Positions 1 through 64,000 of a stretch of 64,000 bases of DNA are shown in pieces. The notes beneath the pieces were generated by a model. That model saw only the letters and a program-made list of their open reading frames with translations, did not search any database and was not told where the DNA came from. The stretch spans positions 79,608,001 to 79,672,000 of the forward strand of contig NC_135812.1 in NCBI RefSeq assembly GCF_964213995.1. Reading direction: 5' to 3'. A program made the position numbers and the translations under genes. Within the stretch, counting starts at the first letter, position 1. Each line of letters opens with the position of its first letter. The stretch comes from Mustelus asterias. Taxonomy: Eukaryota.

Positions 1-1412
1 GAACGCTTACCCGAATATCAGAGGCCGAATGCCCGTGACCGCTGAAGTGCTCCCCAACAGGAAGAGAACAGTCTTGCCTGGTGATTGTCGAGCGGTGTTC
101 ATTCATCCGTTGTCGCAGCGTCTGCATAGTTTCCCCAATGTACCATGCCTCGGGACATCCTTTCTTGCAGCGTATCAGGTAGGCAACATTGGCCGAGTTG
201 CAAGAGTATGTACCGTGTACCTGGTGGATGGTGTTCTCACGTGAGATGATGGCATCTGTGTCGATGATCCGACACGTCTTGCAGAGGTTGCTGTGGCAGG
301 GTTGTGTGGTGTCATGGTCACTGTTCTCCTGAAGGCTGGGTAGTTTGCTGCGGACAATGGTCTGTTTGAGATTGTGCGGTTGTTTGAAGGCAAGAAGTGG
401 GGGTGTGGGGATGGCCTTGGCGAGATGTTCGTCTTCATCAATGACATGTTGAAGGCTCCGGAGGAGATGCCGTAGCTTCTCCGCTCCGGGGAAGTACTGG
501 ACAACGAAGGGTACTCTGTCCACTGTGTCCCGTGTTTGTCTTCTGAGGAGGTCGGTGCGGTTTTTCGCTGTGGCGCGTTGGAACTGTTGATCAATGAGTC
601 GAGCGCCATATCCTGTTCTTATGAGGGCATCTTTCAGCGTCTGGAGGTGTCTGGTGCGATCCTCCTCATCCGAGCAGATCCTGTGTATACGGAGGGCTTG
701 TCCGTAGGGGATGGCTTCTTTAACGTGTTTAGGGTGGAAGCTGGAGAAGTGGAGCATCGTGAGGTTATCTGTGGGCTTGCGGTACAGTGAGGTGCTGAGG
801 TGACCGTCCTTAATGGAGATGCGTGTGTCCAAGAATGCAACCGATTTCGGAGAGTAGTCTATGATGAGTCTGATGGTGGGATGGAACTTGTTGATGTCAT
901 CATATAGTTGTTTCAGTGATTGTTCACCATGAGTCCAAAGGAAGAAAATGTCATCGATGTATCTAGTGTATAGCATCAGTTGAAGGTCCCGTGCGGTGAA
1001 GAAGTCTTGTTCGAACCTGTGCATGAAGATGTTGGCATATTGAGGTGCGAATTTGGTCCCCATGGCTGTTCCGTGTGTCTGGATAAAGAACTGGTTGTTG
1101 AAGGTGAAGATATTGTGGTCCAGGATGAAGCGGATGAGATGTAAAATTGCATCTGGAAACTGGCAGTTGTTGGCGCTGAGCACTGAGGCCATTGCAGCAA
1201 TGCCATCGTCATGGGGGATGCTGGTGTAGAGTGCCGAGACATCCATTGTGACGAGGAGCGCTCCTGGTTCAACTGCTCCATGTGTGCCGAGTTTCTGTAG
1301 GAAGTCCGTCGTGTCGCGACAAAAGCTGGGGGTTCTTTGTACAATGGGTTTCAGGATGCCCTCGACATAGCCGGAGAGGTTCTCGCACAGGTTCTCGCAC
1401 AGGTTCTCGCAC
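1..1412 (-). mobile_element. Penelope-like element (RT + GIY-YIG), 5'-truncated, ORF open to window edge
   Basis: One minus-strand frame reads ...LVTMDVSALYTSIP...GTAMGT...YIDD (950-961)...VAYLIRCKKGCPEAWYIGET...RMNEHR. It is absent from the ORF track because it runs off the window without a stop. Confidence 0.95.
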
Positions 1413-1434
1413 ACTACTAGTACAGCTTGCCAAC

Positions 1435-2400
1435 CAGAAACAAACTCATTTGTCCCCACTCTCTGCTTCCTGGTTAGCCAATGCTCTATCCAAAACAATA
1501 TATTAAACCCAGACCCATGGGATCTCACCTTATGTCATACCTTTTTTGCAGCACCTTATCAAAAGCCATCTGGAAGTCCAGATACACTACATCTACAGAA
1601 TCCCTATGATCCACTCTGCTTATTACATCTTCAATGAACTCTAACAAATCAGTCAAACATTATTTATCCTTCATAAAACCATGCTGATTCTGACGGATTA
1701 TATTTTGACTTTCTAAATGTCATGTTACTACTTCGTTAATAATGGATTCAAACAGTGACATACATTAAGCTAACTGGTCTATAGTTTCCTACTCTCTGCC
1801 TTTTTGAACAGGGGTGTTACATTAGCTTTTTTTCTAATTCACTGGAACCCGTCCAGAATCCAGGAAATTTTGGAATAGTATAACCAATGCCTCCACTATC
1901 TCTGCTGCCACTTCCTTGAAGATCCGAGGATGAAGGCCATCAGGACCTGGGGACTTGTCCACCTTTTATCCAAATAGTTTGCTCAGTACTTCTTCCTTCG
2001 TGATGGTGATTGTTTTAAATTTCTCCTTTGCAACAACCTCTGCTTTACCTGTTACTGTTGGGATGGTTCTAGTGTCCTCCATGAAAACCAAGGCAAAATA
2101 TTGATTTTGTGTCTCTGCCCTTTCTGTGTTCCCCATTATTAACTCCCCAGTCTTGTCCTCTAAGGGAACAATGTTGAATTCAGCTAGTCTCTTCCTTTTT
2201 ATATACTTATAGAATCTTTTACTATCTTTTTTTTGCGGTAGATTTCTTTCATAACTTATATTTGTTCATTTTATTACTTTTTTAGTAACCCTTTGTTGAT
2301 CTTTAAACATTTCCCATCCTCCTGCCTGCCACTGATCTTTGCAATATTGTTTGCCTTAGTTTTTGCCTTTATGTTATCTTTAACTTCCTTGCTTAGCCAC
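1435..2400 (-). mobile_element. Degraded CR1 LINE ORF2 fragment
   Basis: Minus strand shows remnants of LDFQxAFDKV and NYRPVSL motifs; colinear with the CR1 at 54354-56612. Confidence 0.85.
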
Positions 2401-2842
2401 ATTTTCCGCTCTTAATGTGGGCGATTTTGAGCCGGTGTCAGCTGTGCACAGAATCGCTGACTCGGGTGCAAAATCTGGAGAGAATTGGAAAACACGAACC
2501 TCGTCGGCAAGATTGCGATTTCTAATTTTCAACGACAGTTGCTAATGGAGTAACTGAAGAATGCTGCAGGAGTCCAGGAACCTTATTTTAATACATTGGC
2601 ATGTCATTCGTGGTCCCACACTCTGGGACTTTTCCCCCTCACTGAACATTTAGTCAGTGACATCACGGCTGCGGGCTTTACAATAGTTTTATAAAAGCGT
2701 GAACCTGGCAACTTCACCTCCAAAGGGGCTATTGGAGGTAAGCATTCAGGTCATCCTTACCTGACTGGTGCTAGTCACAAAGGGGCCAATGGAGAGGACA
2801 CAGGGGGAACTCAGATAAGTTCAATTTGGGGCTGGGTGCAGC

Positions 2843-5283
2843 GTGTTCAGCGAGCGGGAGAGTCTGGACAGACCGTTATCTCTGGATGAGCTGACAAAGG
2901 CCGTCAAGTACTTTCAGAAGGGTAAAACTCCCAGAAGCGATGGCTTACCGGGTGAGTTTTACTCGGCGTTGTGGGACTTGACAGGCCCGGACCTGCTGGA
3001 TGTGTACGAAAGTATGCTTCTGGAAGGCAGCATGTCAGAATCCATGAGGAAAGGCATCATTACCCTCATCTACAAGCAGAAGGGGGAAAGAGAAGAAATT
3101 AGAAATTGATGACCCCTTTCACTATTGAACGTGGACTACAAAATTTTAGCCAAGGTCATCGCCAACCAGGTCAAGTTTGCTCTGGGGTTGGTGATCCATC
3201 CTGATCAAACCTGTGCTGAACCCAGCAGGAAGATCTCTGATAGCCTCGCGCTACTGAGGGATACGATTGCCTACGTGGAGGACAGGCAAGTGGACACCTG
3301 CCTCATCAGCCTAGACCAGGAGAAGGCGTTTGACAGAATATTGCACAGCTACATGATGGATGTGCTCTCCAAAATGGGCTTTGGGGATGGAATCCGCAAT
3401 TGGATCCAACTGCTCTACACAGATATCAGTAACGCAGTCTCAGTCAAAGGGTGGGAATCAGATAGTTTTCAGATCAGGTCTGGAGTTAGGCAGGGCTGCC
3501 CTCTCTCTTCCGTCCTTTTTGTGTGTTGCATTGAACCCTTTGCCGAGTCCATCAGAAAGGACCCAGGCATTAAAGGGGTTCCCATCCCAGGCAGCGGAGG
3601 CGCGCAGGTCAAAGCCTCCTTCTGCATGGATGACTTGGCTGTCTTCTGCTCAGATCTGTCATCTGTTCACAGGCTCTTCCAAGTCTGTGAGCAGTTCGAG
3701 TTGGCCTCGAGAGCCAAAGTTAACTGGAGCAAGAGCGAAGCTATGTTCTTTGGGAACTGGGCTGACAGATCCTTTGTCCCCTTCACCGTCAGGGCAGACT
3801 ACCTCAAGGTGCTGGGGATATGGTTTGGAGCGGCAGGGGCATGGGCCAAAAACTGGGAAGAGTGCATCGTCAAAGTAAGGCAGAAATTGGGCTTGTGGGA
3901 GCAACGCTCCCTCTCTATCACCGGAAAAAACCTGGTCATCCGGTGCGAGGTACTGTCCGTGTTGTTGTATGTGGCGTAGGTCTGGTCCATCCCCAAATCC
4001 TGCGCAGCAGCAGTGACCCAGGCCATCTTCAAATTTATCTGGAGATCAAAGATGGATTGTGTCCGGAGGAAAGCGATGCACAAATCTCTGGAGAATGGAG
4101 GGAAAAATGTTCCCAACGCCACCCTCATCCTGATGGCCACCTTTGTGTGCAGCTGCATCAAGCTGTGTGTAGATCCTTGGTACGCTAACACCAAGTGCCA
4201 CTACTTTTTGAGGTTCTACCTGTCCCAAATGTTACGGAAGATGGGTCTGGCCACACTGCCACGGAACGCTCCAAGGAGTTGGACCGTACCGCAGCACCTG
4301 TCCTTCGTGGAGAAATTTTTACGGAAACACACCTTTGACCACATGGCGATCAAATAGTGGTCAGCATGTAATGTCCTCGAGGCCCTGAGAGAAAAGGAGA
4401 TGGTGGATCCTGTCGGATGGTTCCCTGAGCAGACTGTCAGTGTCATCTGGCAGAATGCCTCATCACCAGAACTCACAAACAAGCACAAAAACCTGGCTTG
4501 GTTGGTGGTGTAAAGGGCACTTCCCGTCAGATCCTTCATGCACGCTTGAGGTCTCAACACTATCGCACGCTGCCCGCGAAGTAGCTGCGGGGGTGATGAG
4601 ACAGTCGCACACCTCCTTGTGGAATGTGCCTTTGCAAAGAAGGTCTGGAGTGAGATGCAGTGTTATTTCTCAAGCTTCATTCCCAGCAGCTCGGTGACGC
4701 AGGACTCTGTGCTCTACGGGCTGTTTCCAGGGACGCACACTGAGACAAATATCAACTGCTGCTGGAGGGTCATCAACTCGGTGAAGGATGCACTTTGGTC
4801 CGCCCGATCTTCCAGTGCAAAGATTTGTCCTCGACCGAGTGTTGCAGACTGGCACATTCCAAGGTCCAGGACTACGTGCTGGGGGATGCTCTCAAGCTTG
4901 GGGCAGCCACCACAAAGGCACAATGGGGAAAGGCCACAGTTTAAAGCCTTTCACCCAAGACAGACCGAGGGCCCAGTAACTGTAGAACACCCTCGGACTG
5001 CGTAACTGTGTGCTAATCTGTAAAAACAACAGCACACAGTGAAATGTGATGAATGTATATAGTTTGAAGGACTGAACTGTAATGAATGTAATGTCTTGTA
5101 AAACTGAGCACTGTAAAGTATCGTACATATGATTGGTCTTTTTTTGCACTGCTTGTAATTATCAGAAATGTTGTTTTGCAATGGTCTATTTCAGAGTATA
5201 TATAGAAACATAGAAACATAGAAAACTACAGCACAAAAACAGGCCCTTATATGAATAAAGTATATTTTTGAAATTTAAAAAAA
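2843..5283 (+). mobile_element. Tx1-type (L1 clade) LINE, 5'-truncated, disrupted ORF2
   Basis: NVDYKILAK, DQEKAFD, GVRQGCPLS, (Y>C)MDD and C-terminal CCHC (CPRSSCGGDETVAHLLVEC); in-frame stops; 3' end AATAAAGTATATTTTTG plus A tract. Confidence 0.95.
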
Positions 5284-5584
5284 TTGGCTAAGATCAAATA
5301 TAGTATCGGCAGTCCTGCACTTGATAGAAGTCAATGAGGTTACACTGAGGCTTCATTAGAAGCAATTTTTAAAAACAGCATCTCGGCCTTTTGGCTAAGA
5401 TGCAAATGAGATCAAGCACTGGAGGGGGTGCAATGCCCGCTTCTAACAGCTTGGATCATGTAGATCAAGCCCAGGACAGGAAGCGGCCAGCTTGTCTTGT
5501 CAGCTTGGATCTGTAATGTCTCACTGGTTGAGACTTTGAATTGGACTTTGATTGGATTGAGATTGGATATAGGTTAAAAGAAAA
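5284..5584 (+). mobile_element. U2 snRNA-headed SINE-like element, copy 1 (starts at U2 nt 17)
   Basis: 5284-5307 matches U2 nt 17-40 with 2 mismatches; 5381-5401 matches U2 nt 7-27; body colinear with 46992-47620; GATTG-type repeats and A-rich end. Confidence 0.9.
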
Positions 5585-8063
5585 TTGTCATCTGGGGGGG
5601 AGGCAGTTGCTCACAGGCCTCACTTTCCCTTCATGCCAGGCTGTCCCTTGGTTTAAAGGGGTCTGGCAGCTGGCATGCAGGCAACACTCCCATGTCCCCT
5701 TTGCTGATTGGAGCCAAGTTCTTAACCTTTTGGAAATGTTGGCCCTATTCCTTTAAGGGGCTGCACCTTTTACTTTGTCCCACATTTTATTTGATTTAAT
5801 TTAACTTCTTTATCCAAAAGAGTTGGAAGCATTGATTCCAAGCATAGAACTCCAATGCTCATACTAACATCTGTTAAGAGTGATCACACTGATGTGGACC
5901 CCAATATCCCGTTCAAGGTCATGACGTGAAGCACCCTTGAGGACCCCGTGAGGTTCAAACACTGACCCAATGCATGCACTCAATTGCACTATTCCCTAAT
6001 GCTTGGGTTGGGTGGGGGGTGGGGGAGGGGGGACATGGTCGAGGGTGTTAGTCACCACTGAGATTGTCTAGCTTCATTCGGGTGAGATGGACAACTGTGG
6101 GGAAGTGGGTATTGTGTGAAAGGGGAGGGAGTGAGGCTTAGTGGAGAGGTGCTCACAGAGAGGGAAGCACATGGGTGGATGTCTCAGAAGTGTGGGGAGG
6201 GCTGAGAATACTGTCAGGAATATTCATCACTCACTTTGATGTTCTCTTCCTTCAGTTTTCAATTCTGGACAATCATGGAACCAGTCGAGTTGACAATTCT
6301 ATTGATTGCGATCGACCAATAACAGTGACATTGACGTGCTGCTGCACACGGCCAGCACCAGCGCCCTGCAGAGGAGGGGGAGGCTGGGCCTGTTGCTCTT
6401 CCAGGAGAAGAACCATAGATGGTGGAGCCTCGGAGGTGACACAACTGGCAAAGGTCCTTCTAACATTGAACATCCTGCATCTAGATATTAGAGCTGCAGT
6501 GCCGGAGAAGACTGCATCTGTCCCGGGGGATGGTGGACCACCTTTGCCAAGTTATGCAAAGTTGACATCACATGGACTGGGAGGTCAGCAATTGTCTGTT
6601 TCCCTTAAAGTTGCTGCCGCTCTGAATTTCTATGCCAGTGGCTCATTACAGTGTAGCATGGGCGACCTGTGGGCCTTTCCCAGGCAGCCGCACACAGGTA
6701 TTTGCCAGGGCCCATGTGGACACCAACTTGGACCAGGACTAGTTTCACCCAATTAGCAGGCATGCCCTAGGTGCAGGATGTCATTGACTGCCACCCATGT
6801 GGCTCTGCGGTCTCCAGGGTGGCATGGGGCCACGAGGGATACCAGTCTCTCAATGTCTAAAACGCCATGTGCATCATGCAGGTCTGTACCCATTTCCTGG
6901 GGAGCATCCATGGCAGGTATGTCTTGGGACACTTGCGGATCCCAGCCATCTTTGAGGGAGAGCAGCGACTGAGGGATGGCTCCTCGGGGACAGGACATAC
7001 TCCCTCATAAGGTAGCTGATGACGCCAGTGCGGAGGACACAAATGCCCGCTGAGGTTTGCTGTAACGCAGTTCATGAATCAACGCGAGTGCTGGTTAGCA
7101 GGCAATTGGACTGCTGAAGATTTGGTTCTGGTGCCTGGTCCCCTGTGATACAGCTCCCAGAGAGCTTCCCGCATTATTGTGGTCTGCTGTGCCTTCCTTA
7201 ACTTGGCGCTGCCGTAGGAAGACCAGCTGGACAGGAGGAGATGGGGGACCCATCTTATAGTAAACTTTTCTTCTTACAGAAAACACATGTGCCCAAAAGC
7301 TCTGGTCCCACCTTCTGCGGTAATCATAGTGAGCGGGACGGATGATTGAAAGGTCAATTGAACTCGGGCAGGAAATTCTGGTCCCTGGGTGGGTGGGAAT
7401 AGAGATTTCCGCCCATGCATTTCAATGCAGTGACTTTTAAAAGATATGGCAGAATGAGAGCTTCATTACCTGATGCATAATGCCAAGGGGAATTAGAACA
7501 TGCAAAATAGAAAGAGATCATATGGCATAAGATTGCTACACCAGCTATTGAAAGGAGATATTCCATTAAGCTCACTCTCTGACATTTTCACCATCACTCT
7601 CTAACTTCTTATTTTTCAAGTATTTATCGGATTCTCTTTAGAAGTTACTATTAAATCTGCTTTGACATCCTTTCAGGCAATTCATTCCAAATCTCATCAA
7701 GTCCCCATGTTAAATAATTTCTCCTCATCTCCTTTTGCTTCTTTTCCCAATTACCTCAAATCAATATCCTTTGGTTACTGAATCTCCTGTCAGTGTAAAG
7801 TTTCTCTATTTACTATATCAAATTTTCGATTTGGTTTGATTTATTATTGTCACTAATGCATGTGACAATAATAAATCAAATCAAATCAAAAATTCCTTCA
7901 TGATTTTGAACGCATCTGTTAAATTCTTTTCACTTGACTTGTGAACAGTTAGCGTTCTTGACAATGAGCAGCTGACTCTCTGTTTTTTAGTCAACAGTAT
8001 CAAGGTCTTAATCCAATTCAAGGATTCAAATTCAGTCTTTGTGCCCGAAATTCTACAGCGCCT

Positions 8064-9304
8064 TGTAGCGGGATCCCTCTTTTTAACTCCACTGGGCTTA
8101 TTTTAGGTTGGGTTCTCCGTCACCCAAACCCCACCAATGCCCGAGTGATTCTCTCTCTTGCCGATGAAACAATGGCCACCTTGCGTCTACTTCACTAGAG
8201 TAGCGCTCCCAAGAGAGAGAAAAGGAAACTGCTGCCTATCCACTACCTGGCAGCCTTTCCTGAGTGGGCGGTTTCGAAGCGCCCAAGGTACCCTCAGTTC
8301 TAGACTCCGGAATTATGGTAAGGAATATTTATATTGTGACTTAGTCAGAGATCATTGGTGAGAAATTGAAAAGATCAAAACGGACTCCAACGGAAGTCAA
8401 AGATATATATATATATTTATTAAAACATCAAGGTCAAAGGTCATCAAACACCAGGAAAACAACACACCATGCCTTATGCTCTATGATTCTATAACTATGG
8501 AAGGAATACTAAAACGGACGCATCGGAATTCTTACTTTATACAAGTTTACCAGTGTCTTAAACTATGAAAGGTGCATGCAAAAGCCCCCCCATTTTCCCC
8601 AAAGCCTCATCCACTATGATGATCTCGGGAACTTCGCGAATTACCAGGGGATACTCACAATCCTAGTTTAAATTGCTCAGTGGGCTTCAGGCTGCGTGCT
8701 GGAGGCGACCGAGTGGAGAGTGCTGTCATGCTGGTCCGAAGAGAAAAGAGAGAACATGGCCAGCCTGGCCATCCTTTTATATTGTAAACTTGAATTCTTT
8801 TTCCAGCCAACTCCGCCCCCCCTTCCAACCAGCAGTTTCCACAGACAAAGGCTTGCTAGGGTTATCTGCAGCTGCGATCTTACAGTCCATAGAGACCAGA
8901 TGGTCCCATCCCAGGTGATAGGTCCCTTGCTGTCCTGTATTGTTCCATCGGAGATCGTTTAATTGTTTTCCCATTAGGGAAATGGGCTTCTCCTCGCTCT
9001 GGGACAAGGCCATTATCACCTGTATTGAGTCCAGACCAGGTGCATTGTCTTGCTGCCAGCCTAGTCTGGTGATTTCGTCAGGTCCTTTTTGTACTGCTGA
9101 TAACCTAATCGGCAGTCTGTCTGGTTTCTGGCTGCTTGCAATTTTTGGACTGGGACTTTCACACACACACACACAGGCTGGCTGGGCTCCCTGGGACATT
9201 TTGGTCAAGTCCTACAGCCAAGTGTGGCCACTTTCACAGTTCTTTAGGGTTCAAGTCCTTTTCCCAGCTCATAAAAAAGGCCTGAGTTGCCCGAAAAACT
9301 TACA
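8064..9304 (-). mobile_element. Solo LTR (~1.24 kb) inside a short Harbinger-type MITE (about 8043-9423)
   Basis: TGTAG...TTACA termini with 4-bp TSD GCCT (8060-8063, 9305-9308); flanks read GCCCGAAATTCT...AGAATTCTAGCC. Confidence 0.85.
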
Positions 9305-9439
9305 GCCTCCCCCAGCTGGAATTATCCAGTCCCGCTGCAGTGAATGGAGATTTGGCTGTGCGCCAAATTCTCCGTTTCCCCCGGCAGCAGTGGTGGGGCG
9401 AACGATAGCGGAGAATTCTAGCCTTCGTCTCCCATCCTG

Positions 9440-9615
9440 TGTTCTGTGAAGATGGAAGAACGTTGAACAATAACATCACTAAAACAGACCATTGTATTTT
9501 TGTGGAAGCCATATTGTGTGAAAATTGGGAGCCACATAGCTTACAAAACAATAGCCACTATACCTCAGAAGTAGTTCATTGACTATCAATTGCTTCAGGG
9601 CACCTTGAGATGGGC
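9440..9615 (+). mobile_element. Old SINE 3' remnant (Deu/SacSINE-like)
   Basis: Loose similarity to the CACTACACTTCAAAAGTA.TTCATTGG..GCTT..GG tail recalled for this family; heavily diverged. Confidence 0.4.
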
Positions 9616-9780
9616 ACGTACTTTTTTTTTACACTGTTGCGGTACTTCCAATAAACTTGCAACATTTTACTTACCATTGCCTAAATACTCCTAATTCTTT
9701 GGTGTTGAAAGCTGCAAATCCAGTTTCACCAAGAGCTGGCAAAGAATTAATATCCTTTGCAATATGTTGATTGCTGCATG

Positions 9781-10217
9781 CAGTGCAGGATTTAGGCATA
9801 AGTTAAACAAGCTACAGCTTAGGGCCTCACAATCCGCAGGGGCCTCACAAAATTTCAGAAGGTTAACAATGAAGAGAACATTTCAGAGCGGATACCAGAA
9901 AAGAAAAAGAAAGCACCAGCTTGAAGAGCAACTCAAAAAATGACCAGAATTACCAAAATCTATGAGAGAAATCAAGCCAGCCAAATGATAAATATGTAAT
10001 CAGTAAATGCATTCATTTGAAAATAATTTGTATTTTTCACTTTAAATACCTTGCTATTAAATAATTAAAAAGCACAATTATGTTTTCAATTTTTTTGTGG
10101 CGACCCAACGTCCTGTTTTGGTACGCACCTTTGTGAGACCTTTTGGTGTAACCTTTTAACAAGGGGCCTCCAAGCTTTATATAGCTTAGGGCCTCACCAA
10201 GTCTAAATCCGGGAGTG
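9781..10217. mobile_element. hAT-type MITE
   Basis: Imperfect TIRs CAGTGCAGGATTTAG...CTAAATCCGGGAGTG; 8-bp TSD GCTGCATG (9773-9780, 10218-10225); subterminal AGCTTAGGGCCTCAC repeats. Confidence 0.9.
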
Positions 10218-10879
10218 GCTGCATGAATAGATGATGGAAAGATTGCTGGCATCAAAAGTGGTTTCTGACTCTATACATCTCCAGATTTCCAGAGATTAGC
10301 TGCAGCTTTTGCAACTCGACTGAAGTGAAAGGTGTTTTGAAACTGGAAGCTACTTCAGACATTATTACGTCCTTCTTCCTCCACCAGCCAAGATGAGCAA
10401 AACTTTTAACAGACTTTCCAACAGTAAAAGCACAGTTATTGTAAGCAGAACAGAACGGGGGAGTTGGTTTCACCTGCTTGCTTTCCTTCAGTCTAGTTTT
10501 TCAGTTGAGTTCATTGTTTTCCTGGTCGTGTTATGTTCCATTTTAATTTTATTTGGGGCTTTTAAGGTTTATACATCCCCATGACTGGAATGACTGTTCA
10601 CTGTCTGTCTTCAATTCTCTATTTGAGTCATTTCTTCACTGAAAACAGTGAAACCATTGCCTTCAAATGGCAGGCAGGTTGGTTATTATGGAACGCTCTG
10701 CCGACCTTTTTATTATAAATCTGTTGTGGAGAAATTGTGTTATTTACCCAGTGATTGACTTACTGCAATTTACCCTTGTGATTGAGAATAATGGATACCG
10801 GCAATGGAAAGCTGTAAGCGTGTCTGTTCAGGAGACATTTTCGACACGAGGCTGAGATTTAGGTGGGTTACAGCTCTCA

Positions 10880-11100
10880 GATTTGGGGCAGCTTGTGGAA
10901 GAATGGATAGCGCCCCTGACTTTGAGCCAAAAGCTCCAAATTCCAGTCTCATCCCAGGGCTTTATGGCAAAGGAAGTCCATTATGCAGCCAAAGAGGTTG
11001 AGTATCGTCCAACACATATCCATGCTAAGTGTCAAGACAAGGATAAATTCCTGGTCAGCCTTGCAATGGAACTAAAGTTGGTGCCCCTACAATGACTACC
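10880..11100 (+). mobile_element. Old tRNA-derived SINE
   Basis: tRNA-like head GGGGCAGCTTGTGG..GAATGGATAGCGC.CCTGACT; diverged body. Confidence 0.45.
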
Positions 11101-11129
11101 CATAGTTCCATATTACAACATGCATATAT

Positions 11130-11566
11130 ATCATAGAATCATAGAATCCTACACTGCAGAAGAGGGCCATTCAGCCCATCGTGTGCAGCAACTCTTACCC
11201 AGGCTTACCCTGTGACCCCATGTCAATACGCTGCTGATCCCCCTAACCTACATATCTTAGAACACTAAGCGGAAATTTTTCATGGCCAATCAACCTAACC
11301 TGCACATCTTGGGACACTTAGGAGCAATTTGCTGATCCCCCTAATCTACAAATCTTAGAACGCTAAGCGGAAAGTTAGCATGGCTAATCCAACTAACCTG
11401 CACATCTTTAGACTGTGGGAGGAAACCGGAGCACCTAGAGGAATTTCACGCAGACACAGGGAGAGTGTGCAAACTCCACACGGACAGTCACCCAAGGATG
11501 GAATTGAGCCCAGGTCCCTGGCACTATGAGGCATCAGTGCTAATCACTGTGCCACCATACTGTCCC
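11130..11566 (-). mobile_element. HE1-type tRNA SINE with internal duplication
   Basis: A/B-box head and (GATTCTAT)n tail; the segment near 11230-11310 is repeated near 11330-11410. Confidence 0.85.
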
Positions 11567-12449
11567 ATATATATGTAGGTCTACATAGCAACTCAGAACT
11601 CCCTAAATGAACTGTAATGCCGCCACTACCAAAGCTCTCATACAGTTAGAACACTGCATGATGTGATATAGAACACGTGGATTGAAAAGGCGTGGTCAAC
11701 GTTTAATCCCTTTTGTGCGGTGCTCTGAAAGTCATAATGGTAGCACTATAATTAATTTCAACTGCCTCACCTAGTTCCTGAAACTAAACCCTGGTTGAAC
11801 ATGCATGCATGTGACTATCGGGTGACAGTTTTAATGACAAATATCTTCCAACATTCACCGTGCAAAGAAATAGCTGCTTGTGGTCGATCAGAAGGTTGTT
11901 AGCACACGTTGAAAAATCACTGCATGCAGAAGAGGAAGACAATAAGAGAGAGTTGAAGAAACATATTGAAAACAAACTACATTAAGGATCTTGGGAAGTG
12001 ATTCGTGGCATCAATTCCATCCATGGATTATAATTTTTACAAAGTTATATCATTTTGACTGGAATCCTTGTGGATATTGGCAGCCACTTGGAATTGTTAC
12101 ATCAGACCCATGAAAGTTCGCTGATCAGAATGGAAGAGGTTAACTGACATTTGTAAAGTTTAGTGATTCTGTACTGTAGGGATTCTATTCTATGATAATC
12201 CTCTTTCATCTCTCTGCTTACAGAGAATTAACTCCACTCCTGGAACACAAAGTCTCTGTGACCTCTGTGGCTGCAGCAGTCGAGAGTGAACAGCCCAAAA
12301 TTTTCTGTGTTCTCTTTTCCATTCTGGGAGCATCAGTCAATGGTAGCAAATCCTCACAATGAGGCTGTAGGCCTGATGCCAAGGGGTAACACACGTGTGT
12401 GACCACCTCCTTGGTGAATTGCAGCCACTAAACCGATCCTGCCACTGGC

Positions 12450-12810
12450 AAGTGTTCCCAGAGGACTGGAGAGTTTTAGTTATGAAGAGAGATTGGATAG
12501 ACTGGGGTTGCTTTCCTTGGAGCAGAAGAGACTGAGGGGGGGACATGATTGAGATGTATTACATTTTGAGGGGCATAGGTAGTATAGACAGGAAGAAACT
12601 TTTCCCCTTAGTGGAGGGATCAATGATTAGGAGCATAGATTTAAGGTAAGGGGCAGGAGGTTTAGAGGGGATGTGAGGAAAAACATTTTCACCCAGAGTG
12701 TGGTGGGAGTCTGGAACTCACTGCCTGAAAGCGTGGTGGAGGCAAAGGCCCTCATAAAGTTCAAAGGCCAAAGGGCCTTTGCTAAACTTTAGACCTTTAT
12801 GACTCTATGG
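12450..12810 (+). mobile_element. CR1 LINE 3' fragment
   Basis: RLDRLGLxSLEQRRLRG...FTQSVVGVWNSLP motifs; ends in GACTCTAT tail. Confidence 0.85.
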
Positions 12811-14014
12811 GGGTAAAGACCTCCTGCTGAGATCCCTCCTCCCCCCTATATGATTAGCCTGTCTTCTTTGCTAAAAGCAAAATACTGCAGATGCCAGAAA
12901 TCTGAAATAAAAACAGAGCATGCTGGAAATATTCAGCAGGTTTGGCAGCAGTTGTGGATAATTCTTTTCTCATGACCAATATGACTGTTCTTTGGAACCA
13001 GCACCTTCTTTGGATACTAGTTCCTTGTTCCAAAGTAGAATCATGTTTGACTTGAAATGTTAACTCTGTTTCACTCTCCACAGATGCTTCAAACACTCAG
13101 TACTTCCACAATTCAGCAAGAACCAGTTGATCACAATAAGCAACCAACCTGTGAGTTGGACGATGAAGTTATAAATAGCGCTGATGGAGGAGTTCACTTG
13201 CCAGTGTTTGAGACAGGGTGTTAGCTAAAGTGGTAAGCTCAAAAATGACAGGTCAGGCATCCGCATGCTGGTATTGCCCATGCTGTTGCCCTCAACAACA
13301 GGAAATTGGGTGCTGGCCATCACTTTCACCTAAACCAGCAGTCATAACATCAAACCCATCAGCTGTAACCAAGACTGCAGAGCTGAATCCTATGGCCTAT
13401 GTTTTATTCAATGGGTTACATATGTTCAAGTGTTTGACACACATCCTACCGACACCCACTCAGCCTGAGAAACTACATTCCTATCCTTCACTGGGGTCGC
13501 AGTCTCACTCGAGGGATGTGAACAATCTGATATTTTGTGCGTGACAGCTGTATTTTCATGATTCTAAATATTAATCCAGGGAAATGTTTACTTCAAAAAC
13601 AACATTGAATACAGACAGACTGCTATTATGCTTCTGTCTATTCTAAAATAACTCTGGGGGATTACAGTGGTGGTTGGGGACATTTTAGGAGGGTAACTTC
13701 CTGGAAGAGAATGCGCTTGGAAAATAAAAGTGCATCAAATTGACGTGCGACATAATTTATACCACATCAGAGTAGATACTTGTAACACTCAGCGTTGTTA
13801 TTTAGTTGAGATATATAAAAAGAATCCTCCTACACATATCAATAAACTAATTGTAATCACTAGTTATTCACTAATCCATTTAGTAAGGAGCAGGTTATTG
13901 TCACTGGAGTAGACTATCCAACCACGTGATTCTGCTCTGCCATCACGGCTCATCTGGACATCATTCCATTTACCCATCCTAACTCCATCCCTTGGTTGCC
14001 CTGCTATAGTTATT

Positions 14015-14487
14015 AAACTGGAAAGGGTGCAAAAAGGATTTACAAGGATGTTACCAGGACTGGAAGGTTTGAATTATAAGGGGAGGCTGTATAGGCTGGG
14101 ACTTTTTTCCCTGGAGCATAGGAGGACAAGGGGTGACCTTATAGAGGTTTATAAAATCATGAGCTGCTTAGATGAGTTGAATAGCCAAGGTCTTTTCTCC
14201 AGGGTAGGGGAGTCCAAAACTAAAGAGCATAGGTTTAAGGTGAGAGGGGAAAGATTTAAAAGGGACCTGAGGGACAACTTTTTCACACAGAGGGTGTGTG
14301 AGGAGGTGGTAGAGGCGGGTACAATCACAACATTTAAATGACATTTGGCCAGGTACATGGATAGAGGGATATGGGCCAAACACAGGCAAATGGAACGAGT
14401 TCAGGTTAGGAAACTTGGTTGGCATGGATGAGTTGGGCCGAAGGGCTTGCTTCCATGTTGTATATCTCTATGACTCTATGAATCTAT
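14015..14487 (+). mobile_element. CR1 LINE 3' fragment
   Basis: ORF 14027-14341 (FTRMLPGL...LFSLEHRR.RGDLIEVYKIM); (GACTCTAT)n tail. Confidence 0.9.
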
Positions 14488-15674
14488 ACTGTCAGATCCA
14501 TCATTTACACTGTTACCACTTACCTTTATCACTCCTGATCTTGTTGCTGCTTCTGCCACAATGACTATTCCAATGTTTCCTTGTCTCCTTTCCTTCACCA
14601 TCTAAACCTGAGCTTATCCAAAATTCTACTACTTGTATCCCATCCCAGAGCTGTTCACCAAGCTGACCTTGTTTAATTCTCTATGTGCTGTTAACTAAAG
14701 TTGACATTCATGGAACTAAAGGCAATCATTGACCTACCTAGGAAATTGGCTGAGCAGCAGGAGACAAAAAGTAGGGATAATGGACATCTACTCCTGTTAA
14801 TGGTTCCACTATCTTTACCCCGCGGCAAGGTTACTTTAAATTATTGTTTTCTTAAAACTTCAATTTAAAAGAAATTTCAGATCATTAATGGAACTTTGTC
14901 AGCTTAACCATCGATAGACTGGATCCTGAAATGAAATCTCCTTCCTCCCAGGAGTTTCCAAAACCAGCATAATTATCTCGGGATAGAGCATGCCTAACGG
15001 CATATTATAGCAAAATAAATCTTTTAGTAAGCTTACCAATATCAGCACTTAGAATCCCTAACTTAAAATTCTACAATATAGTTGTTTTATGTGGGCTAGT
15101 GAAGACTATTACTCTTTCACATTTATTTATTAATATTTATTTTAAAAAACAATTATAGATTACATTTTATGGAGAAGATTTATATCATAGCATAAATGGT
15201 AGCACATGCCTGTGCTGCCCATTTCTGCTTCAGCGAGGATCGGAAGACCTCAGAAGAAATGGGGAATATTGTCAGGATGGAAGAAGAAATATTTGTAAAC
15301 CTCTTTGGGGAATTGCACAAGAATGGCCCGAAGGATCTCTCTACAGTGCTGGAGAGAGATCAGTGACTTCACCTGAGTGATTAAGGCCGGTGAATTCTTC
15401 TTCAAATGCTCTACCCAATGCAACACCAACCTTTCATGCTGCTAATCATTCCATCAATCACTCAGCAGAGATCAGGATTTATGCCAAAAATTCAGATCTT
15501 CCACCTCACCCTCACGGTAATACTCTCAGCCTCACACCCACTTATTGCAGCTTCCACACTGTTTCATGTATAAGGAAAGCAATGCTTCATCAGTGTGTTC
15601 TTAGTGAAAGACTTCATTGAACAGATTAGAGATGCTCACCTACAGTGAGCTTGCCTTATGGCAGAGTTACAAGG

Positions 15675-15990
15675 GGTGAGGCGGTGGCGTAGTGGTATTG
15701 TCACTGGATGAGTAATCCAGAGACCTGGAGTAAATGGGTTCTAATCCCGCCACGGCAGATGGTGAAATCTGAATTCAGTAAATAACTGGAATCATGAAAC
15801 CATTGTCAATTGTCATAAAACCCCATCTGGTTCACTAATGTCCTTTAGGAAAGGAAATCTTCTGTCTTTACCCAGTCTGGCCTACACGCGACTCCAGATC
15901 TGCAGCAATGTAAATGACTTTTAAATGCCCTCTGAAATGGCCTACCAAGTTTGAGGGCAATTAGGAATGGGCAACACAATGCAAGCAACA
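15675..15990 (+). mobile_element. tRNA-derived SINE with a tail resembling the CR1/L2-type LINE end near 33010
   Basis: GGCGGTGGCGTAGTGG A-box and GGTTCTAATCCC B-box; 3' GGGCAATTAGGAATGGGCAA. Confidence 0.75.
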
Positions 15991-16489
15991 TACTTCAATC
16001 TATTCATCTATGGCAGAAACATCAGTACTCACTGGCAATTTGCTTCTCTTTTGCAGAATAAGGTCATATATAACCATAGAAGCAGTGGAGAACTGGTAAG
16101 GAAGAGGCAGTAAGAAGTTTCACAACACCAGGGAAGAGGCAGGACCAGGGTCAGAAATCATGAACTCTGGTGTTTCCCCTGTTTCCAGGCCCCTTAATCC
16201 ACCCCCTCTCCCCCTCATACCCTTTGGGTGCCCAGAATTGGGAACCATAGTCAGAGTGGGTTTGAACTGTTTTGTATAGGTTGAGCAAAGGTTCCTGGCT
16301 TTCATACTCACTGACTGTATTTGTAAAGAACACAAAAGCCCAGGTTTGCAATCACAGCTTTGTCAGACAATTACACATAACCCTGGTCATTCATATTATG
16401 TAACCAGCTCTCCTTCTTTGACCCTGACCCTATACAATATCTGGACAGCAACATCCAAACTGAAAGCAATGCCATGTACAAATGAGTAG

Positions 16490-17050
16490 GTCACTTGGTA
16501 GTATAGAATATGAGGAATGGACTAGGGAATGGCTGTGCCCTAACCTTTTGTTTCACTGAAAAAGGCATGGACTTGTTCTTTATGTTTGTAAAGGGCAGGG
16601 AATGTGTGTGAATGTATGTAGCTTCTGGAACACGTAAGTCAGTTACACTGTGATCACAACTGATAATCTTAAATTGGTTGCTGGTGTAATCCTTCTCACA
16701 ATCAGCACTGGAAAGTAAATGTTGTCTAATTGCAAAATCACATCTAATGTTGGACATTATTATTCTGAGTTTTGCAAGCACAGGTTGGTTGCAGAATGTC
16801 AGTGTTCTGCCTGTTGTGAACAGCTGTGCTGTTGATATGATCCACCAGTCACTGGAACATACCGCCTACACAGCAGATATGACATGGCACAGAAATTTAT
16901 ATACCACATTACACGGTGTGCTAGGCAGAACATGTTTCTAGCTTGATGGCAGCATCCTGTTAGTGGGAAATGCCACTTGAATTGCTATTGCATAGTAACA
17001 GCTCGCTTCACCTGTTGCTCAAATTTTTGATCCCTTACAAAAAGCAATTA
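16490..17050 (-). mobile_element. Degraded Penelope-like element C-terminus
   Basis: ORF 16491-16781 (AIRQHLL...FKII...LRVPEATYIH) resembles a GIY-YIG C-terminal helix region. Confidence 0.7.
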
Positions 17051-17289
17051 GGCTTCCTGTGAGCCTTTCATTCTCCATCAGTAACAAACCAAACAGCAGC
17101 TATCTCTGATTAACACAACATTAAACATATTTACTTTTAAAAAAGTAAGTATTAACCTTGCTGGGCATAAAAAGTCAACGTCAAAGCAATAAATTGATGA
17201 GTTAAAAATAAGCAATTAATACAAATGATAATTAAAAAGTGCTATGTAGCAGATCTAACTAATGGAAGCTTACAGTGATGCACATTTCA

Positions 17290-17755
17290 AATGTGTGCAT
17301 GTGTGTGTGTGCATGTGTGCGTGTATGTGCGTGTGTGTGCGTGTGCATGTGTGTGTGCGTGTGCATGTGTGAGTGTGTGGTGTGTTGCACTCCTGGCCTC
17401 AGAATTCTCTCACTCACATAAACAAACTCACTCACACTCGCACACTTACCCTCACGTACACATTCATTCTCATGCACGCTCTCATGCATAGACACTCTCT
17501 GAGCCACATGCACTCTCTCTCACACACACTTACTCTTATGCATACATTCATCCTCATGCGCACACTCTCTCATGCGCAGACACTCACACACACACACACT
17601 CTCACACAATCTCATACTCTCTTTCAGATGCTGTCTCTTACACATACTCACTCATAGGCATGCACTCACTATTATGCACACATTCACTTGCATGAACACA
17701 CACCTTCACACAGTTTCCTTCTTTCTCACAAACTCATTGATTTTCTCATCACACT
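17290..17755. repeat. Imperfect (TG)n followed by (CA)-rich microsatellite
   Basis: Directly visible. Confidence 0.95.
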
Positions 17756-18442
17756 CAGGGGAACCCTGAGCCAGGACCACGATATCTATCTGAGAACAAG
17801 TTGAGAAGGGAAGGATGGGGGAAGGGCCACAGACACAATTGGCTGAGGGGGGTCCTGGAGGAGAGGTTGGGAAACCAAGGGCTTTTCGGGAATTAGGCAA
17901 CAATAGAGGTACTGGATTTACCTTACTTACACTCCAGCAACCTCCATCCAAATCTGAAATTGGAAGAGTGAAGAAAGCAGCACCCAACAAGGTCCAAACA
18001 GCGCAATCCATGGGGTAAACAAGAGAAGAGGGGCTGGGAAATCTTGTACTCAGCCAACGATTGCTCTTGTTCAGATCACACCAGATTGGCTGCTTTGGAC
18101 GTTGGCTATCCTGATTGACAGGCTAATCAGCCATTGAGCATGGACCGCCCTAGAGCAATGGTTCCCAACCTTTTCCTTTATGTGGACTATTAGATCATCA
18201 TCAAAAGCTTTTGTGGACCACAACATACGCAAGCTGCTTTGAACATTTTTTTTACATAGCTAGTGGCTGACGGGAGTCAAACTTATATATCAATGGGTAT
18301 TAAAATCGTAGCTATTTCTCACAGTTTATGATGCACATTCACAAATACATTGCACTTATCACAGCACATTTACCTGCAGTAGGCCTGCCAGTGGAAACAG
18401 ATAACGCTTACCTAATGAGAAGGCTGATGTTATTTTGCAGAC

Positions 18443-18748
18443 ACATGGTGGCACAGTGGTTAGCATTGCTGCCTCACAGCACCAGGGACCCGAGTTCGAT
18501 TCCCGGCTTGGGTCACTGTCTGTGCGGAGTCTGCACGTTTTCCCCACGTCTGCGTGGGTTTCCTCCGGGTACTCCAGTTTCCTCACACAGTCCGAAAGAT
18601 GTGCTGGTTAGGTGAATCGGCCATGCTAAATTCCCCCTCAGTGTATCCAGATAGATGCTAGAGCATGGCGACTAGAGGATTTTCACAGTAGCTTCATTGC
18701 AGTGTTAATGTAAACCTACTTATGACACAAATAAACGAAATAAAAATA
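18443..18748 (+). mobile_element. HE1-headed SINE, alternative-tail subtype
   Basis: GGTGGCACAGTGG/GTTCGATTCC head; tail GATTTTCACAGTA.CTTCATTGCAGTGTTAATGTAA.CCTACTT.TGACA plus AATAAA. Confidence 0.9.
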
Positions 18749-19157
18749 ATTAAATGCTGAATGTCAGGTCCCAGGGTTGACAGTCTCAGTTGGAGATATG
18801 GTTCAATTTTAAGTTTATTTGGATATTTGGTCTTCAATGCGACAAGCTCTGAAAACCCAGTTTCAAAAAGGTGGATTGTAGGAAAAGGCATCAGGAACTT
18901 TACTGCCTTGTTGGACAGTTCTGGGCATTCTGAAGCAACTCTAAGCTAAACATCAGTAAGGTAATTTCGAGAAAAACCCAGCTTTAAAGCACTGTCACGG
19001 GATAGTTCCACAAGGCTGTCTCGTGAGGTCAGACTTGTGAGGATGTCATCATCAAGGCTCACAATGGGGTTTTGTATCCAGTTGAACTTTGTGTTGGGAA
19101 CAGGGAAGTACTCAGGTAGCTGTGTGTTCAAACTTTACAGGTGCTCTCTGATGTCAT

Positions 19158-19392
19158 GTTTCTTCAGCCAGAGAGTGGTGAATCTGTGGAACTCTTTGCA
19201 CAGAAGGCTGTGGAGGCCAGGTCATTGAGTGTCTTTAAGACAGAGATAGATAGGCTCTTGATTAATAAGGGGGTCAGGGGTTATGGGGAAAAGGCAGGAG
19301 AATGGGGATGAGAAAAATATCAGCCATGATTGAATAGCGGAGCAGACTCGATGGGCCGAGTGGCTTACTTCTGCTCCTATGACTTATGGTCT
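19158..19392 (+). mobile_element. CR1 LINE 3' end
   Basis: FFSQRVVNLWNSL and a 3' UTR like the CR1 end near 53410. Confidence 0.9.
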
Positions 19393-20399
19393 TATGGTAT
19401 TCACACTGTTTGGAAGCAGCATTTCTGCCATGGCCAAAAAATCTGACAGAGTCACAAAGGAGTCATAATTACCAAGTTGTTTGGCCCACATCTCTGTTTT
19501 CTTGATAATCACTTGTATTTTGTCCTGCACATGAAAAACCGTCACTGATTCTACAATACAAATTGTGTTTAAAGTTATCTGCAGATTAGAAATCACTGTT
19601 TGACTGCCTGGGGTTGATAATTTTGCACGGATTGATGCTGGACTTGGGTCCTTTCATCACCATCTGCAAACTCTGAACAATGACGGGGCAGTTGACCAGG
19701 TTTAGATTCTGTCCGAGGTGGAATTTATCGAGCAAAGCTTTTGGGAATTGTGTCTGCTGTGGCCACTTCTGGACCTGCTTTCAACAAATGCTCTTTTGGC
19801 CTTTCAAACAGATTTTCCCATTCAATCCGAGCCGTTAAGAAATCGAGCAAAGGGTCCATGTTGGGTGGTTCATCATGAGCTTCATCTGTGCATTTACTTG
19901 AGATGGTTCCTCCAGCTGTAAGTTGGAAAACAATCTGTTATTTAACCCAATATTTCTGTTCCCCTTGGTGATTTCCATTACTGTCGGCACCTCATGCCCG
20001 TATACAAACTCCACATTTTGATCAGATGAGCGATCAGCAATGCTGAGAAATTTGAACTGTGTTGACTCATTGCTTATCTGTATGTGCTCATTAGAGGTAA
20101 TAGATGGAAAATCTGCCTCTGGGGCTTGGTGACCACTGATGCATCTTCAACCAGTCTTATTTCTTTATTATTGAGAAAGCTTTCCAGCTCCCTTTTCCAT
20201 TTTCCAACAGTATTGCCAATTTCAGGAACAATTTCTTTGGTCAGGTCAAATCTCCTTGTCATTACATCCTCTGCGCTGTGCAAGATCCCACCAGCAACAC
20301 AATTCAAATCAGTTATTTGGTTGTCTGGTGCTGCAGTGCAGTTCAGCACGCCTACCATCCATTTATCATTCATTCCTTTTTGAATCAGATAGTGTGGTT

Positions 20400-20717
20400 T
20401 CATAGAATCCCTACAGTGCAGAAGGAGGCCATTCAGCCCATCAAGTCTGCATTGACTTTTTGACAGAGTATCTGACCCAGGCCCTCACCCCGTAACCCCA
20501 AACATTTACCACGGCTAATCCACCTAATCTACACATTTTGGGACACTAAGGAGCAATTTAGCATGGCCAATCCACTGCACATCTTTCGACTGTGGAAGGA
20601 AACCGGAGCACCCAGAGGAAACCCATGCAGACATGGGGAGAATGTGCAAACTCCACGCAGATAGTGACCTGAGGCCGGAATTGAACCCGGGTCCCTGGCG
20701 CTGTGAGGCAGCAGTGA
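20400..20717 (-). mobile_element. HE1-type SINE
   Basis: Body colinear with other copies; GATTCTATG tail. Confidence 0.9.
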
Positions 20718-21308
20718 TATGGGAGAATGGTAAAGGGCACACACATTGAGATGCTTGGTGCGCAGGCAGGCCTGCCAGGCAAGCTGCTGTCGCTGCCAAG
20801 ATGCATGGAGGAGACCCCCTCACCCACAATATCCCAGCCAATGTTGCCTGCTCCTGCCTGGCAGGATTTGCATAGAAAATAAGGGTCATGGTCATCTTCA
20901 CTGGCAAGTCTAGCCTTGCGCTGTTTGTGTGGCCTTAGGTCAGGTGGAGCTAGGTGGTGTCATTCAGTGAAAATCTCCTTGGTGAATCACAGCCGCCTCA
21001 AGAACTGATCCTGGCTGAGGTGGTGATGAGACAAGTAGTGTCTGAACCCCCGTGATAGCTCTGACTTGACTCAAGTTTCCCCCTTCCTCCTCCCCCTCCG
21101 TACAGTTTCCTCTCTTTGTTTCCTTGTACAGTTTCCCCTCTCTGTTTCCGGCGCTTCATTTCCATTAAGTGCCACAGCGCAGGAGTGACTGCCACTGTAG
21201 TGTTCCATTGCTGGAGCTGGCTTTTTCTTGACAGGCCTTCCAACTTGCTTGTGGTATTCCAACACCAATACCTTGTGAACCCAAACAGTTTTCCAAACTC
21301 ATCCAATA

Positions 21309-21864
21309 ATGCTGCAACTGTACAGGACCTTGGTGAGACCACATTTGGAATATTGTGTGCAGTTCTGGTCACCTCACTATAAGAAGGATGTGGAAGCGCT
21401 GGAAAGAGTGCAGAGGAGATTCACCAGGATGCTGCCTGGTTTGGAGGGTAGGTCTTATGAGGAAAGGTTGAGGGAGCTAGGGCTGTTCTCTCTGGAGCGG
21501 AGGAGGCTGAGGGGAGACTTAATAGAGGTTTATAAAATGATGAAGGGGATAGATAGAGTGAACGTTCAAAGACTATTTCCTCGGGTGGATGGAGCTATTA
21601 CAAGGGGGCATAACTATAGGGTTCAAGGTGGGAGATATAGGAAGGATATCAGAGGTAGGTTCTTTACGCAGAGAGTGGTTGGGGTGTGGAATGGACTGCC
21701 TGCAGTGATAGTGGAGTCAGACACTTTAGGAACATTTAAGCGGTTATTGGATAGGCACATGGAGCACACCAGGATGATAGGGAGTGGGATAGCTTGATCT
21801 TGGTTTCAGATAAAGCTCGGCACAACATCGTGGGCCGAAGGGCCTGTTCTGTGCTGTACTGTTC
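21309..21864 (+). mobile_element. CR1 LINE 3' fragment (young, open frame)
   Basis: ORF 21309-21797, LVRPHLEYCVQFWSP...RGDLIEVYK...WNGLP. Confidence 0.95.
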
Positions 21865-22339
21865 GAAAACAATCAACACAAGACTTCCATTCATTGTGCA
21901 ACAGTGAAAATAGTCACAAATACCTTACCAGAAAACCCTATGCCGATGTTTTTAAAGAGCAACGATCAGCTTAAAAAGATAGCATGTTGTTCATCAAATC
22001 AGCATTGGGCATTGCTTGGCGTCACATTTTGCTCACCCTGCATGCCATCCTGGTGCATGTATGGCACAGCCACATGAGCAGTCTTACAACCACAGCATAC
22101 CACACCAGAACTGGGTGGAAGCAATCCAAGTGACATTTTTGGCACACCGGTTCTCCACACCACCCACATGAATAGCACTGAGGAGCTCAATTTTGGGGCT
22201 TAAATGTTTGTTTCAGAAATGCTTGTTGGGATGTTTAAACAACAGCTAAACTTGCAGTGAAAACCCTGACGCAGAACGTTTCTGCATCATCACGGTTTAT
22301 CAGATGAACAAATGAATATTAAAGTTTTTAAAAGTTAAT

Positions 22340-22712
22340 TTATGTCATAAGTAGGCTTACATTGGAGTTACAGTGGGGGTAGGGCCTGGGTGGGATTGTG
22401 GTCGGTGCAGACTCGATGGGCCGAATGGCCTCCTTCTGCACTGTAGGGTTTCTATGATTTCTATGATTTCTACATTAACACCGTAATGAAGTTACTGTGA
22501 AAATCCTCTAGTCGCGACACTCTGGCGCCTGTTCGGGTACACTCAGGGAGAATTTAGCATTGCCAATGCACCGACATATCTTCTGGACTGTGGGAGAAAA
22601 CCAGAGCACCCAGAGGTAACTCACACAGACACGGGGAGAACATGTAGACTCCACACAGACAGTGACCCAAGCTGGGAATAGAAGCCGTGTCCCTGGCGCT
22701 GTGATAACCACT
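22340..22712 (-). mobile_element. Alternative-tail SINE with a nested + strand HE1 tail (about 22375-22470)
   Basis: Both tail types visible; TACATT repeated on either side of the nested piece. Confidence 0.75.
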
Positions 22713-23305
22713 GCAAATTTCTGCTTCTAACATTTTGGCTACAGCAGTTTTATGAGTCTGTGCCAAATGTGATTGAGCTTTAACTCTGCATCCTGCTTCC
22801 CTAATGATCAACTGCTTTGGGTAAAGAGAAAAGTTTTGTATGGTTATCATGACAGTTTCAGTTGATTTGTTTTTGTTATATATGGTAAACCTCAGCTCTG
22901 CAGCTGAATCCTCACTGCAAGCTGTCACCTGCTCCTTTGCAAGTTGTTAGGAACTGTGGTTTTGAAGCATAATTAAAACTTAATCTTTGATGAATGGAGA
23001 GGATATGGATTTTATGATTTTTAAAAAAAAATTGCTGCTTTGCTTCCACTCCATTTTGCAAACAGAGACAGGATGAGAACCTTTGGAAGATTTCTGCAGA
23101 TTCGCAGAGCATGAGAATGAGATTTCCATTGATAGGAAAGAGATGACAATCAGATCGATTCTGCCATTGTTTCACCAGATTGCTAACCAGACAATGAAGA
23201 TGATAATTTAGCTCTAAATATTTATAGTTACTCAAGAATGTTCGAATCATTTGCTTTGAGCCTTTGTTCATTAATTCGTTTTCACACCCTGTGTATAATC
23301 CTGTT

Positions 23306-23537
23306 AGAAGTCTCACAACACCAGGTTAAAGTCCAACAGGTTTATTTGGTAGCAAATACCATAAGCTTTCGGAGCACTGCTCCTTCGTCAGGGGCAGCGA
23401 CACTCATTCGGCTAGACGAAGGAGCATTGCTCCGAAAGCTTATGGTATTTGCTACCAAATAAACCTGTTGGACTTTAACCTGGTGTTGTGAGACTTCTTA
23501 CTGTGCTTACCCCAGTCCAACGCCGGCATCTCCACAT
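23306..23537. mobile_element. Palindromic Penelope pLTR-derived insertion
   Basis: ~84-bp inverted arms; 12-bp TSD TATAATCCTGTT (23294-23305, 23538-23549); hammerhead-like core. Confidence 0.85.
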
Positions 23538-23637
23538 TATAATCCTGTTTCCAGGCCCCACTTAAAGTAGATCATTGTATTTTGACAGCTAACATATCCT
23601 TACATTCTACAAGCTCCACTTCATGGATTTGGCCAAG

Positions 23638-24075
23638 TGTGATGACTTCAGCCAGGCTAATGAGGTTGGCTTGCTAGAGTATGAACTACTATCCTCATTC
23701 CGCGCCCGCAGGGCACCGCAGGGGCTGGGGTGTATTATAAACCCCGAAAATCACATTATGATTTAATGTTTTAAGTTTCCTTTCGACTTTGTCTTTTGTT
23801 CGGGCTGTTCCCCCTCCTTTTGGGGAGCTGCCCCCTTTAATTTGTCCCTAAGTTAATTCGAGTTTCGTTTATTAAGTTGGTACCTTAAAAGAGATACCTG
23901 ATGAGTCCTAATAGATGGTTAAATCAGGGAGCCTCATGCTCCCTATTTAAAGCAGGTGTGTCAGACTCCCAGTCTGCATTCAGCAGGGAGCAACTGGAGA
24001 GCTGGCTGTGTATAAATGAATTGTATAAATAAAGTAACTTGGTGACGGGACTTTCACCTCCGTGGAGTTATTACA
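23638..24075 (+). mobile_element. Probable solo LTR interrupted by a Tx1 3' fragment (about 23695-23893)
   Basis: TGTGAT...ATTACA ends with TATTTAAA and AATAAA; insert reads FRARRAPQGLGCIINPENHIMI* then a U-rich UTR ending AAAAGAG. No clean TSD. Confidence 0.55.
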
Positions 24076-24107
24076 CTATGTTTACTGGAAATTCGGCTCA
24101 CAAATGA

Positions 24108-24482
24108 GCGGCATGGTGGCACAGTGGTTAGCACTGCTGCCTCACAGCGCCAGGGACCTGGGTTCAGTTCCAGCCTCGGGTGACTGTTTGAGTGGGGTTT
24201 GCAAGTTCTCCCTGTGTCTGCGCAGGTTTCCTCTGAGTGCTCCGGTTTCCTCCCACACTCCAAAAATGTGCGGGTTAGGTGGATTGGCCATGCTAAATTG
24301 TCCCTTAGTGTCCTAAGATGTGTCGGTTAGATGGATTGGCCATTGTTCCTTACAGTCAAGGGGATTAGCAGGGTAAATACGTCGGGATATGGCCTAGTTG
24401 GGATTGTTGTTGGTGCACGCTCAGTGGGCCGAATGGCCTATTTCTGCACTGTTGATGATTATGATTAATGCACTATGATTCT
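24108..24482 (+). mobile_element. HE1-type SINE
   Basis: A/B boxes and standard body. Confidence 0.9.
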
Positions 24483-25152
24483 GTTTGATGAAATAATTAC
24501 AAGATGCACAATTTTCAGCCCAATGCCATGGCTGCAGATTAGCTCCAACACATGTAATTATGCACAAGCATTATTCCCAGCTGATTGTAAAATATTTATA
24601 TTGTATTTCTGTTTATTGGATTCACTGCATTCTATTTTTCTGTGTTTAAATGAAATGTGCAATGGTTTTATTTTCTCTTTGTGTGGGTTGAACTGACACC
24701 TAAGCGGAAATTTAGATATGCATCAGTGCTCAATAAGATGTGCTATCAGAAAGACCTTGTGAACATTAAGAATGGCCGCGCAAACAGTCCACACCTTACA
24801 GATTCTCTTTTTGTTAATGATTTCAGGAGCAAGGACAGGTAGGAAGGAAGAGGCTTTTCTGTGAAATCTTTCAATCGTTTAAGAATTGTGGTGTGTTAAC
24901 TCAAACTTTAGTGCTTTTCAGCACAAAGAAAATATCCAAGATCTGTTTTACAAAGTATATGAGGCTGAAGTTATCTTACATATTCGATCTGTCTTCGAAA
25001 GTCTCCTCCAAAACGTATTCCCTCCACGCTTCACTTTAACTTTAAAACTTCCCTTCAAACCTATCTCTTTAAGTTTTTGATTATTTCTCTTTTCTTTGAC
25101 ATGGCATAGAATTTCCTCAGGCCTCTGCAGCATTCTCTGGGAACATGTTTCT

Positions 25153-25301
25153 ACAGTAAGAAGTTTAACAACACCAGGTTAAAGTCCAACAGGTTTATTT
25201 GGTAGCAAAAGCCACACATATAAACTTGTTGGACTTTAACCTGGTGTTGTTAAACTTCTTGCTGTGTTTACCCGAGTCCAACACCGGCATCTCCACATCA
25301 T
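25153..25301. mobile_element. Short palindromic Penelope pLTR-derived insertion
   Basis: Inverted arms of the same family as 23306-23537; 11-bp TSD AACATGTTTCT (25142-25152, 25302-25312). Confidence 0.85.
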
Positions 25302-26168
25302 AACATGTTTCTTTGTCAGAAGGAACTTATAGAAATGCATGCAAATGTCTTATTATGTGACGATGTGATAACTTTAATGTAAGTTTGATTAAAAACAGAA
25401 TGATGAAAGAAAACATTTTGGTGTTAAAATAATTGCAATTTACATACAAAAAGTAGAAGTTTAAAAAGTCAAAATTGATTTATTAGTCACAAGTAAGGCT
25501 TACATTAACACTGCAATTAAGTCACTGTAAAATTCCCGTGACTTTTACTGCGAATTACTGTGAAAATATATAATTACAGATCTTGCCAGAACAGCATTGA
25601 ACTAATGGAGATCTTTGAGCGGTGAAGAGGTTTAAACATAGATCTTGATTCAACAAACCTGGCGGGCCTTTTAGCTTCTTAAAAAATTTGAATTACATTC
25701 AGCGTGTAAAAGCTTTCATTATCACAAAAACACTCTTTCAAAACTGCATCTCTACTGGAGTGCTGCAGCTGAAATTAATCAGAGCTTTTAATAGCCTTAT
25801 CTATTCTCAATCGGATAATAGTCATTTCAATAGGATCAAAAAAATTGATTCACATTTCTTTTGTTTCAAATTTTTAATCCAAAAATATTTTCAAAGTGAT
25901 TTCGATCCCAGTTTTGACAATTTTTGGAAAGTACAAATGAACATTAATATGTGCGTTCCTATAGATTAATTGATGAGTCGCTTCAAAATAGTTTTGATTG
26001 GCTTCACAAATTCCTTCAATGCAATGAATACTTTCTTAAATCCTACTGTACATTTTATGTCTGCAACTATGTACCTGACCATCATCTTAGACACAATGAT
26101 GGGTTTAATTGACCATATGTAACTTGCAGAAATTTTCAGCAAATTGACAATTCAAGCAACAGCTAAAT

Positions 26169-26342
26169 TTTTTTTTTATACTTTTCCAATTCAATCAAAT
26201 CAAATCCAATTCAGAGTCTCAACAAGTTGAGACATTTCAGATCCAGGCTGACAAGACAGGACGGGAGACCAAAACCACCCTGTCCTGGGCCTGATCTACA
26301 TGAGTCAAGCTGATTGGAGAAGGGGGAGGATCCGCCTCCAAG
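26169..26342 (-). mobile_element. U2-headed SINE-like element, copy 2 (5'-truncated)
   Basis: 3' half colinear with the other copies; poly(A); direct repeat CAAGCAACAGCTAAAT at 26153-26168 and 26339-26354. Confidence 0.9.
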
Positions 26343-26505
26343 CAACAGCTAAATGCTTCAGAAAATTCAGGGATTATACGAAAAACAACAAAAAGAATTG
26401 TTGACACAATTTTTTAGACAAATGCTAAAGCACGTTTACATCTTCCTCACCTAATATCGGGTTATGAATTCAGGCCAAACACCGATTGCAGATTATGGTT
26501 AAAAA

Positions 26506-26596
26506 ATGATGGACAATTTGAAAACCTGTAAGGGCTGTCAGTGTATCTGTGCCTTTATACCCCTTCTGAATATGTTGTCAGCATGCAATCCAAAAG
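26506..26596 (+). CDS. cd7: CD7-like receptor, candidate exon 1 (leader)
   Basis: MMDNLKTCKGCQCICAFIPLLNMLSACNPK ends at a strong phase-1 donor AAG|GTGAGG that matches the V-exon phase. The hydrophobic core is only modest. Confidence 0.55.
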
Positions 26597-28377
26597 GTGA
26601 GGAAACCTTTATATTGAAGCAAAAATATTGTTTTCTTCTCTCTTCAATAACTGAAGATCCACACAAAGCATTTTTGCAACCAAAAACCACCATGAGTTAG
26701 CCCAATACTATTTTTGTTTAGGTTCACAGCTCTTAAAATAACTGAGAATCGGTTAGATTTAAAATCAACCATAGGAAGAAATCTTGTAATCTTTCCATCA
26801 TAAAGATATATATAAGAAAATATTGACATATTTTCAAATGTGACAGTCATAAATGCTTGAAGAGCTGTGCAGGGATGGGAAAGTAAATTAAAGAGGAGTT
26901 CTTGGCAAGATTGCACTTATGCATCTCCTTGTGGCTGCCGAGGGCGTCACTATTGGTAGCTGTGTGTGATTAGAATGCATGCACTGCCACATTAGAATGA
27001 GATGGTGCATGAGCTGAGGGTGATCAGACAGCAAAAAATATAAATTGTTGTCCATCTCTCATTGCCCCAAGTCAGCCATTTTAAATTTGCAGATTCTGTG
27101 TGGAGTTTGCACATTCTCCCCATATCTGTGTGGGTTTCCTCCAGGTGCTCCGGTTTCTTCCCACAGTCCAAAGATGTGCAGGTTAGGTGGATTGGCCATG
27201 CTAAATTACTCTTTAGTGTCCAAAGATGTGTAGGTTAGGTGAATTAGCCATAGTACATGCATCCCTAAAATACACCCAGTGCCAACCTCTGAATTGGTGG
27301 CTGCAAGTATCAGATCAAGTAATGGTGCATCTTCAGCTCTTGCCCACAACATTCATGGTGAGGCTGCACTAGAGGCCAGGCAGCAGTTATTTAGTATCAG
27401 AAAGTAAAATTGCAGATGGGGAAAGTTGGGGTGAGGGTAGGGCGTTGTGTGGAATGCAAGAAGTTCATGGTCAAACTATCTGTAGGTTGCACTTTGCACT
27501 AGATTGCAGGATGAGGGTGGTGTGGAATTTGTAAAATTGCATAAGGCAGGAACATACCATCATCCTGAATGTGTTCAGTGGTGATGGACACATTAGACAC
27601 TGTCACTGCTGGACCCATAATATGTTGCACCATCTCCTCCAAAGGACTCAGGGGATGTAGGTGTCTGTTCCTCAAGGGTTATCTGCTGCTTCCTCCTGTT
27701 ACGTATGATCATTTTTTGCAAAAGAGAAAGAGAAGAATGTTAGTGAGTGTGCTGCATCATGGTTAGGAAATGTACCTGTCATAGCTGAAGAGCTAGAGTT
27801 TCAAGATATGAGCATGAAGCTTGCAGCAGTGATTAGTGTTTGAGAGTTAGGTGGAGCATCAAGTCCCCATTTCTCACCACTGAATGCAGGAGAAGTTGAT
27901 GATGTGAAGGGTAGGAGATGTGGAAGGTACATTATTGACTTTGGCCACTTTGGAGATCAATGAAATTTTTCCAGTACGTCAGTCTGAATCCCGGAATTCG
28001 CCTCCCTTGTTCCTGATCCCATTCCCTTAATGCAGTCTATATGCAGAGCCTCCTGACCTCTGACAAGAATCCCCTCCTTCTTTTGACCTTCTGGAGTAAG
28101 GCCTCCAAAACTAGGTCGGCAAACTTGGGAGTCTTCTGTCTGGCCAGTGTTCCACTAGTAGTCTGCTTCCTTCGATTAAAGACTTTAAGATCAGCTCCAC
28201 CAACTGCTGCAACCAAAATGCATTTCCTCTTTAAGAGAAACAAGCTGTCTTTGTTAGTTGCAGGTTTGCTTTAAGCTGTGCTGGCCACAGATGAACTTAG
28301 GCCCCTGTAACATTGCATTTTGCACTGATCTGCACACTACTATCATTGAGATGAGCAGGCACCATGACATTTGTACC

Positions 28378-28685
28378 GCTTTTATTATTTATTAGAGTCA
28401 CAAGTAGGTTTACATTAACACTGCAATGGAGTTACTGTGAAAATCCCCTGGTCATCACATTCCAGCACCTGTTCAGATACCAAGAGGAAGAATTTAGCAT
28501 GGCCAATGCACCTAACCAGCACATCTTTCGGATTGTGGGAGGAAACCGGAGCACGTGGAGGAAACCCACGCAGACATGTGGGAGAACGTGCAGATTCCTC
28601 ACAGACAGCGACTCAAGCTGGGAATCAAACCCAGGTCCCTGGTGTTGTGAGGCAGCAATGCTAACCACTGTGCCACCATGTTGCC
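28378..28685 (-). mobile_element. HE1-headed SINE, alternative tail
   Basis: As for 18443-18748. Confidence 0.9.
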
Positions 28686-29134
28686 TGCATCACCAAAATT
28701 AGGTGCGGGGTACTTGTGCATCTTAATCCCTGTGCCTGCTTCAGGCCTGAATGAAATTTTAGTCTCTAGACTCTCAGCTGTTGAAAAGCAGACATCTTTC
28801 TCCTGTAACATGGAGTGTTAGAGATTACACAAAACCACCCCAGCTTTCTACAACTCTGTTCTCCTTTAATTAATGACATATTGTTATCACAGAGACTTTT
28901 AACATTTGAAAAGAAATTCAAAATTCCCATTAGTTGCTGAAAGAATTAAGCCACAATATTCCACGGTCTAATTTTATTCTTCCCAAAGCTAAAAATCCCC
29001 TAAAATATTAATATGATTCATGAAGTGTAATGATTATGACATAATTTACATGAAGGAAAAGTTTTATTTGATAATTGATCACATTCAGTGCTTTATGACC
29101 GTACTGACTATATCTTCAATTCTATATTTTACAG

Positions 29135-29473
29135 ACAGTCGCATTTTTCAGTCTCCTTTTGTTAAACAAGTGAAAGGGGGAGGATCTGTTTCAATAAACT
29201 GCGGATTTTCATCTGAAGACGATACCCTTGTGGGCATCTATTTAAGAAGAAATCTTTTCGTTCCCACCGATCTGATCTACGTCCACGATCGTGTTAATAC
29301 GGTGCATGACTCATATATCAACCGTACTGAGTTTAAAGGAAACAAAAAAAACTTCACTGTAACCCTCAATAATCTCCAGGAAAATGACACAGATATTTAC
29401 TATTGCGTGTTTGGAATACGAAAGGTTACAGTATCAAATGCATTTGGACAAGGAACAATGTTGTTTGTGTCAG
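29135..29473 (+). CDS. cd7: CD7-like receptor, exon 2 (Ig V domain with J-like end)
   Basis: Acceptor tttacag| and donor G|gtatgt; SVSINC...VGIYLRR...LIY...RTEFKG...FTVTLNNLQENDTDIYYC...FGQGTMLFVS. Leu in place of the C-strand Trp, as in CD7 GIYLR. Confidence 0.9.
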
Positions 29474-29599
29474 GTATGTTTCTTTCAAATTTTCACCCAA
29501 CATAATTTACTGAAGAAAAGTTATTGCTTAACAATAATATCTTTATGTAGATAAAGAATGGCTATGTGAGAGCATATGACATTTTTGTTGTTCTTAGAA

Positions 29600-29921
29600 T
29601 TATAGAATCCTACAGTGCAGAAGGAGGCCAGTCGGCCCATCGAGTCTGCACCGACCACAACCCCACCCAGACCCTATCCCCGCAACACCATGCATTTACC
29701 CTTGCTAGTCTCCCTGACACTAAGGGGCAATTTAGCATGGCCAATCCACCTAACCCATACATCTTTGGACTGTGGGAGGAAACCGGGGCACCCGGAGGAA
29801 ACCCACACAGACACGGGGAGAATGTGCAGACTCCACACAGACTGTGACTCAAGCCGGGAATTGAGCCCGAGTTCCTGGCGCTGTGAGGTAGCAGTGCTAG
29901 CCACTGTGCCATCATGCCACC
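29600..29921 (-). mobile_element. HE1-type SINE
   Basis: Full-length copy with tail. Confidence 0.9.
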
Positions 29922-31555
29922 CTTGACAGGCCCATTAACTCCATGGTGTGACTGTGGGGGGTGGTGCGGGGGGTTGGGGGGGGCGTTGACTTCCTGCAGG
30001 CCCCGCCATGAGATTCACCATGCTTCTTACGGGTGCATATTTACTGAGTTGAACATGGCCAACTGTCAGCCCCCCAACCACCCGCTCATTGTAATATTGT
30101 CCAGGTATGTTCTGCACACAAAATCCAACCCGGCTAATCACCGCTCCATCAGTCTACTCTTGATCATCAGCAAAGTGATGGAAAGGGTCATCAACAGTGT
30201 ATCAAGTGGCACTTGCTCAGAAATAGCCTTCTCACTGACGCCCAGTTTGGGTTTTGCCAGGACCACTCAGACCCTGAACTAATTGCAGCACTGGTTCAAC
30301 TACAGGCAAAAGAGTCAAACTCCAGAGGTGAGGTGAGAGTGACTGCCCTTGACATAAGGGCAGCATTTGACTGAGTGTAGCATCAAAACTGGAGTCAATC
30401 AGTATCAGAGGGAAAATATGCATTGGTTAGAGTCATACTTAGCGTTGCAGAAGATTAGACATTGCCCTATGCACAAGAAATTTGAAAAGTATCAGTGAGG
30501 GAATTAGAAATTCCCTCAGTCCACTTTATAAGCATTCTTGGATAGAATATGCCGGGCATGTTTGGATTTAGCCTGAAAATCTATCCAGAAAGTCTTCCCT
30601 TGTAAAAGTATTTCAGTCTTTCTCCCTTCTCCTCAGCTCTGACGAAGGTCATCCAGACTCTCCACAAATGCTGTTAGACCTGCTGAGATTTTCCAGCATT
30701 CTCTGTTTTTGTTTCAGATTCCAGCATCCACACCATTTTGCTTTTTTCTCCTTTATATGCTGCTTTAGGGCTTAGCCTTCTTTGAAAATAATTACAACAT
30801 GATCATTCAATTATAAACAAAACAAGTTTGCATTTTTTTCTGTGCTACTTCTGTAGATGTGCATCAACTAACCTGCCCATCAACATTAAGTGGCTTTGGT
30901 CTGTGCATAAGCATCATTTCAACCATTGGCATTGTTAGAAGACTTCTTGCATCATAAGTTTATAAGTGTTCACAGAACATTAAATGCAGAATGCGATGTT
31001 ATGTGCCACCCTGTATTGTCTAGGCACGGATGATAATAAATCCACACCCAACCAAGCTAACCCTGCAAATCCTCGTTGTTAACATCTGTGGACATAGGCA
31101 AGACATGAGAGCCAACACACAGACTAGTCAAGTAACACTCTGACATGGTCCTGTTCATGAATTATGGTTGCAATCAATGTCCAGGGCTTCTTCATCACCA
31201 ACCCTGGGTATATCATGCCCCATTGGCAGTACCGTGTAGACAATGGTGTGGTCACGGGGACTTCAATGTTCATCACCGAGAGTGGCTCAGTAGTGCCAAC
31301 ATGAACAAGTTGGCCAAGTCTTAAAGGATTGATCTACCAGACTGGGCATGTGGTAGGTGGTGAGAGGACGGAAAGGAAAATTCGTCACAAACCTACCTGT
31401 TGCAGATTCGTCTGTATGTGACAATATTGCTATGAGTGGCCACGACACAGTCCTTGTGGAGATGAAGTCCTATCTTCACACTGATACCATGAATTGTGCA
31501 CAATCACCATGCTCAATGTAATAGATTCAGAACAAATGCAGCAGCTCATTGCTGG

Positions 31556-31781
31556 TGTGGTGCTTTGTGGTGATTGTCCCTTTAAGGACAAAAGTAGGAG
31601 TAAGGGTCACCTGGCTCGGGACTCAGAGTGGATAATCACCTCAGGAGTTGGAGACCTCTCTTAGACATTAGACATGTAGGGGACTAAAGCAGCCAGGTGG
31701 CTGCTGTACTGCTGTATAGTTTTTCTTATTAATAAATACCTTTTGTGCTTCAAATGATGTCGGCGAAAGTGCTTCATTACA
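31556..31781 (+). mobile_element. Solo LTR
   Basis: TGTGGTG...ATTACA ends, AATAAA, imperfect TSD GCTGG/ACTGG. Confidence 0.65.
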
Positions 31782-32360
31782 ACTGGACTTTCACAAGGCT
31801 TTGTGAAAGTAACATTCATGCCACACAAGTGCCTGGCAATTGCCATCTTCACCAAGATGAGAATCTAACCATCTCCCTTTCATGTTCACATTGTCATCAT
31901 TGAATCCCACACTGTCAATGCCCTTGGAGTTACCATTGACCAGAAACTTAACTGGACTAGCCAGATAAGTATTGTTGCTTCAAATGGAGGTTAGAGGCTG
32001 GCTACCCAGTGACAAGTAACTCATTTTGTGACTCTCTAAAGGTTGTTCCCCATCTACAAGGCACAAGTCAAGAGTTTAAGTACTCTATATTTGCCTGGAT
32101 TATGCAGTTCCAACAACACTCAAAAAGCTTGACACCATTCAGGATGAAGCAGCCTGTTCGATTGGCAACCCATCCACCACCTTAAGGTTTCACTCCTTCC
32201 ACCACTGGCACACAGTGTCAAAAATGTGTACGATCTACAAGATGTGCAGCAGCAAATCATCAAGCCTATTTTGATAGCATCCTCCAAACCCACTGCTTTA
32301 CAACCTAGAAGGACAAGGGCAGCATATGCATAAGAACACCACCAACTTCAGGTTCCCTTG

Positions 32361-32843
32361 TGTTGGGTCTGTTCATTTTTTAGAGTAGACATAGGCAGCA
32401 CTGGTCCAAAGATGAAATTCTTTTATTGAGCATCATTTAAAATTAACACATTAGAAAGCGAAAAAGGATCATTTGAGAGAGGAAGAGAGAGAGAGAAAGA
32501 GAGAGGGACCAGCCGAAGTTAGTCCTCATACAGACTCGATCTAAACCTCGCACAGGGCTGAACTAATTAAACAGATAACTGTTACTACAATATATGAATT
32601 CTTATCGGTGTTATTGAAATTGCTGGTACCAACTTCCATAAACAATTGGCAGCTGTGGCCATGAAAAACTTCTGTTTGGGCTTGCAAGATTACTTTCAAA
32701 AAATGCAGTCAACTTTCCAAGCTAATCCCAGAATTCCCAGCTGAGTTTAAAATATGGCCACATTAGCTTTAAAGCTTGGCATAGGCAGAAATATCTTAAA
32801 ATGAAATATTTTAACTGAAGCAAACCATGCAAAGGATCCCACA
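32361..32843 (-). mobile_element. Solo LTR
   Basis: TGTTGGG...CCCACA ends with 5-bp TSD CCTTG. Confidence 0.85.
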
Positions 32844-33189
32844 CCTTGCAAGCCGCACACTATCCTGACTTGGAATTATGTCACCATTCCTTCATTGTTA
32901 CTGAGTCAAAAACCTCAAATTGCCTTCCAAAAAGCACCTTGGGTGTATCTACCTCACATGAACAGCAGGGGTTCAAGAAAGTGGCTCACCACCAACTTCT
33001 CAAGGATAATTAGGGTTAGACAACAAGTGCTGGCTGAGCCAGGGACACCCACATTGCGTGAACAAATGATTTAATTTTTACTTTCTGTAAAGAACGCAGG
33101 AAGATGATAGAAGATGAAAATAATTTCATGACAATGTGAAGGTATAAAATGTGCAATCCTTTTGTCAAAACTGTTTTATATCTTTTCAG

Positions 33190-33332
33190 AGCCCAAACTG
33201 GAACATTGTGCAGACAGTTGCGTAGGAGCAGAAATATGCAAAGGAGGCTCATATAAAGATCCATTAATAATTGGTGTGATCGTTTCTTCAATTGTTGTCG
33301 TTATCTGTGCATTAGCTCTGTTACTCTGGCGT
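33190..33332 (+). CDS. cd7: CD7-like receptor, exon 3 (stalk + transmembrane)
   Basis: ttttcag| acceptor in phase 1; EPKLEHCADSCVGAEICKGGSYKDPLIIGVIVSSIVVVICALALLLWR; donor |gtaagt in phase 0. Confidence 0.88.
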
Positions 33333-33419
33333 GTAAGTTCCTAATATCTTTGTAATACTTCTTAAACTTTATAGATAGTAACCAGTAAAAGTGAAACAAA
33401 TTAAGTAAAATTAAATTCA

Positions 33420-34395
33420 ACTAGTGCCACTTTGCCTTGGATCCCATGGGCCTTTACTTTCTGGACCAGTCTGCCATGAAGGATTTTATCTAAAGCTTTG
33501 TTAAAGCCCATATAGACAGCATCAAATGCATCACCCTCATCAATAATCCTGGTTACTTCTTCAAAAAATTCAATTAAATTTGTCAAACATGACCTTCCCT
33601 TAACAAAGTCCATGCTGACTATCCCTGATTAATTCGTGTTTCTCCAAGGGCAGATATATTCTGTCCCTCAGAATTCTTTTTTGTAACTTCTCTAACAGTG
33701 AGGTTAGATTGACTGGTTTATAATTTCCTGGTCTATCCCTACTTCCCTTTTTTATAATGGGACAATGTTAGCAATTCTCTGACACTTCATCTGCGACCAG
33801 AGAGGATTTGAAAATGATGCTGTCCCTTGACATCAAGGGTCCTCTGCTCTTAGTCCCGTTCTTTGTCTTTGCGGGTACATATTTGCCCTGTACTCTCACT
33901 ATCTCTTCCCACTGCTCTGACACAGTTTTATCTCCAAGTAACTGCTCCCAGTGCACTTCTGGCTTTATCTTACCTTTAAAAAAATTAGCCTTTCCCCATT
34001 TAAGAACTTTTATTCCTAGCCCTTCCTTATCCTTTTCCATAACCATCCTAAATCTAGTTGAATTATGGTCACCATCTGTAAAGTGCTCACCTACTGATAT
34101 ACCTTTCACCTACCCGGGCTCATTGCCAAATATTTAGCCCAGAATTGCTCCCTCGCTTGTTGGGCTTTCTACGTACTGGCTTTAAAAGTTCTCCTGATGC
34201 AATTTAAGAATTTTGCTCCCTCCCTACCTTGCACACTAAAACTATCCCAGTTAATACTTGGGTAGTTAAAATCCCCTACCATTACTGCCTTATTGTTCCA
34301 ACACATTTCTGAAATTTGATTACATATTTGATCTTCTATCCTGCTTGTTTGGGGGCCTGTAGTACACACCCATAAGTGTGTCTGCCTCTTTACTA
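33420..34395 (-). mobile_element. CR1 LINE internal fragment (EN/RT)
   Basis: VGDFNYP, GDHN and KGRSCLTNLIEFFEEVT motifs. Confidence 0.9.
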
Positions 34396-34916
34396 TTGAA
34401 CCCAGGATTCAATTTACTGCTGAACTCACTGTTGAAGGTTGAAGATTCCAGGGACATAAAATGAGGAATGAGCATTTTACAGTTAAGTAAGCTAAGTACA
34501 GCAATTCTCCTCTCCTCAGAACCTCACTGCTTTCTGGTTAATACATGCAGGGGAGGAGGTGAGAGCGTCCTCAGCCGCAATGCTCATCCTGATTTCTGCA
34601 ACTCCTTGCGCCATTTATACAGATGTGTAATTCTGTGAATCTCAAACATTTCTGTCTTGGGGACACCCTGTAGATGTGAATCTCTGGGGACTCCCTGTAA
34701 GATTACAAAGGCTGTGCTAGGTTTGCAGTGGTAAACAATGCGGAGATTTGTCTTTTTACTATAAAAGTAGAATACACCAATAGCTGTAGTGCTAATGTCG
34801 AATGAACATTTCTGGGATCTTCCAGTTTTCCCTCGGGACCAGGGTTCTCCAATTGGAAATTGAAATAATAATTCAAAGGAATGTTGTTTTTCTAAAAAAA
34901 GTGTTTTCTTCTTTAG

Positions 34917-35018
34917 CTGAAGAAAAACTGCCATCGTGACCAACCAAATCGTGCGAGAGCTCCGAACTCAGTGTATGAAGATATGAACCTGGTGCGAACT
35001 CAAAGCACAGGACGTTAG
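34917..35018 (+). CDS. cd7: CD7-like receptor, exon 4 (cytoplasmic tail)
   Basis: ttttcttctttag| acceptor in phase 0; LKKNCHRDQPNRARAPNSVYEDMNLVRTQSTGR* contains VYEDM. Too short for the ORF track. Confidence 0.9.
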   Translation: MKKNCHRDQPNRARAPNSVYEDMNLVRTQSTGR

Positions 35019-36411
35019 TCTTCAGATGAATCATGTTAATTTCCTTGCAAGTAACATCAACCTGGAGCATGGACAGTACTTTTGTTATTAGATAAAGTAT
35101 ATCAATATAGTCATAACATTCTTACCTGTTCGCAACTCTTTTTGCAATGTAAGAGTTTGTTCAAGTAAAAACAAGTTCTATTTCCATGGAGCAGTGCAGC
35201 CTGCTTAGTAGAAGCTGCTGCTTGTACATATGTCACAGGTATATTATGATAGAACAGCATACCATTTGCATGGGAGGGGAGGGAGCAAATATTACTCTTT
35301 TATCTCATTGTAAAATTCCCTTTCTCTCCCCTCTCCCCTCCTCTCACTGCTTTTAAGTCTCTTCTGTTGTCAGGCATCTCCACACTTTTTTTTAAAGGAT
35401 GTCACAGAGGCCTTTGAAGAATGTCTAATCTTTAATCTGTGCCTATTGTCAATAGCAGAAGGATCCTTAATCAACTTCTTGAAGAATAGTGAATGTAAAC
35501 TGACACGCAAATATGCTACATCAACTTTCAAGTAATATATGTGAGACATATACCTTAGATGGTAGATAACTTGCTTTATTCCAAAATATTATATATTTTG
35601 TCAGTGTATAGAGATGAATAACTTAGTTGATAGTGTAAATATCCAAAGTGGTTATACAGATACTCTCATGAATCATTCCGTGACAGAGCTTGCAATTTTA
35701 AACAAATAATCCCAAGCTTGCCTCCTTTAGTGTCCTTATACCTTGATTATGGTACTAGCTTTTATTAGGACATGGTTTCCAGAGGTAGAGCAAGTCTTTT
35801 TATATTTCATTACACTGAGTCTTCATGTGTGAAACTACACAGTGCCAGTCTGATGTTTAAGCGTGTGGAGCTGAGAAGGTTTCTTGTGTAATATAAAGTG
35901 GTTATAGAGGACAGAGAGGGTTGTGTGGATTGGTCATGCTAAATTGCCCCTTAGTGTCAGGGGGACTAGCTAGGGTGAAAGCATGGAGCTATGGGGATAG
36001 GGCCTGAGTGGGATTGTGGTATGTGCAGACTCAATGGGCCGAATGGCCTTCCTCTGCATTGTAGGATTCTATGATATCTATGATTCTATGATGACACTCG
36101 GAAGAAACCTTCTTTGGCAGAAACAGTGCGGCCGAGAATCAACACGTTCGGATCCGGCAGCTAAAGCTGCAATATTCCAGCAGAGGCTCACTGCATTGTA
36201 TTGGTAGCAGGATTTTAAAATATTGAGATCGGCTAATCATCACACGTTCAAAACTGGCACCTTTTGGGGTTGGTGTCACATCCTTACAGCTGAAATGTAT
36301 AATTTTATGTGGTTCTTGCTGCATATCGTTTGCTGCAAATATCATCAAGAGAAAAGAAAACTACCCACAATATGTCTATCAGTTTTTAGTTGCATGTTTG
36401 TGCCATTCCAG

Positions 36412-36735
36412 TTCATAGAATCATAGACTATTAGAATCTACAGCACGGAGACAGGCCCTTCAGCCTAAACTGTCCATGTTGAACAAAATACCCATCTGAG
36501 CGAATCCCATTTGCCTGCATTTGGCACATATTTCTCTAAACCTTTCCCACCCATATATCTGTCCAAATGCCTTTTAAATGTTGGCAATGTCCCTGCCTCA
36601 ATCACTTCCTCTGGCAGCTTATTCCACATACGTACCACCTCTATGTAAAAAACTTGCTCCTTAGGTTCCCATTAATTCTTTCCTCTCATAACTTAAACCT
36701 ATGCCCTCTAGTTCTCGATTCCCCAACACTGGGAA
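36412..36735 (-). mobile_element. CR1 LINE 3' fragment
   Basis: Similar to 14015-14487 in reverse. Confidence 0.8.
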
Positions 36736-36884
36736 TGCAATATCCATTCAGCCACGGTCCAACTTCAAGAGCTCACCAAAACCCTTTCAGATTCAATCTT
36801 TCATATTTTCTGAAATGAACTTATGAACATTTTTAATCTTAGTTATTGGACAAATTCTTGTTTCTAACAATCAATCATGAACTA

Positions 36885-37212
36885 GGCAACACGGTGGCAC
36901 AGTGGTTAGCACTCCCACCTCACAGCACCAGGGATCTTGGTTCGATTCCAGCCTTGGGTGACTGTGTGGAGTTTGCACATTCTCCCTGGGTCTGCATGGG
37001 TTTCCTCCGGGTGCTCCGGTTTCCTCTCACAGTCCAAAGATATGCAGATTAGGTGGATTCGCCATGTTAAATTGCCCCTTAGTGTCCAAAGATATGGAGG
37101 TTAGGGGGATTATCGGAATAAATTAAGTTACGGCAATAGGGCCTGCGTAAGATGCTCTGTTTGAGAGTCGGTGCAGAATAGCTTCCTTCTGCACTGTAGG
37201 GGTTCTATGATG
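36885..37212 (+). mobile_element. HE1-type SINE
   Basis: A/B boxes, body and tail. Confidence 0.9.
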
Positions 37213-37213
37213 C

Positions 37214-37544
37214 TGTGGTGAACCATCGTTGGTTCCCACTAGATAGTACTGAGCCAGGGTCTGGCCAGTACTACGAGTATGTATATATGTTGCTGTTGGG
37301 GTTAGGGATGGGTTGTTCTACTTGTTGCTGTTGGGGTTAGGGTTGGGCTGTTACACCTGTATTATAGTTATTGTGGTACATCCCAGTCGGGCTCCGCCTC
37401 CTGGGAGAGGTATAAAGGTCACTGCTCTGTCTGGGACCCCTCAGTCTGGGATCGTGTACTATACATGGTAGCTTCGTTGTAACAGTAAATAAAAGCCTTT
37501 ATTTCCTTGAGCATCTCAAGCCTCGTGTGTGATAACGCGCATCA
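37214..37544 (+). mobile_element. Solo LTR
   Basis: TGTGGTG...GCATCA ends, TATAAA and AATAAA, 5-bp TSD GATGC. Confidence 0.9.
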
Positions 37545-38729
37545 GATGCTGATGATGAACTTAAATTCAAGGACCATTTTGTGATTCAGGTAATGGAAAC
37601 TAATCAAATAAATCTCTGCAGCCTACTCAGAAGTTCTCATTTTAAAATAGAAATGGTTGGACAACTTTAAATTTTGAAAGTATTTCAATTGGAATATTTA
37701 TTTCAATTAGAACTGCATTGTGTTGATTGTTTCATCTCCAATTTGTCATCTTCCTCTTATTACTGCTCTATTACAGCTCCTTTGAACTTGCTATTTGTCT
37801 CTCAATCTCCAGATATATTACAGTTAGCGAACTTTTTCAATTTCATTCACGCTCTCCAACATTGACACACGATTTATTACAGCATCTTCTCTCATTCCTT
37901 TTCCACAATATCAAAATTGTAACATTTCTTGACTCTCCCATTCCCCCTCTCCATCGAGAATCTAACGCTGTTTAAAAAGCTCAGCTTGATGCCTCCTTAT
38001 ACTGTGAGTCAGAATCTTTTACACCTCGCTGATTCCTTGAGCGAGTGCCTTTCATGCTTCACGAGGTTTCTCCATTTAACTCAAAAGGCTACATCTCAGC
38101 AAGGGCCTGATTTGAAAATAAATCTCTACAGCACTGCAGGCGGACTGCCCAACCAATATCCACCCGCAGTTTTGAGGAGTTTTATAAGCCTGTTAACAAA
38201 ATCTCTTTGTTCTTAATATCCGAAGAGGAGTAATACTGAATTAGGAACCAAAGTCATTGTTACTTTGGAGGCTTGTGCAGGAACTGTACAGAAGAATTAG
38301 ATTGTACAGAATGGCTCTGAAAAACAAATTCAGGAAATGTGGACATCAGTAATGACATCTCAGTGCGATGTTGAAGCTAACCACAAAATGTCAGCTGTAC
38401 CACAGTGTCTCAGTGGGTGTCCTTGTTTAACTTAAATTACATTTTCTTTTTACTTCCTATGCAATGTCTGGAATGTGCTACTAGTGTCAGTAACAATGTG
38501 AACATTTGTATGTATCGTGTCTCTTCATGTGCAGCATGCTGTATGTTTTAACATTACTTTATCAATTACGTTCAGCCTAACCTGTCAGATTTAGAAGAAA
38601 TAATCACCTTTAAGTATTATGATATAAAAATGTATTTTTTTTGCTAAATGCGGATTTTCTCCCCTGTCAGTTCCACATACCCTTCTGAACTAACATCGAA
38701 ACTGCAACCTCTTCCGGGATCTGTGCTAA

Positions 38730-39027
38730 GGGCAGCATGGTGGCATTGTGGCTAGGCCTGCTGCCTCACAGCGCCAGAGACTCAGGTTCAATTCCAGCCC
38801 CGGGTGACTGTCTGTGTGGAGCTTGCACATTTCTCCGCATGTCTGCATGGGTTTCCTCCCACAGTCCAAAAATGTGCAGGTTAGGTGGATTGACCATGGG
38901 AAATTAGTGTCAAGGGTATTAGCAAGGTAAATAAGTGATATTGCGGGGATAGGCCTGGGTGGGATTGTTGTCAGTGCAGTCTCGATGGGCCGAATGGCCT
39001 CCTTCTGCACTATAAAAATTCTATGAT
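38730..39027 (+). mobile_element. HE1-type SINE
   Basis: Head, body with deletions, tail. Confidence 0.85.
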
Positions 39028-40419
39028 ACCGCAGGACTTGTCACCAGAAAGAGCACCAGTGTGATTTGATTTTTCTCCCATTGTATAGGAAAGCACTTTT
39101 TATTCACTCCCTCTCTCTGATAGACAACTCGGCTAAGCTCAGACCTACCTTTAGAATGGCAAACCTGCATCCTCCTGATCTTCAGTAGACCAAACTAGTA
39201 CATCAGTGTACTGTGTCTCTCCTGATACCTTCACACTACACACAGTGAACCAAGAGCAAATCAACCACAAACGTGCTGTGGGTTTGGAAACTGTTTATGC
39301 TGCTGTAATCTCCGATTTGAGGAGAAAACTCTCTTTGTTTTACCTGGTAATTAGTCAAGGGGGTGGGCAATCACCGTGGAAAGTCTCTGTTCCTACATAA
39401 GTAACAATTGGTTATGTGCGTAGATACAAAATTTGCCCTTTCCATGTCTGTTATGTTTCTGACTGAGAGGCAATCGAAGCGGCTAATAAAAAACAAAAAT
39501 TCGAGTGTTCTGTGGCAATGTTTTCTGGCCGAGGAGATAGTCAAGCTTTAGAGTCAATCATGAACTCTCATTAGCTCTGACCTAGTTGCGGTTTCCTTTT
39601 TCCGTGCAATGTTATTAAGGTGACCTTTTTAACTGGCATCAGTATTGCCATCAGACATCACAGTGTTCTAATTCTAAATACTTTTCGAACATATTTGCAA
39701 TGATATCTTTTCCTATTGTAGTCCATTTAATGTACTAACACATTTCAAGTGCTTCGCAAAGGTAAAATAAATTAAACTAATGATTTCCTTTTATAATGTC
39801 TTTGACAAGGTTGTTCCACAGGGGGTTATGTAATTTTCCATAGAACTGCGAGTCAGTACAGAGGGTGAAGTTATTTTTCATCTAAACATAAAGCAAGGTG
39901 GATTACATAAGATTATCAGTTTAGTTTATCATCACCATCTGGTGACTAAAAGCAATTTAATTTAACTTTGACTCACTCTGACCAATCTGCATTTGGTTCC
40001 AATTTGTTAGTTTGGGAAAGAGGTCACAGAGTTTTGCTTTTGCATCCAACATGAAGGTTATTCTGCATTATTTACAATTCTTAACCAATTTTATTTTGCT
40101 TTTGACACAACAACTCCTTCGGCAAAACAAAAGGATTCATGCCTGCTTAATTATCTTGTTGGAGTTGCTGATGAGCTAAAGGGCGGAATATGCACAAAGA
40201 ACAGAATGGTTAGCATTCCAAATTTCCAACAGGAGAGTTAATGCCTGACCAAAATCTCCCAAAGCAACCTGCCCAAAACTAATAGCTCACCATGTACCAG
40301 ATCCATATTCTGCACTCCCGAAATGTTACCTGTTGATGTGCTACAGAGTGACACAACGTGACCACATACTTCTTTCATCTACTGCAATTCAAATTTGTGC
40401 AGCATTCCTGTTCATAGAA

Positions 40420-41140
40420 TCAAAGAACAAGAACAAAGAACAGAACAGCTCAGGAACAGATCCTTCGGCCCTCCAAGTCTGCACCGATCATGTTTATCTA
40501 TGCAAAGCAACCGCTTATATCCCTCTATTCCCTGTTTGTTCATATGCCTATCAAAATAAGTCTTAATTGTGGCTAACGTAACTGCCTCAACCACCTCACT
40601 TGGCAGTGCATTCCAGGCTCTCACCACCCTCTGTGTAAAAAACTTCCCCCGCACATCTCCAGTGAACCTTTTCCCCCTTATCTTGAACTTGTGGCCCCTT
40701 GTAATTGTCATTTCTGCCCTGGGAAAAAGCTTTCAACTGTTCACCCTGTCTATACCTCTCATCATTTTATAAGCTTCTATCAGGTCGCCCCTCAGCCTCC
40801 ATCTTTCCAGGGAGAACAATCCCAGTTTATTCAATCCCCATAGTGCAGAAGGAGGCCACTCGGCCCATCGAGTCTGCACTGGCCACAGTCCCACCCAGGC
40901 CCTACTCCCGGAACCCCACATATTTAACTTGCTAATCCCCCTGTCACTAGGGTCAATTTAGTATGGCCAATCAACCCAACTCGCACATCTTTGGAGTGTG
41001 AGAGGAAACCAGAGCACCTGGAGGAAACCACACAGATAAGGGGAGAATGTACAAACTCCACACAGACAGTGACCGGAATTGAACATGGGTCCCTGGTGCT
41101 GTGAGGCAGCAGTGCTAACGACTGTGCCACTGTGCTGCCA
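40420..41140 (-). mobile_element. CR1 3' fragment (40420-40832) abutting an HE1 SINE (40835-41140)
   Basis: LGLFSLERWRLRGDLIE and [14 protein letters not shown]; SINE head near 41140. Confidence 0.85.
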
Positions 41141-41254
41141 CCTCCCCCACTGTTGATGAAATAAATTACAAGGAAGAACCTATCCTCATTTAAACTCAAC
41201 TACATCTGTACCAAGCTGTGAATTCTGAGCTGCCGTTACTTCTTTCACTTGACA

Positions 41255-41760
41255 GCGACCAAAAAGACATGTGTCCTAGGCCCAACCATCTTCAGCTGCT
41301 TCCCTCTGTCATAAGGTCAGAAGTGGGGTGTTTGCCGATGATTGCACAATGTTCAGCACCATTCGTGACTCCTCAGATACTGAAGCAGTCCATGTTCAAA
41401 TGCAACAAGTCTGGACAACATCCAGGCTTGGGGTGACAAGTAACATTCACGCCACACAAATGCCAGGCAATGACCATCACCAAAAAGAGACACTCTAACC
41501 ACCACCCCTTGACATTCAATGGTGTAACCATCACTGAATCCCCCACTGTCAACATCCTTGGGGTTACCATTGACCAGAAACCCAACTGGACTCATCACAT
41601 AAACACAGTGGCTACAAGAGCAGGTCAGAGGCTAGGAATACTGTGGCGAGTAACTCACCATTTGACTCCCCAAAGCCTGTCAATCATCTACAAGGCACAA
41701 GTCAGAAGTGTGATGGGATACTCCTCACTTGCCTGGATGGGTGCAGCTCCAACAACACTC
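41255..41760 (+). mobile_element. CR1/L2-type RT fragment
   Basis: LGVTIDQKPNW...IYKAQVRSVMGY. Confidence 0.8.
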
Positions 41761-42029
41761 GCCCCAAAACTGGAAAATCCCGCCTGAGGTCAATGGACCT
41801 TTCCTGCTCCGATTCCTGTGGTGAGCGGTAGAGAAAAATTTGCCCCACAATCTCAAACATACTCTTGCTCACACACACGCACTGACTCTTACTCACACAC
41901 AGGGTGGGATTTTCCGGCTGTGCTCACACTGAAACCGGAAAATCCCGCCCGACGTCAATGGACCTTTGCGTGATCCGCCTCTCACCCACTATGATTCCCA
42001 TGGCGGGCGGAATGGGAAAATTCACCCCG

Positions 42030-42472
42030 TAATCTCACACACTCTCACCCAGACATACACACTCACTCACAGACACACTTGCTCTCACACACACGCTCAT
42101 TCACACACATTCTCATTCACACACACACGTTCGCGCACACACACACACACTCATACACACACAAACTCCTCACTCATACACAATCTCACACACACATGCA
42201 CACAATCACACACACATTCACTCATACACACACTCCCTCACTCACACACACATACTCCCTCGCTCAGGCTCCCTCGCTTACACACATACATACACACCCT
42301 TGCTCTTACATACCCACTCCCTCGCTCACACTTTCTCACCCACACATACACACACACCCTCGCTCACACACTGTGTCTTGCTCCCATGCATACTCTCTCA
42401 TTCACACTCACAGACACACAGACACACTTTCACTCACACACACACACACACATGCACACACTTACTCACTCT
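42030..42472. repeat. CA-rich imperfect microsatellite
   Basis: Directly visible; the source of the His/Thr-rich ORFs. Confidence 0.95.
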
Positions 42473-42831
42473 TCTGTTGGTTCAACCTCTGATAGTTGTT
42501 GACAGGGGCAAAGGGTTTAAAGATGACATTTTTAGGAAGGTGTGACTGGGGACGATCTGAAGGGAGCACAAAAGTGGCCAGTGCAAATTGAGCTCTTAAC
42601 AATGTCAGGGAGGACTGCGGCAAAGACAGGTGTCAGTAAATGATGAATTTGGTGTGGGGATATCAAATGAACACCCACACAGTGATGGGAGGTCAAAATT
42701 CGGATGAGTGAAAGGTTGAGTTGGATGAATACTTTGTTGCTATTGTAGGAAATGTCCAAATAAATCTTAAGTTATTAATGGGACTGGTGTAAATGTTTAC
42801 AGAGATTGTAGGTTGTTTGCTGCATAAATGA

Positions 42832-43376
42832 CATAGAACATAGAACATAGAAAAACTACAGCACAAACAGGCCCTTCGGCCCACAAGTTGTGCCGAACAC
42901 ATCCCTACCTTCTAGACCTACCTATAACCCTCCATCCTATTAAGCTCCATGTACTCATCCAGGAGTCTCTTAAAAGACCCTATTGAGTTCGCCTCCACCA
43001 CCACTGACGGCAGCCGATTCCACTCGCCCACCACCCTCTGTGTGAAAAACTTACCTTTAACATCTCCCCTGTACCTACCCCCCAGCACCTTAAACCTGTG
43101 TCCTCTCGTAGCAGACATTTCCACCCTGGGAAAAAGCCTCTGAGAGTCCACCCGATCTATGCCTCTCAACATCTTATACACCTCTATTAGGTCTCCTCTC
43201 ATCCTTCGTCTCTCCAAGGAGAAAAGACCGAGCTCCCTCAGCCTATCCTCATAAGGCATGCCACTCAATCCAGGCAACATCCTTGTAAATCTCCTCTGCA
43301 CCCTTTCAATCTTTTCCACATCCTTCCTATAGTAAGGCGACCAGAACTGAGCACAGTACTCCAAGTGGGGTCTGAC
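42832..43376 (-). mobile_element. CR1 LINE 3' fragment (young)
   Basis: Open frame; closely similar to 61225-61755; (TTCTATG)n tail. Confidence 0.95.
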
Positions 43377-44530
43377 AATGAGAAAGATAAATTTGGGGTC
43401 CTTCATTTTAAGGAGACCAAACATCCAAAGCAGAAATGACTGCGACTAAATTATGTACATTTCATTTTCTGAGAATTGTCCTTTCAGAAATTGTGTTTAA
43501 AAACTGTAGGTATTTCTGTAAAGTTGTTGAAACATTTGATTTCAAGGAATTTGCCATGTCAGACGGTGGGTAAACTTTTCCTCACTTTTTTCTGGTCATC
43601 ATCATTAGTCACCATTAACTCCAGCTGAGAGATTTTGTCCTAATTAACGGTTACTGTTAAATCTAATAATGCACAAAGACACTGACAGGAAAATCAAGGT
43701 CAGTGCTTTTGATATATTTGAGGTTAATCATTATTTTTGTGTTTGTAGATTTGATTTCTATCTGCAGATGGCTGTTGTACTATATCTTAAAAATGCATCG
43801 TTCTTTGTCTAGGTACACCTTATATTGCTTTCTGAAGCAGAAGTTTCTCCCTCATAAAGATGATGCATATTAAGCAATAGACCTTTTAGATATGTAACCA
43901 TTTCTAAATGTAATCTGCAATATTAAGAACGCCAAAGAAAAATAACTTCCCTTATTAAAATATACAATTTAATAGATCTGTTGTTGCTAAACAACAATGT
44001 CCCTTGACTAGTTTAATTATATCTGATAAACTCATGCTGCAAGTCCCAATGCTATTAGCAAGTTTGGAGCCTGCACAATACCAGGCAAAGGGTTTATTCC
44101 AACGCCGGGCATCTCCACATCATTTATTCACTTCCCCATGGGTGAGTTTCTGTTTCCTTCACAAACAAAGCTGCTGGTTAATATGTCTGAATATTCTTGT
44201 CCCACGTTTTCCAACAGAATTCTGACATTTCTGCCCATGTTTTCACTAAGTTGGTTTGATTTGCTTTCAATATATTTTTATTGCACTCCAAGCTGTGCAG
44301 CCAGACAGCAATCCGAAGGTCCCTGTTTGGACCATGAACAAGTTGGCCTCTTTATGTTACCACATGTACAGTTGTGCAAAAGGAGTTAAAGAATAGTTAT
44401 GGACTCCAAGCAAGCTTACAAAACATACATTATTGCTTGGGTGGTCTGCTTTGAGGCTGAAAGATGAGGGAGTGCAGTGCAGGAGAGGGCAGGTGATAGA
44501 TAAGTTACTGTGGGGAAGGTCATACACAGA

Positions 44531-46200
44531 GGGTGGGATTTTATGCCTTTTCCCGCCAGCAAAGACCCTCTGGTGGCAGGACAGGCAAGCGGGATTAGCA
44601 GACATGGGGGACGGAAGGGGGATGGGGGGAATGGGGGGGTGGGGTGGAACAACACCCCACCCAGAGTCATTTCCTTCACTTGACATTCACTAAATGACAG
44701 CGTGTGGTGTCACAGCCTCATCAATGGGGTTACTGGTGAGCTATATCACCTACAACAACCACAATGTGAGACTTGCAGTGGGGCATCTGTAGCATTGACT
44801 GTAACATTTAAGGTCACAGTGGAGTTTAACTTCATGCGGTCGACATCTTCCAGGCTGCAGGAGGGTGAGGTCAGCTACTTGTCTAGTTTGCTGCATATCA
44901 CTGCATCTGGGAGGTCTCCAAGGTTCTTTATGCTGGGAGTGCCCCTGTATCACTTTCCTAATGGACAGATTGAGGTAAGGTATTGGAGCAGTACCTCTCC
45001 AACTCCATACGCTGAACCATTGCTTGCTTCACCATCAGCATGCTGCAATTTTGCTGAATAAAGAGGAATCCTGCTCTACTCAATGCTCGGATGGTTTGCA
45101 GCCTAAAGGGCTGCATCTCTCCAGGTCTGTGCCAGGTTTCTCACCAGGAGGCATGGTTTATTCTTCCTGAGTCAATCCTCCGTGCAGCCTCTATTCCAAT
45201 CAGGCAGTGGAATTGCAGGTTGACTACTTGGTGTGAATCCCTCTGAGCAATGTTCGAGGCCCACGTCAGGAACCCTGACACAACCCCCACCAGAAACATC
45301 AATGAACAGACTGTCGCCGATGCTTTTGCTGCCTCTAAAATGGAGCAGCTTGCTCTGCACAGCCCTGACAGTGTCTTTAGATATTTAGTTGCATGCTGCA
45401 TCCCTTAACATGATCACGGCTGAAAGACGTGGAAGAGAGTGAGAAGGGGAGAAGCAGCAGCACAGAAAGGGAGGAGGAAGAGCATTAGCAGCAAATCGCC
45501 AGACAGCCAAGAGCTGTTTATATGAACCATGTTCCTCATCCCCCAGGGTCCTTATCTCCATCACCTTTTCTCCCTCCTACTCACCACCCCCCCTTCTCCA
45601 ACCACCCACACTCGGTCCCTGCCCCCACTCTGGCCCCGCACCCAAACCGAGTCCCCACCCGCCCTCACCACCCCGATCTCCCCCTCCCCCCCCCGGCTCT
45701 CCCTCACCCACACCACCCCATCTCCCAACCCCCACCCACATCACCCCATCTCCCACCCGCCACCCACACCACCCCATCTCCCACCCCCCGTCCACCCCGC
45801 CCTGCTACCCCGCCGAGAAAACCCCTTTCTCCTGCTGGCAGTTGGAGCAGGGCTTCAAAAGCTGCATCAATGGGTCTTAATGACCTCTCCGTAGTCCTTC
45901 CAGCCATTTTATCCCTTTCCGAATGTTTCCTTGCTATCGGAGGCAAAGTGGATTTGCTCTTAACAAGGTGTCGGCTGAGTTTGAGTTGTGGTGGTGAGGC
46001 CTGAGTGCCTGGGGCATACAGAAAATGCAGCATAGCTCTGTCTGCACATCCTCCCTCCAGCGCCGCTTTCTGTTTGGCCCATGTGGAGCACACACCCTGC
46101 CCCCACCCCCATACAACACCTTTACAGGCACAGCCACATTTCCATTATCACCAGATAAATGAATGTTCAAAGCAATTTGCCCAACAACATTTTCATTTTT
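44531..46200. mobile_element. Degraded Harbinger remnant
   Basis: Terminus GGGTGGGATTTT; + strand ALTVTFKVTVEFNF (transposase-like); - strand MAGR...DAAFEALL (Myb/SANT-like start). Confidence 0.55.
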
Positions 46201-46359
46201 AAATCCTTAATTTGTCACAAACTATTATTTTGACAAGCACCCAATTTTCTGATCAATTTAAAAAAAACAATGTCAGTTAATACCCATTCACCCCAACCTC
46301 AATGTTTGAGTGAAAAGAGAACAGCAATTTCAATGTATATTATTATTCTCTCTTACACA

Positions 46360-46665
46360 TGGGTGGCACAGTGGTTAGCACTGCTGTCTCACAGCGCCAG
46401 AGACCCGGGTTTGATTCCAGGCTTGGGTCACTGTCTGTGTGGAGTTTGTACGTTCTCCCCGTGTCTGTGTTTCCAGGTGTTCCAGGTGAGGGAGGGTGTT
46501 CCAGTTTCCTCCCAGTCCAAAAGACCTGCTGGTTAGGTGCATCGGCCATGCTAAATTCTCCCTCAGTGTACCCGAACAGGCACCAGAGTGTGGCGACCAG
46601 GGGATTTTCACAGTAACTTCATTACAGTGCTAATGTAAGCCTACTTGTGACACTTAATAAATAAA
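46360..46665 (+). mobile_element. HE1-headed SINE, alternative tail
   Basis: As for 18443-18748. Confidence 0.9.
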
Positions 46666-46991
46666 CTTTTAAAAAAACATCTGGAAGCAAAATTGCTACA
46701 GAATTTTTGCCAGTCCTTTACAGGAATTGGTCAGTGAAGGATTTCATCATTTAACATCATTTTACCGGTTAAAAAGGGTGACAATTGCTTTGGATGAAAA
46801 GTACAAATCATGACATTTGCAGTTACATGTAACAATTGAAAACGTATGTTTTAACACTTAGTAATGCTGTTTTATCCTGCAAGAGAAAATATGTTGTAGG
46901 TTAGCCTGTTCTTTCACACCAGAAATCTACTTCTCATCAACTCCACCCTTGCAGAAGCTAAGGTAATCTGTGTCTAATGCAACTGGGTAAA

Positions 46992-47620
46992 ATCGCTTCT
47001 CGGCCTTTTGGCTAAGATCAAGTGTAGTATCGACATGCTGTACTTGGTTGAAGTCATTAGGTTACATTTTAGCTTCATTTGAAGCTATTTTTAAGAGTGG
47101 CATCTCGGCCTTTTGGCTAAGATGCAAATGAGATCAAGCCTTGGAGGAGGTGCAATGCCTACTCCAATCAGCTAGGATCATGTGGTTCCCAAACCTTTTT
47201 CACTGGGCCGCACTTTCGGAATAAAAATTTGCTCGCGCCACACTGAATTTTTTATTGATAAGAAATACATTCAAAAACAAAAATAAACAACTAGCAGTGC
47301 TTGATTCATAACATAGAACACAACTACTTTATAATATGATCATGGGACATCGTCCTCAGCATCACTTGATGCTCTTGCTCTCACTTTGGAAAAATATCTA
47401 TCCATGTTTCAATGTTTCTTTGATTGTCCTTGAATCTTCCCACCACACTTGCCATCCCCCTCACCGCACCAGTGTGGCACGCCGCACCCTTTGGGAACCA
47501 CTGATGTAGATCAAGCCCAAGACAGGAGGTGCGAGCCCTGTCTTGTCAGCTTGGATCGGGAATGTCTCACTTGTTGAGACTCTGAATTGGACTTGATTTG
47601 ATTGAATTGGATTTTTTAAA
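46992..47620 (+). mobile_element. U2 snRNA-headed SINE-like element, copy 3 (full length, interrupted by a hAT MITE)
   Basis: 46992-47031 equals U2 nt 1-40; 47103-47123 equals U2 nt 7-27; TSD AACTGGGTA at 46981-46989 and 47621-47629. Confidence 0.92.
47182..47503. mobile_element. hAT (Charlie-type) MITE
   Basis: GTGGTTCCCAAA...TTTGGGAACCACTG TIRs; right flank ATGTAGAT; left junction partly deleted. Confidence 0.85.
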
Positions 47621-47916
47621 AACTGGGTATATTCAATAGTAAAATTCCACCTACTTAAAACGAAGGAATTGAACTCCCAGGGCAAGACTGATATTGGCTG
47701 GAAATGAGAGTGTTATTTATAAATGTATGTAAATAAATATTTGCACAGTTATGATTTAGGCAGGATCATCAGAATAGACAATTTTGTTAATATGTACATA
47801 GGCTGGAATTAGAGTCATTGGGAGGAATGTAGCAGGCGAGGGTTGGACCATGGAAAGGTCCTTTGACCTCGGGTGGGAATTTCTGGTTTTGGGGCGAGCG
47901 TGGCCCATTGAGTCAT

Positions 47917-48158
47917 TGATGCGCTATCAATTAGGCAAAAGACTACTTGTGTGCCAATACAACTGTAGGCTTTTATTCATAACAGAATCAGGAGCACATC
48001 CCAACAGGTAACGACCCGAACTGAACAAGGGGGAGGAGACAGTTACCTTTATACTAGGTGACAAGGGGAGGAGCTGAGCCGGCAGAGGATGTGTCCAGGC
48101 ATAACAAACACACAACGGTGGTCCAAGTAGGACAAAAGCACAACTGAAGTCCACCACA
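47917..48158 (-). mobile_element. Solo LTR with termini like 37214-37544
   Basis: TGATGCG...CACCACA with 5-bp TSD GTCAT. Confidence 0.9.
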
Positions 48159-48159
48159 G

Positions 48160-48792
48160 TCATAGAGCCCAGAAAAGGCCCTTCAGCCCGTCGAGTCTGC
48201 ACCAACAGAATTACACTAAATCTACACTAATCCCATTTTTCAGCTCCTGGCCCATAGCCTTGAATGTTATCACATTTCAAGTGCTCATCCATGTACGTTT
48301 TAAAGATTGTGAGGTTTTCTGCCTCCACTATCCTCCCTGGCAGTGCATTCCAGACCGAGGAGGTGGTCAGGTGTAGATGAGTGTGAATGTTTTTTCCTCA
48401 AATTCCCTCTAAACCTCCTTGCCTTAAAATTATGCCCCTTCATTATTGACTGTTCAACTAAGAGGAATAGCTGCTTCCTATCCATCTTGTCCATACTGTA
48501 ATACACATATACACCTCAATCAAGTGCCCCTTCAGCCTTCTCTGCTCTAAAGAAAACTACCCAAGCCTGTCCAGCCTCTCTTCATAGCTGAAATGCTCCA
48601 TCACGGGCAAATTCCTGGTGAATCTCCGTTGCACCTTCTTCAGTGAAATCACGTCCTTCCCAACCAGAACTGCACATAATACTCCAGCTGTGGCCTAACC
48701 AAAGTTGTGTAGAGCTCAAACATAATCTCTCTGCTACTATAGTCTATGCCACGACTGATAAAGGCAGGTGTCTCATATGCCTTCTTAACTAC
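48160..48792 (-). mobile_element. CR1 LINE 3' fragment
   Basis: LVRPQLEYYVQFW motif. Confidence 0.85.
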
Positions 48793-48796
48793 TTGC

Positions 48797-49285
48797 GGGT
48801 GGCACGGTGGCACAATGGCTAGCACCGCTGCCTTACAGTGCAAGGGACCCGGGTTCAATCCTAGCATCGGGCTACGGTCTGTGTGGAGTTTGCACATTCT
48901 CCCCGTGTCTGCGTGGGTTTCCTCCGGGTGCTTCAGTTTCCTCCCACAGTCTGAAGATGTGCGGGTTAGGTTAATTGGCCATGCTAAAATTGCCCCTCAG
49001 TGTCCTGAGAAGCATAGGTTAGAGGGATTAGCGGGTAAATGTGTAGGGATATGGGGGTAGGGCCTGGGTGGGATTGTGGTCGGTGCAGACTCGATGGGCC
49101 AGATGGCCTCTTTCTGCACTGTAGGGTTTCTATGATTCTATGATTAAATTTCCCCTTCGTGTTCTGGGATGTTAGAGGGATAAGCAGGGTAAATATGTGT
49201 GGGGTTACGGGGATAGGGACTGGGTGGGATTGTTATTGGTGCAGACTAGATGGGCCGAATGGCTTCCTTCTGCACTATAGGGTTT
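48797..49285 (+). mobile_element. HE1-type SINE with a duplicated 3' half
   Basis: Tail segment occurs twice. Confidence 0.85.
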
Positions 49286-49449
49286 CAGGTCTTAGGAATG
49301 CTTCTGGGTTCTAATGCAGGCAGCGGGAAGCACTAATGCAGGTGGTGGATATACTGGAAATTCTTTGTGACAAGTGGCAGTGCTGCAGCCTCAGGACTTG
49401 TCAAGCAGCAGTGTCTGTGGTCATAACTGCATTTGTTCCGGGGGCTGTG

Positions 49450-50095
49450 CTGCTGGGGGGCAGTGGGGGGGAATGGGGAATGTGTGTTGCTGGGGGTGTG
49501 TGGGGGGGTATGAGGAGTGTGTGTTGCGGGGGGGGGGCAGTGAGGGGGAATGGGGAGTGTGTGTTGCTGGGGGTGAATGGGGAGTGTGTGTTGCTGGGGG
49601 TGAATGGGGAGTGTGTGTTGCTGGGGGGCAGTAGGGGGAATGGGGAGTGTGTGTTACTGGGGGTCAGTGGGGTGAATGGGGAGTGTGTGTTGCTGGGGGT
49701 GAATGGGGAGTGTGTGTTGCTGGGGGACGGTAGGGGGAATGTGGAGTGTGTGTTACTGGGGGTCAGTGGGGGGGAATGGGGAGTGTGTGTTGCTGGGGGG
49801 CAGTAGGGGGAATGGGGAGTGTGTGTTGCTGGGGGAGCATTAGGGGTGGAATGGGGAGTGTGTGTTATTGGGGGGGCAGTGGGGGGGAATGGGGAGTGTG
49901 CGTTGCTGGGGGGCAGTGGGAGGAATGAGGTGTGTGCGTTGCTGGGGGGCAGTGGGGGGGAATGGGGAGTGTGTGTTATTGGGGGGGGCAGTGGGGGGGG
50001 AATGAGGAGTGTGCGTTGCTGGGGGGCAGTGGGGGAAATGGGGGGCTGTGTTGCTGGAGGGCAGTGGGGGGAGAATGGGGAATGTGTTGCTGAGC
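49450..50095. repeat. G-rich minisatellite (core GAATGGGGAGTGTGTGTTGCTGGGGG, 27 to ~38 bp units)
   Basis: Tandem units directly visible. Confidence 0.95.
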
Positions 50096-50180
50096 TGGGG
50101 GCGAGCAGAGATCTTTAATCTCTCCATCTGTTTCTCCCCTTCTCCAAATCCCTGCCCCCTCCCCCCTTCAGATTGATAAG

Positions 50181-51915
50181 ATGGCTTTTGCAATGCAACC
50201 CATCGATCTTGCTGTTTTTTTGGTTGCTGCTGGAGCTGAGGAGGCCCGGGCCTTACCACTCGCAGGAGGAGAAGGAGTCAGCCACGAGAGGCAGGATGTG
50301 GCCACCATTTGCCCTGGGAGTGGGTGGTGGGGTGGGGGTGTTGGGGCAGGAGAAGGAGGGAGCAGAGACCCCAGCAGTTCTGCACGCCTGAGTCCTTCGA
50401 GCAACTGTTGGACATCGCGTGCCACTGACGCTCCGGCTCCGAAAGGAGACAGTGCGACACCTCTGCCATTTGTTGCAGGACCTGGCACCTCATGGCATGG
50501 GAGGGGGTGGGGAGGGGGGGGGGGGGGCACTACTCCCTGTGGCTGTGAAAGTGACGACTGCCTTAAACTTTTATGCCACCGGGTCCTTCCAGGCTGCCAG
50601 TGGACACCTTGGTGACATTTCACAATCATCCATCCACAAGTTTGTGAAGGAGGTCATGGACACCCTGTATGCCCGGACTGGCCAGTATATCAAATTTGAC
50701 TTGGACAAGGCCCAGCAGGAAGCCCGGGCTGCAGGATTCGTGGGGATGCCAAATATGCAGGGAGCAATAGACTGCATCTCTGTCGCCTCAAGGCTTTGGT
50801 CAGGAATCCAGGATGAGTGTTTTCAGTAGGAAAATAAAAAGAGGCAATGTGAGCTAAAGGGTACAATTCTAAGAGTGAATAGGAACAGCTGAGGATATAT
50901 ATGCATAAATCATTGAAGGTGACAGGGAAGATTGAGAGTAGTTAAAAACCACACTGAATTCTCGGCTTTATAAAGTGATGCCTAAAGTACAAAAGTGGAG
51001 GCAGATTCAATTGTAGCTTTCAATTGAATAATAATAATTGGATAATTATCTAAAGCTAAAAAATGCAGGTTACAGGAAAAGGGCAGGGGAATTAGGTTGA
51101 TTGGCCATGTTAAAATTGCCCCTTAGTGTCCTGAGATGCGTAGGTTAGAGGGATTAGTGGGTAAAATATGTAGGGATATGGGAGTAGGGTCTGGGTGGGT
51201 TTGTGGTCGGTGCAGACTCGATGGGCCGAATGGCCTCTTTCTGTACTGTAGGGTTTCTATGATTTCTATGATTCATGAATAGAAAGGGTTTCCATTCAAT
51301 AAATGTGCAGTTGGTGTGTGACCATCAGCTCAATATTATGCATGTCTGCACCAGACTCCCCGGCAGCGTGCACGGCAGCTTCATATTGAGGAGTTCTAAT
51401 ATACCTTGGGTCTTTGAGGAGGAGCCGAGGGTGCAGGGATGGCTCATGGGGGACATGGGGTACCTGCTTCAGACTTGACTGATGATGCCTGTGCGGAGGC
51501 CTGAGACTGAGGTGGAGACCTGCTATAATGAGGCCCAGGTTGCCACCCGTTCAGTAGTAAAGCGGTGCATAGAGCTCCTCAAAATGCGGTGTCAGGTGCC
51601 TGGACTGCTCTGACAGGGCCCTCCAATATAGCCCCTTGATATTGTCCTGCATTGTGATGGTATGCTGTGCCCTACACAACTTGGCGCAGCAGCGAGGAGA
51701 CCTTCTTGAGGAGGACGGGGACGTGGAGGCTGACCAGCCCGGCATCGCTGGGGAGGGGGCCGCCCAGCAGGGGGGAGGAGAAAGAGGAGGAAGAGGAAGA
51801 GGAGGAGAATGACGAAGAGCAACACCACTCAGGCATTGGAGGGCTGGCGGTAGCAAGGGTCAGGAATTCGAGGGCGGCAAGGCAGGCCCTGATCACCATA
51901 CGCTTTGCTCACTAG
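50181..51915 (+). pseudogene. Harbinger (HARBI1-like) transposase, disrupted
   Basis: LPVAVKVTTALNFYATGSFQ, QGAIDC, NRKGFHSINVQLVCD, PGSVH and WLMGDMGY motifs; split by CR1 and SINE pieces at about 50790-51274. Confidence 0.92.
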
Positions 51916-51949
51916 GGGCCTGTGTTGCCACACGTGGGTGCCATTTCTC

Positions 51950-54900
51950 CCCCCGCCCCCTCCGGAGTCCTACAATCTCCTGCAACAGGGGGAGTCAGAA
52001 GGTGTAGCCACAGCTGCAGTCTCCTGGGTGGAAGGCCTCAGCACAGGCTCAGCCCTTCCTCTTCTTTCGGAGTTCCTGTGGGCCCCTGGGTCGCTATGTG
52101 GGGACAGTGATACTTCTGCCGTGAGCTCCAGAAGCTCCAGCATCATCTGGCCCTGCCAGTCCTGGAGGACCACTTGCATTCTAGCCATGGTGGTTGAGCC
52201 CTCTGCGACGGCCACATGAGTAGGAGGACCACCTGTCAATGGCAGCAGCAAGTGACATCTGAGACAGGGCCACGCTTTGCAGGTTACACTGGACCGCATT
52301 CTCAAAGGCTGCTGCCGTAGCCTGCTGTGTCTTGGCGCTGTCCAACTGGGTCTCCTACAAGTTCTCCAACCTCTCAGCCATGGGCCACAGAATCTCGAGA
52401 AGCCTATTGAGGCCCTCAGCTGTGGCCCGCTGTAACTTGGCCATTGCTTGGACCCTGCCACTCATGGTGAAGATTTCCTGCCCCAGGCTTTCCATTGCAG
52501 ATGCCACCTTTGCAGTGTTGGCCTGGGAACCACGCAAGACAGGCAATAGCTGGTCCACTTTGGGACTCCTCCCAGCAGCCTCACAGTTGGTCCAGTGTGA
52601 CCGTCAGCCTCTCCTGCATTCCCTGGCTCTATTGCAGCATCTCCAGCAGCTGAAGGAGAGGTGATCGCAGAGGCCCAGCATGTAGCCTGGGGCCAGCTGA
52701 GTCCTCGCCTCCGGCAGGTCCCCACATGCCAGAGGCCTCGGATGTTTCCTTCTCCACCTGATGTACATCAGCAGATGTGTCGTGCGCACCAGAGAGTGAC
52801 CCAGATGCCGCGCCACTAACTTGACCCACTGATGTGAGAGTCTCTGGGATGGTGAATTGCGAGGTGGAAGCTGACGTGAAACTGGTGCCGGCCTCGGAGC
52901 TCCCTTCATCAGCTTCCTCCGAGGAGCCTTCCGAGCTGTCAGGGGCAGGATGGGCGGGAGCAGCAGTGGGGGCCGCGATGCCAGATGGCCCAGGTGTGTC
53001 GGATCCCTTCCTGCAACTTTGGACACAAGGTTAATTGCAAGGGAGGGAGAGGAATCTGGGCTGCATGCAACTTACTTGACATTTCTCTATAAAGTGAAGG
53101 ATTGGCAGTTGCTCACTCCAATGCTCCAGCCTGACCATGGTGTCGCTTATCATCTGCATTCCCTCCTCTCCCGCAAGCTCCAGTGCCCGCTCCTCAAAGC
53201 GGGTGAGGACTCGGATGTCAGGCTCATCACCCCCTGTCTTTGCCCTCTCCTGGCGGTTATGGGCATTCTTCTCCTGTGGGGACAGAAGGAGCCTTGAAAA
53301 ATCTGATGGCACGAGTCCTGCAGGGTATCAGGGGGTGGCCCTCCGAGGGTAAGGGTTGTGATACTCTTGGGGGAGAGGAGGGAGGTGCTTGGGGGTCAGG
53401 GCCTGGAACATAAGAACATAAGAAATAGAAGCAGGAGTAGGCCATCTGGCCCCTCAAGCCTGCTCCGCCATTCAATAAGATCATGGCTGATCTGATAGTG
53501 GGTTCAGTTCCACTTACCCGCCCGCTCCCCATAACCCTTAATTCCCTTATTGGCTAAAAACCTATCTATCTGTGACTTAAACGCATTTAATGAGGTAGCC
53601 TCTACCGCTTCATTGGGCAGAGAATTCCAAAGATTCACTACCCTCTGGGAGAAGAAGTTCCTCCTCAACTCTGTTCTAAATTGACTCTCCCGTATTTTGA
53701 GGCTATGCCCCATAGTTCTTGTTTCCATTGTAAGTGGAAACAATCTCAATGTTTCTACCCTGTCTAGCCCCTTCATTATCTTATATGTCTCTATAAGATC
53801 TCCCCTCAACCTTCTAAACTCCAAAGAGTACAGGCCCAGTCTGCTCAATCTTTCCTCATAAGCTAACCCCCTCATCTCTGGAATCAACCTGGTGAACCTT
53901 CTCTGCATCCCTTCCAAAGCCAATACATCCTTTCTTAAATAAGGGGACCAAAACTGTACACAGTACTCTAGATGCGGCCTCACCAGTACCCTGTACAGTT
54001 GCAGCATGACCTCCCTGCTTCTATACTCCATCCCTCTCGCGATAAAGCTCAACATTCCATTTGCCTTCTTGACCACCTGCTGCACCTGCAAACTGTGTTT
54101 TTGTGATTCATGCACAAGGACCCCCAGGTCCCTCTGCACAGCAGCATGTTGTGATTTTTCACCGTTTAAATAACAGTCCCTTTTCCTATTATTCCTTCCA
54201 AGGTGGATAACCTCACACTTACCAATGTTATACTCCATCTGCCAGATCCTCGCCCACTCACTGAGCCTATCCAAATCTCTCTGCAGACTCTCTGTGTCTT
54301 CCACGCAATTTGCTTTCCCACCCATCATAGTGTCACCCGCAAACTTTGTTACCCTACAGATCATCTATGTATATGGTAAATAGTTGAGGCCCCAGCACCG
54401 ATCCCTGCGGCACGCCACTAGTCACGGATTGCCAACCAGAAAAGCACCCATTTATACCTACTCTCTGTTTTCTGTTAGACAGCCAATCTTCAATCCACGC
54501 TAACACTTTACCCCCAACTCCGTGCACCTTTATCTTTTGCAGTAACCTTTTGTGAGGCACCTTATCGAAAGCCTTCTGGAAATCCAAATACAATACATCC
54601 ACCGGTTCCCCCCTGTCAACCGCACTCGTTACCTCCTCAAAAAACTCCAGTAAATTAGTCAAACATGACTTTCCCTTCCTGAATCCATGCTGCATCTGCT
54701 TGATTGAACCATTCTTATCCAGGTGTCCTGCTATTTCTTCCTTTGTGATAGATTCCAGCATTTTCCCAACTACGGATGTTAAGCTAACCGGCCTGTAATT
54801 ACCTGCCTTTTGTCTGCCTCCTTTTTTAAACAGTGGCGTTACATTAGCTGTTTTCCAATCAGCTGGCACCTCCCCAGAGTCCAGTGAATTTTGATAGATT

Positions 54901-57804
54901 ACAACTAATGCATTTGCTATTGCCTCTGCCGTTTCTTTTAGTACCCTGGGATGCATTCCATCCGGACCATGGGACTTTAGTCCCAGTAGCCTACCCAGCA
55001 CCAACTCCTTAGTAATAGTGATCGTTTTAAGGTCCTCACCCCCTACAGTCCCATGACCGTCAATTATTGGTAAGCTATTTGTGTCCTCCACTGTGAAGAC
55101 CGACACAAAAAACTTGTTTAAGGCCTCAGCCATTTCCTCGTTTCCCATTATTAAATCCCCCTTCTCATCTTCTAAGGGACCAACATTTACTTTAGCCAAT
55201 CTTTTCCTTTTTATATATTTGTAAAAACTCTTACTAATAGTTTTTATATTTTGGGCTAGTTTACTTTCATACTCTATCTTTCCTTTCTTTATTGCTTTCT
55301 TCGTAGTTCTTTGTTGCTTTTTAATGCCTTCCCAATCCTCTAATTCCCCACTAATCTTGGCCACTCTGAATGCATTGGTTTTTAATTTGATACTTTCCTT
55401 TATCTCCTTAGTTATCCATGGCTGGTTATTCCTTTTATTACATCCCTTCTTTTTCACTGGAATATATTTTTCCTGAGTACTGAGAAAAATCTCCTTACAA
55501 ATCCTCCACTGTTCCTCAACTGTCCCACCAATTAGTCTGTGTTCCCAGTCTACATTAGCCAACTCTGCCCTCATCCTATTGTAATCCCCCTTGTTCAAGC
55601 AGAGGACATTGGTTTGGAACCCTACTTTCTCACCCTCCATCTGTATTAGAAATTCAACCATATTGTGATCACTCATTCCAAGAGGATCCCTCACAAGGAG
55701 ATCATTTATTTTACCTGTCTCATTACACAGGACCAGATCCAGGATAGCTTGCTCCCTCGTAGGTTCTGTAACATACTGTTCGAGGAAACTATCGCAACAG
55801 CATTCTAAGAACTCTTCCTCAAGTGCACCGCGTCCGACTTGAGTTGACCAATCAATGTGGAGGTTAAAATCCCCCATGATTACTGCTGTTCCATTTCTAC
55901 ATGCATCTGTTATTTGTTTGTTTATGGCCTGCCCCACCTCGAAGTTATTATTTGGGGGCCTATAGACTACGCCCACCAGTGACTTTTTCCCCTTACTATT
56001 CCTTATCTCCACCCACATTGATTCCACATTTTGCTCCTTAGAGCCTATATCGTCTCTCACTACCGCCCTGATGTTATCCTTAATTAACAGAGCTACCCCA
56101 CCTCCTTTTCCTTCCTGTCTATCCTTCCGAATTGTCTGATACCCGCGGATATTTAGTTCCCAGTCCTGGTCACTCTGCAACCACGTTTCTGTAATGGCCA
56201 CTAGATCATACCCATTTGTACTAATTTGTGCCGTCAACTCATTCACTTTGTTTCGAATGTTATGTACATTCAGGTAAAGTGTCTTTATGTTAGTCTTTCT
56301 TACCTGGACTCGATTTGTTAGTGCGTTCCTTTGTTTGCATGCTCTGTCCCTTCCTGTCACAGACTGGTTATTCTTCCCCAGACCATCTCCTTGCACTGTG
56401 TTGACCACCTCCTTTCTCATGCTTGTCACCTTTTTTACTCTGCCTGAGGTTAGATTCCTGCCATCTTCTATACTCTCTGTTCTATTACGTGGTCTGGAAA
56501 CTTTATTAACCTCTCCTGAGCTCTCATCTCCTTTAACTAATTGAAAGTCCTCATCATTAACCTGCACTCCTACCCTCTCCTTTACCTTTGATTTTCTAAT
56601 TCTCCATACCACTGACCCCTCCCCCTCACTATTTAGTTTAAAGCCCTATCTACAGCCCTAGTTATACGATTCGCCAGGACTCTGGTCCCAGCACGATTCA
56701 GACGAAGACCATCCCGTCGGTACAGGTCCCATCTTCCCCAATACTGGTGCCAATGTCCCATGAATTCAAACCCCTTCCTCCCACACCAATCTTTGAGCCA
56801 CGCATTTACCTCCTTAATCTTATTGACCCTGTGCCAATTCGCTCGTGGCTCAGGTAGTAGTCCAGAGATTATTACCTTTTTTGTTCTGATTTTCAATTTA
56901 GATCCTAACTTTTCATATTCCCTTAGCAGAACCTCAGTTCCTGTTCTTCCTATATCGTTGGCACCTATGTGGACCACGACAACTGGATCTTTACCCTCCC
57001 ACTCCAAGTTCCTCTGCAGCCCCAGATGAGATATCCTGAACCCGAGCACCAGGCAGGCAACACAACCTTCAGGATTCTCGATCCTGGTCACAGAGAACAG
57101 TGTCAATGCCCCTAACTATACTATCCCCAGTTACGACTACATTTCTTTCTTCTCCCCCCACTTGAACGGCTCCCTGTACCACGGTGCTGTGGTCAGTTTG
57201 CTCATCCTCCCTGCATTCCCTGTTCCCGTCCACACAGGTAGCAAGAATCTCGAACCTGTTGGACAAGTTCAGGGACTGAGGCTCCGGTAACACTACTCCC
57301 TGGATCCCTCTACCTGCCTCACCCGCAGCCACACCCTCTTCTCCCTGACCACTGTCTGAATTCAAGGTAGTTTTTCTAAGGGGTGTGACTGCTTCCTGAA
57401 ACACAGCGTCCAGGTAACTCTCCCCCTCCCTGATATGTCGCAGTGTCTGGAGCTCACAATCCAGCTCATCCACACTGAGCCGGAGTTCCTCAAGCAACCA
57501 ACACTTACTGCAGACATGCTCACTTGGAACAACAGTGGGGTCCACCAGCTCCCACATCATGCAGAAACAACACATCACATGACCCTCGCAGGGTGCTGGG
57601 AGTGGGGGGATCTGGGGGTCATTTAGGGGAAAGATGCTAGATGAGGTGAAACGCTCCCCCTTGCTGCCCAGATTAGCTTATTTGTTTATGGCACTGCTTT
57701 CCAGTTCTCCTGGCCAGTGCCTTGGCACTAATGCATGTTGCCACAACCTCCCAGGCTGTGTTTCCATCGCTTCCCCTGGAACGACATCCTGTTGGGGTGA
57801 AGAG
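51950..57804 (-). pseudogene. Harbinger Myb/SANT-like partner gene, convergent, intron-containing
   Basis: Exon near 57665-57804 reads AWEVVATCISAKALARRTGKQCHK; the next exon reads EKNAHNRQERAKTGG...LTRFEERALEL (about 53075-53273), followed by a low-complexity/coiled-coil region. Confidence 0.8.
53407..57588 (-). mobile_element. Near full-length CR1 LINE (ORF1 zinc finger + SGNH esterase, ORF2 EN-RT)
   Basis: ORF1 CxxC...CxxC, GDSIVRG, HIGAND; ORF2 AITETW, GDFN, SDH, GVPQGSVLGP, YIDD; frameshifts near 57090 and 54360; (TTCTTATG)n tail. Confidence 0.97.
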
Positions 57805-57921
57805 TGTGTCCCACTTTGCCTTCGAAAGCTCGTGCGACCAAATAAACCTGTTGGATTTTAACCTGGTGTTGTGAGACTACTTACTGTGCCAACCCCAGTC
57901 CAACGCCGGCATCTCCACATC
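57805..57921. mobile_element. Penelope pLTR fragment
   Basis: Matches the right half of 23306-23537. Confidence 0.8.
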
Positions 57922-58272
57922 ACTGTAGTGGAGACTAGCATTCCACCTTTTATGCAGGGTATGTAGGGACTGTTGTCATCATTGAATAATGCTTATACTA
58001 ACAGAGTACTTTAAATAATACATTTCACGCAGGCAGTGTGTAAGGTGCAGCAAATCCATCATTTGGATTAACTCCATAGGATACACGGACATTACATTAA
58101 ACCTGATACAACATGGCCATTTTCAAGTGGAACAACAGACATTTTGAAGACTGTATTATTTTTAAAAGTTACATTCAAGCAAAATGGCTGCAAACCAGAC
58201 GTTGGAATATACAACACCACCAAACCATCCAAGGAGTGAACAAAGGGGGCCATGAGTCATGGCGCAGCTATC

Positions 58273-58608
58273 TTAGAATCATAGAAACCCTACAGTACAG
58301 AAAGAGGCCCATCGAGTCTGCAGTGACCACAATCCCACCCAGGCCCTACCCCCATATCCCTACATATTTACCCACTAATCCCTCTAACTACGCATCTCAG
58401 GACACTAAGGGCAATTTTTAGCATGGCCAATCAACCTAACCCGCACATCTTTGGACTGTGGGAGGAAACTGGAGCACCCGGAGGAAACCCCCACAGACAC
58501 GAGGAGAATGTGCAAACTCCACACAGACAGTGACCCAAGCCGGGAATCGAACACAGGTCCCTGGAGCTGTGAAGCAGCAATGCTAACCACTGTGCTACCG
58601 TACCGCCC
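58273..58608 (-). mobile_element. HE1-type SINE
   Basis: Close to 63640-63987. Confidence 0.92.
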
Positions 58609-58629
58609 AATCTGACAAGGTTATGCAGA

Positions 58630-59769
58630 GGGATGTCAATAGCCCCGACCAACTACAGGAGAGACAATGGAAATGGTAATGGATTTTACCCCAGCTATAT
58701 AGAATAATGCCTCCACTAATGGAAAAACATTTAGCAGTTCCAGGAAACCACCTTGGGACACTTAGTAGCCTATCAGATACCTCCTAAAAGAGTTTGGGTT
58801 CTTTGTCATTGAAACTGATCATATCAGTTTCATCCTGTAAGCACTTTGCACCCCATTGTTTTGAAACTGACCAATGGGAGGAGTCAGCCAATTTGATTAA
58901 GGAACTGTCTTTTAAAATAATATCGAACTCTGGCCAAAAGGACACACAAGGAGGAGAGGTGGTTGACCTTTCAGCAGTTAACTCAGAAAGGAGTTCTGTG
59001 AAGCTCGGTGCAGGAGAATTATGTAATGTCTGAAAGGAGTGAATTCAGGTGTCCAGCCAGACAACTACTTTGTGGCAGAGGAAAGAACAAGGAAGATCCA
59101 GCAGCAAGGACTTTTGCTTTTAAAATGATCAGAGGAGTGGTGAATATATTCGCTCAGCCTTCAGAAATCCCCCAGTTAGGCAAAGGTATAGGAGGGGGCT
59201 AGGATTCTTGTTTTTGTGTAAATTGTATAGTGCTAAGAATTTACGTTGTGCCGTTAAGAGTTTTCTTTCCATAGCATAGTATTGTAGTGTTGTGTTTTGT
59301 TGACGTGAGTTTGGTTGGGGTTATTCTTGAGTAAATTATTTTTAAATTAACTTTGACTACTCTCTCATCGTCCATCTTGGTGAGTCACTAAAAAGCCAGG
59401 ACATAATTTCGGGGCACAGAACCGTAAAGGGGCCGAGCACTTCGAAACTGCTCACTCAAGGGGGTCTACTGGTCAGGAATAAACAGTGATCCCTCTCTCT
59501 CTCTCGTGAAGCTATCCCAGTGTGGCACTTCTGGGTTGTATTTTACTACCTACAAGAAAGAGAGACAGGTGGCAGGTAGGGTAACTCGTGTAGCAAAAGG
59601 ATGAGCTCACTGGTCAGGAATAAACAGTGAGTCTTTCTCTCTCTCTCTTGTGAAGCTGTCCTAGCGTGACACTCCCGGGTTGTGAGTTGAACACCGGCAG
59701 GAGGAAGACACCCGCAGTTATCAGTGGCTTCCGAGACCAGTCTATGTGTGGAGTAAAAGGACCTTTACA
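58630..59769 (+). mobile_element. LTR-like element related to 8064-9304
   Basis: Shares CATAATT.CGG.G...AGAAC...CTTCGAAAC.GC.CACTCA; ~70-bp direct repeat at 59468 and 59609; ends in TTTACA. No TSD found. Confidence 0.5.
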
Positions 59770-59819
59770 GGTGCCAATCCCAGAACATTAAATTACTTGT
59801 CAACCTATGTGGCACTAAC

Positions 59820-60128
59820 AGAATCCTACAGTGCAGAAGGAGGCCATTCGGCCCATCGCATCTGCACTGACCACACTCCCACCCAAGCCCTATCCCCACA
59901 ACCCCATGCATTTACCCTAGCTAGTTCGTCTGACACCAAGGGGCAAATTAGCACAGCCAATCCGCCTAACCCGCACACCTTTGGACTGTGGGAGGAAACT
60001 GGAGCACACGGAGGAAACCCACACTGACATGGAGAGAACGTGCAAACTCCACACAGACAGTGACCTGAGGCCGGAATTGAACTCGATCACTGGCACTGTG
60101 AGGCAGCAGTGCTAACCATCGTGCCACC
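59820..60128 (-). mobile_element. HE1-type SINE
   Basis: Standard copy. Confidence 0.9.
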
Positions 60129-60172
60129 CAATGTCCCAAAATAATCAGGGGTGCAACTTAAATTTGTGTGAT

Positions 60173-61224
60173 TGTTGAAGTGGAAATTTTCCTGCTTCTT
60201 GACTGTGATAGAAAAACTCAACAAAGTTCGTTCCAACAAAACAACTAGTATTTATTTACGAAAGACTGCATGCAGTTTTGGCTGAAAACTTGAGTTCAGA
60301 GAGCAGTTGGTACAACTTGCTAATTCCTCCTCAAGTCCGCCATTACACAAAGAATCAGTTCGGTATTTATACATAATCATTATCAGTTTGCGTGACCAGA
60401 GCATATTCAGGAATTCGATTAGTAATAGAATCATAAGCAATGCCATTAATCATGTCATAACTTGCTGACCTCCTAGAACATTCATACCCTTATCTTGTCC
60501 TTTGATGGAACAGAAAAAGGTCGGTGACTCCTTCATCCCTGACCTTATCTTGTCTTATTTACTCATACAGTCTTAAAGTTATGCGGAGTCAGCCTTGCTT
60601 ATATTGTACCAAATAGCTGACCAATTTTCCCATCATGCTATTCCTTAGTTCATACAACTTCACATTCCCTCCTTTTGTCATATCATGACAACTAATTAAA
60701 TAGGGATATCCATAACCCAATTAAAAGTGCATTTATACAAGCAACCAAGCAATCCTATCCCCAATAGCAGTAGTAGTAGTAACATGAAGGCCTTAAAGAT
60801 CCAATCGAATAATCCGTGACCCAGCCATCCTAACCAACCCGCTGGGTCATAATCATGAAATTCACAGCTAATCTCTTGAATTTGATCAGCCTGTCTCTTA
60901 ATATGGTCGGCCAGGTTGGTGATATTTTCAGAGGCATCTGGGATATAAGTACCACATTCCTGACCTACAATGGCGCACGTTCCTCCCTGCGAGGCTAACA
61001 GATAATCCAAAGCCATTCGATTTTGTACTGCCACGGTCCGGACAGCCACCAGCTCAGCCGAGACCTCGGCCAGTGCCTGTCCAGTTGCCCTGGCATTTTC
61101 CGCCGTTATTACGTTTGCCAGTTGTTCCAATGCTGAGGTCATAAGAATCAGTTTGTTGGCTGCCCTGCCCCTTCCATGTAGTGGAAAGGCCATCATGCTA
61201 TTCCTTAGTTCATACAACTTCACA
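60173..61224 (-). mobile_element. env: Internally deleted endogenous retrovirus (35 bp of 5' LTR, env TM, PPT, 3' LTR)
   Basis: ISD QNRMALDYLLASQGG, CAIVGQECG (CX6CC variant), TM anchor; PPT AAAAGGAGGGAA; LTR 60173-60664 TGTGAAG...CTTCAACA; 61190-61224 duplicates 60630-60664. Confidence 0.92.
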
Positions 61225-61755
61225 ACTTCTGGTCGCCTCATTACAGGAAGGATGTAGAAATTATTGAAAGGGTGCAGAGAAGATTTACAAGGATGTTGCC
61301 TGGATTGGGTGGCATGCCTTATGAGGATAGGTTGAGGGAGCTCGGTCTTTTCTCCTTGGAGAGACGAAGGATGAGAGGTGACCTGATGGAGGTGTACAAG
61401 ATGTTGAGAGGTATAGATCGGGTGGATTCTCAGAGGCTTTTTCCCAGGGCTGAAGTGGCTGCTACAAGAGGACACAGGTTTAAGGTGCTGGGGAGTAGGT
61501 ACAGAGGAGATATCAGGGGTACGTTTTTCACTCAGAGGGTGGTGGGTGAGTGGAATCGGCTGCCGTCAATGGTGGTGGAGGCAAACTCGATAGGGTCTTT
61601 TAAGAGACTTCTGGATGAGTACATGGGACTTAATAGGATTGAGGGTTATAGGTCAGCCTATATATAGGCCTAGGTAGGTGGGGACATGACCGGCGCAACT
61701 TGTGGGCCGAAGGGCCTGTTTGTGCTGTAGTTTTTCTATGTTCTATGTTCTATGA
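61225..61755 (+). mobile_element. CR1 LINE 3' fragment (young)
   Basis: ORF 61272-61667 and (TTCTATG)n tail. Confidence 0.95.
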
Positions 61756-62079
61756 TAATGTAAAATGAGTGATACTGAGTCAGTTTGCATCTTTTCCAAT
61801 TTTTATATCCTTTGACTACATTCAGTTGTTATACACAATCACATAGTGTATATTTTCTTTCTGCTGGAGATGAGAGTATTAAAATCTCAATATGTCCATG
61901 AGTCACCATATCCGTGCAATGTCTATGCACTGCTAGCAGCTCTCTGCTGTGTGAATGAAATTGCCACCAAAGCTGACATTAGTGCATGCAGGAAGCTGTC
62001 ACTGAAGAAGTCACATCACCAGTTCTCACATGCCTACACCCATCAATTCCTAGGAGACTGGGAGGAGAGCGTTGCCAGT

Positions 62080-62432
62080 TCATAGAATCCCTATGCTGCA
62101 AAAGGAGGCAGGCCGTTCGGCCCATCGAGTCTGCACGACTCTCTGACAGGGCATCTTATCCTGGCCCTATCCCCCGCCCTATCTCCGCAACCCCACACAT
62201 TTATCCCCTTAATCTAGACACCTTGGGACTAAAGGGCAATTTAGTGGTCTAATGGTCAATCCATCTAACCGGCACATCTTTGGACTTTAGGAGGAAATCG
62301 GAGCACCCGGAGGAAACCCACCCAGACACGGGGAGAATGTGCAATCGCCACACAAGAGAGTCACCCAAGAATGGAATCAAACCTGGCTCCCTGGCGCTGT
62401 GAGGCAATAATGCTAACCATTGTGCCATAACG
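62080..62432 (-). mobile_element. HE1-type SINE
   Basis: Standard copy. Confidence 0.88.
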
Positions 62433-62825
62433 CCACAGAGGATTACATCAGAGAATTTTGCAAAAGGTTTACGTGATAATTAGTCACTGAACATATCGTG
62501 CGCAAAGGAATAACTTAAATACCTGAATCTTCCCTCACAACTTTGTGACTTTTGTGTGTAAAACAAGTGGAATTAATTGTGTAATTGACTAAAAATTACT
62601 GGATTTTTGCTCAATTCTATTTTAATTTAATTTTGCGATCAGAATTTTGATATTTCCAGTGGAATACTGAAGCCCCATGAATAGGGTCGTTATGAGGGGA
62701 GCATCCGAATGTAAAGCTACGATGATTACATACAAGTGAGAAATAAAACACAACTGATGGAAGATATCAGTTCAAATCTCGCAAGGTGAAGCAATCAGTG
62801 AAGGGTTGCCATTCCATTCCTACTC

Positions 62826-62972
62826 TTTATTATTTCAAAAATATACCTTTTTCTTATACAATCTGAAAAACATTACAGAAACATTTCCGATCGTTACAAC
62901 AGCAAAAAGCAATCATATTTACATTTCCCTTGAGATCAAAATTTACACTGTGCCCAGTCTAAAATCATTACA
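62826..62972 (-). mobile_element. Tx1-type 3' UTR fragment
   Basis: Minus strand ends GTATATTTTTGAAAT, as does the Tx1 at 5260-5275. Confidence 0.6.
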
Positions 62973-62973
62973 T

Positions 62974-63638
62974 AGGGGCAATTCCCCCATCCCGCTGCAC
63001 AGCAGGCTGGGAGAATTGCGCGGGGGCGATTCTCAGAGTTCTCGCGAGCGTTCGCCCCCACTGGCGTTTCCCAGCACCCGATTTCCGGTGCCGTCTGTGT
63101 CGGAAATCGGCGGGGAGGTGGGGCTCGCATTTAAATTATATTTTAAATATTATTTAAATGCTAGTAGTGGGCCCGGGACTGATTTCTCCAGGCCCGCTAG
63201 CCTCTCCCAACCCGCCACTCCAGCGGGGACTACACAAGCTCCTCGTTTTTGGGGAACCAGCGGCCCAACCCCCTGGGCATGCGCACCCTGGCAGTGCTAG
63301 CCTGTGCCCTGGGCACTGCCCAAGGGGAAAGGTGCCCATGCCCAGAGGCCACCTTGGCACTGCCCATCAGGCATGGGGCAGTACCAAGGGAGCAGGGCCT
63401 TATGCGGGCAGGTCCGTACGGGGGCGGGGCCGAGCAGGCGATTGGTGGGGGTGGGGGGGGTGGGATCGATAGGGGCAGGAGGGAGGCCAGCAATCGGGGC
63501 GAGCTGGGGGGGTGTCTGCTGGGGGGGTGCATGGGGGATCTGCCGGGGGTGGGGGGGGGGGGCGGATTGGCATTGCGGGACAGCGGGGGCTGGAGATTGG
63601 GGCGGTCAGGGACGGGGGTCCAGGAATGGTTGAGGGTT
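62974..63638. mobile_element. Harbinger-type non-autonomous element end (GC-rich)
   Basis: GGGGCAATTCCCC and GGGGCGATTCTC termini with GC-rich subterminal repeats. Confidence 0.6.
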
Positions 63639-63639
63639 C

Positions 63640-63987
63640 ATAGAAAGAATCATAGAAACCCCACAGTGCAGAAAGCAGCCATCTGGCCCATCGAGTCTGC
63701 ACCGACCACAATCCCACCCAGGCCCTACCCCCTTATCCCTAAACATTTACCTGCTAATCGCTTTAACCTATGCATCTCAGGACACTAAGGGGCAATTTTA
63801 GCATGGCCAATCCACCTAACCCGCACATCTTTAGACTGTGGGAGGAAACCGGAGCACCCGGAGGAAACCCACACAGACACGAGGAGAATGTGCAAACTCC
63901 ACACAGACAGTGACCCAAGCCGGGAATCGAACCCCAGGTCCCTGGAGCTGTGAAGCAGCAGTGCTAACCACTGTGCTACCGTGCCGC
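63640..63987 (-). mobile_element. HE1-type SINE
   Basis: Full-length copy. Confidence 0.92.
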
Positions 63988-64000
63988 CTGATTTTGCGAG

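Follow-up and report, generated by a model that had tools for sequence, protein, structure and literature searches.

Introduction

Keno is presented as a Tx1-clade, U2-specific element (PMC4494074, PMC4640811, PMC6136364), and the U2 target sequence published for it starts at nt 39 (PMC6136364, PMC4640811). In crocodilians, SINEU-1, -2 and -3 have been described together with Tx1-Mar, which clusters with Keno, and the account given there of SINEU distribution places none outside crocodilians (PMC4494074). The same account records tandem SINEU-3 copies around a duplication and neighbours that are SINEU or Tx1, leaves SINEU transcription open and deduces the Tx1 partner only from the common target (PMC4494074). 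For R1 tandems, the published explanation is that new elements insert into the 5′ duplication (PMC2718515); in Drosophila, double insertions have been shown broadly, with P-element dimers favouring better-matching sites (10.1101/158386).

The stretch analysed here, 64,000 nucleotides of the Mustelus asterias genome (contig NC_135812.1; hereafter the window), holds a Tx1-clade LINE that runs into a SINE with a U2 head. The LINE lineage resembles Keno in its coding content (the intact copy L180 has an APE-type endonuclease, reverse transcriptase (RT) and zf-RVT in ORF2, and a CCHC ORF1) and in its 3′ flank, which at 8 distinct junctions is the published U2 target from nt 39 on; the preliminary description of this DNA, which had proposed Keno-like targeting of U2, was right in this respect. 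It differs from Keno in that it is not strictly U2-specific, with about 9 of 707 tail-motif copies or array founders at the U2 site and most copies dispersed, and in that full-length copies carry a U2 nt 1-33/35 head of their own. The window Tx1 itself lies outside U2 genes, yet belongs to a lineage with U2 nt 39 junctions. Its protein homologues are named TX1-like, and neither a Keno nor a Tx1-Mar label occurs among 120 listed homologues or 8 clusters.

By description, the SINE resembles SINEU: it is short (<500 nt) and poly(A)-tailed, carries a U2 head (presumably U1 in one relative) and target duplications, and has at least 5,931 exact tail motifs. Further likenesses are heads that are repeated, tandemly arranged copies separated by a duplication, a Tx1 partner with an snRNA head, and a target preference common to SINE and partner, seen here in U2 nt 39 junctions and in stacks of the two elements. 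The difference lies in that common target, which is a Mariner element there and the U2 gene here, placing copies behind the U2 promoter. Like R1 tandems and Drosophila double insertions, the stacks are head-to-tail, with a target duplication between the elements and the newcomer at the 5′ duplication. However, the R1 target is strict, whereas stacking here is frequent at near-random sites, and, unlike both systems, these stacks mix LINE and SINE, elements of one era. New relative to SINEU and Tx1 are the U2 gene as common target and the unusually frequent stacking. Among the papers listed in our search of the openly accessible literature, none describes this LINE/SINE pair or the stacking of LINEs on SINEs at degenerate sites.

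Results

A Tx1 LINE joined to a U2-headed SINE

The features at the junction, by window position, are:

2850-5283 (+): 5′-truncated, decayed Tx1-clade LINE, comprising ORF2 from just upstream of the RT domain (RVT_1 match), 3′ UTR and poly(A)
5203-5248 (-): 3′ end of another repeat, about 46 nt, antisense in the Tx1 3′ UTR
5277-5283 (+): Tx1 poly(A), seven A
5280-5286 (+): middle copy of a candidate short target duplication that ends in U2 nt 17-19 (3 nt)
5284-5307 (+): SINE head, 5′-clipped, U2 nt 17-40; 22 of 24 positions match U2, the reference being a genomic copy
5284-5584 (+): U2-headed SINE, about 300 nt, with an A tail ending at 5584
5381-5401 (+): second, internal U2 piece, nt 7-27, within the SINE
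5581-5587 (+): candidate target duplication, 3′ copy, the same 7-mer as 5280-5286

As the preliminary description had it, the Tx1 poly(A) (5277-5283) runs directly into U2 nt 17 of the SINE (5284-5307). The same description found no U2 nt 1-16 at a Tx1 5′ junction near 2843; that absence stands, but the break lies at 2849/2850. A 5′ target duplication was sought for the window Tx1 and not found, and the order of insertion at this locus is therefore taken from the family. The element starts at the equivalent of nt 2947 of a 5.3-kb full-length copy and shares 87% identity with a lineage that has younger copies in U2 genes. Judged by sequence, it is an older member of that lineage, and in a within-genome tree of 31 rows, with bootstrap not settled, it forms an early branch of a ladder leading toward the U2-inserted copies. 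The pair belongs to the oldest group: the SINE (fold z -2.5) is of the oldest class seen, and Tx1 and SINE each lie about 12% from their nearest copies.

The duplicated 7-mer has only 3 non-A bases and is weak evidence by itself; short duplications like it occur at three other junctions (L007, L008 and L086). The first three bases past the poly(A) are ambiguous: they read as U2 nt 17-19 and may at the same time belong to a short target duplication. At the orthologous locus, the Tx1 5′ junction is spanned at 5-10% divergence by contigs from runs of five organisms (B, C, E, F and G), and the SINE 3′ end by a contig of organism C; neither an empty site nor a SINE without the Tx1 turned up among the contigs of these five runs, a set from which organism A was excluded as a possible source of this DNA. 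The repeat end at 5203-5248, which we take to be a CR1-like tail, matches window positions 42833-42876 and 61710-61753 and is missing from other Tx1 copies.

LINE-SINE stacks recur across the genome

Tx1 3′ ends were collected from the 3.68-Gb genome as exact copies of a 21-nt tail motif (n=707, a set into which some Tx1 tails of other types and a 15-unit array also fall). U2 nt 19-30 occurred within 8-60 nt of the motif in 99 of the 707 (reversed-pattern control, 0). With 7,590 U2 heads genome-wide, 0.039 such pairs are expected by chance, an enrichment of about 2,500-fold, and the window junction is thus not the unique case that would have counted against the partnership put forward in the preliminary description. 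The genome holds at least these 99 pairs, of which about 91 are distinct events and the remainder look like segmental duplicates; no dispersed copies with the window's identical junction but different flanks were present among the 99 listed pairs. SINE tails also precede U2 heads far beyond expectation (443 of 5,931 against 0.40 expected). A head follows a Tx1 tail twice as often as a SINE tail (14.0% against 7.5%).

Samples drawn blind to the junction gave a similar picture. Among the first 30 tail matches, a U2 head followed in 5 and U2 nt 39 in 1. In a second set of 60 copies chosen by RT similarity, about 7 of which share flanks and are duplicates, the 3′ end could be located in 51, with a family neighbour downstream in 13 of these; a family neighbour stood upstream in 6 of the 60.

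SINE-SINE stacks were also considered as simple tandem duplications, a reading that we rejected, with only 2 of 29 neighbours at least 98% alike. One row of five SINEs (G000:C2:112471163-112472552) has an identical short duplication between its members.

Junction structure and order of insertion

We examined 91 of the 99 junctions, leaving out 7 apparent duplicates and one U2-gene locus. The Tx1 body was not found in 2; 88 lead to a SINE and 1 to a Tx1. The usual junction consists of the poly(A), a locus-specific target duplication and a variably clipped U2 head. Heads most often start at U2 nt 1 (21 of 89), and a start at nt 17 is confined to the window (1 of 89). The spacer between poly(A) and head has a median of about 10 nt and differs in 88 of 89 cases. 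In 50 of 88 it matches the sequence behind the SINE tail over at least 7 nt, at offset 0 in 29 of the 50 and within 3 nt in 38; the other 12, with offsets above 3 nt, look by eye like tail-parsing errors. The spacer is a target duplication common to both stacked elements. The second duplication looks freshly drawn in length (7-17 nt), as expected under either timing of the two insertions.

These duplications also record the order of arrival. A Tx1 that inserted after the SINE can have a 5′ duplication that takes in the first bases of the SINE; for a Tx1 that inserted before it, the duplication can reach into the far flank. Among the 91 junctions, the Tx1 5′ duplication extended into the SINE head in 11 and into the far flank in none, and was equal in 21 (p 0.001). 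The rest comprised 42 without a detected 5′ copy, the window junction among them, 9 without a 3′ copy, 5 without a 5′ end and 3 others, from a duplication-finding script that misses some cases. Since extension into the SINE head occurs and extension into the far flank does not, the upstream element arrived later: across the family, the SINE came first and Tx1 second. At one junction (L211) the duplication is U2 nt 1-13 itself.

Stacked neighbours match in age

Tx1 and SINE distances co-vary over 77 pairs, two of which are near-duplicates (Mantel test, Spearman 0.61, 0 of 2,000 permutations), and the nearest-neighbour divergences of stacked pairs are likewise correlated (rho 0.39, p 0.0004). 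All 42 of the youngest Tx1 copies, defined by at least 93% identity to a young reference, are stacked on the youngest SINE class, which accounts for 24 of 30 copies sampled blind (p 0.004); SINE class labels were assigned after seeing the data, whereas the Mantel test is label-free. By an eye count, the youngest class makes up 73 of 100 listed copies. Measured by divergence, stacked neighbours are drawn from matching subfamilies, whose eras may span millions of years.

Among 37 classifiable SINE-SINE pairs, 4 mix classes, each with the younger upstream of the older and none reversed, an arrangement that fits later re-cutting of an existing insertion. In 30 triple duplications (310 positions), where power is low, the odd copy was the 5′ one in 8 cases, the middle one in 1 and the 3′ one in 2; with an odd 3′ copy in only 2 of 11, no long lag between insertions is visible.

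Target sites and U2 genes

A target logo built from 32 solo and 41 stack sites, with duplicates not fully removed, holds about 4 bits. Solo sites resemble the U2 target slightly more than background does (5.2 against 4.6 of 14 positions, p 0.004), and stacked sites resemble it no more than solo ones do (5.4 against 5.2 of 14, p 0.40). Outside U2, a few sites within other repeats have been used more than once, with 3 of 220 at one U2-like site, so insertion hot spots exist. Independent insertions at an identical base of other repeats were seen for L296, L085 and L086 and for L073, L217 and L306; by eye, about 12 of 16 positions at the site of the first three agree with U2 nt 39-54.

Exact junctions of poly(A) with U2 nt 39-52 number 28, of which 14 are distinct: 8 carry the tail of this Tx1, 4 a SINE tail and 2 another. 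The U2 target of the Tx1 lineage thus lies between nt 38 and 39. SINE copies on C1, C14, C21 and C24 stand directly behind the upstream sequence of intact U2 genes, which matches exactly in 50 intact U2 5′ regions. Full-length Tx1 is 5.3 kb long, begins with U2 nt 1-33/35 and encodes a CCHC ORF1 and an APE-RT ORF2; taken together, Tx1 and SINE both begin with U2 nt 1 to 33-40. In 3 of 60 Tx1 copies, additional U2 sequence reaches to about nt 52-58 ahead of the element's own head. Two of them (L188 and L200) have non-U2 3′ flanks, and in L200 the extension begins at nt 1, as expected of read-through from a U2 promoter.

On C24, at 44.82-44.94 Mb of G000 (L103-L122), there is a 15-unit tandem array with a period of about 8,035 nt; each unit pairs an intact U2 gene with a second U2 copy split by a full-length Tx1, so the LINE was amplified along with the U2 cluster. 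On C21, at 28.04-28.08 Mb (L123-L126), four Tx1 copies and one SINE end at U2 nt 39 in a U2 cluster of both orientations, where the insertions stand beside intact genes. The preliminary description had also pointed to a similar Tx1 tail lacking a U2 flank; it lies at 62832-62972 (-) of the window and finds its best match (79-81%) in another type of Tx1 tail. This second type also includes L093 and L128, and in one copy it is followed by U2 nt 39-53; more than one Tx1 lineage may use the U2 site. At L009:1800-2100, a SINE relative is stacked between two U2-headed elements, with a head ahead of its U2 piece that we take to be U1-like and a duplication that includes the head of the next element.

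Origin of the stacks

Both elements land at the same base inside U2 genes, which makes it likely that the SINE borrows the Tx1 enzymes. From this common U2 site, the stacking and the co-varying subfamilies, we infer that the SINE is very probably mobilised in trans by the Tx1 ORF2 protein; the recurrent stacks, with their roughly 2,500-fold enrichment, and the nt 39 site give good support to the partnership first suggested for the window. For the stacks themselves, we lean towards a single integration episode in which the same LINE enzymes acted at the same nick, with the SINE first and Tx1 second. Such stacked insertion at one nick, favoured by the data, was absent from the mechanisms listed in the preliminary description. 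The proposed course would begin within U2 genes, in which copies of the Tx1 lineage and of the SINE alike have their 3′ ends at U2 nt 39; both elements carry U2 heads. Copies there would be transcribed from the upstream U2 promoter, the presumed source of the head, and the Tx1 ORF2 protein would copy SINE RNA in trans. Outside U2 genes, the elements show little sequence preference when they insert. Across the family, another element then joins the first on its upstream side, at the very same base, and the target is duplicated again, the duplication sometimes taking in the first bases of the earlier element; this second round would be primed at a still unsealed or freshly re-cut bottom-strand nick, with the enzyme's own Tx1 RNA often serving as template. 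In the window, the SINE head was probably clipped at nt 17-20 via a 3-nt match to the target end.

The same partners in the same order could also result from separate events, if the intact 5′ target of an earlier insertion were re-cut later. R1 tandems (PMC2718515) and P-element dimers (10.1101/158386) are explained in this way in the respective accounts, and the recurrent sites in other repeats are consistent with it, as are the mixed SINE-SINE pairs with the younger class upstream (4 of 37, none reversed). However, sites of about 4 bits hold far too little information for a 1,000-2,500-fold enrichment, solo sites match the target just as well as stacked ones, none of the 42 young Tx1 copies lies on an older SINE class, and later re-cutting would require an unseen, short-lived mark on fresh insertions. 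We regard it as rather unlikely, if the most serious of the alternatives.

For the window copy by itself, the reverse transcriptase might have stopped copying the SINE at nt 17 and moved directly to the Tx1 poly(A) with no target copied between. The window spacer of 0-3 nt suits such a jump, as does the excess of Tx1 over SINE tails upstream of a head (14.0% against 7.5%), as if the enzyme turned to its own RNA. Spacers of 1 nt or less are found at only 7 of 89 junctions, though; the three bases after the window poly(A) recur behind the SINE tail, the short-spacer junctions L007, L008 and L086 repeat their spacer behind the SINE, and no duplication surrounds the whole composite. A bare switch is improbable even here, and as a general mechanism it leaves the duplicated target between the elements unexplained. 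The remaining early proposals, that Tx1 cuts between U2 nt 16 and 17 with later loss of nt 1-16 or that the pair moved by 3′ transduction, we consider highly improbable. The window 5′ junction has no duplication and a deletion is possible there, but a head start at nt 17 is seen once in 89 against a mode at nt 1, which also leaves insertion followed by deletion without support as a general mechanism, and the actual U2 site is between nt 38 and 39. The predicted flanking duplication of U2 nt 17-40 was not seen around full-length Tx1 copies, which carry their own U2 head instead. For the family, 3′ transduction is excluded, as 88 of 89 spacers differ and the spacers are found again behind the SINE tail; neither a shared downstream sequence nor a single duplication around the composite was found.

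A broader form of the favoured single-episode reading, which we put forward tentatively and rate somewhat short of an even chance, is that a Keno-type enzyme routinely pastes several RNAs serially into one unsealed cut (serial target-primed reverse transcription), that between 1/7 and 1/4 of LINE insertions are LINE-SINE stacks, and that a SINE without its own promoter is renewed via U2 genes. SINE and LINE meet at one base in U2 genes, behind the U2 upstream region, which makes the idea of a borrowed promoter testable. With hundreds of natural examples, the stacks provide a record of event order at non-LTR integration sites, and they suggest that such a site is reusable before or soon after repair. 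Such reuse bears on 5′ junction formation and on product purity in retrotransposon-based gene insertion.

Further elements in the window

Two further copies of the SINE are present:

46992-47625 (+): second SINE copy, head complete (U2 nt 1-40), with a 9-nt duplication on either side
26155-26326 (-): third SINE copy, 5′-truncated, with a 14-nt duplication

The second copy is interrupted at 47184-47503 by what is probably a small DNA transposon, an insert of about 320 nt with inverted ends. A further APE-RT LINE, open over 763 aa, occupies 53504-57677 (-) and is 66% like window positions 1409-2364. At 60696-61565 (-), a 289-aa frame with a Pfam match to TLV_coat (env; E 1e-8) is probably a retroviral remnant.

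Follow-up and report, generated by a model that had tools for sequence, protein, structure and literature searches.

The closest described systems to the element studied here are the crocodilian retroposons SINEU-1 to SINEU-3, the U2-targeting LINEs Keno (Tx1 clade) and Utopia, and the R2 SIDEs. The published description of SINEU leaves open how these elements are transcribed without an internal promoter (PMC4494074). In the account of insertion sites given in PMC4640811, the 3′ flank of Utopia starts at U2 nt 39 and Keno is stated to have an identical one. Annealing to the target has been proposed for R2 elements with retained 28S sequence, and the suggestion there is that 5′ junctions come out uniform because the RNA carries target sequence (PMC3414825, PMC3774820).

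Here we describe a U2-headed element in a 64,000-nt stretch of the Mustelus asterias genome (contig NC_135812.1, positions 79,608,001 to 79,672,000; hereafter the window). We consider it fairly probable that this is a dispersed, non-autonomous retroposon descended from U2, mobilized by a Keno-like Tx1 LINE and able to use a U2 promoter where it has landed at the start of a U2 gene, whose predicted stems are kept, as loops turn over, since folding aids its survival or copying.

The copy at 26 kb (26169..26342, minus strand) is a 5′-truncated member of subfamily Y, the youngest sampled, recognized by its match to the consensus (173/174 bases), its target-site duplication and its A-tail; 39 further genomic copies are 99% identical to it across 26169-26342. 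The duplication is 16 bp long and lies at 26153..26168 on the A-tail side and at 26339..26354 at the truncated 5′ end, where 4 bases overlap the element. The remaining features are all on the minus strand. The module 1 inner hairpin (26314..26341) has a 10-bp stem in subfamily Y, one pair of which is broken in this copy by a private A>C change at 26334, and the 3′ arm of the module 1 outer stem (26300..26310) lost its 5′ partner through truncation. The module 2 hairpin (26239..26297), whose inner stem pairs 26287-26279 with 26260-26252 and whose 3′ arm descends from U2 nt ~44-66, contains the compensated pair G26291-C26246, ancestrally A-U with a G·U intermediate. Next come the terminal hairpin GTCTCA/TGAGAC (26216..26233), descended from the U2 GTCCC/GGGGAC hairpin, which we take to be stem IIb, and a GATT-repeat tail with the A-tail (26169..26215), including an AAAGTAT motif common to the tail of the Keno-like LINE. 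On the minus strand the 26-kb copy reads GATCAGGC at 26296 and GCCTGGATC at 26248, and the 5-kb and 47-kb copies carry GATCAAGC/GCTTGGATC at the corresponding module 2 arms. Every string quoted in the earlier note was found, with its three loops as quoted, the 26-kb copy being read on the minus strand; the two modules it describes are a tandem duplication, and the 26-kb copy is without the module 1 outer 5′ arm. Folded alone, the truncated copy gives a modest z of -2.0 against shuffles, and the opposite strand gives -2.8. A scan of the window with Rfam returned only U2 above threshold and no ribozyme.

The window also contains an older copy, of subfamily Fa, at 5284..5585 (plus strand), with a head that begins at U2 nt 17 and a private G-C pair in module 1 at 5426/5438. 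It adjoins the tail of the 3′ part of a Keno-like Tx1 LINE (2850..5283, plus strand), which is 86% identical over 2850-5197 to the element found in the U2 arrays and has its RT domain at 3113-3979. The subfamily-K-like copy at 47 kb is split in two. Its 5′ part (46992..47179, plus strand) consists of an exact U2 nt 1-40 (46992-47031, identical to U2 1-40 of the genome's own U2 genes), the antisense arm, a second copy of U2 stem I and module 1; its 3′ part (47504..47620, plus strand) holds module 2, the terminal hairpin and the tail, and the target duplication lies at 46981-46989 and 47621-47629. The ~320-bp insert between them (47180..47503) has ~14-bp terminal inverted repeats and lacks a clear target duplication. 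Elsewhere on the minus strand of the window there are LINE remains at 53504-57677, in which a 763-aa frame (54354-56645) contains endonuclease and RT domains, and a frame at 60696-61565 that matches a retroviral envelope family (Pfam TLV_coat, E 1e-8) and overlaps a repeat with further copies at 21.3, 40.6, 42.9 and 53.6 kb.

Descent from U2 extends beyond the head. The body of an older monomer (34 aligned copies) aligns to U2 41-191 with a score of 106.5, the best of 2000 shuffles reaching 76, and U2 nt ~44-170 gave rise to the module 3′ arm, terminal hairpin and tail. TGTAGTA, the branch-point recognition stretch of U2, is the counterpart of the TGCAATG loop in the alignment. Modules 1 and 2 are a tandem duplication, and the dimer gained a second U2 head together with an arm that repeats the head in inverted orientation (local alignment p ~0.003 in two older copies; matched by 144/2000 shuffles in a young copy). 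A perfect palindrome grew within the element. Judged by these alignments, the 3′ body is a U2 sequence that was duplicated and took on a new fold. In 5/5 copies tested U2 nt 11-38 is predicted to pair with the arm (P 0.78-0.84), compared with a mean of 0.27-0.33 for shuffled bodies, the best of which reach a head masking of 0.72-0.85. When the element was examined as a functional variant U2, its internal branch-point recognition bases proved to be GCAATG and not intact, and the head copy is predicted to be paired over nt 33-36 (P 0.70-1.0), which would leave branch-point recognition inaccessible. The monomer has lost the A of the Sm-site-like run, and the dimer has neither an Sm site nor the U2 3′ half.

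Six element queries against the 3.68-Gb genome gave from at least 1180 to at least 3762 initial candidates each, and no dimer-type copy was present in a random sample of 54 ten-kb stretches. The copies studied therefore come from targeted searches and are biased towards the close relatives of each query; from the candidate counts and the random sample together we estimate between thousands and less than ~20,000 copies. A replication search with the 3′ half of subfamily P had no matches, an outcome that carries no weight. We aligned 229 dimer-type copies, removed one misassigned monomer and sorted the other 228 into 16 subfamilies, from O1 to Y, a set that left out fragments and monomers. We ordered this ladder by hand, using similarity and divergence, and its 5′ halves are mosaic; subfamilies H1 and H2 were split partly on the site of the module 2 pair, and the module 2 counts given below are independent of that split. 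Tandem arrays support the hand-set order independently: a younger copy lies 5′ of an older one in 31/33 neighbor pairs of different rank, with 5 ties. Arrays of up to seven copies, with target duplications between them and LINE pieces joining some, were observed at L234, L240, L245, L256, L008, L004 and L297, and at L035 and L075 copies are nested in oppositely oriented ones, which makes long inverted repeats.

Full-length copies are ~300-340 bp long (the monomer ~220 bp), non-coding, and display A-tails, target duplications and 5′ truncations; diagnostic subfamily bodies and identities of up to 99% among dispersed copies identify one family from shared sources rather than a set of separate chimeric retrocopies. 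U2 +1 is reached by 62/229 copies. Dispersed insertion sites show only an A-rich start and no U2-like target motif, and the automatic finder reported target duplications for 146/228 copies, a number that includes false matches to neighboring heads. Related sequence with K/K2-like loops is present in contigs of 3/4 runs from other organisms (X2, X4 and X6; none in X3), indicating that the family is older than the source species.

Within this ladder, the A-U to G-C replacement that the earlier note had seen in module 2 is a real change of the source elements. Over the 228 copies this pair is A-U in 99, G·U in 35, G-C in 93, U·U in 1 and A·C in 0, distributed in ladder order, and the G·U intermediate fills whole subfamilies. 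The proposed compensation in module 1 (AGG/CCT versus GGG/CCC) had to be corrected: the sources went from G·U (54/60 O1-Fb copies) to A-U (163/168 Fc-Y copies), and the G-C state is private to the 5-kb copy (1/18 Fa copies). Turnover of loops on a preserved stem, also claimed from the window alone, extends to all 16 subfamilies. Other pairs changed stepwise as well, the module 2 inner stem from U-A (in the monomer) through U·G to C-G and the terminal hairpin from C-G through U·G to U-A, and sources fixed changes to G·U from both A-U and G-C. The base of module 1 has two pairs that broke and were later repaired. Hand-drawn pairs are broken by ten source changes, of which two lie at this base and became fixed in abundant subfamilies. 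The copies L297:2285-2445 and L314:1840-2157 have in common a transversion pair, A-U to C-G, in the module 1 outer stem.

Source changes were then compared with single-copy (post-insertion) mutations. With hand-drawn helices, 29 source changes are at paired and 73 at unpaired sites, compared with 325 and 177 private ones (p 2e-11), unpaired counts being inflated by loop alignment; pairs are kept or broken in 19/10 source and 124/201 private cases (p 0.005). Circularity was limited by folding each ancestor and classifying the changes automatically, with 41 ambiguous source and 149 ambiguous private changes set aside. This gave 58 paired to 104 unpaired source changes and 487 to 305 private ones (p 2e-9), with p 2e-9 also for pair-breaking versus unpaired changes. 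Source substitutions at predicted paired sites are thus depleted ~3-fold relative to the neutral control, which is post-insertion DNA mutation and may differ in spectrum from source changes arising in reverse transcription. The energy cost per change is +0.06 kcal/mol in sources (n 203) versus +1.06 kcal/mol for private changes (220 sampled of 941; p 1e-5). In the ancestor-folded test the keep/break ratio, 28/30 versus 178/309, is not significant (p 0.087), and transitions at Watson-Crick pairs produced wobble versus A·C states in 16 to 8 source and 135 to 123 private cases, the numbers being small.

RNAalifold, a check named in the earlier note, recovered the same helices from 48 real copies (three nearest each consensus) with a small covariation term of only -2 kcal/mol. 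In the 55-pair structure 94% of cells are paired and two-sided changes occur in 8/55 pairs, compared with 5.3 in shuffles (22/500 reach this value), where neither the shuffle control nor the RNAalifold pair counts are corrected for kinship among copies. The best-kept helices are the module 2 inner stem (99.2% of cells paired) and the terminal hairpin (98.5%). The depletion of source changes at paired sites and the few two-sided pairs together mean that stems are spared and repaired, and that strict covariation is thin. Selection on RNA structure, as claimed from the window, is accordingly supported in part: stems change less than loops among sources, unlike in dead copies, but strict covariation is thin and the keep/break ratio falls short of significance in the ancestor-folded test. 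These comparisons support a structural constraint on the source elements. In 3/6 consensuses the sense strand outdoes shuffles in folding by about the same margin as the antisense strand, and such folding was dropped as proof of RNA-level selection because it does not discriminate.

True U2 genes form arrays on C24, with a second type on C21. Within the arrays lies a LINE that has Tx1-type domains; its 3′ flank starts at U2 nt 39, and its insertion is marked by a ~20-bp duplication of U2 39-58. Its Exo_endo_phos, zf-RVT, RBD_ZCCHC3 and zf-CCHC domains score over the Pfam cut-off, and RVT_1 is slightly below it in the frameshifted L151 copy and above it in the window copy; ORF1 is presumably Tx1-like. 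The domains and the U2 site suggest that this LINE is likely Keno-like. Six retroposon insertions have a 3′ flank that is exactly or nearly exactly the same as that of the LINE (U2 nt 39), and LINE pieces adjoin retroposon copies at 8/172 loci, including the window, and in 0/52 random 10-kb stretches. Given the shared U2 site and this adjacency, the Keno-like LINE likely mobilizes the retroposon. A blastn search at E 1e-5 revealed no likeness between the retroposon body and the LINE beyond the U2 head, the short AAAGTAT tail motif being common to both; an internal-deletion derivative of the LINE, as in the R2 SIDE type, does not describe an element whose 3′ body aligns to U2.

At seven loci, with subfamilies H to Y, the element is exactly at U2 +1 behind U2 upstream DNA: on C24 (L155), C21 (L360), and C14, C1, C8, C6 and C2 (L361-L363, L370, L371). 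LINE copies too start at U2 +1 behind such DNA. Some of the U2 +1 copies continue into intact U2 nt 39 onward, and four of the seven loci are dispersed moved blocks bounded by target duplications. At L370 and L371 the U2 3′ part is absent after the tail, indicating that spacer and element moved together, as would be expected for read-through RNA from a U2 array. We infer from its position that the U2 spacer acts as promoter; these read-through RNAs would have begun upstream of the element. Spacer RNA from U2 arrays apparently served the LINE as a template as well. The array at G000:C24 44.81-44.94 Mb (L151) is an 8035-bp unit of U2 and Keno-like LINE tandemly amplified ~15 times, in which the LINE copy bears another short repeat within its second ORF. 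The second U2 gene type, at G000:C21 28.05-28.08 Mb (L346-L349), has a 448-bp unit with unrelated upstream DNA and is heavily invaded by the LINE at U2 +1. At L156:3660-3920 a deleted LINE fragment has a U1-like piece, which we take to be U1, before its U2 head, comparable to the heads of crocodilian SINEU and Tx1 elements. The LINE 5′ end at L151:1509-1560 folds suggestively on its own U2 head; 9/60 and 16/60 shuffles equal it, and head masking in the LINE itself was set aside as not better than shuffles.

We propose the following route for the retroposon. A diverged whole U2, the monomer, would have duplicated a module and gained a new U2 head and an antisense arm. The LINE would copy the retroposon RNA into nicks all over the genome and, now and then, into U2 between nt 38 and 39, where the head could anneal to the first 39-40 bases of the gene and thereby be renewed. 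Such an insertion in U2 would place the element under the U2 promoter and make it the next source, and sources whose RNA stays folded would win. Folding may hide the U2-derived sequence, including the branch-point recognition bases, and protect the RNA; we judge it a serious prospect, somewhat short of an even one, that the fold is kept chiefly for this masking or protection, which we rank above recognition by a LINE protein.

Such recognition, in which proteins of the Keno-like LINE would read the hairpins as a cis signal near the 3′ end, is a possible scaffold role, as the earlier note had suggested, and a doubtful explanation of the kept stems. It would account for the best-kept positions, namely the module 2 inner stem and terminal hairpin, and for the tail motif and insertion sites common to both elements; however, at blastn E 1e-5 the body has no likeness to the LINE beyond the head, the monomer spread with a different 3′ end, and the apparent copying of U2-array spacer RNA by the LINE suggests a relaxed choice of template. 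The stems could also persist with no selection on structure at all, if loops were hypermutable in reverse transcription and stems were regenerated by fold-back copying or by DNA palindrome correction. Fold-back copying does occur, as the antisense arm (the U2 head copied in inverted form) and the growth of a perfect palindrome show, and the non-significant keep/break ratio (p 0.087) also agrees with this idea. Yet the changes came one side at a time, with 35 copies holding G·U and 0 holding A·C at the module 2 pair, and sources fixed A-U to G·U and G-C to G·U, wobble pairs that templated repair would remove; pure mutational bias is therefore an unlikely cause of the kept stems, and we rank it below LINE recognition.

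The least credible alternative is that the source is a functional host RNA, namely a variant U2 snRNA that purifying selection maintains, with the copies as its retropseudogenes. The whole-U2 ancestry, the U2 +1 copies running into intact U2 nt 39 onward and the related sequence in other organisms would suit it, but subfamilies replace each other, loops turn over completely, the branch-point recognition bases, the Sm-site-like A and the U2 3′ half are altered or lost as described above, and in-register copies are few and of different subfamilies. A structured host ncRNA, the other option raised from the window, is likewise unlikely, given that the copies show target duplications, A-tails and 5′ truncations and fall into a ladder of subfamilies that replace each other.

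Young copies also carry an A-to-G imprint, tallied over those 5′-half sites that do not vary among late subfamilies, the Y copies being picked by their 3′ half. A>G changes number 17/448 against 4/643 T>C in Y copies and 11/441 against 1/642 in P copies; bystander copies, which include some H-type alleles, have 14/503 against 7/712. The excess is absent from the 3′ halves. Most of the A>G changes in Y follow U, the preferred neighbor of ADAR. At invariant sites L040:2025-2333 (plus strand) has 13 A>G and 8 other changes (13/21) and L039:1344-1674 (plus strand) has 6 A>G and 0 other (6/6); L048 and L055 have clustered A>G too, and these four are candidates for a return of ADAR-edited RNA into DNA. 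The hot sites, at UAG, UAC and UAU, are recurrent, and subfamily H has some of them fixed, so that shared alleles or recombination can explain part of the signal. Across all young copies, without subfamily-diagnostic states, the excess is not significant (p 0.34 and 0.45). We regard an origin of the imprint in ADAR editing as an even call. ADAR as driver of the source changes was rejected, the sources having 27 A>G and 22 T>C changes.

A bolder combination of these elements, conceivable and on balance unlikely, would make the retroposon a former U2 gene that parasitizes U2 genes, renewing its head and promoter at nt 38/39, masked from the spliceosome in every U2-derived stretch by selection on RNA folding, with ADAR edits of its long 5′ hairpin written back and polar arrays recording the order. 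If this were true, the polar arrays would document compensatory RNA evolution step by step and with dates; should the A-to-G imprint be that of ADAR, genomic copies record the in-vivo double-strandedness of the RNA. The family is also a rare fossil series of compensatory RNA evolution, in which wobble intermediates occupy whole subfamilies, dead copies serve as neutral control and arrays as clock. The copies at U2 +1 and the moved blocks with U2-array spacer make the transcription of snRNA-headed SINEs testable at named loci.

Our search, outside which Repbase/Dfam entries and subscription journals lay, found no paper on a shark SINEU or on edited genomic SINE copies, and the words "secondary structure", "stem", "hairpin", "shark" and "editing" are absent from the main text of PMC4494074. 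New here are the counts that trace compensation step by step, a corrected reading of one quoted pair and the U2 ancestry of the 3′ body, together with the co-moved array spacer, the polar arrays and the A-to-G imprint. Feature by feature against its published description, the retroposon is SINEU-like, with a probable Tx1 partner. As described in PMC4494074, SINEU-1/-2/-3 likewise have a U2-derived head, an A-tail and target duplications, U2 pieces added repeatedly at the 5′ end, partial duplication, tandem copies with a duplication between them, and a Tx1-type partner with a U2 head, and SINEU-3 is itself a modified U2 gene. Compared by description, our element differs in its host, which is outside the crocodilians, in a 3′ body traceable to U2, in its copies at U2 +1, which bear on the transcription question left open there, and in its insertion site, partner and element here using U2 nt 38/39 whereas the SINEU site lies in a Mariner element (PMC4494074). 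With the U2-targeting LINEs Keno and Utopia, as portrayed in PMC4640811, the partner LINE shares an apurinic-type endonuclease, an RT and a 3′ flank at U2 nt 39; unlike them, the retroposon is non-coding, not derived from a LINE and mostly located outside U2 genes. The R2 SIDEs, in the accounts of PMC3414825 and PMC3774820, are also non-autonomous riders in a multicopy RNA gene that depend on its transcription. They are internal deletions of a LINE with a 5′ ribozyme, whereas the present element descends from its own target gene, begins at +1 of that gene and is dispersed through the genome.
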